A stretch of 64,000 bases of DNA. Origin: Chloroflexota bacterium (GTDB lineage Bacteria; Chloroflexota; Dehalococcoidia; Dehalococcoidales; UBA2162). The translations under genes were made by a program, and so were the position numbers. The number at the start of each line of letters is the position of its first letter. The stretch's first letter is position 1. The notes under the pieces are model-generated. The model was given only the letters and a program-made list of their open reading frames with translations, was not told where the DNA came from and searched no databases. This document shows positions 1 through 64,000 of this stretch, in pieces. The DNA lies in NCBI GenBank assembly GCA_043804635.1, contig JAZDIU010000089.1:8909-72908 (forward strand), given 5' to 3'.

Positions 1-89
1 ATAAGCTCCCTGTATTCTTTCAAAGACAAGATTACTCCGATTTTACGCCCCTTCTCTGTAACCACAAAACATCTCTTTTCCTGTTTCAT
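1..89 (-). CDS. Partial small antitoxin-like protein (Phd/YefM-like), runs off window start
   Basis: Own translation from ATG 89: MKQEKRCFVVTEKGRKIGVILSLKEYREL..., matching the V-x-EKG-x-K-x-GVIL-S-x-EY pattern of small antitoxins; not in ORF track. Confidence 0.5.
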   Translation of the reverse strand, partial: MKQEKRCFVVTEKGRKIGVILSLKEYREL

Positions 90-154
90 TATAAGTTCTT
101 AACTGACATTCATATCTTTTTGTTCATTATACCCTAAGTGGAGAAATACCTTTC

Positions 155-838
155 TTAATTATGGATATTGTCTCCGAATCTATTGAATGTCAAATCAAGG
201 ACATCATCCTTTTCGGATGCGTTAAGTTCGATGCCATGCAAATGGAGCCATACATCTAAGAATAGATTTCTGTGGTACCATTCTTGTTCTTCTCCGGCGA
301 CGAGGTTATCTAGCTTATTTTCTAGTAAGTCTATCTGTTTCTCCAAAAAGTGGAGGGTAAGAGACTCACCAAGTCCTCCTTCAAATTGTTCAGCCTCCTG
401 TGTTAGGTTGTCGAGTTGTCGGTATCGCTTATCTTCATAAATTTCAAGTATATGGTCATACCACTCTTTAAACTGCCACGCAATTGCGAAGTACCAAAGA
501 TTGGCATACTTTCGCCACAATCCGTAGATTCCTAGCTCTTCTAGTAACCGCCGATGTCGAACGGCAAAAGGCTTTCGAATTCCTACGTGTGTATAGGTCA
601 TTAGAACATCTCGACACCTCAGTTTTTCCCTCTCCCAAGACGGAGGTCTAGCGTTCGCCAAATTTTTCTTCAGAGACTCTTCATATTCTCCTATAGCCTT
701 GTCAACGGCAGCATAGAAGTCCGAAATTACTCGCCTAATATCAGCTACTTTGAGAGGGGTGATTCTAAAATGGGGAGACCATTGCCAATCCTGTTCTGTC
801 AAGACCTTTCTCAACTCTGATATATTCGGTTTTGTCAT
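155..838 (-). CDS. Hypothetical protein, 227 aa, helical
   Basis: Long ORF, AT-richer than its neighbours, no motif recognised. Confidence 0.6.
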   Translation of the reverse strand: MTKPNISELRKVLTEQDWQWSPHFRITPLKVADIRRVISDFYAAVDKAIGEYEESLKKNLANARPPSWEREKLRCRDVLMTYTHVGIRKPFAVRHRRLLEELGIYGLWRKYANLWYFAIAWQFKEWYDHILEIYEDKRYRQLDNLTQEAEQFEGGLGESLTLHFLEKQIDLLENKLDNLVAGEEQEWYHRNLFLDVWLHLHGIELNASEKDDVLDLTFNRFGDNIHN

Positions 839-898
839 GCCTAAGTTACCTTTCTCGACTAGTAGTGGTAAAAAGTAGATCAGGATTCGTGCCCTTGA

Positions 899-1996
899 TT
901 ATATCCCCGCCATCTTCCTTAGTCTACCCAGCGCGTCGTTCTTTTCTTGTAGCCCCAGTTTAGCTTTGCCGATGGCTCTGGAGAGAAGCTCGATTGACTG
1001 GTCGTAGGTCTTTTTGTCCACAGGATAAGGAATGCCGTCCTTGCCGCCGTGAGCAAAGCTGTAGCGGGCCGGGTCGCGGTAGCTGGGCGCCACGCCATAA
1101 ACCAGCTCGGAAATGAGGCTCAGGGCACGGATAGTCTTGGGACCCACGCCGGGCAGTCCCAGCAGCTCCTCGAAGTCTTTGGGCTGGCGCTCATAGGTGC
1201 TAAGAATAATCTTGCTCAGGCTGTCCGGGTGAAGGTCGGCGGTGCCTAGATAGTGATGGGCGGGAAGCTCCAGGGTCTGTATTTTCTTGAGGTCGGCGAG
1301 AATAGACTCCGGTTTTTGCTCGGTGGCGATTTCGGCGATAGTATTCCGGGCGGGTTCGCTCTCACCGGCGACCAGATTGAGTGCTTGCCCTCTGGCTTCG
1401 GAAGCGATTGCGGAATGCGGCTCATTGACAAAATCGCTGACGGTCTCGCCCAGCCAGTGATAGCGCCGGGCGTAGCGGGTGGACTCGTTCATTCCCTGCT
1501 GAACAACCGCCCACGAACCACGACTGGTAAAAACAAAGCTATGATGATAAAGCTGGTAGCCATCCTGAATAGCGGCGCTGTCCACTTTAGCCGACATCCG
1601 GCTGGCGTAAACAAGCGGCGCCGGGTCGAGCGAGATTAGTTCGCCCCAGCTTTCCACCTCTGACGGTGTCTTACGTGAAGTCCCGCCTTTGCCGCCGGCA
1701 ACGAACAGACCGAGGTCGCGTTCCAATCCTTTGATGCCTTCTTTGACCGCGCCGCAGAGGGTGGTAGTAACGCCGCTGGAATGCCAGTCGAAGCCGAGCA
1801 CACAGCCGAAAGCTTGGAACCAGTAGGGATGAGATAGGCGTTTCAGCATTTCATCGGGACCGAACTGGCTGACGATGGCGATGGTGATTTCTCGGGCTAG
1901 TTTGACCATCCGCTGAAAAAGCCAGGGCGGTGCTTTACCGTAGTGGAGGGGTAGGTTTGCTATTCCGGTGCGTCTGGGAACGGCTGACATAGCCAA
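899..1996 (-). CDS. DUF763 family protein
   Basis: LPLHYGKAPPWLF, GFDWHSSGVTT, HhH-like LPGVGPKT and FAHGGKDG motifs. Confidence 0.9.
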   Translation of the reverse strand: MAMSAVPRRTGIANLPLHYGKAPPWLFQRMVKLAREITIAIVSQFGPDEMLKRLSHPYWFQAFGCVLGFDWHSSGVTTTLCGAVKEGIKGLERDLGLFVAGGKGGTSRKTPSEVESWGELISLDPAPLVYASRMSAKVDSAAIQDGYQLYHHSFVFTSRGSWAVVQQGMNESTRYARRYHWLGETVSDFVNEPHSAIASEARGQALNLVAGESEPARNTIAEIATEQKPESILADLKKIQTLELPAHHYLGTADLHPDSLSKIILSTYERQPKDFEELLGLPGVGPKTIRALSLISELVYGVAPSYRDPARYSFAHGGKDGIPYPVDKKTYDQSIELLSRAIGKAKLGLQEKNDALGRLRKMAGI

Positions 1997-2004
1997 TCCC
2001 TCGA

Positions 2005-2238
2005 TTACATACCGCAGGTGCTACAGGAGCTGGAGCCACAGCTAGCGCAGGAACTGCCGCCGCCTACGGGAGTGGGCGAACCGCCTTCATTCATTGAGAA
2101 GCAGGCAAAAGTGGATAATTTCTTTTTGGCGGTCTTATGGCATTTAGGACAGGCAGCCGGTTTATCAACCTGGCTGAACGGGCGGAGAAGCTCAAATTTA
2201 CAGTCACAATCGTGGCAGACATATTCGTAAATAGGCAT
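2005..2238 (-). CDS. FmdB-family zinc-ribbon protein
   Basis: MPIYEYVCHDC...CPKC plus Cys-rich tail; start moved to ATG 2238. Confidence 0.85.
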   Translation of the reverse strand: MPIYEYVCHDCDCKFELLRPFSQVDKPAACPKCHKTAKKKLSTFACFSMNEGGSPTPVGGGSSCASCGSSSCSTCGM

Positions 2239-2343
2239 ACTCTTAACTCCTAAATTCAGTTTAGGCTTTTCGAGGCGGGAAGTCAAGCTTGTGCAGGCGT
2301 CTATTAATAGGTTTCGTTTGGTTAATGGAAACCTATCCCGCTT

Positions 2344-3888
2344 TTACGTTTCCCAGACTACCTTCCCGCCGATGATGGTCGTCAGGACTTTGATGTCTTT
2401 TAGCTGCTCCGGGGGGACTTTGGTCGAGTCGTCACTTAAGATAACGATATCAGCCAGTTTGCATGGAGTGATGGAGCCTTTGATTCTCTCCTCGAAAGTG
2501 GCATACGCTCCGTTGATGGTATACATCGCAAGTGCCTGGCTAGCTGAAATACTTTCTTCTGGTAGGAGCTTTTGCCCCGACTCCGTCTGTCTGGTGATAG
2601 CCGCATAAATACCGACGAGCGGGTTAGCCGGGACAATGGGTGAATCAGAGCTGCCGGCAACAACCAGTCCGGCATCGAAGAAAGATTTGAAGCGAGCTAT
2701 CCATTGTAATTGGTTCGGTGGCAAGGTCGCTAAATATCTTTCACCACTATAGTAGAGAAAGGGAGGCTGGGTGGCTATTACTGTCTTCAGTCTCTTTAAC
2801 CGCTCAAGCAAGTGCGGCGGACACACAGAACAATGCTCAATGCGGTGTCTTCGTCCGGATTGCGGGAATTGGCTCTGGGCATACTCTAAAGCAACGATTG
2901 CGGCTTCCACAGTACCCGGCTGGACGGCGTGGATGGCTAGCTGAAAGCCAGCCCGATGAGCTTTCAGCACCATCTGATTTAGCTCTGGCTGGGAAGGGTG
3001 TAATTTCCCGGTAGTTTCATTCGGAGCTATTTTTACCGAGCCCAGACGTAAATCGGCATTACCGGAACCGAAAGTCAAACCCGCTTCCTGGAACTGGCTC
3101 AAGGCTTCGATACCGGGCATAAAATATACTCGACACTTAAGCTGGTCTTTTTCTTTGAAACTGCGGAATTTCTGCCATTGCTTCAGGCTATTGACGATAG
3201 TTGCTTCGCCGAGCGAGGTAATTCCCTGAGAAAGATACTGCTCGTTAGCTAAAGCAATGCCTTTGTTTAGCTCTGCTTCCGATAGGGGAGGCATTACTTT
3301 TTCCCTGATGTAACCTAACATCTCAAAGAGGACACCGGTGGGTTCGCCATTAGCGTCTCGCTCAATGACGCCGCCCGGCGGCGCCGAGGTTTCACGAGTA
3401 ATACCCGCCAGAGCCAGCGCCTTACTGTTCAGCACGCAGGTGTGGAGGGAGCGGTGGGAAAGAATTACGGGGTGGTTGGGAGCGACTTCATCGATATCCC
3501 GGAGGGTGGGATGACGCTTTTCAGCAAGATAGAAGTCCGTGTAGTCGGTACCGCTAATCCATTTACCGGGTGGGGTATTTTGAGCCTTGCGGCTGATGAT
3601 TGCCCTAATTTCGTTTATGGACTTAACCAACGGTGGACTAAGGTCGATGCCAAGCAGTTTCCTGACGAAAGAGAAAACGTGGCAGTGGGCGTCGTTGAAG
3701 CCGGGGATGATTGTCTTACCGTGACAATCTATTACTTTAGTTTTAGAGCCTCTAACCGATGCCAGGCTTTCGTTATCAGCGACCAGTAGAATTTTACCGT
3801 CCTTAATGGCAATAAGTTCAGCGGTAGGTTGCGCCGGGTTGAGGGTAATGACATTAGCGTTTTTGAGAATGAGATCGGCGGCTTTCAT
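2344..3888 (-). CDS. Amidohydrolase 3 (YtcJ-like)
   Basis: [32 protein letters not shown] motifs. Confidence 0.9.
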
Positions 3889-3924
3889 TAGCTCACTAAA
3901 GCAGTTTGGCTGACAACAGGCTGA

Positions 3925-4734
3925 TTAAGCTCTAATTCTTTTTACTTCCTCGACTAGCTTCGGTAAAACCTCACCGGTTTTACCCTGAATCAGGTAGTCG
4001 GAAATCTGTTCATAAGTGAGGGGCGTGGGTTCGGCATTGACTTCAACAATCATTGCTTCTGGGACTTTTTGCCTGGCCAGTCTGGGTAAGCTGGCGAAGG
4101 GATAAACCACGGCTGAAGTCCCGCAAATAAGCATAAGGTCGCATTTCCGGGCTTCTTCTAAGCTTAGGCGCGCCACATCTTCCGGGATCGGTTCGTTAAA
4201 AAACACCGTATCGATTTTCATTACCCCCTGGCAATTGGGGCAGAGGGGTGGCAGTTTGTTTTCCCGTAACAGCTTTTCAAGGTCGACTTCTTCCCGCCTG
4301 AGTCGCGAGCCGCAATTAATGCACCTTAGCTTGGCATTGCTGCCGTGATATTCAAGGAGATGCTGACTGCCGGCTTTTTCATGGAGGGCATCGATATTCT
4401 GGGTAATGACGCATTTCAAAACGCCCAGTTTTTCCAGTTCGACCATGGCATAATGGCCGCGGTTGGGCAGCATCTTTTCTATATTGCCTAATGGGCTAGC
4501 GTGGGCGTTGGTTAACCTTTCTTCCCACCACTTTTTGGGGTCTTGCAGGAGTTCCTGGTAAGCCTGATAAGCCCTTCTTTCGGCGGCGGGGTCTTTAGTC
4601 CAGACTCCGGAGGGTCCCCGAAAATCCGGGATCCCAGATTCAGTCGAAATGCCGGCGCCAGTGAGGGCGATGGCATATTTAGAGTTAATCAGGTCTCTGG
4701 CGGCTTTTTTAATTAGGTCGCCTTGTTCAGTCAT
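3925..4734 (-). CDS. cobB: Sir2-family NAD-dependent protein deacylase
   Basis: GAGISTESGIPDFRG, TQNIDALH, HGS, CxxC..CxxC, GTS motifs. Confidence 0.9.
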   Translation of the reverse strand: MTEQGDLIKKAARDLINSKYAIALTGAGISTESGIPDFRGPSGVWTKDPAAERRAYQAYQELLQDPKKWWEERLTNAHASPLGNIEKMLPNRGHYAMVELEKLGVLKCVITQNIDALHEKAGSQHLLEYHGSNAKLRCINCGSRLRREEVDLEKLLRENKLPPLCPNCQGVMKIDTVFFNEPIPEDVARLSLEEARKCDLMLICGTSAVVYPFASLPRLARQKVPEAMIVEVNAEPTPLTYEQISDYLIQGKTGEVLPKLVEEVKRIRA

Positions 4735-4847
4735 AGTTGCCTCGCTTTAATAATACCAAGAAAATACTACCAATACTATAAATATTTTAACAAATCCATT
4801 CGGTTTATCGTCGGAGAAGGCTGAAATTCGTCTTTTTAACATAATTC

Positions 4848-4856
4848 TGCTATAAT
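4848..4856 (+). promoter_or_regulatory. Extended -10 promoter (TGnTATAAT) of ftsH
   Basis: TGCTATAAT about 40 bp upstream of the ATG. Confidence 0.55.
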
Positions 4857-4894
4857 GATTATGTTCAGGTAATTCCCATATATTGAGGCGAAGG

Positions 4895-6829
4895 ATGAAG
4901 GGTTGGAAAAATAGCGGTCTGATATATATCGCTATCCTGCTGGCCGGGATAGCCTTAGTTAGTTTTCTCTTTTCTCAATCACAACAACCTACCGAGGTGG
5001 ACTTAGATAAAGTCATTTCTATGTCCCAAAACGGTGAGGTTAAAACGCTCTTGATAGAGAGCGATTCTCTATTGGTCACTACTGCCACCGGGGATAAACT
5101 TACTACCTATATCGGCAACCTTAATTATGTCGAGCTTAAGGAGCTCGGGCTAAATCTAGATAAAGTAGGAAAATACGCTTACAAAGCCTCAGGAATGGAC
5201 TGGGGGAATCTGCTACTTACGTTTTTGCCACTGCTACTGTTCGGGGGATTGCTCCTTTATCTCTTTTCCCGCGCCCGCGGCGCCAATAACCAGGCGTTCA
5301 GCTTCGGTCGCAGTCGCGCCCGGCTTTTCTCAGCCTCTAAACCGTCAGTAACTTTTGAAGATGTTGCCGGCGTGGATGAGGCTAAGCAGGAACTATACGA
5401 AGTCGTTGAATTTCTTAAGTCGAGGGAGAGGTTCCAGAGCCTGGGTGCACGTATTCCGAAGGGAGTTTTACTGGTCGGGCCCCCGGGCACAGGAAAGACC
5501 CTATTAGCTAAAGCTGTGGCTGGTGAAGCCGGAGTCCCCTTCTTTTCTATTAGCGGTAGTGAATTCGTTGAAATGTTCGTCGGCGTGGGTGCTGCCCGGG
5601 TGCGCGACCTGTTCGACCAGGCTAAGCGAGCTGCTCCTTGTCTTGTCTTTGTTGATGAAATCGATGCCGTCGGCCGCCATCGTGGTGCTGGATTAGGCGG
5701 CAGTCACGATGAAAGAGAACAGACCCTCAACCAGATTTTAACTGAGATGGATGGCTTCGATACTAATACCAGCGTAATCGTCCTAGCGGCAACCAACCGT
5801 CCCGATATACTCGACCCGGCATTGCTGCGTCCCGGACGGTTCGACCGGCGGGTAATCCTTGACCGTCCGGATATTGTCGGCAGAGCTGCTATACTTAAAG
5901 TCCACATCAAAGGTAAGCCTCTCGCAGAATCGGTCAAACTGGAGATACTGGCTAAAGAGACTGCCGGTTTTAGCGGTGCCGACCTGGCTAACCTGGTCAA
6001 TGAGGCAGCAATTCTGGCAGCCAGACGAAATAAAAAAGCTATCGATATGGAAGAGTTCGAAGAATCCATCGACCGCGTCATCGCCGGTCCAGAGAGAAAA
6101 AGCCGGCGCATAAGCAGCAAAGAAAAAGAAATTACCGCCTATCATGAGGCCGGACATGCTCTGGTAGCCAAGATGCTGCCCGATGCCGACCCCGTCCACA
6201 AAATATCCATCGTTGCCCGCGGAATGTCTCTCGGTCACACCAAACAGCTCCCTATTGAGGACAGGTATCTTATCGGTCGCTCTCAGATTAAAGCGATGTT
6301 AGCCACTTTACTTGGCGGTCACACTGCCGAGCAAATAATCTTCAATGAAGTCACAACGGGAGCTTCGGACGATATTAAGCGTGCCACCGAGCTTGCCCGA
6401 AAGATGGTTACCGACTTCGGAATGAGTGAGAAATTGGGACCAAGGACTTTTGGCGATAAGCAAGAGATGGTATTCCTCGGTAGAGAAATCTCCGAGCAAA
6501 AGGACTATGGCGACCGTATTGCCAATACTATCGATGAAGAGGTCAATAAACTTATCGAGGAAGCTCACGATACTGCCAAGAAGATACTGACTGACAATAA
6601 GCCTAAATTGGTAAAAATCGCTCAAAAATTAGTTGCTCAAGAGACTCTGGAGAGCGATGAACTGGATGCCCTGTTAAGTGATACACCCCCTTCACCACCC
6701 GAGGCTACTATCGAGGCTCCGGCAACACCACCACCTTCTCCGGCTGAACCAGCAACCGAGACCCAGCAGGCACCTTCCGCTAAGCGTAAGATGACCCCGC
6801 CAAAACAAGCTCCAGCCACATCCGGCTAA
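4895..6829 (+). CDS. ftsH: ATP-dependent zinc metalloprotease FtsH
   Basis: Two TM helices, Walker [28 protein letters not shown] 4895 preferred over TTG 4883. Confidence 0.97.
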
Positions 6830-6893
6830 GGCTCGATGCCTATAGTAGAGATTACCGATAGCCTGTTTCACCTGAATCTTTGATTTCTAAGGG

Positions 6894-6994
6894 TTAAGCC
6901 TGATTGCAATGTGCAGATAGAATGGCTGGCTTAACAAAGCGGAATATAAGGAGCGGGGCGGGATAAATACCAAGGCGGTGGCGAGGTGGGAGAG
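6894..6994 (+). repeat. 101-bp direct repeat, copy 1 (copy of vapC 3' end and downstream DNA)
   Basis: Matches 7751-7851 with 4 mismatches. Confidence 0.95.
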
Positions 6995-7004
6995 ATAACT
7001 AAGT

Positions 7005-7047
7005 AAATCCGAAATCCTAAGCACGAAATCCGAACAAAATTCAAAAG
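7005..7047. repeat. Degenerate heptamer tandem repeat (AAATCCG-type)
   Basis: aaatccg aaatcct aagcacg aaatccg. Confidence 0.6.
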
Positions 7048-7148
7048 GTTATTCTAGATCCCGTATTGTAATATTAAACACTCACAGGGTAGACATTTTA
7101 TTAATTTTAGTATTACTATATTTAACAGAGTATATACAGGAGAATTTT

Positions 7149-7385
7149 ATGGATACATCTACGCTTTCTGAGAAGGGATGGGTGGTAATACCCCAGGAGC
7201 TGCGAGAGCGGTATGGTCTCAAGAAGGGTGATAGAGTCCACGTCATCGACTATGGCGGCGTCATCTCTATCGTACCGGCGTCTGAAGCTCCGATTAGAAA
7301 CTCGATGGGCATGCTAAAAGGCAAGCCGTCTCTGGTCGGGGAACTTATAAAATCAAGGCGACAGGATGCAGAACGCGGAAAATAG
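7149..7385 (+). CDS. AbrB/MazE-type antitoxin
   Basis: LSEKGWVVIPQELRERYGLKKGDRV swapped-hairpin motif; overlaps the PIN gene. Confidence 0.9.
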   Translation: MDTSTLSEKGWVVIPQELRERYGLKKGDRVHVIDYGGVISIVPASEAPIRNSMGMLKGKPSLVGELIKSRRQDAERGK

Positions 7386-7791
7386 TCAAGGCTATGTCCT
7401 TGACAGCTACGCTCTTCTTACCTTTTTTGAGGCTGAACCCGGGAGCGAACAGGTTCGTAATCTGCTGGAAGCAGCTAAAGAAGGTAACTGTCACCTCTAC
7501 CTGTGTGTAGTTAATCTGGGCGAGGTTATTTACTTTATAGAGCGTGAAAGAGGACTTCCCAGAGCCCAAGAGACTCTAGCCCGGATTGATGAGTTACCCA
7601 TCGAGGTCATAAATGTCGACCGAATTCTTGCCTTGGCGGCGGCTCATATTAAAATGGACTGCCCGATAGCTTATGCCGATTGTTTTGCTGCCGCCTTAGC
7701 ACAGGTTAAGAACGCTCTGCTACTTACCGGCGACCCGGAGTTCCGGAAGATTAAGCCTGATTGCAATGTGCAGATAGAATGGCTGGCTTAA
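7366..7791 (+). CDS. vapC: PIN-domain toxin (VapC)
   Basis: VLDSYA, E, YADC, LLTGDPEF PIN acidic residues. Confidence 0.9.
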   Translation: MQNAENSQGYVLDSYALLTFFEAEPGSEQVRNLLEAAKEGNCHLYLCVVNLGEVIYFIERERGLPRAQETLARIDELPIEVINVDRILALAAAHIKMDCPIAYADCFAAALAQVKNALLLTGDPEFRKIKPDCNVQIEWLA

Positions 7792-7851
7792 CAAAGCGGA
7801 ATACAAGGAGCGGGGCGGGATAAATACCAGGGCGATGGTGAGGTGGGAGAG
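7751..7851 (+). repeat. 101-bp direct repeat, copy 2
   Basis: Matches 6894-6994. Confidence 0.95.
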
Positions 7852-7953
7852 GGGGTAGATTGTCAATTAATCCTTTACCCTAATTTGTGTGCTACGCTAG
7901 TTGGTCGGAATTTGAGACCTGAGTTTGCATAAAGAAGCTTGATATTGCTGTAG

Positions 7954-9045
7954 TTACTTAGATTCTAGGGAAAGGGTTGCAGAGTGCAAACACTTAATAA
8001 AATTATTGAATACGTTAATAGCCATTTCAGCATATTCGCGTTTGGGAAATACTGGCTCTTCAGGTGGCACGCTTCCTCGGTTTAGCATCCCAATCGTAGG
8101 GGATACATGCACTATTCGATGGCGAAAACCTATCATGCGTTGGACATCTTCAAGAAGTGCACTTGTTATACCTTTCACTTCTCCAAACTTAATGCCATAT
8201 GCCTTATTATATGCCAATTTACAACGATCGTATTTTTGGAAGTCAATTCTTCCGCTATCAACTATTATCTGTAATGATGAAAAGGAGCTTTCTTGTACTT
8301 CGTTTTTTATCGTTTCTCCCTCACCACGTTCTCGTTCTTTAGCTGATAAAAAGCTGTTAAGCAAAGCGTCAATGTCTGGTAATATTCCCTCTTGTTCAAG
8401 CTCCAAGAATCTTCGCTTACAGTACGTCTCAAATCCGGTGACAAGCATTACGACAGTTACGTTCGTACAAATTACCTCGAAGATATAGCCTTGAGATGAC
8501 GTACCCGATTGAAGAATCTTTACTGCCTCTATTGTGTTGTTCCAAGCCTCGATAGCTGTGGATTCTAGGATTGATTTCCCATGAACGAAGAAGGAATATT
8601 CACCAATTGTGACGCCCTCGTCTCCAATCTGATAAACCTTACCCTTAGAATCGACTCTAAAAGACTTCTTCGAAGGGATGCCTCTAGCGCTGAGAAGCCC
8701 GTCAGGTCCTCCATTGCGACCTCCTACATGTAAGTAAATGTCTTCATGTGACCAGGTTATACACAAATATATAGCTTTACTTCCTTTTAGTGGCTTGATA
8801 TCTAAACTAGCAACTCTCGTGCCAGTGCCGGGCGAAGAATGATAAAAATGAAGATTAAGCTCAGCATCTCGTTCTAATCGGTATACTATTTGCCCAGTTG
8901 CTATCTCAAGAATTACTCCTTTACCTAATTTAGGGTCAAAAAGGCCTTCCAATTGGTATTCAAATTCTAACGTTCCTCTTGGTCTCTTAAGTAACTTTAC
9001 GACTTCTTGCTGTTTCTCAGGTGAAATATTTGCTGGGAAGTGCAT
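7954..9045 (-). CDS. Hypothetical protein: N-terminal LamG/ConA-like beta domain plus C-terminal HEPN-like domain
   Basis: GTLEF...IYLCITWS..IYLHVGG; VMLVTGFETYCK and Rx4H motif RHRIVH; AT-rich. Confidence 0.6.
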   Translation of the reverse strand: MHFPANISPEKQQEVVKLLKRPRGTLEFEYQLEGLFDPKLGKGVILEIATGQIVYRLERDAELNLHFYHSSPGTGTRVASLDIKPLKGSKAIYLCITWSHEDIYLHVGGRNGGPDGLLSARGIPSKKSFRVDSKGKVYQIGDEGVTIGEYSFFVHGKSILESTAIEAWNNTIEAVKILQSGTSSQGYIFEVICTNVTVVMLVTGFETYCKRRFLELEQEGILPDIDALLNSFLSAKERERGEGETIKNEVQESSFSSLQIIVDSGRIDFQKYDRCKLAYNKAYGIKFGEVKGITSALLEDVQRMIGFRHRIVHVSPTIGMLNRGSVPPEEPVFPKREYAEMAINVFNNFIKCLHSATLSLESK

Positions 9046-9111
9046 TCTAACCTCCTTGTATCGGAGTCTTTTACAGCTTTGATGATAATTGAGTTGAGCC
9101 TTTGCGGTCTA

Positions 9112-10503
9112 TTAAAGGTTCTGCTCTGAGCTACTTCCTTGCTTACCAATCCCCACTCCCACCGCCTCCCTTAAACTGCTGACCGGGATAATTTCGATAC
9201 CTTTGGGGATTGGGCTGATTACGGCGCCGGTTTTGGGGACGAGGCAGCGTTTGAAGCCAAGGCGGGCGGCTTCGTTAACGCGTCTGTCTAATTGGGGAAC
9301 GGCTCTAAGTTCGCCGCTGAGTCCGATTTCACCCACGGCTATCAAATGAGGGTCAACACCCACGTCGCGGAAGCTGGAGGCAATTGCCAGGGCAATGCCT
9401 AAATCGGCGGCCGGCTCTTCAATTTTGAGCCCGCCGGTAACATTTACCATAACATCCTGATTGCCGAGCTTTAAGCCGAGGCGCCGGGTGAGCACGGCGG
9501 TAATCATCAGCAGGCGGTTGAAGTCGATGCCGTTAGCGGTGCGGCGGGGCAAGCCAAAGGCGGTGGGATTGGTCAGGGCTTGAATCTCGACGAGGAGGGG
9601 CCGACTGCCTTCAAGGACAGGTACCACCGCCGAGCCGACAGCTTCACCCCAGCGTTGAGAAAGAAAAGCTTGGGAGGGATTATCAACCTCGACCAAGCCC
9701 TGCTCTTTCATTTCAAAGACGCCGATTTCGTTGGTCGAGCCAAAGCGGTTTTTGACGCTACGTAAAACGCGGTAGGCACTGAAGGACTCGCCCTCGAGAT
9801 AGAGCACGACGTCGACGATGTGTTCCAGGACCTTGGGACCGGCGATGGCGCCTTCTTTGGTAACGTGCCCGACGATGAAAACGGGCACACCGGTCGACTT
9901 CGCCCAGTGCATCAGCCGGGCGGTACATTCCCGAACCTGGTTGATGCTGCCGGCGCTTGCCTCGACTTCGGGCAGGAAAACTGCCTGAATGGAATCGACC
10001 ACTACCAGACCGGGCGATAGCTCTTCAAGCTGACCAAGAATAGCATCGAGGTTGGTTTCAGCTAAAAGAAAAAGATTTTCGCCTTTTATGCTCAGTCGGT
10101 TCGCTCTAAGCCTGATTTGGTGCAGTGTCTCTTCGCCGGAGACATAGACCACTTTGCTGCCGGACTGGGCGACTATAGCTGAGACCTGTAGCAGGAGAGT
10201 GGACTTGCCGATACCGGGGTCGCCGCCGATGAGGGTCAGCGAGCCGGGAACAACTCCGCCACCCAGCACCCGGTTAAATTCTGCTAAAGGCAAGGAAAGG
10301 CGTTCGTTCGCCTGGAGGGTGATTTCGGACAGCTCCTGGGGTGGAGTGGTTGGGAGGGTTGATGTAAAAGAGGTGGTTACGGTGGTGACGGTTTTCTCGA
10401 CGAGACTGTTCCATGCCTGACATTCGGGGCAGCGTCCCAGCCATTTAAGGTTTTCTTTACCGCACTGCTGGCAGACGAAGATGGTCTTTGGCGATTTTCC
10501 CAC
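9112..10503 (-). CDS. radA: DNA repair protein RadA/Sms
   Basis: N-terminal C4 zinc finger, GDPGIGKST, KNRFG, Lon-like C-terminus. Confidence 0.97.
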   Translation of the reverse strand: MGKSPKTIFVCQQCGKENLKWLGRCPECQAWNSLVEKTVTTVTTSFTSTLPTTPPQELSEITLQANERLSLPLAEFNRVLGGGVVPGSLTLIGGDPGIGKSTLLLQVSAIVAQSGSKVVYVSGEETLHQIRLRANRLSIKGENLFLLAETNLDAILGQLEELSPGLVVVDSIQAVFLPEVEASAGSINQVRECTARLMHWAKSTGVPVFIVGHVTKEGAIAGPKVLEHIVDVVLYLEGESFSAYRVLRSVKNRFGSTNEIGVFEMKEQGLVEVDNPSQAFLSQRWGEAVGSAVVPVLEGSRPLLVEIQALTNPTAFGLPRRTANGIDFNRLLMITAVLTRRLGLKLGNQDVMVNVTGGLKIEEPAADLGIALAIASSFRDVGVDPHLIAVGEIGLSGELRAVPQLDRRVNEAARLGFKRCLVPKTGAVISPIPKGIEIIPVSSLREAVGVGIGKQGSSSEQNL

Positions 10504-10547
10504 AAGCTGACTTTACTAGATTTTGGGGAGGAGTGCAAGGAGAACTT

Positions 10548-10610
10548 GATTTACGATTAATGATTTTTAACATAATTATTCGTAAATCTTATCTCATAAA
10601 TCTTAAATCT
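10548..10610. repeat. Heptamer-based imperfect inverted repeat (GATTTAC.../...AAATCTT), copy 1
   Basis: Near-identical 33-bp segment shared with 19464-19526; overlaps the larE stop codon. Confidence 0.8.
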
Positions 10611-11436
10611 GCTTTAGCGGTTCGTTCATGCTGCCCATTCTGTAGCCTTGAAGGTCGAGTGTCACATAGGTATATCCAAGCTCTTTGAATTTGTCCACGA
10701 TTTTCTGCGATACGTCTTTATCGAGGAATATTTTCATATCATCCTTGGGGACTTCGATTCGGGCAATATCGCCGTGGACACGGACTCTCAATTGCTTCAG
10801 ACCGAACTTAGCCAGAAATTCTTCGGCAAGTCCGACTTTTGAAAGGTTTTCCCTGGTGATGGCGGCTCCGTAAGGAAATCGCGTCGATAAACAGGGCTGG
10901 GGCGGTTTATCCCACGTCGGCAGGCCCATCCTTTTCGATAATGTTCTGATTTCCTCTTTGGTGAGTCCTGCCTCTTTTAAGGGGCTCCGCACCCCGAACT
11001 GCGAAGCGGCTTTCATCCCTGGTCGAAAGTCTTTCAAATCATCGTAGTTCGAACCGTCGACTATGTAGTTCAATTTATATTGTTTGGCTAGCTCGGTCAG
11101 TTTGGTAAACAGTTCCGTCTTGCAGTAGTAGCATCTCTCCGGAGGATTGGCGGCAAAGCTGGAGTTGTCTAGCTCATTGGTATGGATAACGATTTGTTTC
11201 ACGCCTACTTTGACAGCTATTTTTTTGGCTTCTTCAAGCTCACCCGGTGGATATGTTTCTGAGCTTGCCGTGACCGCGACTACCTTGTCTCCTAACACAC
11301 CCGAAGCGACCTTAAGTAAAAATGTACTGTCCACTCCGCCGGAATAGGCAACAAGTATACTGCCCATCTCCGACAGGATGTTTTTCAGGGATGCTAACTT
11401 TTCGGAAAGTCCGGGCTCAACAACTGACTTTTTCAA
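10603..11436 (-). CDS. larE: LarE-family ATP-dependent sulfur transferase
   Basis: PP-loop AYSGGVDS, RCYYCK, DFRPG, PCLSTRFPYG, LRVRVH. Confidence 0.9.
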   Translation of the reverse strand: MKKSVVEPGLSEKLASLKNILSEMGSILVAYSGGVDSTFLLKVASGVLGDKVVAVTASSETYPPGELEEAKKIAVKVGVKQIVIHTNELDNSSFAANPPERCYYCKTELFTKLTELAKQYKLNYIVDGSNYDDLKDFRPGMKAASQFGVRSPLKEAGLTKEEIRTLSKRMGLPTWDKPPQPCLSTRFPYGAAITRENLSKVGLAEEFLAKFGLKQLRVRVHGDIARIEVPKDDMKIFLDKDVSQKIVDKFKELGYTYVTLDLQGYRMGSMNEPLKQI

Positions 11437-11488
11437 TTAAGTGCTCCTGATTAATAAATATGTCCTTCCTGTTGAAGGATTTACCCCC

Positions 11489-11528
11489 AGATTGCGCCGC
11501 CCCGATTCTATCGGGGTCTCGCAATGAC
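11489..11528. repeat. REP-like GATTGC...CTCGCAATGAC element with nested CCCCGAT-N3-ATCGGGG palindrome
   Basis: Related copy at 17547-17603. Confidence 0.75.
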
Positions 11529-11529
11529 A

Positions 11530-12600
11530 CTACGCGGGCTTATTCTTTTCCAAGGCGCCGTAGAAAGCTTTCCAGAAGGGGTCGACGATGGGGTGTTCAA
11601 GTTTTCTTTCACGGCCTTTTTCAATCAGGACCATACCTTTTTCAGGTCCCGTTAATTCGCCGACAATAGAGGATTTGATATTCTTTTTAGCCAGGGCTTG
11701 CACCACTGCCTGGGCTTTGTTGGGGCGGCAGGTAATGATTAACGTCCCCTCGCTTATGGAAGCATAAGGGTCGATGCCGAAATAAGAGCATATCTCGCTG
11801 ATGCAGTCAGCCATCACGATCTTTTCTTTTTCTATTCTTACTCCTAGACCACCGGCCTGAGCCACTTCGTACAGTCCTCCCCAAACCCCGCATTCGGTGG
11901 CATCGTGCATCGCCGTCACTCCTTTTTCACGCACACCAAGGCTTACAGCGGTCATCGCATCTTCGACTACCGACATCTGATAAAAAACCTGCTCGGCTTT
12001 CTTGCTGAACTCCTTGCCGAATTTTTTCTCGATTAGCTTGGGAAACATCGTGGCGAAGATACCGGTCGCTTCGATTGCCGGTCCCTTGGTGATGATGATT
12101 TTGTCGCCGGCTTTGGCGAATTTCGGGTTTACGTATTCATTCAACTCCCCGATGCCGATTACCGTGGCTCCGCCCACCATCGGGTAATGACAATTTTCGT
12201 ATCTGGCGGTATGTCCGGTGATAATGTTTATGCCCAGCTTCAGGCACTCTTTGTGCATCACGTCCCACATTGTCTCTAGCTGTTTCTTGGTCATTTCCAT
12301 CGGGAGGTTCAAGTCTATTGTCAGGAAAGCCGGTTTCAAACCGCAAGTTACCGAATCGGAAGCCAGGATGTGGATGGCAAACCAGGCGGCTCGCTCCCAG
12401 CCATATTCAGGAACGATAAATACGGGGTCGGTAGTGAAGGAGACCGCTTTACCCCCGATTTCAGCGATACCCACGTCGACTCCATGCTGAGGTCCCACCA
12501 GCACTTTATCGCTCTTTGCTCCCAGGCGGGGAAATATCAATTCGCTAAATATCTGGGGAGAAATTTTGCCGATTTCGGGCATTTCAGCTGTTGCCATCAC
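11530..12600 (-). CDS. AIR synthase (PurM/HypE-like) family protein
   Basis: GKI, GVDVG, TTDP, TGHT, MHDATECG, SEGTL motifs. Confidence 0.85.
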   Translation of the reverse strand: MMATAEMPEIGKISPQIFSELIFPRLGAKSDKVLVGPQHGVDVGIAEIGGKAVSFTTDPVFIVPEYGWERAAWFAIHILASDSVTCGLKPAFLTIDLNLPMEMTKKQLETMWDVMHKECLKLGINIITGHTARYENCHYPMVGGATVIGIGELNEYVNPKFAKAGDKIIITKGPAIEATGIFATMFPKLIEKKFGKEFSKKAEQVFYQMSVVEDAMTAVSLGVREKGVTAMHDATECGVWGGLYEVAQAGGLGVRIEKEKIVMADCISEICSYFGIDPYASISEGTLIITCRPNKAQAVVQALAKKNIKSSIVGELTGPEKGMVLIEKGRERKLEHPIVDPFWKAFYGALEKNKPA

Positions 12601-12651
12601 TTCCTCCTGATTCCTGAGTATGTCACTTAATAGGTGCCAAGGAAAGCGGCT

Positions 12652-13821
12652 TTACTTCTTCTGACTTTTCAGCAATGGTGACATCGCTCTGAGCCGGCCG
12701 ACAATCTTGGGCAGAACTTCCAAGGTCCGGTCTATATCTTCCGGTACAGTCTGGATTCCCAGGCTGAACCTAAGCGAACTGTGAGCTTCTTCGTGGCATA
12801 AGCCCATTGCCAGCAGGACGTGAGAGGGTTCAAGGCTGGCTGAACTGCAAGCCGAGCCTGTGGAAGCACAAATTCCCTCAAGGTCGAGGTTAAGGATTAT
12901 CGACTCGCCTTCTACATAGGCGATACTCACGTTTACGTTATTGGGTAATCTATTCGTGGGATGTCCGTTTAGCTGGGAATGGTCGATACGTTCCAGTATA
13001 CCCTTGATAAGCTGTTGGCGCAGGCCGGTCAGGCGTTCGGCTTCCTGTTTGATTTCCTTCACGGCGAGCTCGGCGGCTTTGCCGAAACCGACAATGCCCG
13101 GGACGTTCTCTGTGCCTGCCCGCCGTCCCTTTTCCTGCTCGCCCCCGTGTATAAAGGGAGCGATTTTAGTCCCCTTCTTGATATAAATTGCGCCGCATCC
13201 CTTGGGACCATAAAGCTTGTGGGATGACATCGACAATAAGTCCACACCGAGCTCTTTGACGTTTACCGGGATGTGCCCGACCGTCTGGACGGCATCGGTA
13301 TGGAAATAGACGCCGGCTTCCCGGGCAATCTCGCCTATCTCACTTATCGGTTCTATAGTGCCGACTTCATTATTGGCGTGCATTACCGAGATAATGACGG
13401 TTTTATTGGTAATTGCCTTCTTGACTTCGGCCGGGTCTACCATGCAGTTTCTATCCGCCGTCAGGTAGGTAACTGTAGAACCTCTTTTAGCTAAAAATTT
13501 ACAGGTCTCTATCACCGCATGATGTTCTACGGGACTGGTGATGATATGATTTCCCTTACCTTCGTTAGCATAAACTACGCCTTTTATAGCATAGTTATCG
13601 GCTTCGGTACCTCCACCGGTAAAGAAAATTTCTTCTTCGCTGGCACCGATTAGATTAGCTATTTGTTTCCTGGCTTTCTCAACCGCCGCTTTGGCTTCCT
13701 GACCGTAAGAATAAATGCTGGAAGGATTACCGAAGCCCTCGGTAAAATATGGCAGCATTGCCTCTACTACTTCCGGACGGACCGGCGTCGTGGCAGCATA
13801 GTCGAGATATACCCGTTTCAT
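12652..13821 (-). CDS. iscS: Cysteine desulfurase (IscS/NifS)
   Basis: YLDYAATTP, HTDAVQ, SSHKLYGPKG, STGSACSS. Confidence 0.95.
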   Translation of the reverse strand: MKRVYLDYAATTPVRPEVVEAMLPYFTEGFGNPSSIYSYGQEAKAAVEKARKQIANLIGASEEEIFFTGGGTEADNYAIKGVVYANEGKGNHIITSPVEHHAVIETCKFLAKRGSTVTYLTADRNCMVDPAEVKKAITNKTVIISVMHANNEVGTIEPISEIGEIAREAGVYFHTDAVQTVGHIPVNVKELGVDLLSMSSHKLYGPKGCGAIYIKKGTKIAPFIHGGEQEKGRRAGTENVPGIVGFGKAAELAVKEIKQEAERLTGLRQQLIKGILERIDHSQLNGHPTNRLPNNVNVSIAYVEGESIILNLDLEGICASTGSACSSASLEPSHVLLAMGLCHEEAHSSLRFSLGIQTVPEDIDRTLEVLPKIVGRLRAMSPLLKSQKK

Positions 13822-13870
13822 CTAGCTAATTCCTTTCTAATCTGGCAGTTGTCTTTAACCAAATTATATA

Positions 13871-14866
13871 TTATATAGTCTGGACCGGGGGCGCAACTTC
13901 CTGGAAAAGCCACGTCGAGAGGTAGCGTTCTCCGGTATCCGGTAAAATAACTACGATAAGTTTCCCCTCGTTCTCCTGCCTTTTAGCTACTTCTAATGCT
14001 GCCCAGGTAGCGGCTCCCGAGGATATACCGGCGAGGATACCTTCTTCTTTAGCTAATCTTCTTGCCATTGTACCGGCGTCTTCATTAGCCACTTTTATAA
14101 TCTCATCGACTAGTTCTTTCTTCAAGACATCAGGGACAAAACCAGCACCGATTCCCTGAATCTTATGTGGGCCCGGCTTTCCTCCGGAAAGCACAGGAGA
14201 AGCGGCCGGCTCGACGGCTACAGCTTTGAACCCCGGTTTTCTATTTTTTAATGCTTCGGCGACACCGGTAATCGTACCGCCGGTGCCGACACCGGCGACC
14301 ACTATGTCTACTTTGCCATCGGTATCCCGCCAGATTTCTTCGGCGGTGGTCAGGCGGTGAATCTCCGGGTTCGCCGGATTTTTGAACTGCTGTGGCATAA
14401 ATGAATTGGGATTTTCTGCCACCAGTTGCTCGGCTTTCTTAATGGCTCCGGTCATTCCTTCGGCACCGGGAGTTAATACAAGCTGGGCACCGAGGACGGA
14501 GAGTAGCTGGCGGCGCTCCATAGACATAGTATCCGGCATTGTTAAAATTAGCTTATAGCCGCGTGCGGCGCAAACAAAGGCCAGAGCAATGCCGGTATTG
14601 CCGCTGGTCGGCTCGATAATCGTAGTTTTGTCTTTGATGAGTCCTTTCTCTTCGGCATCCGCAATCATCGCCACGCCAATCCGGTCCTTAACGCTGCTTA
14701 ATGGGTTGAAGGACTCCAGTTTAGCTACTACCTGTGCTTTGGTTCCTTTTGTTACCCGGTTGAGTCTAACCAGCGGCGTATTGCCGATTAGCTCAGTAGA
14801 GTCCCCGGCAATGCCCCTGGTCAGCTTGGGTATTTCTAGCGATTTGTAACGAATTTTTTCTACCAT
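13871..14866 (-). CDS. cysK: Cysteine synthase A
   Basis: [36 protein letters not shown]. Confidence 0.96.
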
Positions 14867-14878
14867 TTTTAATTTCTC

Positions 14879-15322
14879 CTATATATAATACATCATTTCG
14901 GCTGGTTGAGATTTCTTTTCCTGTCGCTCGATGAGGTCACGTAGAGTCATCGACTCTAAGACCTTGTCTGTAGCTTCTTTCATTTCGCTCCAGAGCTCGC
15001 GGGTAACGCAATCTCTGGAGCGTGAACAGACGCCAGGATTATCAATACATTCCGTTGGAGATGTCGAACCTTCAAGGAGTCGGATTACAGTGCTGAGGTT
15101 TACTTCTTCGGGCCGCCGTGCAAGCCATACGCCGCCTTTTGGTCCTCGGGTGCTTCTTAATATTCCCGTCGTAATCAGTGGAGTGATAATTCTTTCTAGA
15201 TAAAGTAAGGAAATCGCCTGTCTCTGGGCGACGTCCTTTAAGAGGACAGGTTTTTCATCGGCTTGAAGGGCAATATCAAGGAGTGCCCTGGTGCCATATC
15301 TTGCTCTCGTCGAAAGTTTCAT
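14879..15322 (-). CDS. Rrf2-family regulator with three Cys (IscR/CymR-like)
   Basis: MKLSTRARYG, STRGPKGG, C-x6-C-x5-C. Confidence 0.9.
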   Translation of the reverse strand: MKLSTRARYGTRALLDIALQADEKPVLLKDVAQRQAISLLYLERIITPLITTGILRSTRGPKGGVWLARRPEEVNLSTVIRLLEGSTSPTECIDNPGVCSRSRDCVTRELWSEMKEATDKVLESMTLRDLIERQEKKSQPAEMMYYI

Positions 15323-15336
15323 TCCGCCTCATTTAT

Positions 15337-15389
15337 TACTATTTCAGTAGACAAAGTATAGAATACCACGGGACAAAATATTTCGTCAA
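15337..15389 (-). promoter_or_regulatory. Putative rrf2 operon promoter and TACT-N5-AGTA operator
   Basis: TTGACG (15389-15384), 18 bp, extended TATTCT (15365-15360); inverted repeat 15337-15349 resembles the IscR-type core. Confidence 0.4.
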
Positions 15390-15433
15390 GAGCTGCGATG
15401 CTGAAGGCTGATAACTGAAAACTGATAACTCGT

Positions 15434-16834
15434 TTATAATAAGCTCTTCACCATGTAGTCGCCCTGGCTGGTATAGCTGAACTGGGTGCGGTAATATTCT
15501 CTGGCACCGACGCCGCTCAGAATTACCATTTGTTTGGCGTGGAATTCTTCCCGGGCGATTCTCTCAGCTTCGACTAATAGCGCTCTACCCAGCCCTTTAT
15601 GCTGGGCGGCGGTCTCATTCTGCTCCTGTAAAGGGACTTCGGGACCGTATATATGCAGCTCTCTAATCAGGGCTGTTTTATTCTTTTGTTTGAGAGTGGC
15701 CGGGGGTTCTTCGACGCTGCTCAGGACATGTCTGTCTTGAATCCTCATTCTCAGCAGGCCGAATAGAGTTTCGTTTTTATCTTCGAACGATAGGAAAATT
15801 TCTCTGCCCGCCGACGCTTCGTAGTCCGTTCGGACTATTTTCGGTTCACCAACCGTCCAGCCGGTCCGCATCCGGTGTCCGTATTCACGGCAGCGGATAC
15901 AGTTACATTCCACCTCGAGTTCTTTCATCCGCTCTCTAACTTCGTTACGCAGTGAGTCTTTGACACCAGCCACGATAAACTTCGCCGGAATATCCCGCAG
16001 AACCCGGGAAATTCTGACATATTTGGGAACGATAGACTTAATATTGGTTAACAGATCCATCATAGTTTCATTATCGTAAGGCTGATAACGTCCTGCCCGA
16101 TACCACCTTTCCAATTCAGTGTCCTGCACAACCATCGTCGGGTAGAGCTTTAAACCATCGGGTCGGAAACGGCTATCGGAGAACAGGTTTTCCGATAGTT
16201 CCAGGTCTTTCATCGGCGTTAAGCCGGGTAATCCGGGCATCCAATGATAATGGACTTTGAAGCCATTCTCTTTGAGTAAGGCGGTAGCTTTAACCACATC
16301 TTCTACAGTATGTTTTCGATTCACCAGCCGGTAGATTTCGTCGTCCAGAGTCTGGATACCCAACTCCACGCGGGTCGTGCCGAAATCAAGCATCCTGGTG
16401 ATGTGTTCCGGCTGGCAGAAGTCGGGCCTGGTCTCGATGCATAGTCCGACGCAGCGTTGGTCGGCCGTTTCATTAATTTGTTTTGCCTGCTCCAGGGAGG
16501 TCGATTCAATACTATTGAGTGCGTCATAGCAGTCTTGGATAAACCGGTATTGATATTCTTCCGGTTGAGCCAGAAATGTCCCCCCCATTATTATCAGCTC
16601 GATTTTATCTGTGGGGTGCCCCATCTCCTGCAAGGTTTTTAGTCTGAGTTCCACCTGTTTGCAGGCGTCGTAGCCGCATTTTATGGCGCGCAATACTGCC
16701 GGAGATTCGGGAGTATAGCTTTGCGGCGTATCTGAATAAGTGGGACAATAGATACATTGTCCGGGACACTTTGCCGGCTGGGTCATCACGGCGATGGGGG
16801 TGACACCGGATATTGTCCTGGTAACCTTTCTCAT
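15434..16834 (-). CDS. elp3: tRNA U34 carboxymethyltransferase Elp3 (radical SAM + KAT)
   Basis: CPGQCIYCP, MGGTF, IETRPD, LKLYPT, RVLRDIP, CIRCRE, RELHIYG, QHKGLG. Confidence 0.95.
   Translation of the reverse strand: MRKVTRTISGVTPIAVMTQPAKCPGQCIYCPTYSDTPQSYTPESPAVLRAIKCGYDACKQVELRLKTLQEMGHPTDKIELIIMGGTFLAQPEEYQYRFIQDCYDALNSIESTSLEQAKQINETADQRCVGLCIETRPDFCQPEHITRMLDFGTTRVELGIQTLDDEIYRLVNRKHTVEDVVKATALLKENGFKVHYHWMPGLPGLTPMKDLELSENLFSDSRFRPDGLKLYPTMVVQDTELERWYRAGRYQPYDNETMMDLLTNIKSIVPKYVRISRVLRDIPAKFIVAGVKDSLRNEVRERMKELEVECNCIRCREYGHRMRTGWTVGEPKIVRTDYEASAGREIFLSFEDKNETLFGLLRMRIQDRHVLSSVEEPPATLKQKNKTALIRELHIYGPEVPLQEQNETAAQHKGLGRALLVEAERIAREEFHAKQMVILSGVGAREYYRTQFSYTSQGDYMVKSLL
15707..15730 (-). 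repeat. 24-bp hairpin element A in frame in elp3 (HVLSSVEE)
   Basis: catgtcctgagcagcgtcgaagaa on the minus strand. Confidence 0.8.
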
Positions 16835-16857
16835 TGTATAAATAGTCTAGCAGATTT

Positions 16858-17517
16858 ATGGCAGTAAACGATAATTTGAAGGACATCTTCAACCAAATAG
16901 CACCAGGCTGGTACGGCTTCAGACACCGGACCATCTTCCGCAAGGAATTGGAAGAGATGGCGCGACGGTGGCAGAAAGGAAGGCTGATTAATATCGGCTG
17001 CGCCCACGGGCCTGACTTTGTGCCTTTCAAAGAAACTTTCGACCTTTACGGTATCGATTTTTCCAGCGAAATGCTGAAGCTTGCCCAAAAATATTCTCAA
17101 AAATTTAGCTTCACCGCTAAGTTAATTCTGGGTGATATTACCCGGTTGCCTTTTGCCGATGAAGCCTTCGACTGGGCAACATCGGTGGCTACCTATCATC
17201 ACATAAAAGGTGAGAGAGAAAGAGAGTTAGCTTTTAATGAACTTTGGCGGGTATTAAAGCCAGGCGGAGAAGCCTTTATCACCGTCTGGAATCGCTGGCA
17301 GCCGAGGTTCTGGTTCAATGGTAAGAAAGTCGCCGTTCCCTGGCGAACAAAGGATAAAGTCCTGAAGCGTTACTATTATCTTTTCTCTTATGGTGAATTG
17401 GAAAAGCTAGCCAGACGGGCTGGATTTAAAGTGCTCAAGTCTTTTCCTGAAAGCTCATATCGGCTGCCGGTTAAACTTTTTTCCAGGAATATATGTTTGC
17501 TGGTGAAGAAGGGTTAG
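16858..17517 (+). CDS. Class I SAM methyltransferase, Trm9/ALKBH8-like
   Basis: FNQIA, IGCAHG, SVATYHH, LKPGG..FITVW, VPW, RYYYLF..GEL. Confidence 0.8.
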   Translation: MAVNDNLKDIFNQIAPGWYGFRHRTIFRKELEEMARRWQKGRLINIGCAHGPDFVPFKETFDLYGIDFSSEMLKLAQKYSQKFSFTAKLILGDITRLPFADEAFDWATSVATYHHIKGERERELAFNELWRVLKPGGEAFITVWNRWQPRFWFNGKKVAVPWRTKDKVLKRYYYLFSYGELEKLARRAGFKVLKSFPESSYRLPVKLFSRNICLLVKKG

Positions 17518-17546
17518 CAGGGATTCTGATAGTTTCATTGTGGTAC

Positions 17547-17603
17547 GAGATTGCTTCGCCTCCCGATTCGGCTTTAGCCTCATCGGGATGGTCTCGCAAT
17601 GAC
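17547..17603. repeat. REP-like GAGATTGCTTCG...CTCGCAATGAC element with two nested palindromes
   Basis: TCCCGAT...ATCGGGA enclosing GGCT-TT-AGCC; related to 11489-11528. Confidence 0.75.
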
Positions 17604-17627
17604 AACATCTGTTAAAATAGAACTAGT

Positions 17628-18866
17628 GTGATTTCCTTAATAATTCTAGCTATCGTCTTTATCCTGATTGCGGTAAGACAATTAGGTAATATACGCCTCC
17701 AGATATGGCAAATAATGCTCCTGGGTGCTCTGGCGGTGTTGGTTGCCGGAGAAATCTCGCCATTAGATGCATTGAAAGCCATCAATCCCGACGTAATGTT
17801 TTTCCTGTTCGGTGTTTTCGTAGTCGGGCGGGCGCTGGAAGAAAGCGGCTACCTATCCCGTTTGTCTTACTTACTTTTCAGAAGAGCTCGGTCGGTCAAT
17901 AGCCTGATATTTTTCATTCTACTGACGATGGGTATGTTATCGGCTTTCCTGATGAATGACACCCTGGCAATTATCGGCACGCCTCTGATGCTGTCACTTG
18001 CCAGTAAAAATAACCTGCCGCCTAAAATGCTGTTATTCTCCCTAGCGTTTGCCGTAACCACCGGCAGCGTGATGAGTCCTATCGGCAACCCGCAGAACCT
18101 GCTGATTGCTATCAATGGTAACGTGGTCAATCCGTTTGTCACCTTTTTCAAGTTTTTGTTGATACCGACTCTGATTAATCTGGTCGTAACCTACTTTATA
18201 CTGAGGGTTTTCTTCCGTGGGCATTTCCACCTTGAGCCTTTGAACCACGAAGCCGAGTTGATAAAAGACAGTAAGCTGGCTACACTTTCAAAAGTATCTT
18301 TAATCTTTCTAGTGACTCTTATCGTAGTGAAGATAGCGATGGTATTTCTCGGTTTAGGCATCGATTTCAGGCTGACTTATATTGCCCTGGCATCGTCTCT
18401 TCCGATTATTCTGTTTAGCCCTAAAAGGTTCCGGGTAATCAAAGGCATCGATTGGTGCACGCTGGTCTTCTTTGCGGCGATGTTCGTGCTTATGGAGAGT
18501 GTCTGGCTGTCCGGTTTCTTCCAATCAATTACAAATAGTCTGCATCTGGATTTAACTTCGGTCCCGGTGCTCCTATCGATTAGTGCGCTGATTAGTCAAT
18601 TTATCTCCAATGTGCCGCTGGTAGCCCTGTATTTGCCGGTATTGAGTCACTTGGGAGTATCTACAAAGCAGATGATGGCATTAGCCGCTGGTAGCACCAT
18701 TGCCGGGAATCTTTCCATACTCGGTGCCGCCAGTAACGTGATAATAATACAGAATGCCGAAAAGACAGCCGGGGAAACTATCACCTTCTTCGAGTTTATT
18801 AAAATAGGCGTGCCATTGACGGCGGTGAATCTGTTGGTTTACTGGGTATATTTGTCTCTATTTTAA
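17628..18866 (+). CDS. ArsB/NhaD-superfamily anion permease
   Basis: Multi-TM; SAFLMND, SPIGNPQN, ISNVP, AGNLSILGAASN. Confidence 0.88.
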   Translation: MISLIILAIVFILIAVRQLGNIRLQIWQIMLLGALAVLVAGEISPLDALKAINPDVMFFLFGVFVVGRALEESGYLSRLSYLLFRRARSVNSLIFFILLTMGMLSAFLMNDTLAIIGTPLMLSLASKNNLPPKMLLFSLAFAVTTGSVMSPIGNPQNLLIAINGNVVNPFVTFFKFLLIPTLINLVVTYFILRVFFRGHFHLEPLNHEAELIKDSKLATLSKVSLIFLVTLIVVKIAMVFLGLGIDFRLTYIALASSLPIILFSPKRFRVIKGIDWCTLVFFAAMFVLMESVWLSGFFQSITNSLHLDLTSVPVLLSISALISQFISNVPLVALYLPVLSHLGVSTKQMMALAAGSTIAGNLSILGAASNVIIIQNAEKTAGETITFFEFIKIGVPLTAVNLLVYWVYLSLF

Positions 18867-19451
18867 GAGCCTCTCCCACTGCTCTTTTACCTTGGCTTTA
18901 AGCTCATCCAGGGTGCCGTCATTATTGATGACAACATCGGCGTATTTTAATCGTTCTTTTTGAGATAACTGGGAGCGGATGCGTGCCAGGGTTTGTTCAT
19001 CAGCCTGGCCGCGTTGCTTTTTAACCCGTTCGATTACCCTGGCTTCAGGCGCTACTGCGACCCAGACTTCGTCGGCTATGGATGTCCAGTTGGCTTCAAT
19101 CAAAATGGCGGCTTCGACCACCGCCACTTTCACTCCCTGACGTCGGTATTCTTCAATCTGGGCTTTAATCATTTCGAACATCCGGGGGTGCATAATCCGG
19201 TTTAACCTTGATAAAGCTTTGGGGTCTTTGAATACTATTTCCGCCAGCTTCTTGCGGTCGATTTCCCCGCTCTGATTGAGAATCCTTTTGCCGAAAGCGG
19301 CCACCGTTTCACGCCAGCCTTCGGTATCAGGCTTATAGGCTTCGTGACCGACTTTATCCGCATCGATAATTACAGCGCCCAGTTCTTTGAGAAACTGGGC
19401 TACCGTGCTTTTACCGCTGCCGATACCGCCGGTTAGTCCGATTACCTTCAT
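18858..19451 (-). CDS. coaE: Dephospho-CoA kinase
   Basis: GLTGGIGSGKST, IDAD, DRKKL, HP, ADVVINN. Confidence 0.96.
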   Translation of the reverse strand: MKVIGLTGGIGSGKSTVAQFLKELGAVIIDADKVGHEAYKPDTEGWRETVAAFGKRILNQSGEIDRKKLAEIVFKDPKALSRLNRIMHPRMFEMIKAQIEEYRRQGVKVAVVEAAILIEANWTSIADEVWVAVAPEARVIERVKKQRGQADEQTLARIRSQLSQKERLKYADVVINNDGTLDELKAKVKEQWERLLK

Positions 19452-19463
19452 GTTAGAACCTCT

Positions 19464-19526
19464 GATTTACGATTTACGATTTGTGATTGATGAATTCGTA
19501 AATCTTATTTCTTAAATCTTAAATCT
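19464..19526. repeat. Heptamer-based imperfect inverted repeat, copy 2
   Basis: gatttac gatttac gatttgt ... tcgtaaatcttatttcttaaatcttaaatct. Confidence 0.8.
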
Positions 19527-19530
19527 TCTC

Positions 19531-20241
19531 TTAGACTTCTCTAGCAAGGACCAATCCCCAGACCGATTTGGCTCCTGCGGCTTTCAAAGCTGAGGCACAG
19601 GCATCTAGGGTGGCACCGGAGGTAGAAACATCATCGATAAGTATTACTTGCTTACTTTTCAGTTTGTCATTACGACAAGTAAAAGCGTTAGCGATGTTAC
19701 TTCGTCTCTCATCTACGGTTAATGTCTTGGCTTGGGGAGAAGTGTGCCGCTCACGAATGAGACAATTATCCGCTACCGGCAGGCCCGTGAGCTTACCAAG
19801 TTGTTTTACCAGCAAACCGGACTGATTATAGCCGCGCTCCTTGAGTCGGCGGGAGTGCAGTGGTACCGGCACTAGCACCTCTCCAGGGACGGGTTTAGTA
19901 TTCAGGTAATCCTGCAAGAGCCGGGCTAAAACTGGGGCTAAAGTCCTGATGTTCTGATATTTAAGCTGATGAACGGCTTCGCTCATTATGCCCTCGAAAC
20001 GGAATGGTGAGCGGATACCATCTATCGCCGTCTGCCCGCCGATGCAATCCGGGCATAGCACGCCGCTGGCTTGAGGCAAGCCGCAGAGGGGACAAATGGG
20101 GGGCATCAGGCGGGGCAACAAACGCAGACAGGACTGGCAAAGCAGACTGCCTTCTTTTCCACAACCAACGCATCGTTGCGGGAACAATAAATTAAGCGAA
20201 ATTTCCCCCAACCTGGCTAGTTGTGGAAGCACACTCGCCAT
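19531..20241 (-). CDS. comF: ComF family protein
   Basis: Double zinc ribbon, PVPLH..R..ERGYNQ, LIDDVSTSGAT. Confidence 0.92.
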   Translation of the reverse strand: MASVLPQLARLGEISLNLLFPQRCVGCGKEGSLLCQSCLRLLPRLMPPICPLCGLPQASGVLCPDCIGGQTAIDGIRSPFRFEGIMSEAVHQLKYQNIRTLAPVLARLLQDYLNTKPVPGEVLVPVPLHSRRLKERGYNQSGLLVKQLGKLTGLPVADNCLIRERHTSPQAKTLTVDERRSNIANAFTCRNDKLKSKQVILIDDVSTSGATLDACASALKAAGAKSVWGLVLAREV

Positions 20242-20274
20242 TTGTTTCTGAAACTTCGAGACTGACTATAGAAA

Positions 20275-20505
20275 TTAGGAGCGGACGCGGTTGTTGTGCA
20301 GTGCTCCGCTCATAATGGGTTCGTCTAAATAAACGTCGCCATTCCTGATTTTCAGGTTGAAACCACAATCAGGATTGGTGCATACCCACGCTTTGTATTG
20401 AATGCTTGCTCCCTGGCTGCCGAAATCGGACAGAGGCACCAAGTCTCCGACCTTGCATTTCTGACATTTGGGGAATGTGTTTTGTTCCACCGGACTACCT
20501 CCCAT
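20275..20505 (-). CDS. Small zinc-ribbon protein (possibly Trm112-like fold)
   Basis: CQKC...CTNPDC then IRNG; the start may be a few codons downstream. Confidence 0.7.
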   Translation of the reverse strand: MGGSPVEQNTFPKCQKCKVGDLVPLSDFGSQGASIQYKAWVCTNPDCGFNLKIRNGDVYLDEPIMSGALHNNRVRS

Positions 20506-20572
20506 CCATAAGTAAATTTGTCCCGATTATACATCAAGATTTGATTCTATGCAAGAGCTTTTAGGCTCTGAT

Positions 20573-21157
20573 TTAGTATTTAGGATTTATGAGTTTAGTC
20601 AGGCTCATTCGGGTATAGATGGAGCCTTGCCGGGTAAGCTGGCTTTTCATCAGGCTGACCGCTTCGACTTTGAAACTGCCGCCCTCGAACTGGGTGTTGC
20701 TAATAAGCTCCCCCAGCTTCTGGCGCTCTTCGAACGAGGCTTCGTTGCGGACACGGCCCAGGGTCAGATGAGGCGAGAACGGTCTCGATTCGGGGGTAAA
20801 GCCGATTAATTCAAGATTGAAGTCGAGGTTTTGCTTGAGTTTACCTAACGGCTCCAGTTCATCCTGCATTCCTACCCAGACTACCTGCACGCGCCTCAAA
20901 TTGGGGAAAGCACCCAGCTCCTTGACCTCTATCTGGAAAGGCGGTATCTCACGAGCGGACTCCTCCATCGCCTTGGTTACCTCGTCGATTTTGTCCGAAG
21001 CCACATTGCCCAGGAAGTTCAGCGTCAGGTGAATGTTGTTGGCATCGACCCACTTCACTCCTGAGTTTCTTGCTTTCAATTGAGCGATGAGTTTACCCAG
21101 TTTACTCTTAATGTCGTCGGGCAGCTCGATGGCGACGAAAGAGCGGATTTCTTCCAT
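20573..21157 (-). CDS. thpR: RNA 2',3'-cyclic phosphodiesterase (2H family)
   Basis: RSFVAI, two HLTL motifs, SQL....SIY. Confidence 0.93.
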   Translation of the reverse strand: MEEIRSFVAIELPDDIKSKLGKLIAQLKARNSGVKWVDANNIHLTLNFLGNVASDKIDEVTKAMEESAREIPPFQIEVKELGAFPNLRRVQVVWVGMQDELEPLGKLKQNLDFNLELIGFTPESRPFSPHLTLGRVRNEASFEERQKLGELISNTQFEGGSFKVEAVSLMKSQLTRQGSIYTRMSLTKLINPKY

Positions 21158-21158
21158 T

Positions 21159-22004
21159 CTAAGCTCCTATCCTAAGCAGCTTTTGAGCGTTGCCGTAGAG
21201 AATGAGCCGCTCCGTTTCCGGAGGCAGGTTTAGCGACTTAATCTCTCTGAGAAGTCGGCTGGGTTTAAGCAAGGGGAAGTCAGTGCCGAAGAGGATTTTA
21301 TCGGCGCCGACCAACTGGATAGCTTGAGCATATATCTCGGGAGTGTAGAGGAACGGCGAAGCGGCGGAATCGAAATAGACGTTAGCCAGGGCTTTTTTGA
21401 CTTCGGGCATCAGGGCATAAAAGGGCAGGCCGCCGCCCCAGTGAGCACAGACGATGGGCAAATCGGGGTAGGCGGTAATGAGGGGATAAAGCATGCCGGG
21501 GGTAATCATCCCCTTGCCCGGATAGATGTGGCCCACTGGCTCCGAGGTGTGGGTAAGAAGAATGAGATTGTGTTTAGAGATGGTCCCGATGAAGGGCTTC
21601 ATTACCTTTTCGTCGTTGAAAGCCAGACCTTGAGCGTCGGGCCTGATTTCGCCCACGCCTTTTATGCCGCCTTTGACACAGCGCTCGATTTCAACCAGGG
21701 CGGCTTCGAGGGAGCGAGGCTGGACGGTGCAGAAGCCTATCAGACGCTTCGGGTAGCGGGCGATAGATTCCAGAATGTAGTCGTTGGTCTCGACGCACAG
21801 CTCGTGGCTGTTCCAGCCGATGTTGAGGACGACCGAGATATCGATGCCCTCTGCATCCATATTGGCGATGAGCTCCTCGGCGGTGGCGACTTTAGCCTTG
21901 GGCGAGGAGTAGAGGGTGGTAAAGGCGGGGTCTTTATCGATATAGCGGTCGCGGTTTTCCTTGAGTTTTGGAGAGAAGATATGGGTGTGAAAGTCAATAA
22001 TCAT
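21159..22004 (-). CDS. Amidohydrolase 2 family protein
   Basis: IIDFHTH, GVGE, AHWGGG, LFGTDFP; start moved to ATG 22004. Confidence 0.88.
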   Translation of the reverse strand: MIIDFHTHIFSPKLKENRDRYIDKDPAFTTLYSSPKAKVATAEELIANMDAEGIDISVVLNIGWNSHELCVETNDYILESIARYPKRLIGFCTVQPRSLEAALVEIERCVKGGIKGVGEIRPDAQGLAFNDEKVMKPFIGTISKHNLILLTHTSEPVGHIYPGKGMITPGMLYPLITAYPDLPIVCAHWGGGLPFYALMPEVKKALANVYFDSAASPFLYTPEIYAQAIQLVGADKILFGTDFPLLKPSRLLREIKSLNLPPETERLILYGNAQKLLRIGA

Positions 22005-22017
22005 CCGAGCCTCTCTC

Positions 22018-25000
22018 TTAGACTTTTCCCGAAGGTATCGGAAGTTCGACGGCAAAGGTGGCTCCTTTACCCAGTTCGCTTTCCGCCCAGATTTTACCGC
22101 CGTGCTCGGTGACTATGCCATGGCAGATGCTTAGCCCGAGCCCCGTGCCTTTGCCGACTTCTTTAGTAGTGAAAAAGGGATTAAAAACCAATTTCAGACT
22201 CTCTTTCAAAATTCCGGGACCATCATCGGTGAAAGTTGCCCGGAGAAAATTCCCTACCCGTTCTGTAGTGATGGTCAGGATACCTTTCTGGTGGACTTCG
22301 GCCATAAAGAATTCGGCATTGCCAATTATGTTGATGAAAACCTGCTGCAGCTGGGTGCTGTTTCCCAGAATTTTAGGTAGTTCCGCAGCCAGGCGGGTAT
22401 CGACTTTAATGTTATTTAACTTTTGCTCGTAGGCGCGCAGTTCCAGAACTTGTTTTATACCGTCATTAATATCTACTAGCCGTTTTTCTTCTGGATGTTT
22501 TCGGGCGAAAGTGAGGAGGTTTCTGACGATGGCGGCCGCGCGTTTCGCCTCCCGGTTGACCACGTTTATATCGTCTTTAATATCGTCGGGCAACTCCCGC
22601 TGGAGAACAAGGTCGGAAAAGCCGATGACACCGGTGAGTGGGTTGTTAAGCTCGTGAGCCACCCCCGATACCAGCTGCCCGATGGAAGCCAGACGGTCTT
22701 GAGTCATAAGCTGGTCTTCCATTTTCTTACGTTGCGTGACGTCCCGGATATAAAGGACCTGGGCAGGTTTCCCTTTGTAGTTTGTGCGGGCGCCGGTGAC
22801 CTCGACCATAACCTCGGTACCGTCTTTACGGACAATAGTTTCTTCGAAAGACTCGCTGATAACCTCTCCGCTCAGCCTTTTATAGTATCTATCTCTCGCG
22901 GCTGGCTGATCTTTGGGATGAACCAGGCGGCTGAAAGACATCTTGAGGAGTTCCTCTTGAGAATAGCCGGTGATTTTAGACCAGGCTTCACTGGCAAAGG
23001 CATGTACCGCTTCTTCACCATCCGTCTCCCACAACATGACGACTGCCTCTCCTACTTCAGAGCCCAACCTGATGAGAGCGCGATATCTTTCCTCCGATTC
23101 TCTCAGCTCCTCTAACGCCCGCTTCTGCTGAGTAATATCCTGAGCCACTACAATATACTGTGTTTCACCCGATTTCCCGGTCTGGCGCATGGAGGCTGCC
23201 GAAGCCCAGAATAAGCTCCCGTCTTTACGTTTGTTTCGCATCTCGAAACCGCTAATCTTATCGGTTTCTCGGATGAGTGCCATCCAGTGTTCTCTGTCTT
23301 TCGGGTCGTAGTAGCGGTCAGCGATGGAGGACTTCATGTATTCTTCTTTTGAATCGTAACCGTGCATTCTCCACATAGCTTCATTAGCTTCGATGAGTCG
23401 CCCCTCGGAGTCGACAATCACTATGCCGGTAGGAGCATTCTCCACCAGATTACGGAATCGTTCTTCTGATGCTTTTAATTTTATCTCCGCTTGTTTACGC
23501 TCGGTAATGTCTCGCCCGACTCCATAAATTCCGGTTGGTTTCCCCATATCATCCCGGACGGGACCGAGCACAGTTTCCAGTATTCTAACCGAGTGGTCCT
23601 TATGGTAGCACTCCAACTCAAGAACATATGGGCCCGTATTGGGTATTCCGGTTTCCATCTCTTTTTTCAGCTCGCTGTACAAAAGACTGGAAGCTTGCTT
23701 GAGCGATTCGGGAGTTAACTGTTCGTGCGGTAGTTGTTTAATACGTTCTTCAGGAGTAAATCCTAATACCTTTTCTATTGAAGGCGTCACATATATGGTC
23801 CTCATATTTAAGTCCGTCATAAAAGCGACGTCGGTCATATTATCTGACAAGAACCTATATTTGGCTTCGGATGCTCGTAGCTCTTTGTCCAGCCGCTTAC
23901 GCTCGGTGATATCCTGATATGCTACTTGGACCCGCTTCTTGCCATCCCAGATTACTTCCTTGGCAGATAGTAACAATTGACGAATTTCTCCGTCCTTCCG
24001 TACAACATCCACTTCGTAGTAAAGCGGGAGGGGTTCTCCCAGTATCCTCTTTGCTCTCCTGGCCAAGAATCGCTCATAGCTTTCAGGAGTATAAAGCTTC
24101 ACTAGCGGAACAGCTTTTAATTCCTCGATGCTTCCATAGCCGGTAATATCGAATAAGGCATTATTGGCATAAATCAGTTCCCCATCCAGGGTAGCGATGC
24201 GAATCCCCAGAGGAGAATCGTCCAAAGAGTTGCGGAAGTTCTGTTCGGCTGTTTTGAGCTTCTCTTCCACTGTCTTGAGCTCAGTAATGTCCTGCAGAGT
24301 ACCGGACAGTTTGATGATACTGCCTCTGGGACCACGGAACGGCTCGATGTTACTAATAATATTCCGCATCGGTCCCCGGGCAGGATTGGTTCGGAATTCG
24401 AATGTACCGGGTTTTCCCGTCTTTATAACGTTCGCCTGATGTTTCTGCATCAGGCGCCTATCTTCGGGATGGACGAAACTCAGGAACGCTTCAAAACTAG
24501 GAGTCGGTGCGGATGGTTCGAATCCTGTTAAGTGGAACATCTCAGCCGACCAGGTGGCGGCTCCGGTCGAAAGGTCTCGTCCCCAGCTTCCCAGTTTAGC
24601 GACTCGCTGGGAAGTCACCAGCCTTGCGGTGGTCTGCCGCAGTTCTTCTTCCCGTTGCTTCCTCCGGGTGATATCCCTGATATACACCACGTTGGCCGGC
24701 TGGCCGAGGTAAATCGTGCGGGTGCTGGTAAGTTCTATGGGGACCTGAGTGCCATCCTTTCTGGTAACGGACATCTCGAAAAGTCCGGGTAATGCTTCAC
24801 CCCTCATTTTGGCGCGGTGTCTTTCCCGGGAACTCTCACGGTCTTCAGAATTGACGAGGTCGAAAAACGACTTTCCGAGTAGTTCTTTTTGGGAATAGCC
24901 GGTGATGCGTAACCAGGCTTCGCTGGCAAAGATTTGGATACCTTCTCCTCGCTCGGTATCCTGCAAGATAACGATAGCTTCGCCAATCTCACTGCCTAGC

Positions 25001-26613
25001 TCAACGAGGGTGCGGTATCTTTCCTCCGACTCCTGGAGAGCTTTCTCTGTCTGCTTGCTCTCGGTGATGTCTTCTCCCGAACTGAGAGTTCCGGTGATTC
25101 TACTATCGTCCATCAGCAAGGTATTGTGCCAGGCGATAAGTCTCTCCTCCCCGTTTTTAGTCAATACCGGGTTTTCAAAGTAATCTACCGGCTTGACTTC
25201 GCCGGTCATCAACTTGTCAAAGACACCTCTAACCTGCTTTCTGTCTTTATCGGGAATAAAGGTGTCAAACCAGTTCTTGCCTATAATGGCTTTTTCAGTG
25301 TAACCCAGGACTTCAATAGCTTTTTGATTTGAAAGGTTGACTTTACCACTCTTATCGAGAGCTATCATTATAACGCCGGCAGTTTGCAGGTATTGGTTTG
25401 CTAAAGCTCTTTCGCGGAGCAGTGCTGCCTCGGCTTCCTTGCGAGCGCTGATGTCACGCCTTATTGCCACGACGGCGGGCTTACCATCATATTCAATCCG
25501 GACGGCGCTGGTCTCAACCGGTATCGTTTTACCGTCTTTACGTATGACTTTGGTCTCGTAAGTGCTCGGTACGTCCTCCCCGGTCATCCGCCTTTTGTGT
25601 CTATCGGCTACCATTTCTCTGTCCTCCGGGGCGATGAAATCAACGAATGGTTTGCCGATTATCTCCGCCGGCAGAAAGCCGACCATTCTGGCAGTCGCCG
25701 AATTAGCATATTTGATGAGTCCGCCCTGAATGAGGAGAATGCTGTCATCGCTTTGTTCTACAAGGGCAGAATATCTTCTCTGTGACTCGCGCAGCTCTTC
25801 TTCTACCTGATTGCGTTCGGTAGTGTCCCTGGCTACCCCTAATACTGCTACTACTTCGTTAGCAGAATTTTTTATCGGGCTAAGATGGGTATCAAGACAT
25901 AAGTTTCTTCCATTTATAATAAAGCAGCTTTCCCGGCTTTGAGGGACTCCGGTTTTATAAACACCCCTCAAATTTTCCAAGAACTGTCTGGACACTTCTT
26001 TTGGAAATAAATTAGCAATACTTTTGCCGATAATCTCCTCAGGGTTTTTTCGTAAAAAGCGTGCTCCAGAGGTATTAACCGATAATACCCTGATGTCTTT
26101 ATCGATTACGAAGATGCTATCGGTGGCGCTTTCTACCAGAGTTCTATACTTTTCTTCAGACTCGTGAATGGCTTGCTCTGTTTGCTTGCGTTCGGTAATA
26201 TCACGGATGATTGCCATAACCGCCGGTTTGCCTTCGTGTTCAATCACGCTGGCATTGACTTCGATAGGTATCATCGTACCATTCTTACCGAACATCTCGG
26301 CTTCATAGTGGTTCGGCACGGCTTTTCCGGCTTGCCTTTTTCGATATATATCTGCCACAAAGGTTCGATAGTCCGGTGTTATGAAGTCTATAAACGGCTT
26401 GCCGATACCTTCATCCGGTGAAAAACCGGTCATCTCTTTCATTTTGACATTGGTAAAAACGAGATTGCCGCCCTGAATAATGACGATGCCATCGTTTCCG
26501 GATTCTACGAGGGTGGTATACTTGGCGGCGGTTGCTTCCAGCTCAGCAACCCTTTGCTTTAGTAAAGCCAGTTCATCGATGGGTTGCTCTTTTGCCTTTT
26601 TATCGCTTTTCAT
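22018..26613 (-). CDS. Cytoplasmic histidine kinase with about 10 PAS/PAC domains
   Basis: Repeated ...RDITERK PAC ends; H-box VAHELNNPL, N-box, DDGPG, FFTTK, GTGLGL; no TM segment or receiver. Confidence 0.93.
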   Translation of the reverse strand: MKSDKKAKEQPIDELALLKQRVAELEATAAKYTTLVESGNDGIVIIQGGNLVFTNVKMKEMTGFSPDEGIGKPFIDFITPDYRTFVADIYRKRQAGKAVPNHYEAEMFGKNGTMIPIEVNASVIEHEGKPAVMAIIRDITERKQTEQAIHESEEKYRTLVESATDSIFVIDKDIRVLSVNTSGARFLRKNPEEIIGKSIANLFPKEVSRQFLENLRGVYKTGVPQSRESCFIINGRNLCLDTHLSPIKNSANEVVAVLGVARDTTERNQVEEELRESQRRYSALVEQSDDSILLIQGGLIKYANSATARMVGFLPAEIIGKPFVDFIAPEDREMVADRHKRRMTGEDVPSTYETKVIRKDGKTIPVETSAVRIEYDGKPAVVAIRRDISARKEAEAALLRERALANQYLQTAGVIMIALDKSGKVNLSNQKAIEVLGYTEKAIIGKNWFDTFIPDKDRKQVRGVFDKLMTGEVKPVDYFENPVLTKNGEERLIAWHNTLLMDDSRITGTLSSGEDITESKQTEKALQESEERYRTLVELGSEIGEAIVILQDTERGEGIQIFASEAWLRITGYSQKELLGKSFFDLVNSEDRESSRERHRAKMRGEALPGLFEMSVTRKDGTQVPIELTSTRTIYLGQPANVVYIRDITRRKQREEELRQTTARLVTSQRVAKLGSWGRDLSTGAATWSAEMFHLTGFEPSAPTPSFEAFLSFVHPEDRRLMQKHQANVIKTGKPGTFEFRTNPARGPMRNIISNIEPFRGPRGSIIKLSGTLQDITELKTVEEKLKTAEQNFRNSLDDSPLGIRIATLDGELIYANNALFDITGYGSIEELKAVPLVKLYTPESYERFLARRAKRILGEPLPLYYEVDVVRKDGEIRQLLLSAKEVIWDGKKRVQVAYQDITERKRLDKELRASEAKYRFLSDNMTDVAFMTDLNMRTIYVTPSIEKVLGFTPEERIKQLPHEQLTPESLKQASSLLYSELKKEMETGIPNTGPYVLELECYHKDHSVRILETVLGPVRDDMGKPTGIYGVGRDITERKQAEIKLKASEERFRNLVENAPTGIVIVDSEGRLIEANEAMWRMHGYDSKEEYMKSSIADRYYDPKDREHWMALIRETDKISGFEMRNKRKDGSLFWASAASMRQTGKSGETQYIVVAQDITQQKRALEELRESEERYRALIRLGSEVGEAVVMLWETDGEEAVHAFASEAWSKITGYSQEELLKMSFSRLVHPKDQPAARDRYYKRLSGEVISESFEETIVRKDGTEVMVEVTGARTNYKGKPAQVLYIRDVTQRKKMEDQLMTQDRLASIGQLVSGVAHELNNPLTGVIGFSDLVLQRELPDDIKDDINVVNREAKRAAAIVRNLLTFARKHPEEKRLVDINDGIKQVLELRAYEQKLNNIKVDTRLAAELPKILGNSTQLQQVFINIIGNAEFFMAEVHQKGILTITTERVGNFLRATFTDDGPGILKESLKLVFNPFFTTKEVGKGTGLGLSICHGIVTEHGGKIWAESELGKGATFAVELPIPSGKV

Positions 26614-26794
26614 CTCCCCTCCCGAATAGGGCTATGTTCCCCAACTTAACCTTAAATAAAGAGCCGGCTGGTAAGAGCAAAGTATTTTTCTATACGCTAG
26701 ATTATATCAGAGATTGGCGGTTTTTCAATATTGGTTGGGGTGACAAGTTCTACCTCTTGATTATTTCTGCTATAATTAAAGCTCAGGAGATATT

Positions 26795-26990
26795 ATGAAG
26801 TTTGCTATCATTCTTGAACAAGACGAAGATGGTTTCATCTTGCCAGTTGCCCCGCTTTGCCCGGGTGTCACTCCCAGGGTAGAACTAGAGCAGAAGCCGT
26901 CGCTAATATCGAAGAGGCGATACGAGGTTACATAGCCGGTAAGCGTAAGCACAGCGAGCCGATACCAGAAACCAATGTATTTTCTGAGTC
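26795..26990 (+). pseudogene. Frameshifted HicB-family antitoxin
   Basis: MKFAIILEQDEDGFI, then after an apparent 1-nt deletion ASCPALPGCHSQGRTRAEAVANIEEAIRGY; AGGAG RBS and TGCTATAAT upstream. Confidence 0.8.
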
Positions 26991-27213
26991 AAAGAAGTCT
27001 GAGGAAATCTTCTCGGCTAAGTTCGGTATCACGTAGGATTTTACTGATAAGCCCGCGTCCGATAGATTCACCTTTATGGATAGGTATTACAGTGGCTCTA
27101 CCATCAAGGTGTTTTAAATGAACGTGACTGCCTCTTTGTCTATCTATCTCAAAACCAGCTTTGCTTAGAGCCTTGATAATCTTTTCACCGGACAAAGAGG
27201 GTAATCGAGTCAT
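26989..27213 (-). CDS. hicA: HicA-family toxin
   Basis: GFEIDRQRGSH, VIPIH, GLISKIL. Confidence 0.92.
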   Translation of the reverse strand: MTRLPSLSGEKIIKALSKAGFEIDRQRGSHVHLKHLDGRATVIPIHKGESIGRGLISKILRDTELSREDFLRLL

Positions 27214-27428
27214 ACCGCAATTCTCTGAACCCCCACGAAGCTGAGTTCGCCTTCTGTTGATTCACCTTCTACTTCGAGACAAAGTAAAACAGCTTCCTTA
27301 ATGCGCTTCATCAATTCATCCAGAGATTTGGCTTGCGTATGACATCCTTTGAGTGCAGGAACCGTCCCGACAAAATACCCATCCTCATCTCTTTCAATAA
27401 CAACGGTAAATTCTCTTTTCACACTCAA
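27210..27428 (-). CDS. hicB: HicB-family antitoxin (short form)
   Basis: VVIERDEDGYF..VPALKGCHTQA. Confidence 0.92.
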   Translation of the reverse strand: MSVKREFTVVIERDEDGYFVGTVPALKGCHTQAKSLDELMKRIKEAVLLCLEVEGESTEGELSFVGVQRIAV

Positions 27429-27440
27429 CCTCTTAGAACT

Positions 27441-27470
27441 AGAACAGATGTTATATAGAACAAATGTTAA
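27441..27470. promoter_or_regulatory. Two tandem LexA-like boxes upstream of hicBA
   Basis: AGAACAGATGTTAT and AGAACAAATGTTAA, 16-bp period. Confidence 0.55.
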
Positions 27471-27525
27471 ATATTGCTAATACTAGTTTATACTAAAGAT
27501 GATTCTTTTTCAATGAGCTCTTAAA

Positions 27526-28335
27526 TCACTTGAGAGCATTTCTCAATCCCTTTACAAACTCTTTTACCCGCGGTATAAAGTCAGGAGTCTCCATAAGCTG
27601 GATGAGGCGGCTGCCCACGATAACGCCGTCGGCGATGCGGGCGACACGTTTTGCCTGCTCGGGTGTGGATATGCCGAAACCGATACAGATGGGCTGGGTG
27701 GCAACTTTTCTGACTCTAGCGGCGAATTGCTCGAGGTCGGCAGGTAGCTGATTTCTCGCTCCAGTAACTCCAGCGACTGAGACGAGATAAATGAAACCGG
27801 TAGAATGCTTAGCTACCAGCTTTATGCGTTCTTCAGTGCTGGTCGGCGCCAGCAGGTAAATAAGGTCAAGCCCTTGTTTGTGGGCGGCTGTTTCCAGTTC
27901 CGAGCCTTCCTCCGGGGGCAGGTCGGGAATAATCATACCGTCAATACCATTCTTAGCACAGGCGTCAGAGAATTTTTCCAGTCCGTAGTTGAGAATTGGG
28001 TTGTAGTAACCCATAAAGACGAGCGGAATATTAATCCTCTGCCTCAGTTTTCGGGCGATATCGAGGCAGATTTCGGGGGTAACGCCGTTTTGCAGAGCGC
28101 TAAAGCTTGCTTTTTGTATGGTGACGCCATCAGCGAGGGGGTCGGAGAAAGGTATGCCCAGCTCGACGATATCAGCGCCAGATTCAGCCAGAAGGGGGAC
28201 TACCTGTAAGGTGGCATCAAGACTAGGATAACCAACGGTAACGTAGGTGAGGAGTGCTTTGCGGCCGGGCTTAAAAACAGAAGCAATGCGGCTTCGCCTC
28301 CTTCCCGTTCGCCCTGAGCTTGTCGAAGGGCTCAT
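27526..28335 (-). CDS. trpA: Tryptophan synthase alpha chain with 13-aa element-derived N-terminal insert
   Basis: [26 protein letters not shown] overlap with the trpB stop. Confidence 0.96.
28305..28330 (+). repeat. Hairpin element A within an apparent 39-bp in-frame insert at the trpA start
   Basis: ccgttcgccctgagcttgtcgaaggg; insert flanked by AGCC on the coding strand. Confidence 0.85.
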
Positions 28336-29516
28336 AGTTTCACCCCCAGTGCTTCGGCGACGATGCCCATATCTTTATCACCCCGTCCGGAGAGATTGAC
28401 CACAATGATTTTTTCTTTATTGAGTGTGCCGGCGATTTTAGCGGTGTAAAAGATGGCGTGGGAGGATTCGAGGGCGGGAGGAATTCCTTCCGTCTGGCAG
28501 AGCAGTTTGAAGCCTTCGAGGGCTTCTGTGTCGGTGACGCCGACATAAGTGGCGCGGCCGGTGTCTTTGAGATAGCTGTGCTCAGGACCAACGCCTGGGT
28601 AATCGAGTCCGGCGGAAATGCTGTGGGTCTCCTGAATCTGTCCGGCGCTATCCTGGAGAATATAGGACTTAGCTCCATGTAGCACGCCGATTTTACCGGC
28701 TAACAGCGTGGCAGCGTGCTCACCGGTTGCCAGTCCCTTGCCAGCGGCTTCGACTCCGATAAGTTTAACTTCTTTATCGTCCAGGAAGGGATGGAAAATA
28801 CCGATGGAATTACTGCCGCCGCCGACGCAGGCAATAATATAGTCGGGGAGGCGGCCAGTTTTTTTCATTATCTGGTCTCTCGTCTCTTTGCCGATGACCG
28901 ACTGGAAATCACGCACCATCGTGGGGTAGGGGTGGGGACCGACCACCGAACCGAGCAGATAGTGAGTGTTGCTGACATTAGTGACCCAGTCCCGGATAGC
29001 TTCATTGATGGCGTCCTTGAGCGTCCGGCTGCCGCTGGAGACTGGCCTGACCTCAGCGCCCATTAGCTTCATCCGGAAGACGTTGAGCGACTGTCGCCGG
29101 ATATCTTCTTCACCCATATAAATAATGCAGTCCAGTCCGAGCTTGGCACAAACAGCGGCGGTAGCCACGCCGTGCTGTCCGGCACCCGTCTCGGCAATGA
29201 TGCGCTTCTTATCCATTCTTTTAGCGAGCAGACCCTGGCCGAGAGCATTGTTTATTTTGTGGGCGCCAGTGTGGGCTAAATCCTCACGCTTGAGGAAAAT
29301 CTGGGCGCCTCCGCAGTGAGCGGTCAGCTTTTGCGCAAGATAAAGCGGGGTTGGCCTGCCGGCATAATCGCAAAACAGGCAGTCAAGCTCAGACCAGAAA
29401 GAGGCATCACCAATAGCTTCGTTATAAGCTTTTTCCAGTTCATCGAGGGCTGGGATTAACGTCTCCGGGACGAACCGCCCGCCGTATTTACCAAAGTAAC
29501 CTTTCTTGTTAGACAA
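28332..29516 (-). CDS. trpB: Tryptophan synthase beta chain
   Basis: [29 protein letters not shown]. Confidence 0.97.
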
Positions 29517-29518
29517 AA

Positions 29519-30172
29519 CTAACTCCTTTCTGCTTCCTTTACTGCCTGGATGAAAGCTCTGATTTTCGACGGGTCTTTTCGTCCATCGGTCTCAACGCCT
29601 GAGGAGACATCAACTCCCCAGGGATGGACTTCGGTTATCATCTGACCCACATTGGTGGGGGTGAGCCCGCCAGCTACTATGACAGCGAACCTCTTCATTA
29701 TTGCTTTAGCCAGTTGCCAGTCGAAGGTCTGGCCGGTGCCGCCGTAGACTTCCTTGACTGGCGAATCAAGCGTGACGATAAATTCTTTACTGCGCAGGAG
29801 CCGTTCGCCGCTTTGTATCTCAGCAATGATTTTATCCGCTGTTTTGTCAGGTGAAACGTGGATGACTTTAATAATCGGTTTTCTGATTTCACGGCAGTAT
29901 TCCCAGGTCTCATCGCCGCTAAGCTGGACCCAGTCCAGGCGGCAGTCATTAGCGATTTGATTGACTTCGTCAGCCGGGGAGTTGGCAAAGACGCCTACCA
30001 GCGAGGGACGGGTCTGCAATGCTAAGATAGCTTCTCTTATTTTGCGAGCTTGCTGTTGAGTAACCTGACGCCGGCTCTTGGCAAAGACCATCCCGATGAA
30101 ATCAGCCCCGGCGTGGCTGGCTACCAGGGCATGCTCAATTTCAGAAATTCCACAGAGTTTGACTCGAATCAC
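29519..30172 (-). CDS. trpF: Phosphoribosylanthranilate isomerase
   Basis: [26 protein letters not shown]. Confidence 0.95.
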
Positions 30173-30957
30173 ATTAGTTCCTTTATTTTAGCTCCAATAT
30201 CGGGTGCCGTCAGCAATGATTCGCCGATGAGCACCGCATTGATGCCCCACTGCTTCAGTTTGGTTATCTCTTTGTGGTCTTTGATACCGCTTTCGCTGAC
30301 TACGATTCTATCCTTCACAGAGTGAAGGATAAGGGGGCAGAGTCGCTGGGTGGTGGTTATATCTACATTAAAAGTCTTTAAGTCTCGATTGTTGATGCCG
30401 ATGATTCTGGCCTCACTTTTCAGGGCTATGGCTAACTCAGCTTCATTATGCACTTCCACAAGGCAACTCATCCCCAGCTCGTAGCTCAGCTTGAGTAGCT
30501 TTCTTAATTTCTCCGGCGTCAGGATAGCCACAATCAGCAAGAGGCTGTCAGCGCCGTAAGCCCTCGCTTCATAGACCTGATACGGGTCGAAGATAAAGTC
30601 TTTTCTGAGCAACGGGATTCTGTTGCCCAGCGCCTTTCTGATGTCCTTCAGGTGGTCAAGGCTACCCTGAAAGTATTTAGGCTCGGTCAGGACGGATATG
30701 GCGGAAGCGCCATTGGCGGCGTAGGTGCGGGCGATTTCCACCGGATTGAAATCAGGACAAATAATACCTTTTGAAGGCGAGGCTCTTTTAACTTCGGCGA
30801 TGAGTTTGATGCCAGTGCCGCGCAGTGCCGAAGCGAAGTCGAGCGGGCGCGGCTGTTTCAGTGCCATCTCTTTAAGCTTTGCTAGCGGCAAAGCCTTTTT
30901 TCTGCCTTCGAGAGTCAATTTGGTATCAGCAACTATCGGTTCTAACATTGTGGTCAT
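30169..30957 (-). CDS. trpC: Indole-3-glycerol phosphate synthase
   Basis: IAEVKRASPSKG, LRKDF, GINNRDL, SESGI. Confidence 0.96.
   Translation of the reverse strand: MTTMLEPIVADTKLTLEGRKKALPLAKLKEMALKQPRPLDFASALRGTGIKLIAEVKRASPSKGIICPDFNPVEIARTYAANGASAISVLTEPKYFQGSLDHLKDIRKALGNRIPLLRKDFIFDPYQVYEARAYGADSLLLIVAILTPEKLRKLLKLSYELGMSCLVEVHNEAELAIALKSEARIIGINNRDLKTFNVDITTTQRLCPLILHSVKDRIVVSESGIKDHKEITKLKQWGINAVLIGESLLTAPDIGAKIKELM
30310..30330. repeat. Palindrome B (ATCCTTCAC-N3-GTGAAGGAT) inside trpC
   Basis: Same palindrome occurs three times in the T-box leader; encodes ILHSVKD. Confidence 0.85.
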
Positions 30958-30966
30958 TGGTTTTAT

Positions 30967-31989
30967 TTACCCCTTCTTAGGAAAACTCTGGGTGAGTTTG
31001 ATTAGCTGTTCCAATTTAGCCAGGGCTTTACTGCTATCTATCGACTCCTCGGCTAATTTTATACCTTGTTTAAGTGATTGAGCCTTATCCCCGGCGACTA
31101 GAGCCGCGGCAGCATTCAATAATACCACGTCCCGCTGGGGACCCCAGATGCCGGATAGAACGTTGCGCTGCACAGTAGCACAATCACTGACGGTGCCGCC
31201 TTTCAAGCTGTCCGGGCTGGCTCGCGATATGCCGAAGTCCTCCGGGCTGATGAAATAGTTTTTGATATTGCCGTCTTTTAGCTCAGAGACCTGGGTCCGG
31301 GCGGTGACGGTGATTTCGTCCAGTCCATCCTCGCCGTGAACAACCAGCGCGTGTTGACTACCCAGACTTTTGAGCACCTGTGCCAGCTTTTCCACCAGCG
31401 AGCCGTCAGGAACGCCAAGCACCTGGAATTTAGCCCCAGCCGGATTCGTCAGGGGACCCAGAATATTGAACACGGTGCGGATGCCAATCTCGCGGCGGGG
31501 AGCGCCCGCATATTTCATCGCCGGGTGAAAAGCCTGGGCGAACATAAATCCAATGCCCACCTCTTCGAGGCACTTCTCAACCTCTGTAGCGGTCAGGTCT
31601 ATCTTGACGCCCAGTCCTTCGAGGACATCGGCACTGCCGCATTTACTGCTCGCCGCCCGGTTGCCATGCTTGGCTACCTTGAGTCCGGCACCAGCCACTA
31701 TGAAAGCGGCCGCCGTGGAAATATTGAAAGTACCTGAGCTATCGCCGCCGGTGCCGCAGGTATCTACCACGTTACCGTTAGCTTTCACCTGAATAGCCTT
31801 AGCCCGCATAACTTTAGCCAGGCCGGCGATTTCCTCAACCGTCTCCCCCTTGAGCCTGAGGGCGGTAACAAAAGCGCCGAACTGTGCGGGAGTTACCTGT
31901 CCCTCCATTATTTCTCCCATCACTTGGGAGGCTTCCTCCATTGTCAGCGACTTTCCGGATACTAAGGCTTGAATAGCTTCTTTAATCAT
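30967..31989 (-). CDS. trpD: Anthranilate phosphoribosyltransferase
   Basis: DTCGTGGD, NIST, KHGNR, GLDE. Confidence 0.97.
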   Translation of the reverse strand: MIKEAIQALVSGKSLTMEEASQVMGEIMEGQVTPAQFGAFVTALRLKGETVEEIAGLAKVMRAKAIQVKANGNVVDTCGTGGDSSGTFNISTAAAFIVAGAGLKVAKHGNRAASSKCGSADVLEGLGVKIDLTATEVEKCLEEVGIGFMFAQAFHPAMKYAGAPRREIGIRTVFNILGPLTNPAGAKFQVLGVPDGSLVEKLAQVLKSLGSQHALVVHGEDGLDEITVTARTQVSELKDGNIKNYFISPEDFGISRASPDSLKGGTVSDCATVQRNVLSGIWGPQRDVVLLNAAAALVAGDKAQSLKQGIKLAEESIDSSKALAKLEQLIKLTQSFPKKG

Positions 31990-32560
31990 GGTTCCTCCCC
32001 ACAGCTAGGAAATTTTTTAATATATCCTTCCCCACCTCGGTCATAAAAGATTCGGGGTGGAACTGGATGCCTTCAACCGGGAACTGCTTATGCCTGATGC
32101 CCATAATTTCGTCATCAGCCGTCCAGGCAGTTACTTCCAGGCAGTCGGGCAGTCCTTCCCGCTTGACCACCAGTGAGTGGTAGCGGATGGCGGAGAAGGG
32201 GCTGGGTAGTCCCGCCAGCAATCCCTGGCTGTTATGGTAGATTTGAGAGGACTTGCCGTGCATTATCTGCTTCGCCCGCCCGACGATGCCGCCGTAGCTA
32301 TAGCCGATGCACTGGTGTCCCAGGCAGACACCGAGAACAGGCAGTTTGGGACCGAAGTGCTTGATGACCTCGTTGGAGATACCCGCATTCTTCGGGTTTG
32401 ACGGTCCGGGTGAGACCACGATTCGCTCCGGTTTCATCCGCTCGATTTCATCAACGGTGGCCTTATCATTGCGTACCACCACGACCTCCTGTCCCAGTTC
32501 GCTTAGATACTGGAAGAGGTTGTAGGTGAAGCTATCGTAATTATCTATTAGCAGCAACAT
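31982..32560 (-). CDS. trpG: Anthranilate synthase component II
   Basis: IDNYDSFT, GVCLGHQ, QFHPES. Confidence 0.95.
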   Translation of the reverse strand: MLLLIDNYDSFTYNLFQYLSELGQEVVVVRNDKATVDEIERMKPERIVVSPGPSNPKNAGISNEVIKHFGPKLPVLGVCLGHQCIGYSYGGIVGRAKQIMHGKSSQIYHNSQGLLAGLPSPFSAIRYHSLVVKREGLPDCLEVTAWTADDEIMGIRHKQFPVEGIQFHPESFMTEVGKDILKNFLAVGRNHD

Positions 32561-34064
32561 GTCTTCCCTCCTTACTCCCCGAGCTTTCCGCCTGGCTGAT
32601 GGCTCTCAACAGTGCCCGGGCTTTATTCATAGTTTCCTCATATTCTTGCTCCGGGACGCTGTCATAAACAATGCCGCCACCCGCCTGCACATAGGCCGTC
32701 CCATTCTTCACGGACATCGTCCTGATAGCGATTGCCATATCCATATTGCCGGAGAAAGAAAAATAGCCGACCGCCCCGGCATAGGGTCCCCGCTTCTCCG
32801 GTTCGACCTCGGTGATGATTTCCATCGCTCTGATTTTGGGTGCCCCCGATACCGTGCCGGCCGGGAAGCAGGCACGCAGGGCATCGAAGGCGGTCATATC
32901 GTGTTTCAGCCTGCCCTGGACGTTGGTTACCAGGTGCATAACGTGCGAGTAGCGCTCAACGTCCATCAGTTCGCTGACCTCGACCGTGCCCGGCTCGCTC
33001 ACCCGGCCGATGTCGTTGCGCCCCAGGTCGACCAGCATAATGTGCTCGGCGCGCTCTTTTTCGTCACTGCGAAGCTCCTGTTCAAGCTGAGCATCTTCCT
33101 CCGGGGTCTTGCCGCGGCGACGGGTGCCAGCCAGGGGTCGGGTAGTAACGATACCATCCTCCACCCTGACCAGAATCTCAGGAGAAGCGCCGATAATATG
33201 GAAGTCGCCGAAATCGAGAAAGAACATATAGGGCGAGGGATTGATGGTGCGCAGCGCCCGGTAGATTTCGAAGGGAGCCGCTTTGGTGGGGCAGGAAAGG
33301 CGCTGGGAGGGGACGACCTGTATGGCTTCGCCCGCAGTAATGTATTCTTTAATTTTGCGGACGCTCGCCTCGAAGCCTTCCCGCCTGAAATTCGACGTGA
33401 ATTTAGCTTCGCCAGCCGCAGTCGGGCTATTACCATTGATATGATGGCCTGTCCTGACTTGTCCCGAGTCGTATCGAGGGAGCGAAGTCGAAGGGCTCGG
33501 CGTGATTGGCTGGTTCAATCTATCGATAAGGTTGTCGATCCGCCGCGTGGCTTCTGTGTAAGCTTTCTCTATGTTGCCATCTGTGTGAACGTGGCTCAAG
33601 ACTTTGATTTTGTGAGTAACGTGGTCGAAGATGAGCACCGTATCCACGAGCATAAAGACGGACTCAGGCAAGCCCAGGGGGTCGGGTTCCGGAGAAGGTA
33701 ATTTCTCAAAACGGGTCACCGTTTCATAGGCGAGGTAGCCCACGGCACCCCCGCAGAACTTGGGTAGTCCGCTCACCGGCACTATCTTGTATTTATTAAA
33801 CTCTCTGGAAACGAGGGAAAGGGGGTCGGTCTTGTCCTTCCCTTTAACGGTCAGCACTTTATATGGGTCGGTGCCGATGAAGCTATAGCGGGCTAATCGC
33901 TCACCGCCTTCGACGCTTTCCAGAAGAAAGGAATGGCCGCCGCGGTTGATTTTGAGGAAGGCAGACACCGGCGTCTCGAGGTCGGCAACGATTTCCCGGT
34001 AGACCGGCACCAGGTTGCCCTGCTGAGCCAGTTTCTTGACCTCGGCTAGAGTTGGATAATACAT
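32541..34064 (-). CDS. trpE: Anthranilate synthase component I with 16-aa element-derived insert
   Basis: LLESV, NPSPY, EHIMLVDLGRND, GAPK; start set to ATG 34064 after GGAGG. Confidence 0.96.
   Translation of the reverse strand: MYYPTLAEVKKLAQQGNLVPVYREIVADLETPVSAFLKINRGGHSFLLESVEGGERLARYSFIGTDPYKVLTVKGKDKTDPLSLVSREFNKYKIVPVSGLPKFCGGAVGYLAYETVTRFEKLPSPEPDPLGLPESVFMLVDTVLIFDHVTHKIKVLSHVHTDGNIEKAYTEATRRIDNLIDRLNQPITPSPSTSLPRYDSGQVRTGHHINGNSPTAAGEAKFTSNFRREGFEASVRKIKEYITAGEAIQVVPSQRLSCPTKAAPFEIYRALRTINPSPYMFFLDFGDFHIIGASPEILVRVEDGIVTTRPLAGTRRRGKTPEEDAQLEQELRSDEKERAEHIMLVDLGRNDIGRVSEPGTVEVSELMDVERYSHVMHLVTNVQGRLKHDMTAFDALRACFPAGTVSGAPKIRAMEIITEVEPEKRGPYAGAVGYFSFSGNMDMAIAIRTMSVKNGTAYVQAGGGIVYDSVPEQEYEETMNKARALLRAISQAESSGSKEGRHVAANR
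33448..33495 (+). repeat. Nested double hairpin element A (24+24 bp) in frame in trpE
   Basis: cctgtcctga[cttgtcccgagtcgtatcgaggga]gcgaagtcgaaggg. Confidence 0.9.
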
Positions 34065-34077
34065 ATAGCACCTCCGA

Positions 34078-34115
34078 AACAAAAACCCCCTCGTCCTATA
34101 GGGGCGAGGGGGTTT
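34078..34115 (-). terminator. T-box intrinsic terminator
   Basis: aaaccccctcgcccctataggacgagggggtttttg on the minus strand. Confidence 0.9.
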
Positions 34116-34137
34116 CCTTCGCGGTGCCACCCTAATT

Positions 34138-34263
34138 GTCCTTCACAAAGTGAAGGACATCTCTTTCAAGTACGATCCTTCACTTGTGAAGGACGATACC
34201 CTGGACTTTGATTACGGTGTCCTTCCGTCAAAACCTACTCACATCCTTCACCTTGTGAAGGAC
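34138..34263. repeat. Three copies of palindrome B within the T-box leader (34138-34158, 34175-34194, 34243-34263)
   Basis: RTCCTTCAC-N2-3-GTGAAGGAC. Confidence 0.92.
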
Positions 34264-34398
34264 CTTTTCGGTTTGAGGCTCCCGAGTCCATTCGACCTTA
34301 GCGTTAGCACCGGGCTCACACCTTTCCCCGGCTCTCTGAGCCTTGCTTGGGGTCTACTAGTCTCGTTCTCAGCCTTTGACTTTATTCTATTGTGTTTA

Positions 34399-34428
34399 AG
34401 TATAAATATGAGATGGGGAGTTTGTCAA
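34399..34428 (-). promoter_or_regulatory. Sigma70 promoter of the trp operon
   Basis: TTGACA-18-TATACT. Confidence 0.8.
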
Positions 34429-34454
34429 GTGCGTTGGTGAATTGAAATATATTG

Positions 34455-34646
34455 TCAGTATTTCTTCGCAATGACATCGGCTAAGCGGTTAACGGCGTCA
34501 GCCAAACGATTGATAGATTCTGTCTCTTTATTAACAGTTCCATAAACTTTTTGTGTCCCGCCGCCAGCTTTCCTAAAAAGATAAAGGAGCAAAGCACCGA
34601 AAAAAATGAGAGGCAAGAAGCCAATTACTAAATTTCCCCAATCCAT
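34455..34646 (-). CDS. 63-aa membrane microprotein homologous to FtsH TM2
   Basis: 18/24 identity to FtsH segment 5195-5266; AAAGGAGGT RBS; promoter upstream. Confidence 0.85.
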   Translation of the reverse strand: MDWGNLVIGFLPLIFFGALLLYLFRKAGGGTQKVYGTVNKETESINRLADAVNRLADVIAKKY

Positions 34647-34691
34647 CTTATTTACCTCCTTTGTAAACTGGTGCGGTGTTTAGCGGCTATA

Positions 34692-34720
34692 AATATAGTT
34701 TAGAGAAACGATAAAGTCAA
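34692..34720 (-). promoter_or_regulatory. Promoter of the microprotein gene
   Basis: TTGACT-17-TATATT. Confidence 0.6.
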
Positions 34721-34732
34721 TGCGGGCCAGTT

Positions 34733-34790
34733 TCCCCTTCCCTTGTAAGGGATTCATCCTGAAGGAAGGGGATAAAGGGGATAGGTTGTC
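34733..34790. repeat. CCCCTTCC...GGAAGGGGATA..GGATAGGT element D
   Basis: Related copies at 35975-36018 and 60280-60297. Confidence 0.75.
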
Positions 34791-34858
34791 ACCTTACAAA
34801 AGCTATTGACAATTAGATTGTTACGTTGTTTTATTATCCCTGCGCCCCTTTGCTTAAT

Positions 34859-35893
34859 ATGAAAAAGCAAAATGCCCTCTTAATAGCTCTCCTCGTTTTC
34901 GCTGTAGTTCTCGCTGGCTGCAGTTCTCCAGGAGTAAATACCACAATCCCGGAAGAAGCAACAGCAAAGAGCACAGTCGCCACCACCCAGGACAGCCTTC
35001 CAATCATTGATGCTGACAGCGACGGAATTAAAGACTCGATTGAAAATCAGCTAATAGAATCTTTTGTTCCAATCGTTAAATTCCATCCGCAAGAGCAGTA
35101 TTTACCCGCAAATGTTCCCTGGTATTTATCCAGAGCCCGAATGCGTTATAACGTTAATCGTGGATTTGATGACAAAATCATTGAAAAAGGAACTTTAAAC
35201 CTTACTAATTTAATAACGCAAACTTGCCAGGGACAGCCATCGGGATTATGTGAAACGACGACGGAGTTCTTCTTAGAAGCCACCGATAAAAACGGTGGTG
35301 ATGCTCTCGATGATTACAGGAAGGAAACAAGAAAGGGAACAGACTCATCAAATTGGGTCTGTTACGCTCATGTGCGACCATCTCCATCCACGCCGGAAAT
35401 GTGCGACATCCAGTATATTTTCCTCTACGCTTATAACGGGAGTATAATATCAGAACCCGTTCAGAGTGCTCACGAAGCCGATTTTGAGCACATAACTGTC
35501 AGGGTTGAGAAAGACCTTAAAACTGTTTACGGGATATATTATGCCGCCCATGATGGTGAAGGTAAGTGGTACAAAATCGCTTCTGCAGGGCAAGGGGGTT
35601 ACACATTAAATGGCGGGCGACCTGTAGTCTATTCGGCGGTAGATTCTCATGCCAGTTATCCAAATGCCGGTAAATGGCTTCGCAAGTTAATGCCAGATGA
35701 CGTAACTGAGGACGGTGGTCCGGTATGGGATTGCCAGAAAAATGTAATCAATTTAGGTGAAAAGTCTCACCCTTGTCTAAATATGCAGTGGATACAATAT
35801 TCGGGGCGGTGGGGAGAAATCGGTGAAGCAAGTTGGACTTGTGGCCCCTACGGTCCAGCTTATCAAAATTGGTGGAACGCCGACCCCGAATAA
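34859..35893 (+). CDS. Lipoprotein with Vps62/NPP1-like domain
   Basis: Lipobox VLAGC, DADSDGIKD Ca-loop, HEADFEHI, SHASY, YSGRWG, GPYGP; start set to ATG 34859. Confidence 0.75.
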   Translation: MKKQNALLIALLVFAVVLAGCSSPGVNTTIPEEATAKSTVATTQDSLPIIDADSDGIKDSIENQLIESFVPIVKFHPQEQYLPANVPWYLSRARMRYNVNRGFDDKIIEKGTLNLTNLITQTCQGQPSGLCETTTEFFLEATDKNGGDALDDYRKETRKGTDSSNWVCYAHVRPSPSTPEMCDIQYIFLYAYNGSIISEPVQSAHEADFEHITVRVEKDLKTVYGIYYAAHDGEGKWYKIASAGQGGYTLNGGRPVVYSAVDSHASYPNAGKWLRKLMPDDVTEDGGPVWDCQKNVINLGEKSHPCLNMQWIQYSGRWGEIGEASWTCGPYGPAYQNWWNADPE

Positions 35894-35936
35894 ATGATAA
35901 CTGATAGTTCCCCCATTCTCTTTATTGGAAGAGTTT

Positions 35937-35970
35937 GAGAGAGGGGGCGAAGCCCCCTCTCTCTTTTTTT
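35937..35970 (+). terminator. Intrinsic terminator
   Basis: gagagaggggg-cgaag-ccccctctctc followed by T7. Confidence 0.75.
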
Positions 35971-36045
35971 CATTCCCCTTCCCTTATTGAAGGGAAGGGG
36001 ATAAAGAGGATAGGTTGCCCTCCATTAAAAAGCGACAAAACTTGC

Positions 36046-36075
36046 TTGACAAGCTTAGAACATATGTGCTACCAT
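36046..36075 (+). promoter_or_regulatory. Sigma70 promoter with LexA-like box between -35 and -10
   Basis: TTGACA-18-TACCAT; AGAACATATGTGCT at 36057-36070. Confidence 0.7.
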
Positions 36076-36122
36076 TTATCCTGACCTGTTCTGAGCGTAG
36101 TCGAAGAAACGTAGTTGAAGGA
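36075..36122 (+). repeat. Nested double hairpin element A
   Basis: tttatcctga[cctgttctgagcgtagtcgaagaa]acgtagttgaagga. Confidence 0.88.
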
Positions 36123-36130
36123 TCTAACCT

Positions 36131-36562
36131 ATGATGCAAGAAAATATAAGAAGCCCCGGCGGTCAACCTGGTAACCAGAACGCCCGCACCCATGGCTTTT
36201 ACTCAAAAAGGCTTACTCAAGAACAACTTGAATCATTCCAATCAGCTAAAGACTTGAAAAGTCTAGATGATGAAATCGCCATCCTGCGCCTGAAAATCGA
36301 TTCTATTCTGGCTAATGACCCTCAAAATTACCGGGTGTTGATGCAAGCCCTGTCCTTACTAGCACGACTCCTTCAGGCAAGAATACTGATTGATAAAAAT
36401 AACCCGCGTAAGGAATCAAAAGCCATTGAAGTCCTGAGGGAAATGTATGCATCGGTAATTGGTCCGCCCGAAAATGTCAGCAGGCACGGTCAACTCTATC
36501 GACTTTTAAAAAATGACCCTTCCTCAGATTCTCCTCCCGAAAATGAGGAAAGTCGTTTCTGA
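36131..36562 (+). CDS. Hypothetical protein with a terminase-small-subunit-like GQPGNxNAxxHG motif
   Basis: GGQPGNQNARTHGFYS...LDDEIAILR. Confidence 0.7.
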   Translation: MMQENIRSPGGQPGNQNARTHGFYSKRLTQEQLESFQSAKDLKSLDDEIAILRLKIDSILANDPQNYRVLMQALSLLARLLQARILIDKNNPRKESKAIEVLREMYASVIGPPENVSRHGQLYRLLKNDPSSDSPPENEESRF

Positions 36563-36655
36563 AAAGGGGGGGACAAAAACGAAACGAAACGAATAAAAAT
36601 CTCTCCCTTTCATAAAGGGAGAGTGAGAGGGATTTTAGGGAGAACCGAATCCTCT

Positions 36656-37255
36656 CTACGCCTGTTTCTGCCAGCCCAGCGGCGGGAAGAAAGTGCCGTC
36701 GAGGCTCTCTTTGACGATTTTACCGCCGGGGCAAAGAGCGAAACACTCCCGGCAGCCGGGGCAGACTTTAGAAGCGACCTCCGGTATAAAAGCCACTTCG
36801 CGCTCAGTACCTCTACCCACAAATCCGATAGCGTTGGCTTTCTTGACCTCGGCACAGTAGCGGACGCACAAGCCGCACATAATGCAGCCGGTGTTTTCAC
36901 CGGGGAAGCGTGACTTTTCAATGCCGTATTTTTTAGCCAGGGTCTGGATAGGTCCGGTCGGACAGCCGGGTAAAAGCAGTTCGATAATCATTTTACGAAT
37001 TTTGGTCAGCCGTTCCGATTCCGTGGTTACCACCAGCCCCTCTTCCACAGGGTATACACAGGAAGCCACCAGCCTCGTCCGTTTATTCTTACCGATTTCG
37101 ACCGTGCAGAGTCGGCAGCCGCCATAAGGCGCCATTCTTTCGTCGTAACAGAGGGTCGGGATATCGATGCCGGCTTTGCGGGCGGCTTGAAGGACAGTGG
37201 TGCCCTCATCTACCTCAACGGTTTTACCATCTATTTCCAGCTTTATCTTTGCCAT
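36656..37255 (-). CDS. NuoG/HydA N-terminal-like Fe-S subunit without catalytic domain
   Basis: IPTLC...GGCRLC...ASC [2Fe-2S]; CIMCGLCVRYC and CPGCRECFALCP. Confidence 0.9.
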   Translation of the reverse strand: MAKIKLEIDGKTVEVDEGTTVLQAARKAGIDIPTLCYDERMAPYGGCRLCTVEIGKNKRTRLVASCVYPVEEGLVVTTESERLTKIRKMIIELLLPGCPTGPIQTLAKKYGIEKSRFPGENTGCIMCGLCVRYCAEVKKANAIGFVGRGTEREVAFIPEVASKVCPGCRECFALCPGGKIVKESLDGTFFPPLGWQKQA

Positions 37256-37262
37256 ATTATCC

Positions 37263-39173
37263 TCACTTTTTCCGTGCTACCTTGGTGCCGGGAGCGGTTA
37301 CCGGCACACGCTCGCCCGAAAGTTTTGTCACCGCCCCAAAGCGGACCGGGCAAACATCGAGGCAGGTGCCGCACTTGGTGCACTTCGACTGGTCGATGAT
37401 ATGAACGGTATCCTTGCCGCCGATAATGGCTTCCGCCGGACAATTCCGCAAGCAGAGGAGACACGCCTGGCATTTCTCAGGGAGAATGTAATAGTTAATA
37501 AGCGCTTTGCACACGCCGGCGGGACAACGCTTCTCACGGATGTGTGCTTCATATTCATCCCTGAAATACTTGATGGTGCTCAATACCGGATTGGCGGCAG
37601 TCGTGCCCAGGGCGCAGAGGGAAGCATCCCGCATTACCTCGGCGATTTCCTGAAGAAACTCGATATCGCCTTCCTTGCCCTCGCCGTTGGTGATGTTATT
37701 CAAGATGTTGAGCATCTGTCTTAGTCCCTCGCGGCAGGGGGAGCATTTGCCGCAGGATTCCTCGGATAGGAAATTGACAAAGTACCGGGCGATATCCACC
37801 ATACAGTTATCTTCATCCATCACAATCATTCCGCCCGAGCCCATCATCGAGCCGGCTTTGGCTAGCTCGTCGAAGTCCACCGGCATATCCAACTGGCTTT
37901 CTGGAAGACAGCCGCCGGATGGTCCGCCGGTCTGAACGGCTTTGAACTCTTTGCCTTTGGGGATACCACCGCCGATATCGAAGATAATCTTTCTGAGGGT
38001 TGTCCCCAGCGGCACTTCAACGAGACCGGTATTGTTTACTTTGCCGACTAATGAGAATATCTTGGTCCCGTAATTACCCTTAGAGCCGATGCCCTTGAAC
38101 CAGTCCAGGCCTTTATTTATGATTAAGGGCACGTTCGCCCACGTCTCAACGTTGTTCAAGTCGCTGGGTTTCTCCCAGACACCGCTGACGGCAGTGCGGA
38201 CATATTTGGGCCTGGGCTCGCCGACCCTCCCTTCAATTGCCGTCATCAAAGCGCTGGACTCTCCTGAGACAAAAGCACCGGCACCCCGGTGTATAGCGAC
38301 ATCGAAGTTGAAACCCGACCCCAGAATATTCTCGCCGAGAAGTCCGTATTCTCGTGCTTGCTCAAGAGCTACGATAACGTTCTGCACGGCGAGAGGATAT
38401 TCCTGTCGGACGTAGATAAAACCCTGATTAGCACCGATAACATAAGCCCCGATGATTAATCCTTCAAGCACGCTGTGGGGGTTGCCTTCAAGTAGACTGC
38501 GGTTCATATAAGCACCGGGGTCGCCCTCGTCAGCATTGACAATTACGTATTTGGGTTCGCCGGAAGCGTTGCGGGTGGTCTCCCACTTGATGCCGGTGGG
38601 GAAACCGCCGCCGCCTCTGCCCCGTAGGTTAGAGTCTTTTATCATTTGCAAGACTTTATCACTACCAAGCTCGAACAGGGCTTTAGCGAGAGCCGAATAA
38701 CCGCCGAGGGCGATGTAGTCATCGATATTCTTGGGGTCGATAAGCCGGTTGCTGCCAAGCAGAAGGCGGTTCTGGCTCTTATAGAATGGTATATCAGCTT
38801 CGAGAGCAATACTTTTACCTTTTGCATCCTTGTAGTGTAAACGTCCGACAGCCTTGTTTTCACCCAGGGTCTGAGAAATAATATCGGCGGCATCCGCACT
38901 CTTTACGCCCAGATAGCACACTTCCTGGGGGAAAATGACTACAATGGGACCTCGCTCGCAAAAACCGTGGCACCCGGTACGCCGGACGGTAATTTTCTTC
39001 TTAAGTCCCTGTTTTTCAATTTCATTGACAAAAGTATCAGCCACGTCTTCGGCACGGTAAGCCTGGCACCCCGTTCCCGAACAAACTGTAATGCAGGGAA
39101 GGTTGGGGTCGCGCTGAGAGACCAGTTTTTTTCTGAATTTCTCCAGCTCTGCTGGTGAATTTAATTTTGGCAT
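37263..39173 (-). CDS. NuoF/HydB-like FMN and Fe-S subunit
   Basis: N-terminal thioredoxin-like [2Fe-2S], GRGGGGFPTG, NADEGDPG, ESCGKCSPCR, C-terminal 2x[4Fe-4S]. Confidence 0.93.
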   Translation of the reverse strand: MPKLNSPAELEKFRKKLVSQRDPNLPCITVCSGTGCQAYRAEDVADTFVNEIEKQGLKKKITVRRTGCHGFCERGPIVVIFPQEVCYLGVKSADAADIISQTLGENKAVGRLHYKDAKGKSIALEADIPFYKSQNRLLLGSNRLIDPKNIDDYIALGGYSALAKALFELGSDKVLQMIKDSNLRGRGGGGFPTGIKWETTRNASGEPKYVIVNADEGDPGAYMNRSLLEGNPHSVLEGLIIGAYVIGANQGFIYVRQEYPLAVQNVIVALEQAREYGLLGENILGSGFNFDVAIHRGAGAFVSGESSALMTAIEGRVGEPRPKYVRTAVSGVWEKPSDLNNVETWANVPLIINKGLDWFKGIGSKGNYGTKIFSLVGKVNNTGLVEVPLGTTLRKIIFDIGGGIPKGKEFKAVQTGGPSGGCLPESQLDMPVDFDELAKAGSMMGSGGMIVMDEDNCMVDIARYFVNFLSEESCGKCSPCREGLRQMLNILNNITNGEGKEGDIEFLQEIAEVMRDASLCALGTTAANPVLSTIKYFRDEYEAHIREKRCPAGVCKALINYYILPEKCQACLLCLRNCPAEAIIGGKDTVHIIDQSKCTKCGTCLDVCPVRFGAVTKLSGERVPVTAPGTKVARKK

Positions 39174-39202
39174 AATTATCTCCTCATCTTGAGCTTAAGA
39201 TC

Positions 39203-39274
39203 TCACTCCGAACATAGGGCGGGTATTTTTGTTGCCCGCGTCACCTCTTTAAGGTCACAAATTGTGACCTTAAA
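39203..39274 (-). pseudogene. Decayed ORF6N-domain-like fragment containing a perfect 13-bp inverted repeat
   Basis: Minus-strand frame LRSQFVTLKR*RGQQKYPPYV; palindrome at 39248-39274. Confidence 0.5.
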
Positions 39275-39299
39275 AATCAGCATTTTCTTTTTCCTTTAT

Positions 39300-40022
39300 T
39301 TACGCATAACCGGCGGTAATCTTTTTCAGCTGTTCCACTGAAGGATTACTGTAGTAATCCTTATCGATGGCGACCACCGGTCCTAAAGCACAGCAGCCTA
39401 AGCAGTTTACCGTGGCTAAACTGAACTTTTGCTCCTGGTCGGTCTCTCCAGGTTTAATCTTGAGAACCTCCATAACCTTATCGAGGACTTTTGGGCCGCC
39501 CCGGACCTGGCAAGCAGTGCCGAGGCACACCTGAATCAAATGACGGCCCTTGGGGACAAGGCTGAATGCTTTATAGAATGTAGCGATGTGATAAATTTGA
39601 GGCCAGGGAATTCCCAATCTTTCGGCGACCCAAATAAGAGCCGGCCTAGGCAGCCAGTGATATTTGGCTTGAATATCCAGTAGTATCTGGATTAGAGCAT
39701 TTCTATCATGGTGGTGCTTTTCCAGTATTTTTTCGACGTCAGTCAGTTCCTGAACTAATTGCTCGATAGCCTCTTCCTTTTTCTTGATTTGTTTTAAGGC
39801 TTCGGCGTGGTGCATCGCTTCCGTTTGCAAATTTCTAAGCTCAAGGCTTAGCGGGCGCTGGTCAAGTCCATGCTTGTAATAATCGGTCAGTAGCTCCAGA
39901 CCTCTGACCAGAAGTTCGCTTTTACTCAGGTTAGCGTCCTGGCGCAATCGGGAAAGAATGCGGTTTTGCTCTTCACTGAGTCTGACTCCGGCATACTTGG
40001 GTTTGCTCTTGGTTTTCTTCAT
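39300..40022 (-). CDS. NuoE/HydC-like [2Fe-2S] subunit with N-terminal ribbon-helix-helix extension
   Basis: ATFY, VCLGTAC, CLGCCALGP; N-terminus YAGVRLSEEQ..L..L.....LSKSELLVRGL. Confidence 0.88.
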   Translation of the reverse strand: MKKTKSKPKYAGVRLSEEQNRILSRLRQDANLSKSELLVRGLELLTDYYKHGLDQRPLSLELRNLQTEAMHHAEALKQIKKKEEAIEQLVQELTDVEKILEKHHHDRNALIQILLDIQAKYHWLPRPALIWVAERLGIPWPQIYHIATFYKAFSLVPKGRHLIQVCLGTACQVRGGPKVLDKVMEVLKIKPGETDQEQKFSLATVNCLGCCALGPVVAIDKDYYSNPSVEQLKKITAGYA

Positions 40023-40169
40023 ATGGACCCCTTTGCCTTTTTGATGTTCTACCGTTTAACAACAATTATAGATTACTCTTTGAACGTAATTATTGTCAAT
40101 TCGGCAATCTTGAGCCAATAGTAGAGAAAACCTGTTCCCTACGGACTTCGTAATTTAATCCAAAAATGC

Positions 40170-40199
40170 TTGACAAACTTTTGTTATTAATGATAGGCT
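40170..40199 (+). promoter_or_regulatory. Sigma70 promoter for the zinc-ribbon genes
   Basis: TTGACA-18-TAGGCT with TG extension. Confidence 0.55.
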
Positions 40200-40248
40200 T
40201 TACTAGCAATCAATGAGTTTGAGTGCTAATCTAATTAGGTCGAGGTCA

Positions 40249-40464
40249 ATGAAAGAGGGTTTCATCGGCAAACGCTGCCCCAAGTGTGGCGGCAACATCT
40301 ATCTGGATAGAGACGAGTACGGATGGTACCAGAAGTGTCTCCAGTGTGGCTTCAATTGCGAACTGGAGAGTATCGTCGATGCCAGAGTGAGGGTAGTAAG
40401 GAGTAAGCTGGAAAAGCTCCCGGTAGAGGAAGAAACTGAATCTCCCGGGGCTTCTCTGGATTAA
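40249..40464 (+). CDS. Small zinc-ribbon protein
   Basis: CPKCGG...CLQCG; ATG 40249 after GAGG. Confidence 0.8.
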   Translation: MKEGFIGKRCPKCGGNIYLDRDEYGWYQKCLQCGFNCELESIVDARVRVVRSKLEKLPVEEETESPGASLD

Positions 40465-40470
40465 TAACTT

Positions 40471-40635
40471 ATGAAAACACTAGTGAAGAAAGTCTATTGC
40501 CCCTTTTGTCAAAAGCTGGTTGCCGGACGTGAGGAAAAAGCGAACGGCAACAGCCGTGTCCTGTGTTCCCGGTGCGGGAAGCCGGTATGGGTGCATGAGG
40601 GCATTAGCTGGCGGTATGTAGGGCGTGCTCCGTAA
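40471..40635 (+). CDS. 54-aa zinc-ribbon protein (below the ORF-track cutoff)
   Basis: Own translation MKTLVKKVYCPFCQKLV...VLCSRCGKPVW...RAP*. Confidence 0.7.
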   Translation: MKTLVKKVYCPFCQKLVAGREEKANGNSRVLCSRCGKPVWVHEGISWRYVGRAP

Positions 40636-40902
40636 CTTTTACTTGTCCGATATCGACTAAGTATTTCACTGGTTTGCCAAATCACTTGATAGCTAAATAG
40701 AATGAGGGACTTACTGACATTGTGTCAGTGGAGGTAATTGTTGTCTTTGTCACGTCTGGACTTTGACACAATTGGGGAAGAATAGGTAAAATATAAGTAG
40801 AGAATTTAATCCTCGCTTCAAGCATTTCGGATTTTACAGAAAATATGCCAAACGCAGCCACAGGTTTGTTTTCCATTCCATAGGTTAGGAGGTCTTTAAC
40901 TA

Positions 40903-41178
40903 ATGCCCGTTTATGAATACGAGTGTGAAAGTTGTTCCTGTCAATTCGAACTAAAGCAAAGCTTCACCGATGAATCGGTAGCTATATGCCCAAAGTGTAA
41001 GAAGCGTGCCCGCCGTATATTTGTACCCGTGCCGGTTATTTTTAAAGGTACTGGTTTTTATGTAACGGACAATAAGAGTGAAAATAGCACGCTCGGCAAA
41101 AAACTGAACAGTGAGAAACCCGCCCCCACAGCAAGTAAGGAAACGACGCCGAAGAAAGATTCTAAAAAGGCTGAGTAG
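40903..41178 (+). CDS. FmdB-family zinc-ribbon protein
   Basis: MPVYEYEC..C...CPKC...IFKGTGFYVTD; AGGAGG RBS. Confidence 0.92.
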   Translation: MPVYEYECESCSCQFELKQSFTDESVAICPKCKKRARRIFVPVPVIFKGTGFYVTDNKSENSTLGKKLNSEKPAPTASKETTPKKDSKKAE

Positions 41179-41180
41179 AT

Positions 41181-41828
41181 ATGCCTGAAGAGCTGGGAAA
41201 AATCGAAAGGCTTCCGGTCGATACGTTTAAAAAGGGAAGAAGATTGTACTTCGTTCCCCTGATTTACAGCAGTCCACGCGCCTCGTCTGAGTTCATCGTA
41301 ATATATAGCCGGTACTGGAACCAGGTTGAAAGCCAGGTTAGCGAGCTGGAACTAAAGCTTGGGAAAGTTAGCCGGGTGTACCACGAGTTGATCCCATTTG
41401 GCGGTGAGGATGGGGCTAAAGCGATAGAGGAGCTTAGCGAAAGAAGCTATAAGATTATCAAGGACAGGATAGCGAAAGGCGCCAGTCTTGAAGCAACCGA
41501 AGAGGCTGAAATATTATCGGAATTTATGGACTGGAGTAAATGCTTAATGGTAGGTTTGCAAAACCAGAAGGTGTTTACCAAACTTTACGAATTCTATACT
41601 GTCGCCAGTAATAAGAGAAACGAATATATCGCTAAACACCTGGCAGATAGTCTTGGAGCCGAAGAAATTGGGCTTCTATTTATGAGGGAAGGACATCAAA
41701 TTCAATTTCCTGCTGACATAGAGATTTTTTACGTTGCTCCGCCGGCTTTGGATGAGATTAAGCGCTGGCTGAGAGACCAGGAATCTAAAGCGCCGACAGA
41801 GGGTTCGAAAGCCGAGGAGGGCAGATGA
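41181..41828 (+). CDS. Hypothetical protein
   Basis: 215-aa ORF tightly coupled to both neighbours. Confidence 0.8.
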   Translation: MPEELGKIERLPVDTFKKGRRLYFVPLIYSSPRASSEFIVIYSRYWNQVESQVSELELKLGKVSRVYHELIPFGGEDGAKAIEELSERSYKIIKDRIAKGASLEATEEAEILSEFMDWSKCLMVGLQNQKVFTKLYEFYTVASNKRNEYIAKHLADSLGAEEIGLLFMREGHQIQFPADIEIFYVAPPALDEIKRWLRDQESKAPTEGSKAEEGR

Positions 41829-42586
41829 GCCGATTTATAGATAAGCTAAACCGGATGGCAAAAGGAATACCTCAGACGCTTGGCTTCAAAAGAGCGGCTG
41901 CGGACTCAACCAAGCCTAAAGTTCAGATCATCGTAGTTCCCTCAAAAGATGCTACCAACTTGGTCGTCGATGGTGCTGATGCCTTACTGCTGCGTATCTC
42001 GAGCTCTAGTTCAATCAAGAAATTGCTGGATAAGGTATCTGGAGAGAATGTTATATGGGGCGGCTGGCTGGAGGGTGGTACTCAGATAAACACCGAAGAG
42101 CTGGTAAAGGCGGGATGCGATTTTCTGGTATTTTCTGCCGATACTCCGGTGACGGCAATCCAAAACGAAGAAATCGGTAAGATATTAGAAGTGGAAGCCT
42201 CGCTGAGCGAGGGGATGCTGAGGGCAGTCAGTGGGTTACCGGTCGATGCCGTTCTTATCGACACGGAAGCTAAGGAAGGGCATCCGTTTACCTGGCAGAA
42301 TCTTATAACTCTACAGCGACATTCGGATTTCGTAGGCAAGCCTCTATTGACGCCGGTAGCTCAAGATGTGACCGGCGATGAACTTAAAGCTTTATGGAAA
42401 GCCGGCATCGATGGTATTATTGTGGAAACAGACCGCGAATCCGGCAGAATCAAAGAACTACGTCAGTTAATCGACAGTCTTGACTTTCCCTGGCCGCGCC
42501 GCCGGCAAAAGACAGAAGCAATATTACCACGGACTGCCGGACTGACAGCCCCACCGGCTCACGATGAAGAAGAGGAAGAAGAGTAA
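41825..42586 (+). CDS. Hypothetical TIM-barrel-like (HpcH/aldolase-like) protein with acidic tail
   Basis: Alternating beta/alpha pattern, GCDFLVF, VDAVLID, GIDGII. Confidence 0.6.
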   Translation: MSRFIDKLNRMAKGIPQTLGFKRAAADSTKPKVQIIVVPSKDATNLVVDGADALLLRISSSSSIKKLLDKVSGENVIWGGWLEGGTQINTEELVKAGCDFLVFSADTPVTAIQNEEIGKILEVEASLSEGMLRAVSGLPVDAVLIDTEAKEGHPFTWQNLITLQRHSDFVGKPLLTPVAQDVTGDELKALWKAGIDGIIVETDRESGRIKELRQLIDSLDFPWPRRRQKTEAILPRTAGLTAPPAHDEEEEEE

Positions 42587-42593
42587 CCTTCTT

Positions 42594-43745
42594 TTATTGC
42601 TGTGCCATCTGCCAGGATTTGCCTTCGGTCGTTATTGCCGGAGCAATCACCATCTCAACCTGATGCATATCTCTGATGGTGGCTGCACCGCAAAAACCCA
42701 TCGCCGTCCGCAAAGCCCCGACTAGGTTCTGACTGCCATCGGTAACCGAGCTGGGACCAAATAGAATTTGCTTGAGTGAAGCGGTAGTGCCGACTTTTAT
42801 CCGCGTCCCCCGAGGGAGTGCCGGGTTTGGCTGGGACATGCCCCAATGATAGCCGAGTCCGGGGGCTTCTTTAGTCTGAGCCATAATAGAGCCGAGCATC
42901 ACGGCGTCAGCACCGGCAACAATTGCTTTACATATATCGCCGCTCTTACGAAAGCCGCCATCGGTAATTATAGGAACGTAGCGCCCAGACTCTCTTAAAT
43001 AGGCCTCTCTGGCTGCAGCACAGTCTATAGTAGCGGTTATCTGGGGAACACCGACTCCAAGGACCTCCCGGCTGGTACAAGCCGCGCCGGGTCCGACACC
43101 CACCAAGACCCCAGAGATCCCCGTCCTCATTAAATCCAGACACGCGCTATAGCTCACGCAGTTACCAACGACGATTGGTTTTGGAATGGATTTACTGAGT
43201 TCGGAGAAGTCCAGTCCTCGATAGCTCTTGGATACGTGACGGGTAGTGGTTACCGTAGCCTGGATGACGATAATATCGGCTCCAGCTTCGGCAGCCAGCG
43301 GAGCCAGCCGTTTGGCATTAGCCGGTGAAACCGAGACGGCACAAATTGCCCTCTTATTCTTAATAGCTTTGACCCGTTCGCCGACGAGATTATCTTTAAT
43401 CGGCTCGGTGTAAACTTTCTGCAATAGAGTTGTTATTTCAGTCTTTGATGCCTGGGTAATTTTGGATAATAGCTCACCAGGTTTTTCATAGCGGGTTTGC
43501 ACGCCGTCCAGATTGAGAACGGCAAGTCCGCCCAGTGTGTTCATAATGACGGCGAATTTAACATCGGTCACAGCATCCATTGCTGCCGCCAGGATTGGGA
43601 TAGCGAAGGTATTATCTTCTATCTTAAACTCAATGTTGGTCTGGTCGGGATTGATGGTAACGTCTCCCGGAACGATAGCAACTTCATCGAAGCCATAAGA
43701 GCGCCTGAGCTGTTTGAATTCTGGGGTTGATTTTTTGTTTGCCAT
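42594..43745 (-). CDS. guaB3: GuaB3-family IMP dehydrogenase-related protein
   Basis: [30 protein letters not shown]; no CBS domains. Confidence 0.9.
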
Positions 43746-43819
43746 AGTAAACTAGCACTATAACAAAAGTGGGAACTTAAAGTCAAGAAAAATATTGGGC
43801 TCCAAAAAGCGGGTCAGCT

Positions 43820-45148
43820 TTAGCCCATCATCTTGCTTGGCAGCCAGGTAACTATGATGGGAAATTGAACCATCAACACCATTAGGATAGCCGTCGCCAC
43901 GTAGAAGGGGAGAGCACCTTTGATAACTTCGATAGTGGGACAGCCGTCAAGCATCTGGGTGATATAAAGAATAGGTGCGAATGGTGGTGTTAATACTGCT
44001 AATTGAAATAGCACCACACTTAGTGTTCCAAACCAGACACCGACCATTGGCGGCGCGCCCGCTACATGGCTCAGCACCGGGTAAAAGAGAGGGATAAATA
44101 GTATTGCCATAGCATAGGTATCCAGAACCATACCGGCAATGATAAAGATGAAGATGATAATATAGGCTAGCGGAACAAAAGTGAGACCGGCAGCCTCTAC
44201 CATTTCAATTATCGCCATGTGAAGCCGGGACTGTGCTATGGTGCCGGTGAAGAGAAAGGCACCCACAAGAATGATGAGAATCATTCCGGACGTCCTCGAG
44301 GAGCCAATTATGGCTTCTCTGAAACCATTCCAGGATAGACGGCGGTACGCCAGACAGACAATCAATACGGTGACCGCACCAATCCCGGCGGCTTCAGTGG
44401 GACTGAACCATCCCAGGTAAATACCACCAACCAGAACGAGGAAGATTATGATAATAGGGATAAGCAAAAAGGTGCTTCTAAATCTTTCTCCCCAGGTGAA
44501 ATGTACATCTTGAGGCAGCATAGGCGCTATATTCGGTCTGATGCTGACCCAGACATAGATGACCGCGGAAAAGAGTATGGTCAGAATAATGCCGGGGATG
44601 ATACCGGCGATAAGAATTCTGCCGACGGACTCTTCGGTCAGGATGGCGTAAACGACGGCGATCGTGCTGGGCGGGATTAAATTAGAGAGCATTGAGCCCG
44701 AGGCTATGGAGCCTGTTCTTAAGGCGGCGCTGTAACCGTAGCGCTTCATTTCGGGTAAGCCGACACCGCCGATAGTAACAACGGCGGCAAGTGCGGAACC
44801 GGTTACCGCGCCGAAGAAAGCGTTAGCGAATATGGAAACTATTGCCAGACTGCCTTTCATCCTGGAGAACCATCTCATACAAGCGTCATAGGCGTCCTTT
44901 CCCAAACCGGCATGCTCAACCCAGACTCCCATCAAAATAAAGAGCGGAATCATTGACATATCGTAGTGATAGCTGCGGGACCAAACAATGCCGCCGAGCT
45001 GAATTATGGCGCGGGTGTCTCCGTAGTAAAGTACGGAAAAAACCCAGCCCAGCGTACCGAGGACGAGAAAAATGTGCATCCCGACCATGCACAGGGAGCA
45101 CAAAAGCACGATCTCGATGACGCCCCATACCCAGTTTGCCTCTATCAT
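43820..45148 (-). CDS. dctM: TRAP transporter large permease, copy 1
   Basis: IPLFILMG, GS..A, LIPPS, G.FSPTEAA, LTPP. Confidence 0.93.
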   Translation of the reverse strand: MIEANWVWGVIEIVLLCSLCMVGMHIFLVLGTLGWVFSVLYYGDTRAIIQLGGIVWSRSYHYDMSMIPLFILMGVWVEHAGLGKDAYDACMRWFSRMKGSLAIVSIFANAFFGAVTGSALAAVVTIGGVGLPEMKRYGYSAALRTGSIASGSMLSNLIPPSTIAVVYAILTEESVGRILIAGIIPGIILTILFSAVIYVWVSIRPNIAPMLPQDVHFTWGERFRSTFLLIPIIIIFLVLVGGIYLGWFSPTEAAGIGAVTVLIVCLAYRRLSWNGFREAIIGSSRTSGMILIILVGAFLFTGTIAQSRLHMAIIEMVEAAGLTFVPLAYIIIFIFIIAGMVLDTYAMAILFIPLFYPVLSHVAGAPPMVGVWFGTLSVVLFQLAVLTPPFAPILYITQMLDGCPTIEVIKGALPFYVATAILMVLMVQFPIIVTWLPSKMMG

Positions 45149-45168
45149 ACTCTAAGTTTGCCTCACTA

Positions 45169-45729
45169 CTATTGTTTCTGAAGATAGGACTCACGGGCAA
45201 ACTTCTTGCCCATGGCTTTACTGACCAGCCCGATAACAGACCTCAGAAAGACAAGACAAGCGTGAGCCGCCACCACATAAAGAACGACCATAAAAGGATA
45301 TAGCTTTATATGATTAAGCGGCGTTTCTGCCCCTATAACGTTATGCAAACGTGCCTGGATAAATACCCCCCAAACAATAAGAGCGAAATAAACGGCAGCT
45401 AACAATGCCCAGAGCGCATCCAAAGCTGCTCTGGGTCTCTCCTTCATTATGTCTCTGACTATGCCCACACGTACATGCCCAGCAGTATACCAAACGTAGC
45501 TAACAGTGCAGATAGTCAGAACAACCATTGCCAGTTGGGTGATTTCATAGCCGCCGGCAAATCCAGCCCCCATCTTCAATCCCAAAGCCACGAGCAGCTT
45601 ACGGAAAGTCACCACAGTAAAATTGACCACCATCATAACAAGTAAGGCAATTCCGCCGACTATTAATAGCCATCGCGAAGCCTTATAGAGGAATATCTCG
45701 GAATACCATTTGCCTAGCTTGCTTAGCAT
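45169..45729 (-). CDS. dctQ: TRAP transporter small permease, copy 1
   Basis: Four TM helices, YEITQ, GHVRV. Confidence 0.85.
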   Translation of the reverse strand: MLSKLGKWYSEIFLYKASRWLLIVGGIALLVMMVVNFTVVTFRKLLVALGLKMGAGFAGGYEITQLAMVVLTICTVSYVWYTAGHVRVGIVRDIMKERPRAALDALWALLAAVYFALIVWGVFIQARLHNVIGAETPLNHIKLYPFMVVLYVVAAHACLVFLRSVIGLVSKAMGKKFARESYLQKQ

Positions 45730-45797
45730 TTATGCTCCAATATAATTTGCAGGCATCGTTTCAAGGTCATTAACCTTTGGCATTCAATGGGTAGTAT

Positions 45798-45834
45798 AAA
45801 AGGCGGAGGTTGAGAAGTTCAACCTCCGCCTTTT
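45798..45834. terminator. Hairpin between dctP1 and dctQ1
   Basis: aaaaggcggaggttga-gaagt-tcaacctccgcctttt. Confidence 0.8.
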
Positions 45835-45836
45835 GA

Positions 45837-47171
45837 TTATTTAGACCAGGCCTGGAATTTATCACCCTCGAGCTTGTGTCCCCCGATGGGTCCCACCTGG
45901 TTCGGATAAGTTTTGTATCCTTTACCCCAGTTGCTGTCCGGCTGACCCCAGGACTTTTGCCATTTCGCCACATCCTTGCCGCTGAAAGGATGTTCCGCCT
46001 CTAACTGAGCCGGCTCCTCATATATAGCAAGAGCATTTTTAAAGACCTTAATCAGCTCCGCCGCTTCGGCACCCCGCTTATACTTGGACTCCATTTCTGC
46101 TACCCAGGTATCAGCCATCTTGTTCTTTATTTGTTGGAACTTGGCTTTCTCTTCGGCGGACCAGACAATACTGTAATCTACTCCTCGGGCTTGACCTATC
46201 GCCTTATAAACTGGGTCCTGAAGTTGATCCTGTGTGGTGTTATATAGAGAACCCCAGTAAAACAGGGCTTCCTCCATTGGGCCCAGGATGTCTTTAGGAA
46301 TGCTGTTATACTTGGCGCGGTTCATCAGGAAGTTCATCGAGTTGCTGGCTGCCATCATAGTGCCGCCGGAATCGATAAAATAGCCCGGTTTGAAGGCGTC
46401 CTGGTAGCCAAAAAGCCAGGGACCTACTTTGGTCCACGACCAGCCGTCAGCTACCCCCTTTGCCAGGGCATCATAACCCTGAACAAGAGAGATGGGGACC
46501 ACTATCCCGCCCAACTCTGTAATCAGCCTGGTTTCCCACACCTTGGTGGACATAAAGGTCTCTCCTTTTATGTCAGCAAGGCTTCGAAGAGGCTTCCTGG
46601 CGGTAGCGAAATCGTAGAGTTCAAGAGCGAGAGGAGCCAGGTCGATGAGGCCCATTGCCTCCATATCTTTATCGAAGGGTTTCCACAAATAGAACCAGTG
46701 AATCATAAGTTGTTCTTGGCCGCTCAAAGGACTCTTGAATTCCCCCAGGGAGGGTAAACTTCCCCCGTCCATCAACGGAAAAATTCCGGGGGTAATCCGG
46801 GATGAGTAACCCGCGTCAGCCAGACCCTGGCTAATAGAGACTTCAGCCACGGATAGCGGGAACAATGATTCAGAGGGATAGGTCTCAAACTTAATTCGGC
46901 CGTTCGTTACTGCCTCAACAGCCTTTATCCATCTTATGTACAGGCATAACTCTTTATCCGTATCATAGTAGTTACCGGTGCGGTGGGCACGCTGGTCGGC
47001 ATACTTAATTACAATTGGTTTGAATGCCGTCGTTGGTGTAGTTGGAGTAGTGGGAGTGGTAGGTGTTGTGGGTGTAGTTGGTGTAGTTGGTGTGGATGGC
47101 GTGCATCCGATTATACCGGGGAGGAAGGAAACTAGAACGAGCAATGCCACGATTATACTGAGTTTCTTCAT
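45837..47171 (-). CDS. dctP: TRAP solute-binding lipoprotein with PTT linker, copy 1
   Basis: Lipobox-like IIGC, (PTT)n, TNGRIKF..YP, YDALAKGVADG. Confidence 0.85.
   Translation of the reverse strand: MKKLSIIVALLVLVSFLPGIIGCTPSTPTTPTTPTTPTTPTTPTTPTTAFKPIVIKYADQRAHRTGNYYDTDKELCLYIRWIKAVEAVTNGRIKFETYPSESLFPLSVAEVSISQGLADAGYSSRITPGIFPLMDGGSLPSLGEFKSPLSGQEQLMIHWFYLWKPFDKDMEAMGLIDLAPLALELYDFATARKPLRSLADIKGETFMSTKVWETRLITELGGIVVPISLVQGYDALAKGVADGWSWTKVGPWLFGYQDAFKPGYFIDSGGTMMAASNSMNFLMNRAKYNSIPKDILGPMEEALFYWGSLYNTTQDQLQDPVYKAIGQARGVDYSIVWSAEEKAKFQQIKNKMADTWVAEMESKYKRGAEAAELIKVFKNALAIYEEPAQLEAEHPFSGKDVAKWQKSWGQPDSNWGKGYKTYPNQVGPIGGHKLEGDKFQAWSK
47031..47102 (-). repeat. 9-bp tandem repeat encoding (PTT)n
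   Basis: About 8 units with synonymous variation. Confidence 0.85.
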
Positions 47172-47241
47172 TCAAACACCTCCTCAAGCGCTAATCAGGT
47201 AAAAGTATTATATCACCATTGTCAAGCCTGAAATAGGGGGT

Positions 47242-48195
47242 TTATGGCTTTATGACTTTAATATCCTCCATATATTTCTTCATCTTTGATTTAATCTCCG
47301 ACTTCTTTTCGATAATAAGTGTGTTATGTTTTCGTATTCCCTCATCATCATGCCGTTTTCTGCCGGCGGGGCCTGCATACGGACTTGGCCGGTTCACCGG
47401 GTCGCAAACAAAAGTGGGGACTCCGTTTTTAATTTCCATCGTGCCCTTCATATAGCACATCGGGCACTCTACGGTCTTCCCACGCAGCCTCACCAGGTCC
47501 GAGTGGCAGACGGGACAAGCTTCAAAGAACGGGGTGATTTGTGACATAAGGTAATAATCGCTGCGAGTAAAATCATCTAATTTTTTAAAGGCATCGCCCA
47601 TAAATTTCATGTCGGAGGTAGGCAGCTTTGCTGCCTTAGCGACGCTTTGGCCTAACTTTCTAGCTCTCGCAACCGCTTCTTCGTTCAGGACAATCTGGTC
47701 GGGCCGGGATGTCCAGATTACCATCATCTGTTCGACAAGTTTACCAACCCCGCCGCCCGGACAACGATTTAAGAAAGGAAGCATCACCCCGACCATATCG
47801 CTGCCTCCAACGGCAATGACACCTTTGGCTAATTGTTTTTCCGCGATTTTCTTCCGATGTCTCACCGGGAGCCCCAAAAACCGGTCTTGTATCATCAGTA
47901 AATAAGCAGGCGGCCTGGAAGAATAGCAGGGTGCTCCTACAATAATTCCGTCATTTTCCATGATTTTTTCTATCAGAAAAGGAACGTCATCGTTTTTAAT
48001 AATGCAGCCACCCTCACCGCCCTCGAACCGGTCGTAGACGCACTTTTCGCAGCCGATGCAGGGTTTGATATTGAGGTCGAACAATCTGATAATTTCAGTA
48101 TCCGCCCCGGCTTCCCGTGCTCCCATTAACGCTTCTCTGACCAATACCTCTGAGTTGCCCATTTTTCTGCCGCAAGTTAATCCCAATATTTTCAT
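47242..48195 (-). CDS. Flavodoxin-like / iron-sulfur flavoprotein family protein
   Basis: GRKMGNSE, PCIGCEKC, GAPCY; C-terminal CPVC..CPMC. Confidence 0.8.
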   Translation of the reverse strand: MKILGLTCGRKMGNSEVLVREALMGAREAGADTEIIRLFDLNIKPCIGCEKCVYDRFEGGEGGCIIKNDDVPFLIEKIMENDGIIVGAPCYSSRPPAYLLMIQDRFLGLPVRHRKKIAEKQLAKGVIAVGGSDMVGVMLPFLNRCPGGGVGKLVEQMMVIWTSRPDQIVLNEEAVARARKLGQSVAKAAKLPTSDMKFMGDAFKKLDDFTRSDYYLMSQITPFFEACPVCHSDLVRLRGKTVECPMCYMKGTMEIKNGVPTFVCDPVNRPSPYAGPAGRKRHDDEGIRKHNTLIIEKKSEIKSKMKKYMEDIKVIKP

Positions 48196-48375
48196 ATTCT
48201 AAGCTCCTCAAATCCTTTTTCAGGAACCTAAACTTAGACATACTTTAGCATAATAAAGGATATTGTCAAATGCTATCTCTCTCTGGAATCCTTTCTGTTT
48301 TTGAGTATCCTTTTTTCTTTATGAGGATATGTGCGCTATAATCTAACCGAAAGTACCAGTAATGGATGATTCATT

Positions 48376-49182
48376 ATGGTGATGCCTGCTCTCGAGAAAA
48401 TGCAGTGCAAGGTCTGCGGTTCACACCTTACTGTAAGGTATGGCAAAATCAAGGGCGTTCAGAGGTGGAAGTGCAAACTATGCGGCAGAAACTTCCTGGA
48501 CAACAAAGCCCGCTACCACATGAAAACGCCGGCTGACCAGGTCGCCGCCGCCATTCGCATGCATTACGACGGACTCAGTTTGAACTTCATTCGTAAGCAA
48601 ATTGAACAAGAACTCAATTATTGCCCTTCTATTTCCACAGTCTATAAATGGATAGGCAAATATAGTCGTACTGCATGTGCCAGGAACCAGAACTGCCATC
48701 CGAAGGTTGGTGATATATGGATTGCGGATGAGACCAGCTTAGTAATTGACGGGAAACCGGTCTGGATTTGGGATATCATAGATAAAGGGACATCCTTCCT
48801 ACTGGCCTCACATGTTTCCAAGAACCGGGGTGTCCGCGATATCCGAGCTCTGATTGAAAAGGCGTTAGAAAAGGCGGCAAAAACTCCAAAGGGGATTGTT
48901 GCCGATAGGCTTGCACCATTATTAATTGAAGCGACAAGCTACCCGTTCAAAGTTGAAAAGTCAGGCAGGGAGATGGCGTACTTTCACTCTATTCTCCAGT
49001 GGCGTACCGACCTGATGCGATACCTGAAGCAGTTCGATAAAGTGGTTGAATTTGTTGACGGGTGGCCTATTTACTATAACTACTTTCGGCCGCAGGAATC
49101 TCTGAAGGGCAAGACACCCTCTGAAGTCGCGAACATCAGGTTTGTTACCTACCAGGAGGGCGGTGAGCTTATTGAAGCTTAG
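48376..49182 (+). mobile_element. IS6/IS1-like zinc-ribbon-HTH-DDE protein, probably catalytically degenerate
   Basis: CKVCGS..G....QRWKCKLC, WIADET, IVAD, YNYFRP..SL.GKTP; expected IER is MAY; no terminal IRs seen. Confidence 0.75.
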
Positions 49183-49232
49183 AGCGATTTTCTGAAAAGG
49201 AAATTGAAACGCTGAAAACTGCAGTTTTAGTG

Positions 49233-50564
49233 TCAGCCTCCAAGCATCTTGGATGGCAGCCAGGTAACCAGCCACGGGAAGTGAATCATCAATACGATTA
49301 AGACAGCCGTCGATGTGTAGAAGGGAAGCGCTCCAATTATGACGTCTCTGGTCGGACAGCCGTCAATCATCTGGGCAAGATAAAGGAGGTTAGCCATCGG
49401 CGGTGTTACCTGAGCGAACATAACCAGCAGTACGAGCAGAGTTCCAAACCAGACGCTTGCCATTGGCGGAGCACCGGGTGAGGTAGTAACTACCGAGTAG
49501 AGGACAGGTACTGTGAATATCAGAAAGACAAAGCCGTCAAGAGGTATCCCGACTATGACTAAGACCAGGACAATAATATACATAAGTGGAATGTAGCCGA
49601 GATTGGCGTGGGCTATCAAGCCGCCTATTGCCTTACTAATTTCAGTCAGTGCTAGAGTATGACTGAAAATAAAGGCTCCCACCAGTAACATAAGTACCAT
49701 TCCTGAAGTTCTTACGGTGCTGAGCAGAGCATCATTGAAAGTAACCCAGGTCAGCCGCCTGTATGCCAGGCAAACAATCATCACCGTGAAGGCACCAATG
49801 CCAGCGGCTTCAGTAGGACCGAACCATCCTAGATAGATACCGCCAATTAATACTAAGAAGATAATGGCGATGGGGATGAGAGTCGCAGAACTCTTGATTT
49901 TTTCTTTAAAAGTAAAGTGCACGTCGGGTGGCAGCATTGGAGCATCAGCCGGTCGTAATGTGACCCAGACGTAAACGACCAGCATAAAAAGAAGGGTTAA
50001 TATGATGCCAGGGATAACGCCGGCGATAAATAGTTTACCTACCGATTCGTCAGTGAGTAGCGCGTAATAGATGGCTATCGTACTCGGGGGAATTAAATTC
50101 GAAAGCATCGCGCCGGAGGCTATTGAGCCGGTTCTCAGGGCAGCGCTATATCCGTAGCGCTTCATTTCTGGTAGTGAAATACCGCCGATGGTAGCGGCAG
50201 ATGCAAGAGCGGAACCGGTAACCGTCCCGAAGATAGCCTGGGCAACGATGGCAACATCGGCGAGACTACCCTTCACCCTGGCAAGCCATTTCATACAAGA
50301 ATCGTAGGCGTCTCTCCCCAGTCCGGCTTTTTCGACCCAGGCTCCCATTAAGAGAAAGAGCGGAACCATTGACATCGCATATTCGGCGGTCCGGGTAAAG
50401 GCGGACCCGCCGATAAATTTTATAGCGCGTATATCTCCGTAATAGAGAATGGCGAAGCTGACGCCAATAGCGCCCAGTACAATAAAGATGTGCATCCCCG
50501 TCATAGCCAGGGCACACAAAAGCGTCATCTCGATGACGCCCCAAACCCAATTAGGCTCTACCAT
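49233..50564 (-). CDS. dctM: TRAP transporter large permease, copy 2
   Basis: Paralog of 43820-45148. Confidence 0.93.
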   Translation of the reverse strand: MVEPNWVWGVIEMTLLCALAMTGMHIFIVLGAIGVSFAILYYGDIRAIKFIGGSAFTRTAEYAMSMVPLFLLMGAWVEKAGLGRDAYDSCMKWLARVKGSLADVAIVAQAIFGTVTGSALASAATIGGISLPEMKRYGYSAALRTGSIASGAMLSNLIPPSTIAIYYALLTDESVGKLFIAGVIPGIILTLLFMLVVYVWVTLRPADAPMLPPDVHFTFKEKIKSSATLIPIAIIFLVLIGGIYLGWFGPTEAAGIGAFTVMIVCLAYRRLTWVTFNDALLSTVRTSGMVLMLLVGAFIFSHTLALTEISKAIGGLIAHANLGYIPLMYIIVLVLVIVGIPLDGFVFLIFTVPVLYSVVTTSPGAPPMASVWFGTLLVLLVMFAQVTPPMANLLYLAQMIDGCPTRDVIIGALPFYTSTAVLIVLMIHFPWLVTWLPSKMLGG

Positions 50565-50571
50565 TTAAAAA

Positions 50572-51141
50572 TTATCCTCTTGATTCAGTCTTAAGATAAG
50601 GCTCGGCGGCAAATTTCTTGCCCATAGCTTTACTGACCAGTCCAACGAGTGAACGAGAAAGAACCAGAAAAACATGAGCCATTACGATAACAAAGATAAT
50701 GGCGAATGGTGTTAATGGTAGCCGCATTATTTGCGTTGTGCCGCCGCGTGTAATAAAGGAGATAGTCTGAAGCAATAATCCCCAGACAAGAATAGCAATG
50801 TAAGCCGCACCTACGAAAGTAACAACCGCATCTAAAATATCCCTGTTTCGCGGCTTCATACCGTCTCTGAACAGCCCGATGCGTATATGACCGGCAGAAT
50901 ACCAGGTGTAGGCACAGGCACAAGCAGTCAACACGACCATTGACATTTGCGTAATTTCATAGGCACCGATGATACCTCCACCCAATGTCCACCCAAGGAC
51001 AACCAGTACTTTGCGGATGGTTACCATCATAACGTTTATTACCATCATAACGATTAATGTGATGCGGGCTATCACGGTCAACCCTAAAGCCCCTTTATAA
51101 AGGAAGAACTCGGAGTACCACTTGCCTATCTTGCTTAACAA
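50572..51141 (-). CDS. dctQ: TRAP transporter small permease, copy 2
   Basis: Paralog of 45169-45729; TTG 51141 after AGGAG aligns with the paralog start. Confidence 0.85.
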   Translation of the reverse strand: MLSKIGKWYSEFFLYKGALGLTVIARITLIVMMVINVMMVTIRKVLVVLGWTLGGGIIGAYEITQMSMVVLTACACAYTWYSAGHIRIGLFRDGMKPRNRDILDAVVTFVGAAYIAILVWGLLLQTISFITRGGTTQIMRLPLTPFAIIFVIVMAHVFLVLSRSLVGLVSKAMGKKFAAEPYLKTESRG

Positions 51142-51157
51142 TTTATTCTCCTGCGTA

Positions 51158-51193
51158 AGGAGAGGCAATAGCATCTAACCATTGCCTCTCCTC
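51158..51193. terminator. Hairpin between dctP2 and dctQ2
   Basis: aggagaggcaat...attgcctctcct. Confidence 0.7.
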
Positions 51194-51223
51194 CGAGCAA
51201 CTAAACAGTGTTAGATATGAGTT

Positions 51224-52534
51224 TTAAGGTTTGAATGTATTACCATCTAATGTATGTAGTCCGGTCTGGTTTGAGTAAGCCTTATAACCAATACCCCAGG
51301 TGCTGGTTGGTTTTCCCCAGACCGCATCCCAATCCGCTGCCCATTTCACTCTGGCAGTGTCGTCGGGAGCTAATTGAGACTCTATAGGTACCGGGGCTGG
51401 TGCGACATACTTAGCGTGAGCATCGGCATAAAGTTTAATAATTGCTGCCGCGTCGGCTCCGCGCTTATAAAGCTTCTCCATTTCAGCAATCCACTCATCA
51501 TTCTGCTTGGACTGTAGGACATCGAATTTTGCCTTTTCTTCATCAGACCATCTGATTATTTGTATGCCTCGCTTAGCACATTCTTTCTCGTAAACCGGAA
51601 CAGTGGCATCGATAAACTGGGCAAAATATACCGAAGCCCAACGCCAGGTTAGAAAATCAAACATCTCCTGAAGGTCCTTGGGCAATCTATCATGTTTCTC
51701 ACGATTCATAACTGCATTTTCAGTTGCGGCAGACCTCACTACTCCACCCATATCCATAAAATAGCCGGGCTTAAAGGTTTCGGGCCAATTAAAGAGGAAG
51801 ACGCCATTGTAAGCCCAGGAGCCGCCGTCAGCCATACCTTTTTGTAATGCTTCGTAGCCATCGACGTTGGAGATAGGAACTACTATTGCTCCCGCCGCCG
51901 AAAGCAATCTGATGGTATTGGTATCGGTTGACATTAATGTCAATCCCTTCAGATCAGCCATAGTTCGGGCCGGTTTCTTAGCGGTAACGATAAGCTGAGG
52001 AGTACTGGCAAAGGGGCCAACGTTGATAAGATTCATAGCAGCATAATCTTTATCCAGAGTTTCCCACAGTGGGAACCAGCCAATCATAATGGATTCTATG
52101 GCAGTCGTTTCACCGGGTAATGGAGGCAGTTTGAATACGTCCATCAGAGGCAGGATTCCTTTCTGAAGCCGGGTGCCGTAACCTAAGTCAGCAATGCCCG
52201 CTGACACCTGGCTTTCGGCGATGGGGAAATTTAGTAGTGAGCCGTTAGGATACCCGATAACTTGCAAACGGCCGTTGGTGGCGGCGTCAACCGCTTTTAT
52301 CCATAGGCCCATTTCCGGGTTTGTGCCGAAATAGCCGGGTTTATGAGCGCGATAGTCACCATATTTAAGCTTTATGGGCTGGAAGGTCGTTGTTGGTGTA
52401 GTTGGCGTAGTCGGAGTTGTGGGAATAGTTGGTGTAGTTGGCGTGGTTGGATTTGTCGGGCCGCAACCAATCAGACCCGGGAGGAATGAAAAGAGAACCA
52501 ATACAGTGATAATTAGACCCAGTTTCTTCATCAA
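51224..52534 (-). CDS. dctP: TRAP solute-binding lipoprotein with PTT linker, copy 2
   Basis: LIGC lipobox, (PTT)n, TNGRLQV..YP, YEALQKGMADG. Confidence 0.85.
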   Translation of the reverse strand: MMKKLGLIITVLVLFSFLPGLIGCGPTNPTTPTTPTIPTTPTTPTTPTTTFQPIKLKYGDYRAHKPGYFGTNPEMGLWIKAVDAATNGRLQVIGYPNGSLLNFPIAESQVSAGIADLGYGTRLQKGILPLMDVFKLPPLPGETTAIESIMIGWFPLWETLDKDYAAMNLINVGPFASTPQLIVTAKKPARTMADLKGLTLMSTDTNTIRLLSAAGAIVVPISNVDGYEALQKGMADGGSWAYNGVFLFNWPETFKPGYFMDMGGVVRSAATENAVMNREKHDRLPKDLQEMFDFLTWRWASVYFAQFIDATVPVYEKECAKRGIQIIRWSDEEKAKFDVLQSKQNDEWIAEMEKLYKRGADAAAIIKLYADAHAKYVAPAPVPIESQLAPDDTARVKWAADWDAVWGKPTSTWGIGYKAYSNQTGLHTLDGNTFKP

Positions 52535-52619
52535 TAACCCCCTTTGATTTTGTCGAATGACATATTATACTCTCTTCTTTTTTCAAATGCTAATTTTCCC
52601 CTAAGTGACTCAAAAACAA

Positions 52620-52835
52620 TTACTTACGGACTATCATCATCGGCAACGGAATTCTTGTCCGGATTGCTCCCTCGACGGGACACTCTTGAACGCAGGCACT
52701 GCAATGCCAGCATTCATCAGGATAAGTGATAACCGGAATCTGGCGTTCCTTCGAGCCAAAGAATACGTCTTCCGAGCAGACGTCAACACACTTGCCGCAA
52801 CTGATACATTTGGCCTTATTTATTACGGGTGGCAT
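52620..52835 (-). CDS. AprB-like 2x[4Fe-4S] ferredoxin
   Basis: MPPVI..KCISCGKCVDVC...PDECWHCSACVQECP. Confidence 0.88.
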   Translation of the reverse strand: MPPVINKAKCISCGKCVDVCSEDVFFGSKERQIPVITYPDECWHCSACVQECPVEGAIRTRIPLPMMIVRK

Positions 52836-52859
52836 AATTCCCTCCTATATTGCCCGGTG

Positions 52860-54500
52860 TTATTTCCACTCTGTGACTGGCTGCCCATTGATTCTCTTAA
52901 CAATTAGTTCCTTATCCAGTAGCGGGTTGGCATATGGATAATCGGTGCGGATGTGCAAGCCCCTGGTCTCTTGTCTGGTATTGGCGGCAATTAATACCAG
53001 TTCACCTAAATCAAATAGATTCAGCACCTCCAGGCTGCGGGCTAGCTCGTGCGGGTTTCCAGCTATCATCGTGTCATACGCCTTTTTCTTTAACCTTCGT
53101 AAATGAGTAAGGCCTGCTTCCAGCATAGTCTCCGACCGAACCGAGCCAGCATAGTCATTCATCACCTGATTGAGAGCATTTTTTGCCTCTTTCCAGTCAG
53201 GACCGTCCTCTCGTTTTCGGATTTTATCAACCAGGCTCACGGCGGCTTTGATTTTATCGTTTACCTTGCTCGCCTTTTGAGTCCGGGCTATTTTAGCATA
53301 CCGGGCAGCATTCTCTCCGGCAATCCAGCCAAAGGCCGCTGCCCCAGAAATACCTTCACCACTGGGCGATTCATCACCGGCAGCGTATAACCCTTTTATC
53401 GATGCTTCGGCATTCACGTTGGTGACGATACTCCCCCTGGGTCTCAAACCGTAGGTCATAAATTCAATCGGAGTTTTTCTGAGGTCGATGCCTTCATCTT
53501 TCAAATGATTCAATAAAGCATGCATTCCTTCCTGTTTCATCCAGCGCATCATGTATTCTAAGTCCGCGTCCGAGAGACCTCTTAAATCCATATAAAGAGG
53601 TCCCCTACCCGTACTGGCATAGTCTGAGAAGATTTCTTTTCTTGTCTCTATTATCATATCGCTGAGCATTCTGTCAGGCTTGGTAACGAATGGCCCTACT
53701 GGCTTGCCGTATGGGTCTCTGACAACTCCTGTCCAGGTTGCCTGACCGGACCTGACGAAGTATTTGGGACCGGCGTGTCTCCCCATCATTTCCATATTGC
53801 ATAGCTCACTGCCCACCCGGTATGCCATAGCTCGTCCATCACCGGAGTCGCAGCTACTTCCGCGAGACCCATTACCCATCCAGCCAGGTGTTTCAGATGG
53901 ATATAATCTTCCCGATGCCCCCGTCCCCAGTATCACACTTCTGGCACTGAACTCTATTAACCTATCCTCTCTGGTATGAACGCCGATAGCTCCGTTTATG
54001 CTGTCATCGCCGAGCAGTTCAAAGACCATCACCCGGTTTATTATCTTCACGCCTCTTTTAGTGGCTTCTTTGGTTAAAACAGGTTTCTGCATTTGCCCGC
54101 TATATTTCAAATGGGACCTGGTTTTTTGGCCTGGAAAGAAATGCCCGGAAAATTCATACCTGCCTTCGTATTTCATCGGAATGCCCCAGCGATTCCAGAG
54201 TTTCACAATATCGGGTGTCTTTTTGAACCAGGCGATTACCTTTTCCGGTTGTCTTATTCTTCCGCCCCACTGCCCGAGCGCCCAGTCCCGCATTACAGGC
54301 ATAACGTCCGGTCCGTGGACTTCCGGAATGTAGCAGGAAAAATGGTCGTTGCCGACACCGCCGGCACCGCTGTGTACCGTGTTGGCTTTCTCGGCAACTA
54401 CCACCTTTGCTCCTGACTCTACAGCGCTTATCGCTGCCATTAAGCCAGCTATACCGCCGCCTATACAGAGGACATCAGCCTCTACTTTTTCGGTTTTCAT
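52860..54500 (-). CDS. AprA/SdhA-superfamily FAD-dependent oxidoreductase
   Basis: GGGIAG, EKA...SGAG, GDGRAMAY, GLYAAGD, RQETRGLH.RTDYP. Confidence 0.85.
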   Translation of the reverse strand: MKTEKVEADVLCIGGGIAGLMAAISAVESGAKVVVAEKANTVHSGAGGVGNDHFSCYIPEVHGPDVMPVMRDWALGQWGGRIRQPEKVIAWFKKTPDIVKLWNRWGIPMKYEGRYEFSGHFFPGQKTRSHLKYSGQMQKPVLTKEATKRGVKIINRVMVFELLGDDSINGAIGVHTREDRLIEFSARSVILGTGASGRLYPSETPGWMGNGSRGSSCDSGDGRAMAYRVGSELCNMEMMGRHAGPKYFVRSGQATWTGVVRDPYGKPVGPFVTKPDRMLSDMIIETRKEIFSDYASTGRGPLYMDLRGLSDADLEYMMRWMKQEGMHALLNHLKDEGIDLRKTPIEFMTYGLRPRGSIVTNVNAEASIKGLYAAGDESPSGEGISGAAAFGWIAGENAARYAKIARTQKASKVNDKIKAAVSLVDKIRKREDGPDWKEAKNALNQVMNDYAGSVRSETMLEAGLTHLRRLKKKAYDTMIAGNPHELARSLEVLNLFDLGELVLIAANTRQETRGLHIRTDYPYANPLLDKELIVKRINGQPVTEWK

Positions 54501-54649
54501 AAATTGCCATCCTTATCGACGTGGCACTTAAAGCAAGGCATTGATTTGGAATTACTTATGCTTCTACCGCACCTGTCAATTATTATAGCGATAGACGAAG
54601 TAACGGAATCTGGATTATAATAGTCTAAATCGAGGAAGTCAAATTAGTA

Positions 54650-55462
54650 ATGCCAGTTCTTTATGTTGTAGCTACCCCTATTGGCAATCTAGAAGATATT
54701 TCCTTACGTGCTCTCAGGATTTTACGTGAGGTTAAACTCATTGCGGCAGAGGATACCCGCACCACTAAGAAGCTTCTAAATACGTATAATATCAAGACAC
54801 CTATGACCAGCTACTTTGAACATAACAAATTGACCAAGATGGACTATATTATAGATTGTCTCGAAAAGGGTGATGTGGCTCTGGTGTCCGAGGCGGGCAC
54901 GCCGGGAATTTCGGACCCGGGACATGAGCTTATCGTAGCGGCTATAGAGCGGGGCATACCAGTGGTAGCTATTCCGGGACCATCGGCGATTATTTCAGCC
55001 CTTACCGTATCGGCTCTGCCCGTCGATAGATTTCTTTATCTGGGCTTCCTGCCCCGAGGTGTTAATAGTCGACGGCGAGTTCTGGAGGGCATCAGTCACG
55101 AATCCGGTGCTATCGTTATTCTGGAATCTCCACACCGTTTGATAGCTGCCTTGAAGGATATGCTTTTTGTTCTGGGCAACAGGAGAATAGTAGTCTGCCG
55201 CGAACTGACTAAGCTTTACGAAGAAGTTTTTCGCGGCAGCGTTAGCCAGAGTATAGAGCACTTTACTGAACCCAGGGGTGAGTTTACCCTGGTCATCGAA
55301 GGTAAGCGAGAAATAGAGAAGCCTGAGCTAACCGGTGACATCGAACAAAAACTGCGAAAAATGAGATTATCTGGTATATTAGCCAAAGAAGCGGTCGGTA
55401 GAATGGCTAAAGAAACCGGGTTATCGAAGAAAGAGCTTTACCGAGCCTGGCTTAAACTATAA
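54650..55462 (+). CDS. rsmI: 16S rRNA C1402 2'-O-methyltransferase
   Basis: LYVVATPIGNLEDI, AEDTR, AGTPGISDPG, ESPHR, RELTKLYEE. Confidence 0.96.
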   Translation: MPVLYVVATPIGNLEDISLRALRILREVKLIAAEDTRTTKKLLNTYNIKTPMTSYFEHNKLTKMDYIIDCLEKGDVALVSEAGTPGISDPGHELIVAAIERGIPVVAIPGPSAIISALTVSALPVDRFLYLGFLPRGVNSRRRVLEGISHESGAIVILESPHRLIAALKDMLFVLGNRRIVVCRELTKLYEEVFRGSVSQSIEHFTEPRGEFTLVIEGKREIEKPELTGDIEQKLRKMRLSGILAKEAVGRMAKETGLSKKELYRAWLKL

Positions 55463-55477
55463 TAAGGAGATGAAAAG

Positions 55478-55702
55478 ATGAGACGTGGATGTATTGCTAT
55501 GCAAGAGGTCGTTTGTGACAGTTGTCATCGCACCATACAACCGGCTGAGCGCTATTTAGCCGTCGATGAAGAAAAAAAGGCTGAGGTCGAAAAGGGGAAA
55601 ACGAAGCATTATTGTATCGATTGTGCTCTGAAGAAGGATTACGCTCATTATAAAGAGGAAAAAGGCGAGAAAATACTGACTTTCTTTCCTAAAAGCTACT
55701 AG
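55478..55702 (+). CDS. Small zinc-finger protein
   Basis: CDSC...YCIDC; AAGGAG RBS. Confidence 0.75.
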   Translation: MRRGCIAMQEVVCDSCHRTIQPAERYLAVDEEKKAEVEKGKTKHYCIDCALKKDYAHYKEEKGEKILTFFPKSY

Positions 55703-55716
55703 TCGAGGACTCAAGT

Positions 55717-57393
55717 ATGACTGAGAAAATTCTTATCGGCGTAGCCTGGCCTTATGCTAACGGTCCGCTTCATCTGGGACATATCGCCGGGGCATACCTG
55801 CCGGCGGACATTTTTGCCCGCTATCATCGGGCTAAGGGAAACGATGTGCTTATGGTGTCCGGTTCCGACCAGCACGGGACGCCGATAACCATTACCGCTG
55901 AACAGGAAGGGAAAAAACCGGCCGAAGTGGCTGACCACTATCACAAAGATTTTCTCGAATCGTGGAGGAAACTCGGAATTTCCTTCAACTTGTATACTTC
56001 GACCGGGACCCAAAATCATCAGGAAGTTACTCACGATATTTTCTTGACTCTGCTTAAAAAAGGTTACATCTATAAATCGACGATGTCCCAGCCGTATTGT
56101 CCCTCTTGCAAGAGGTTTTTGCCCGACCGTTATGTCGAGGGTACCTGTCCGTTTTGCGGTAATCCCCGGGCTAGGGGCGACCAGTGCGAACAGTGCGGTA
56201 AGCCTTTGAATGCTTCCGAGCTTATTAATCCCCGATGCGGCCAGTGCGGCACTCCTCCCCAATTTAAAGAATCAGAGCATTTTTTCCTCAAGCTGACCGC
56301 CTTTCAGGACCAATTACTCGATTGGGTGAAAAAACAGACTCACTGGAGGCAAAACGTCATCGGTTTTACTTCACATTACCTTGAAGAAGGGCTGAAGGAT
56401 AGAGCTATCACCCGGGACATTGATTGGGGTGTGCCAGTGCCGGTTAAAGGTTTCGAAGCAAAGCGTATTTATGTTTGGTTCGAGGCGGTTATCGGTTATC
56501 TTTCCGCCAGTAAGGAATGGGCTAAATCCAGCGGAGATAGCGAAAAATGGCGTGCTTTCTGGCAAGGCGGAGAGTCTAAAAGCTACTATTTCATCGGCAA
56601 GGATAATATAGTATTTCATACCATCATCTGGCCGGCGATGCTAATGGGTTATGGCGGTCTTAATCTACCCAGCGACGTGCCGGCTAACGAGTTTCTAACG
56701 ATTGAAGGTAAAAAGCTTTCCACCAGTCGCCATTGGGCGGTATGGGTGCCCGATTACCTTGCCCGGTACGACCCGGACTCATTGCGCTATTTCCTTTCAA
56801 TAAATATGCCGGAAACGTCCGACACCGATTTTTCCTGGCGGGAACTTTTCCGCCGGAATAATGATGAACTGGTGGCTACATATGGCAATTTAGTCCACCG
56901 GGTGCTTACCTTTGTCTATCGGAACTTCAACGGCAGTGTCCCTGAACCAGGAAAGCTGGACGAGTCAAGCGAAGCGCTTCTCGAGCGGGCTAGAGATACC
57001 CTGTGTAAAGTCGATGAGCTGCTTAGTGGTTGTCATTTCCGTGAGGCGGTAAGACAAGCAATGGCGCTGGCTCAGGAAACCAATCGCTATCTGGATGAAA
57101 AGTCTCCCTGGAAGGTAATTAAGGAAAACCGGCAGGCTTCGGCAATGGCGCTTTATACCGCAATCATTGTGATTTCCTGCCTCAAAACTATTTTCTATCC
57201 ATTCCTGCCTTTCAGTGCTCAAAAGCTGCACGAATATCTTGGTTTTACCGGCAAAGTTGAGGACTATGGCTGGCAATTGACTGTACCATCGCCCGGGCAA
57301 AAGTTGACCCCCCCACAGCCTTTATTTATCAAATTGGATGAGAAGCTGGCTGAAGAAGAAACCGCCAGGTTGGGGAGGGATTCTTGGAGTTAA
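55717..57393 (+). CDS. metG: Methionyl-tRNA synthetase
   Basis: PYANGPLHLGH, zinc knuckles, YVWFEA, KLSTS. Confidence 0.97.
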   Translation: MTEKILIGVAWPYANGPLHLGHIAGAYLPADIFARYHRAKGNDVLMVSGSDQHGTPITITAEQEGKKPAEVADHYHKDFLESWRKLGISFNLYTSTGTQNHQEVTHDIFLTLLKKGYIYKSTMSQPYCPSCKRFLPDRYVEGTCPFCGNPRARGDQCEQCGKPLNASELINPRCGQCGTPPQFKESEHFFLKLTAFQDQLLDWVKKQTHWRQNVIGFTSHYLEEGLKDRAITRDIDWGVPVPVKGFEAKRIYVWFEAVIGYLSASKEWAKSSGDSEKWRAFWQGGESKSYYFIGKDNIVFHTIIWPAMLMGYGGLNLPSDVPANEFLTIEGKKLSTSRHWAVWVPDYLARYDPDSLRYFLSINMPETSDTDFSWRELFRRNNDELVATYGNLVHRVLTFVYRNFNGSVPEPGKLDESSEALLERARDTLCKVDELLSGCHFREAVRQAMALAQETNRYLDEKSPWKVIKENRQASAMALYTAIIVISCLKTIFYPFLPFSAQKLHEYLGFTGKVEDYGWQLTVPSPGQKLTPPQPLFIKLDEKLAEEETARLGRDSWS

Positions 57394-58352
57394 ACGCAAT
57401 TTACGCCCCGGTTCATCAAGACCTGGACAAGGTAGACGAAAAGTTAAAAACACTGTGCCAGACCGACTTTCCCGAGGTGTCCAAGCTGCTGGATTATAGT
57501 TTGAAAAGCGAGGGTAAGAGAATTCGCCCGGCGCTCACTTTACTGGCCGGCAAGTTTTACGATTACAATCTCGATTATCTTTTGCCGATGGCCGCTGCCG
57601 CGGAAATGATGCATATTGCCACATTAGTTCACGACGATGCCATCGATAACGCCTCGACGCGCCGGGGTAGAGTAACCGTCAACAAACTGTGGGGTGAGGA
57701 TAAGGCAGTGCTGCTCGGCGATTACCTGTTTGCCGAGGCGGGCGGTCTTGTTGCCAGTACCGGTAATCTACTGGTAATCAAGCTTTTTGCCTCCACTCTT
57801 AAAACAATTTCCGCCGGAGAGCTGAACCAGGGTTTTTCTGCTTTCCATTTAGAGCAGGAGCGCCGACAATATATTCGCCGGGTAGCGATGAAGACGGCTT
57901 CTCTCTTTACAATGGCAACCGAATCGGGAGCGGCTCTGAGCAAGGCTCCGGAAAAATCTATTCAAATTTTAATTGAATACGGTTATAACCTGGGTATTGC
58001 CTTTCAAATCGTGGACGATATCCTTGATTTTATCGGTACCGAGCAGGAACTCGGCAAGCCTGTGGGTTCCGACTTGACTCAGGGAACGCTTACTTTGCCG
58101 ATGATGCTTTTCATCGAGCATTACCCTGAAGACAATCCCATAAAAAAGGTCTTCAATGGCGAAGACAGGCAGGGAAATGTCAAACGGGCAATAGAAAAGA
58201 TTCGCGGAGACTCATCCATTATTCAGGAGTGTTACCAGCTTGCCTCGGAATATTGTGCCGCCGCCTGCCGTAACCTCAACCAATTGCCTGATAATGCAGC
58301 TCGGCAATCGCTAACCGGCCTTGCGGATTATATTATCCGAAGACGCAAATAG
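57384..58352 (+). CDS. Polyprenyl diphosphate synthase
   Basis: GKRIRP, HDDAID..RRG, FQIVDDILD, GKPVGSDL. Confidence 0.93.
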   Translation: MELNAIYAPVHQDLDKVDEKLKTLCQTDFPEVSKLLDYSLKSEGKRIRPALTLLAGKFYDYNLDYLLPMAAAAEMMHIATLVHDDAIDNASTRRGRVTVNKLWGEDKAVLLGDYLFAEAGGLVASTGNLLVIKLFASTLKTISAGELNQGFSAFHLEQERRQYIRRVAMKTASLFTMATESGAALSKAPEKSIQILIEYGYNLGIAFQIVDDILDFIGTEQELGKPVGSDLTQGTLTLPMMLFIEHYPEDNPIKKVFNGEDRQGNVKRAIEKIRGDSSIIQECYQLASEYCAAACRNLNQLPDNAARQSLTGLADYIIRRRK

Positions 58353-58655
58353 TTTTCACCCTTCGGTTCGAGTGCTGCCATCTGTATAGGTTTCTGTTTT
58401 GGGAGGGCATTATTTGCTTGATACGGTCGATAGTGCATTGACAGGCAGACAGCCTTCTTGACGATGGACTTAGGCATTGCAATCACCAGATTAATATCCT
58501 ACGTTAAGCTTACCGGTCCTATGGCATATTACCAGGTTCTCCAGTTGCCATTTTTGCCGGCTTCTCTGTTGTAGTTATCGTAGAAATAGCCAAATTCGTC
58601 GGCTACTACCGCCGAAAAATAGTTAAGTGAAGCCTCCAATACGGGGATTTCGAAA

Positions 58656-58702
58656 CCTGTCCTGACCTGTTCTGAGCATAGTCGAAGAAGCTTGTCGAAG
58701 GA
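58656..58702 (+). repeat. Nested double hairpin element A (intergenic, 47 bp)
   Basis: cctgtcctga[cctgttctgagcatagtcgaagaa]gcttgtcgaagga. Confidence 0.9.
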
Positions 58703-58716
58703 TTATGATTTCGGAT

Positions 58717-59166
58717 TTACTTAGTCGCCCTCTCCCACTTCGCCACCGCTTTGGTATTTATCCCGCCCCGCTCCTTGTATTCCGCCTCCACCACCATAGA
58801 GACCGGCTTGATCAGTTCCACCAAATCTTGAAGTATGCGGTTTACCGCGTGCTCCTGCAATGTACCCACATTGCGGTAAGACGTTAGATAGTATTTCAGA
58901 GACTTAAGCTCCACTAGCGACTGGTCAGGGATGTAGCTTATCTTAAGCCGGGCAAAATCGGGCAAGCCCGTCCAGGGACAGACCGCCGTAAACTCATCCG
59001 TCTCATAGACTACCTCAGTCTTTGAGTCCGGATATGAAGAAGGCTTGCCCTGACTTGTTCTGAGCATAGTCGAAGAAGCGTAGTCGAAGGGAATCGCTTC
59101 CAGCACCGCCACATCTATCGCATCTTCCTTCTGAATATCGAACCGCCGTGAAACGTATTTATCCAC
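58717..59166 (-). CDS. queF: preQ1 synthase (nitrile reductase) with 16-aa element-derived insert
   Basis: [27 protein letters not shown]. Confidence 0.94.
59044..59091 (+). repeat. Nested double hairpin element A (24+24 bp) in frame in queF
   Basis: cttgccctga[cttgttctgagcatagtcgaagaa]gcgtagtcgaaggg. Confidence 0.9.
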
Positions 59167-59237
59167 AAAGACATTTTAACATCCTTCCTCGAAGGATTAA
59201 AGAGAAGGGTTATATTTGCCTGCCGGGATTAAATAAT

Positions 59238-60140
59238 TTACCCGCTTTTAGCTCTCACTTTAACACCACCCCAATCCTCGATGACTTTAGCAATTGCGGT
59301 GTGGCATTCATCGGCCGCCCCTTGTCCCATTGCGTGGTTATATACCTGCTGGACCATTGTACCTACATACATCGGAACGTGTAATTCGCGCCCGAGGCGG
59401 TTGGCTATTTCGAGGTCTTTGTTCATCAGACTGATACTGAAACCGGAATTAAACTTGTCATTCAGGACGAAATTAGGAAATTTGAACTGGCTCGACCAGC
59501 TTCGACCGGTACTGGAGTTTAGAACCTCTATCACCTTTTCCGGCGAGAGCCCTAGCTTGGTAGCGATTACCATCGCCTCCGAAGTAACAACCATACTACA
59601 GGCAGAGCAGAGATTATTGAGAGCTTTCACCGTATGGCCGGCTGAAACGGGACCCACATGATAAATATTTTTCCCCAACACCTCGAAAATTGGGCGGCAT
59701 TCATTGAAGTCGCTTTCTTTGCCGCCGACCATTATAGAAAGGCTGGCTTCACGTGCTCCCTTAACACCGCCGCTCACCGGGGCGTCTAACATTCTGATTC
59801 CACTGGCCGCCAATTTTTCGCTAATCATCTTGGTACTGCCGGGATAAGAAGTGCCCATATCAATCAGGATGTTGCCCGGGCTGATTCCCTCGAGAACACC
59901 CGCCGGTCCCAGCACAGTCTCCTCTACCTGAGGTGAGGCAGGAAGCATGGTTATCACTACCGAACTCTGCTGAGCGACATCACTAGGGTTTAGACCTTTG
60001 GTCGCCCCTGTCTTTACTAGAGGCTCCATTGCGGCTTCCTTAAGGTCGTAGACCACCAATCGATAGTTCGCCTTAATCAGATTTTGAGCCATCGGAGACC
60101 CCATATTTCCCAGACCGATAAAACCGATTACAGGTTTCAT
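59238..60140 (-). CDS. Beta-hydroxyacid dehydrogenase (3-hydroxyisobutyrate DH family)
   Basis: GFIGLGNMG, DAPVSGG, KALNN, F...LMNKDL. Confidence 0.92.
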   Translation of the reverse strand: MKPVIGFIGLGNMGSPMAQNLIKANYRLVVYDLKEAAMEPLVKTGATKGLNPSDVAQQSSVVITMLPASPQVEETVLGPAGVLEGISPGNILIDMGTSYPGSTKMISEKLAASGIRMLDAPVSGGVKGAREASLSIMVGGKESDFNECRPIFEVLGKNIYHVGPVSAGHTVKALNNLCSACSMVVTSEAMVIATKLGLSPEKVIEVLNSSTGRSWSSQFKFPNFVLNDKFNSGFSISLMNKDLEIANRLGRELHVPMYVGTMVQQVYNHAMGQGAADECHTAIAKVIEDWGGVKVRAKSG

Positions 60141-60235
60141 ACTAACCTCCTTATCACTTCAACAGTAACCAAAGTTACCTTCGATTATTACAGATACTTA
60201 TCGGCTTAGCAACCCGTATCTATTTCCGACCAAAA

Positions 60236-60422
60236 CCGTTCACCTTGAGCCAGTTTACCGTGAGCTTACCGAAGGGAATGGGAAGGGGATAGGTCACCAC
60301 TTATTAACAACTTGTCCCGAGCTGTGTCGAGGGAGCGCCAAAACTTCCTTGACAAACTCAGAACTTGTGTTCTATTATTAATAATGACCTGCTGAGGATT
60401 TATCCCGAGCGAAGTCGAGGGA
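60236..60422 (+). repeat. Cluster of hairpin elements A (60254-60276 degenerate, 60311-60334, 60399-60422) and a partial element D
   Basis: cttgtcccgagctgtgtcgaggga; tttatcccgagcgaagtcgaggga. Confidence 0.85.
60349..60378 (+). promoter_or_regulatory. Sigma70 promoter with perfect LexA-like box
   Basis: TTGACA-18-TATTAT; AGAACTTGTGTTCT at 60360-60373. Confidence 0.8.
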
Positions 60423-60778
60423 AACACAGTAGACTGCTGAGCACCTTAAAATAGAGCAAATCGACCTGCTAAATCGTAAAACGACACGCCTGATAAAAGG
60501 CGCTTTAGCCGTGTCGTTTCTCTGAAAATAAAGTTACTTAAATTTAGCCGGAAACAACTACGCTCAATTCAACCCCGTTTTATGCTGCTTCGCTTCAATT
60601 TTCGGGTTATTAAATCAAGATGTTTTAGCTTCATTCCGCCTTTGTTTTTTATTTGTTTGGTCATTGATTATTGAGTATCGTAATTTGTTTGGTGCTTGTA
60701 TCTTGGTTATTGGTTATTCACCTGATAGCTGTCAGCTAAGTTGCTAAACAACCTGAATAAAGGTAAACTCAGTCTATT

Positions 60779-61495
60779 ATGCCAGAGACTAATCAACCAA
60801 GAGTGGGAGCAGTTATCGCCGCCGCCGGTGCCAGCCAGCGGATGGCAGGCATTGATAAAGTCTTTGCCCCATTGGGTGGCAAACCCGTCCTCGCCCGGGT
60901 CGTAGACGTCTTCCATAACTGCCGCTCTATCGACCAGATTGTCCTTGTCTTAAACCAGCCAAACGTTGCCAAAGCTCAGCAATTAATAGCAGAGTCCGTC
61001 CTTGCCCTGAGCTTGCCGAAGGGTAAAGTAACCGTCTGTGCCGGTGGTGAACGGCGCCAGGATTCGGTGCTCGCCGGACTTAACCATCTGGATAAGTGCG
61101 ACTGGGTGGTAGTCCACGATGGCGCCCGCCCTCTCGTCACCGAAGACTTAATCCTGAAAGGACTGGAATCCGCCCGGGAAACCGGCACTGCCGTCGCTGC
61201 CGTCCCGGTCACCGATACTATCAAATTCGCCGGAGACGACCTCATCGTTCAGGGCACACCCCCCCGCCGCAACCTCTGGGCGGTGCAGACACCCCAAGTC
61301 TTCCGCTTCGACATTATCACCGAAGCCTACCGCCAGATGAAGTACGAAGTCACCGATGATGCCACCCTGGTTGAGCGGACGGGTTACAAAATTAAACTCT
61401 ACACTGGCTCGTATGATAATATAAAGATAACTACCCCCGACGACCTCGCTTTAGCCGAAATTTTATGGCGTAAACGTGAAAAACAAGCAGCGTAG
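60779..61495 (+). CDS. ispD: MEP cytidylyltransferase with apparent 8-aa element-derived insert
   Basis: AAAG.SQRM, GGERRQDSV, VHDGARP, QTPQ, NIKIT..DD. Confidence 0.96.
   Translation: MPETNQPRVGAVIAAAGASQRMAGIDKVFAPLGGKPVLARVVDVFHNCRSIDQIVLVLNQPNVAKAQQLIAESVLALSLPKGKVTVCAGGERRQDSVLAGLNHLDKCDWVVVHDGARPLVTEDLILKGLESARETGTAVAAVPVTDTIKFAGDDLIVQGTPPRRNLWAVQTPQVFRFDIITEAYRQMKYEVTDDATLVERTGYKIKLYTGSYDNIKITTPDDLALAEILWRKREKQAA
61001..61024 (+). repeat. Hairpin element A in frame in ispD (LALSLPKG)
   Basis: cttgccctgagcttgccgaagggt. Confidence 0.85.
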
Positions 61496-61964
61496 TGGCA
61501 TTGGTTACGATGTCCATCCTCTGGTTCCCGGTCGCCGTTTGGTGCTGGGTGGCGTGGACATTCCCTTCGATAAAGGACTCAAAGGCTGGAGCGATGCCGA
61601 TGCCCTGACCCACGCCATCATCGATGCCCTGCTCGGCGCCGCCTGCCTGGGCGATATCGGTGTCCACTTCCCGCCCGGTGACAAGCAATATAAAGACATT
61701 TCCAGCCTGGTTCTGTTAAAAAAGACCGGAGACAAACTGAAAGAGAAAGGTTGGCTAATCGGCAATATTGATGCTATTATTGTAGCTGAGCAGCCCAAGC
61801 TTCAAAAATACTATGAGCGGATGAAGCAGGGGCTAAGCCAAGCATTGAATATCGCCCCCGACCAAGTTAATATCAAAGCCGCCACCTCTGAGGGGCTGGG
61901 CTTTATCGGGCGGGGTGAGGGAATCGCCGCCTGGGTAGTAGCTACAATAGAAGAGGTCTCGTAG
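61476..61964 (+). CDS. ispF: MECDP synthase
   Basis: GIGYDVH, SDAD..HA..DA, GDIG..F, E.LG..GRGEG. Confidence 0.95.
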   Translation: MKNKQRSGIGYDVHPLVPGRRLVLGGVDIPFDKGLKGWSDADALTHAIIDALLGAACLGDIGVHFPPGDKQYKDISSLVLLKKTGDKLKEKGWLIGNIDAIIVAEQPKLQKYYERMKQGLSQALNIAPDQVNIKAATSEGLGFIGRGEGIAAWVVATIEEVS

Positions 61965-62011
61965 ATTTGAAAGAAACTGTGTTCAAACAGATAAGCGATA
62001 TTTCCTTTCTT

Positions 62012-62071
62012 GTAGGACTGAACTGCATCTGTCCCTCGCCCCATCTTCGGGGCAGACAGCAAGCTCAGTCC
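62012..62071 (+). repeat. GTAG-headed REP-like hairpin with nested stems just upstream of the cysE RBS
   Basis: GTAGGACTGA...TCAGTCC enclosing CTGTC/GACAG and GCCCC/GGGGC. Confidence 0.55.
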
Positions 62072-62089
62072 ATAAAAGGAGGTTAATCA

Positions 62090-62722
62090 ATGTCGCTTAT
62101 CCGCAGTATTAGAAATGATATTAGAGCCGTTTACAAGCACGACCCGGCGGCTAGAAATATCCTGGAAATATTGCTGGCTTATCCCGGCTTCCACGCTCGT
62201 CAATATCACCGTATCGCCCATACCCTTTATAAATGGCACATTCCGTTCTTCCCCCGCCTGATATCTCATTTCAGCCGTTTTTGTACCGGCATCGAAATCC
62301 ACCCCGGGGCTAAAATCGGGGAAGGACTTTTTATCGACCACGGTATGGGAGTGGTCATCGGTGAGACCGCCGAGATTGGCGATAACGTTGTCCTGTACCA
62401 GGGAGTAACCCTGGGCGGCACCAGTATGCAGCGCGTCAAGCGCCATCCCACCCTGGGCAATAATGTCGCCGTCGGCTGCGGAGCGGCACTCATCGGGGAT
62501 ATTACTATCGGTGAAAACAGTAAAATCGGCACTGGCTCGGTAGTGATTACCTCGGTTCCACCCAACGCCACGGTGGTCGGCGTTCCTGGAAGAGTCGTCG
62601 CCATAAGAAATCCGGACACCGATACTACCGAGCATTTACCCGACCCGGTATGGGAGAAACTGGACTTACTGGAAAAAAGGATAACCGAACTGGAAAAAAG
62701 CTCGGTGAAAGACAGGAAATAA
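62090..62722 (+). CDS. cysE: Serine O-acetyltransferase
   Basis: [28 protein letters not shown]. Confidence 0.96.
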
Positions 62723-64000
62723 TGAAGATATACAGCACTCTTTCCCGCCAGAAAGAAGAATTCTCGCCCGCAGGTCCCGAAGTGAAGATGTACGTCTGCG
62801 GCGTCACACCTTATAGCGATGCCCACATCGGCCACGCTATGAGCTATATCATCTTCGATGTCATCCGCCGCTACCTTGAGTTCCGCGGCTACAAAGTGAA
62901 ATACGTCCAGAACCTGACCGATATCGACGATAAGATTATAAACCGCGCCGAAAGATTGGGCGTTTCAACCCAGGAGTTAGCTCAGAAATATATCGATAGC
63001 TTCTTCGAGGATATGGGTGCTCTTAATATCCAGCGGGCTGATGTCTATCCCAGGGCGACCGGCGAAATTTCCGAAATGTTGAAGATAATCAGTAAATTGG
63101 TTGACAAAGGATATGCCTACCCGGCAAAAGGCAGTGTCTATTTCCGCGTGAGAAGCGTCCCCGATTACGGCAAGCTGTCTCACCGTAGTCTGGATTCGAT
63201 GGAAGCGGGCATACGTATCGAACCTAGTGAAGAAAAAGAACACCCAATGGACTTCGTCCTATGGAAAGCGTCTAAACCGGGCGAGCCCTCCTGGGAAAGT
63301 CCCTGGGGTCCCGGCCGACCAGGCTGGCACATCGAGTGTAGTGCGATGTCCCTGAAATACCTCGGCAAAACTATCGATATTCACGGCGGCGGGCAGGACT
63401 TAATCTTCCCTCACCACGAAAATGAGACGGCACAGTCCGAAAGTTTCACTGGAATCAAGCCTTTCGTCAAACACTGGCTCCACAACGGGTTGCTTCAGCT
63501 TGGCGAAGAAAAGATGAGCAAATCCCTGGGCAACCTGGTCACGATAAAGGAAGCTCTGGCTAAATACAGCGCCGATGCTCTCCGCGTCTTCGTCCTTAGC
63601 TCTCATTACCGCAGCCCTCTAACCTATTCTGAAGAAGCTATTCAAGCCGCTGAAAACGGCGCCGAGAGACTACGGCAGGCAGCCCAGCCAAAAGAAAGAG
63701 CCGTGCCTGGAAAGAAGCCACTCAATATTGAATCTTACCGTCAAAGATTTACCGAAGCTATGGATGACGATTTTAACGCTCCTCAGGCGCTATCTGTAAT
63801 TTTTGACTTAGCCAGGGAGATTAACCGTCTAGCTGATGAGAACCATAACGTTGCCGAAAGTCAGCAAATGTTAACCGAGTTAAGCGGAATACTGGGTTTG
63901 ACTCTAAAACCACCACAGCAACTACCATCGGACGTAGCTCCTTTCATTGAGCTTTTAATTGCCACCCGCAAGCGGCTCCGGGAAGCTAAGCAATTCCAGC
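62722..64000 (+). CDS. cysS: Cysteinyl-tRNA synthetase (partial, runs off window)
   Basis: Own translation MKIYSTL...[33 protein letters not shown] overlap with cysE. Confidence 0.96.

Follow-up and report, generated by a model that had tools for sequence, protein, structure and literature searches.

A hairpin module of 23-24 bases exactly present or absent at several bacterial sites, its orientation with GC skew and its possible insertion as single-stranded DNA

Described small repeats and how the module compares

The small dispersed repeats SDR1-8, reported from Nostocaceae by Elhai et al. (2008, Genome Res 18:1484), appear from their description to be the closest known kind of sequence to the hairpin module considered here. 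They reportedly measure about 21-27 bases and nest within one another. MITEs, which are bounded by terminal inverted repeats, generate target-site duplications and mostly exceed 100 bases, resemble the module in that it is non-autonomous, small and dispersed, but neither terminal inverted repeats nor a target-site duplication occurs at any module junction. One study (PMC4390886, in the part available) places the insertion point of SDR5 between bases three and four of HIP1; another (PMC13756078, in excerpt) gives SDR5 a length of 21 bases and has both the enzyme and the function of SDRs still unknown in 2026. The module resembles the SDRs in its length (23-24 bases), in being dispersed and in being inserted precisely, at one set position within a recurrent host sequence. 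However, SDRs are reported in Nostocaceae only, with none outside, in the available text of a further source (PMC5861425), whereas the module is found in 185 of 301 genomes of Dehalococcoidia (a class tally that includes the unpublished genome G282, on which no claim depends) and its core in many phyla.

Two other groups of elements share some features with the module. REPs are described, in the accessible portion of PMC3333891, as imperfect palindromes of 30-40 bases with a conserved 5' GTAG that flank a RAYT (TnpAREP) gene. Like REPs and BIMEs, the module is a dispersed short hairpin whose stem region has to be imperfect (PMC3333891, same portion), and the genome that holds it has a Y1 gene; it differs in its 24 bases, its YYTGT start, its 4-base-pair stem and its abundance in genomes without a RAYT match. 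It does not flank a RAYT gene, it forms no GTAG palindrome of 30-40 bases and its abundance does not go with a Y1 gene, and the REP description fits another repeat of the same genome, GTAGGGGCGGGTTTCGAACCCGCC, rather than the module. Elements of the IS200/IS605 family (IS608) have two different subterminal hairpins, a tnpA gene and insertion 3' of a fixed tetranucleotide, and their active strand lies on the lagging-strand template, as stated in the part of PMC5027513 available. The module shares with them the absence of target duplication, a fixed polarity relative to the target and an orientation bias relative to the replication fork, but it has no gene, its junctions are variable instead of following a fixed tetra- or pentanucleotide, and the strand carrying its putative G.A pairs lies opposite the lagging-strand template. 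New here are the family of modules as such, the orthologous sites that are cleanly empty, the relation of orientation to skew and the comparison with Y1 genes; text searches of the literature with core strings and with descriptions of such repeats gave no account of the module, the core strings matching unrelated primers only.

The module and its empty and filled sites

The module has the consensus YYTGT (or TTTAY)-YYY-GAGC-N2-3-G(T/C)CGA-RRR-R and is 23 or 24 bases long, with YYTGT or TTTAY as its 5' end. In the genome holding the window (the window being the whole stretch of 64,000 nucleotides analysed; the genome, G000, having 1.85 Mb, 94 contigs and 89.7% completeness), a core search that permitted a 2- or 3-base loop and required three flank positions to be paired found 58 matches on 39 of the 94 contigs, compared with 1 in a reversed-genome control, and 26 matches, compared with 5, were obtained with a degenerate 24-base pattern in which at most 2 substitutions were tolerated. 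Among the flanks, the three pyrimidines and three purines pair as CCT/AGG (26), CCC/GGG (6) and TCT/AGA (5), and fully paired flanks were present in 52 of 156 cores, as against 3 of 52 in the control; among the 126 loci listed from other phyla, the free inner pair was C-G in 65, T-A in 80, T-G in 2 and C-A in 5. A covarying stem of 3-4 base pairs closes the conserved GAGC-N2-3-GTCGA loop. Nearest-neighbour DNA folding of the 24-mers and nested pairs gave only the 4-base-pair stem (-1.8 kcal/mol), which was not better than shuffles, so that the tandem G.A pairs which the conserved loop may form are putative. Resemblances to hammerhead, K-turn, T-loop, attC and dif were considered and dropped, as the conserved positions misfit. 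The copies in the window are collected in Table 1.

Table 1. Module copies, promoter cassettes and the empty site in the window
Feature	Position	Strand	Description
Single copy	15707..15730	-	CATGTCCTGAGCAGCGTCGAAGAA, sole - strand copy in the window
23-base variant	28308..28330	+	TTCGCCCTGAGCTTGTCGAAGGG
Nested pair inside trpE (gene on -)	33448..33495	+	Outer 24 bases and inner 24 bases at 33458-33481
Empty site in paralogous cassette copy	36008..36076	+	Junction between 36031 (A) and 36032 (G)
Promoter cassette, empty copy	36032-36075	+	Conserved TTGACA, palindrome, TATTAT
Nested pair after the -10 box of the empty cassette	36075..36122	+	Outer TTTATCCTGA...ACGTAGTTGAAGGA, inner 36085-36108
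Nested pair, convergent spacer 3' of queF	58656..58702	+	23-base outer, inner 58666-58689
Nested pair inside queF (gene on -)	59044..59091	+	Inner 59054-59077; 48 extra bases, 16 residues
Degenerate 23-base variant	60254..60276	+	TTTACCGTGAGCTTACCGAAGGG, differing from the pattern by 2 substitutions
Module, filled site	60311..60334	+	24 bases, CTTGTCCCGAGCTGTGTCGAGGGA, directly 5' of GCGCC of the promoter cassette
Promoter cassette, filled copy	60335..60378	+	GCGCCAAAACTTCC, TTGACA, AGAAC-N4-GTTCT palindrome, TATTAT
Second module copy	60399..60422	+	TTTATCCCGAGCGAAGTCGAGGGA, downstream of the cassette -10 box
Core match in ispD reading frame	61001..61023	+	CTTGCCCTGAGCTTGCCGAAGGG

An earlier note on this DNA had aligned positions 36008-36076 without gaps to 60287-60379 after removal of 60311-60334, and this alignment was recovered, with 53 of 69 positions identical and a MAFFT gap of exactly 24 columns; random 69-mer pairs within the window average 17.3 identities (sd 3.7). 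Shifting the excised 24-mer by -1 also scores 53 and all remaining offsets score lower, which fixes the ends of the unit to within 1 base. With up to 3 mismatches allowed, the 24-mer occurs 2 times in the window compared with 0 expected. As the two sites are paralogous rather than orthologous cassette copies, the pair by itself shows a precise 24-base indel with no direction given. Four metagenome runs (0.06-0.07 of sampled words each) yielded no contig spanning 60311-60334 and no joints.

Independent sites confirm the defined ends that the same note had proposed, to within 1-2 bases, as the 24-base unit recurs in pairs from a REP loop, trpE and gatA. The hairpin of a REP in G000 (C32:48124-48166) has exactly 24 extra bases, CCTGT...AGGA, in its loop at G^AA, with unique placement, and removing these makes it match three 19-base copies of GGCGGGTTTCGAACCCGCC in full. 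In trpE (window 32541-34130, -), a block of 16 residues is absent in all 15 aligned relatives, and its 48 bases are exactly an outer and an inner module, in frame, the junction in the closest relative reading GATGG^CTCGG. Upstream of this gene, a T-box leader (Rfam RF00230, 112 bits) occupies window positions 34097-34379 (-). Likewise, 16 residues (48 bases) of queF (58717-59166, -) are absent in all 15 relatives caught by the pattern among 23 loci fetched; since the native PFDY codons read GTAGTCGAAGGG on the module strand, equal to the module's right half, the junction cannot be placed within 12 bases. Among 30 gatA orthologues, 28 are empty and read ggc ttc gcc gat gga, one (G012) has 24 additional bases (TTCATCCCGAGCGGAGTCGAGGGG) in frame at the junction C^CG, and one (G021) has 48 additional bases, two tandem copies, in frame. 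In G021, two tRNA genes (L158, G021:C89:96-922) also have a module directly after their 3' end (TTTACCCCGAGCGCAGTCGARGG).

The module also occurs within itself. Nine inner 24-mers lie in an outer module after GA, the next bases being GC in 7, AC in 1 and GT in 1, and in two cases a 23-base variant separates the loop of the outer module from its GTCGA; nested copies share the orientation of the host module in 11 of 11 cases, and inserts in cassettes are co-oriented with the host sequence in 3 of 3. Unbalanced nestings with an extra left half, or orphan half-modules, were found at C8 and C76:39278 of the same genome. At every placed junction (REP loop, gatA, promoter pair and trpE) there is no target duplication beyond 1-2 ambiguous bases, in agreement with the earlier reading. 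The module is thus a discrete unit of 23-24 bases that paralogous and orthologous sites either contain in full or lack altogether.

The suggestion that A^GC is the target held as a hot spot and failed as a rule. It accounts for 10 of 14 placeable junctions in G000 (7 of 9 self-nestings and 3 of 3 promoter cassettes); this genome also has A^AC and A^GT in self-nestings, G^AA in the REP loop and G^CT in trpE, a 23-base variant joins at loop^GTCGA, and gatA of relatives gives C^CG. Given these other junctions, A^GC is a preference tied to two host sequences, in which the insertion points are fixed: AA^GCGAC of the cassette, entered three times by the module and by further modules too, and GA^GC within the module.

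The promoter cassette has the consensus GCGACAAAACTTCC-TTGACA-N4-5-AGAAC-N4-GTKCT-A-TTAT, with about 36 copies in the 1.85-Mb genome and two subtypes with a 4- or 5-base spacer. We take its AGAAC-N4-GTTCT palindrome to resemble a Gram-positive-type LexA box, and one copy precedes a reading frame for what is presumably a RecA-like protein, recognised by eye. Three cassettes carry the 24-mer directly 5' of GCGMC (C44, C51 and window 60311), and four more, counted by eye, carry other small modules at that point, some with CTTGTCC...GGGA ends and a different interior, such as CTTGTCCGTGCTCCGACACGGGA in C20; most of the roughly 36 have no insert at the module site. Two of the three filled cassettes belong to the subtype GACAAACTCAGAAC and may derive from one insertion followed by duplication of the cassette.

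Several further features surround the cassettes. GCACCTTAAAAAT is found 40-100 bases after many copies, and between the cassette and ispD (window 60385-60526) lies a short non-coding stretch with a terminator-like hairpin end (AAACGACACG...CGTGTCGTTT); similar tails after other copies suggest a family of small transcripts. Behind the empty cassette, a reading frame of 143 residues (window 36131-36562, +; MMQENIRSPGGQPGNQNARTHGFYSK...) has no Pfam match. A second small repeat (window 35940-36010, L020 and L132), CCCCTCTCC-loop-GGAGAGGGG followed by GGGGTGAGGT, precedes many cassettes, and in Bacteroidota genomes the module was seen inside its loop. At window 60654-60719, a T/G-rich stretch (ttggtcattgattattgag...ggttattggttattc) draws many unrelated contigs of the four metagenome runs, with loose ends on both sides, and represents either another widely dispersed short repeat or low-complexity sequence.

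Orientation, replication strand and distribution

The orientation of the module was analyzed in G209 by sampling 60 segments of 10-20 kb, 47 of which contained modules; 88 exact copies of CCTGAGC-N3-GTCGAAGG were found in this genome, in long runs of a single orientation. The module strand as written lies on the C-rich strand in 74 of 76 modules and 45 of 47 segments, whereas with respect to the majority gene strand of the segment (from GC3-filtered ORF calls with a Pfam check) the modules divide 38 to 38. Flanking genes were co-directional in 24 cases, convergent in 18, divergent in 17 and antisense in 13. In three Pfam-checked segments, 10 genes on - and 7 on + accompany a skew of +0.21, 8 on + and 3 on - a skew of +0.18, and 5 on - and 1 on + a skew of -0.16, which confirms that the skew of G209 is not set by gene direction. 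Its dnaA is located at 3.184 Mb, where the skew switches from - to +, implying that the G-rich strand is the leading strand and that the written strand of the module corresponds to nascent lagging-strand sequence.

The skew of G209:C1 (3.26 Mb) is itself a patchwork in which segments of +/-0.1 to 0.2 flip within tens of kb and others are near 0. All 47 module-bearing segments were in skewed DNA, and 8 of 12 module-free random segments had an absolute skew below 0.04.

In G000, the skew rule is kept by 39 of 48 copies, and by 20 of 22 where the absolute skew is at least 0.03; on its contig C76, the orientation of the modules flips with the skew. All four segments with an absolute skew of at least 0.05 obey the rule in the complete genome G136, and only 3 of 6 such segments do so in G221, where 10 modules are for and 3 against; the loci of G090 (1.5-3 kb) were too short and were left out of the skew test. 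Cassettes (13 of 17) and REPs (6 of 8) of G000 lean to the same strand as the modules, so the bias is not peculiar to the module and could reflect retention. Orientation by GC skew, not by gene direction, points to a replication-linked process involving single strands, and we infer that the polarity arises at insertion and not through selective retention of copies.

Positions 60311-60334 hold a copy of this hairpin module, which is gained or lost exactly. On a narrow balance, it is likely that the copy was inserted there as single-stranded DNA at the replication fork by means of a host enzyme or some other protein, not a HUH transposase of its own. The substrate would be single-stranded DNA of the module at the fork, insertion would be strand-specific and give the polarity relative to replication, and cutting and joining might be performed by host replication or repair enzymes or by another protein that reads the conserved loop. 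The evidence consists of comparisons of presence and absence, the insertion events themselves having been seen in no case.

The core is spread well beyond the class. With one genome per species, exact TCCYGAGC-N3-GTCGARGGA was detected in at least 126 stretches from many phyla, and the matches listed include Acidobacteriota, Verrucomicrobiota, Bacteroidota (among them cultured Flavobacterium and Pedobacter), Alphaproteobacteria, Planctomycetota, Chloroflexota, candidate phyla and others. Among these stretches, the core often forms the tip of a longer hairpin or lies within some other small repeat, in its loop. The richest genus, that of G209, has the module at the end of a larger hairpin, which is found immediately upstream of a homologous promoter cassette; because the module is embedded in a larger composite repeat there, its copy number may reflect the spread of the larger unit. 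Orthologous spacers of six species of this genus differ by whole small repeats despite the absence of a Y1 or reverse transcriptase match. A repeat of about 250-670 bases (L278:10950-11870 in G209, and its congeners), present in dozens of copies per genome, opens with a homologous cassette (GTGACACGAACCCCTTGACT...GTAC-N4-GTAC...TATATT); it has no long reading frame, and Rfam gave only a chance lncRNA match for it. It is conceivable, though rather unlikely in our estimation, that modules with the GAGC-N3-GTCGA loop throughout bacteria are hairpin oligonucleotides built into the nascent lagging strand by ordinary enzymes of replication and repair, without any element-encoded, Y1 or HUH enzyme.

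The main rival to fork insertion is differential loss of hairpins on the lagging-strand template together with template switching. There would then be no dedicated mobility, as slippage, template switching and gene conversion would generate the copies and faster deletion on the lagging-strand template would produce the bias. Such an origin would agree with the copies that are tandem and not nested in gatA of G021 and in other phyla, with the orphan half-modules, with a native queF site that already resembles the right half of the module, with the common strand preference of cassettes and REPs, and with the empty searches for enzymes (PF01797, NF047646 and RVT_1). However, the empty trpE, gatA and REP-loop sites have no homology to the module and yet gained an exact unit, identical 24-mers are present at unlinked loci, and a 9-base core is kept across phyla, all of which make this explanation unlikely.

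Enzyme genes, remaining explanations and significance

The earlier note had also compared the insertion with HUH (IS200/IS605/RAYT) chemistry, and this is the part that found no support, although the strand polarity does agree with single-strand chemistry in general. A Y1/HUH enzyme (RAYT or IS200/IS605 TnpA) would move the module in trans as single-stranded DNA, which would agree with the lack of target duplication, the fixed polarity and the replication-strand bias known from IS200/IS605 (PMC5027513, in the part available), and G000 indeed has one RAYT-like gene. This sole Y1 match (187 residues, C76:21552-22112; L001 1447-2010, -) scores 67.5 bits with NF047646 (cut-off 80) and 33.5 bits with PF01797. 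GGCGGGCGGGTTATAAACCCGCC-cctac lies ahead of the gene and gtagg-GGCGGGTTTCGAACCCGCC inside it, that is, GTAG and GGGCGGG hairpins, the classical REP signature according to the accessible portion of PMC3333891, and not the module; the nearest module copies are about 9 kb off. Because GTAG with an imperfect palindrome flanks the gene, the RAYT has its own cognate repeat, other than the module. About 14 of the 25 GGCGGG...CCCGCC matches of the genome are, by our own reading, GTAG-type hairpins. One REP hairpin (GTAGGGGCGGGTTTCGAACCCGCC) is situated in frame within the RAYT-like coding sequence, between its HUH and Tyr regions.

The distribution of Y1 genes was investigated by family search, as a search with a single RAYT protein under-reported them in relatives; marker genes put the completeness of the genomes at 90-92%. 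In a set of 41 relatives, the four richest in modules (16, 12, 12 and 7 core matches) all have PF01797, in favor of a Y1 enzyme, and so do three that are free of modules. Across the class, PF01797 is present in 82 of 301 genomes and, by a count from our own table, in 7 of the 33 module-rich ones (at least 10 core matches), figures that are lower bounds because RAYT-like matches of G179 were missed by PF01797. In the family f40, 11 of 12 genomes have 20-95 core matches and none of the 12 has PF01797, which is also absent from the module-bearing f26 (0 of 17) and f10 (0 of 10). G209, G059 and G158, single contigs of 3.0-3.3 Mb with 92% completeness and 71-95 matches, have no PF01797, NF047646 or RVT_1 match, and G269, the fourth f40 genome searched, has no NF047646 match. 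Persistence of the module needs no Y1 or reverse transcriptase gene in the genome. The module is moreover a single hairpin and not a pair of ends, has no GTAG and uses five junction types rather than a fixed tetranucleotide, and a Y1/HUH enzyme acting in trans is accordingly quite doubtful.

It is also very unlikely that the module is simply a selected hairpin, serving as an RNA or protein-binding signal in the upstream region of the cassette, without any insertion. The covarying stem, the module-bearing hairpin just upstream of a homologous cassette in another genus, and the copies at transcript starts (60399 and 36075) and after tRNA 3' ends in G021 would be expected of such a signal. On the other hand, orientation is independent of gene direction (38 to 38), copies are antisense within trpE and queF, only seven of the cassettes have the 24-mer or another module, by the count given above, and Rfam returned no family at the site, either in the window at gathering score or in 60141-60780 up to E 10. 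Retro-insertion, by which an RNA copy would be reverse-transcribed and integrated, is extremely improbable, as nothing specific favors it except that stem covariation would fit an RNA stage, while RVT_1 (PF00078) has no match in G000, G209, G059 or G158 and orientation is unrelated to transcription.

Insertion at the replication fork thus continues to be the favored reading. The rather unlikely version in which ordinary replication and repair enzymes alone build the module in would explain the exact length of the unit, the absence of target duplication, the self-nesting and the near-absolute link between orientation and skew, and DNA would then be mobile without a transposase. An enzyme is what usually defines mobile DNA, and exact units of about 24 bases, in frame even within trpE, queF and gatA, rank with the smallest DNA of mobile appearance that is known. 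To our knowledge, SDRs are the sole published counterparts and have been without a mechanism for 18 years; the present case adds a core shared across phyla and clean orthologous empty sites. It also constrains the mechanism in two ways that make the question testable: orientation goes with the replication strand, and the genome need not encode a Y1 transposase or a reverse transcriptase. In their hosts, the modules alter promoters and lengthen conserved enzymes by 8-16 residues, which bears on genome annotation and on how indels are read in alignments.
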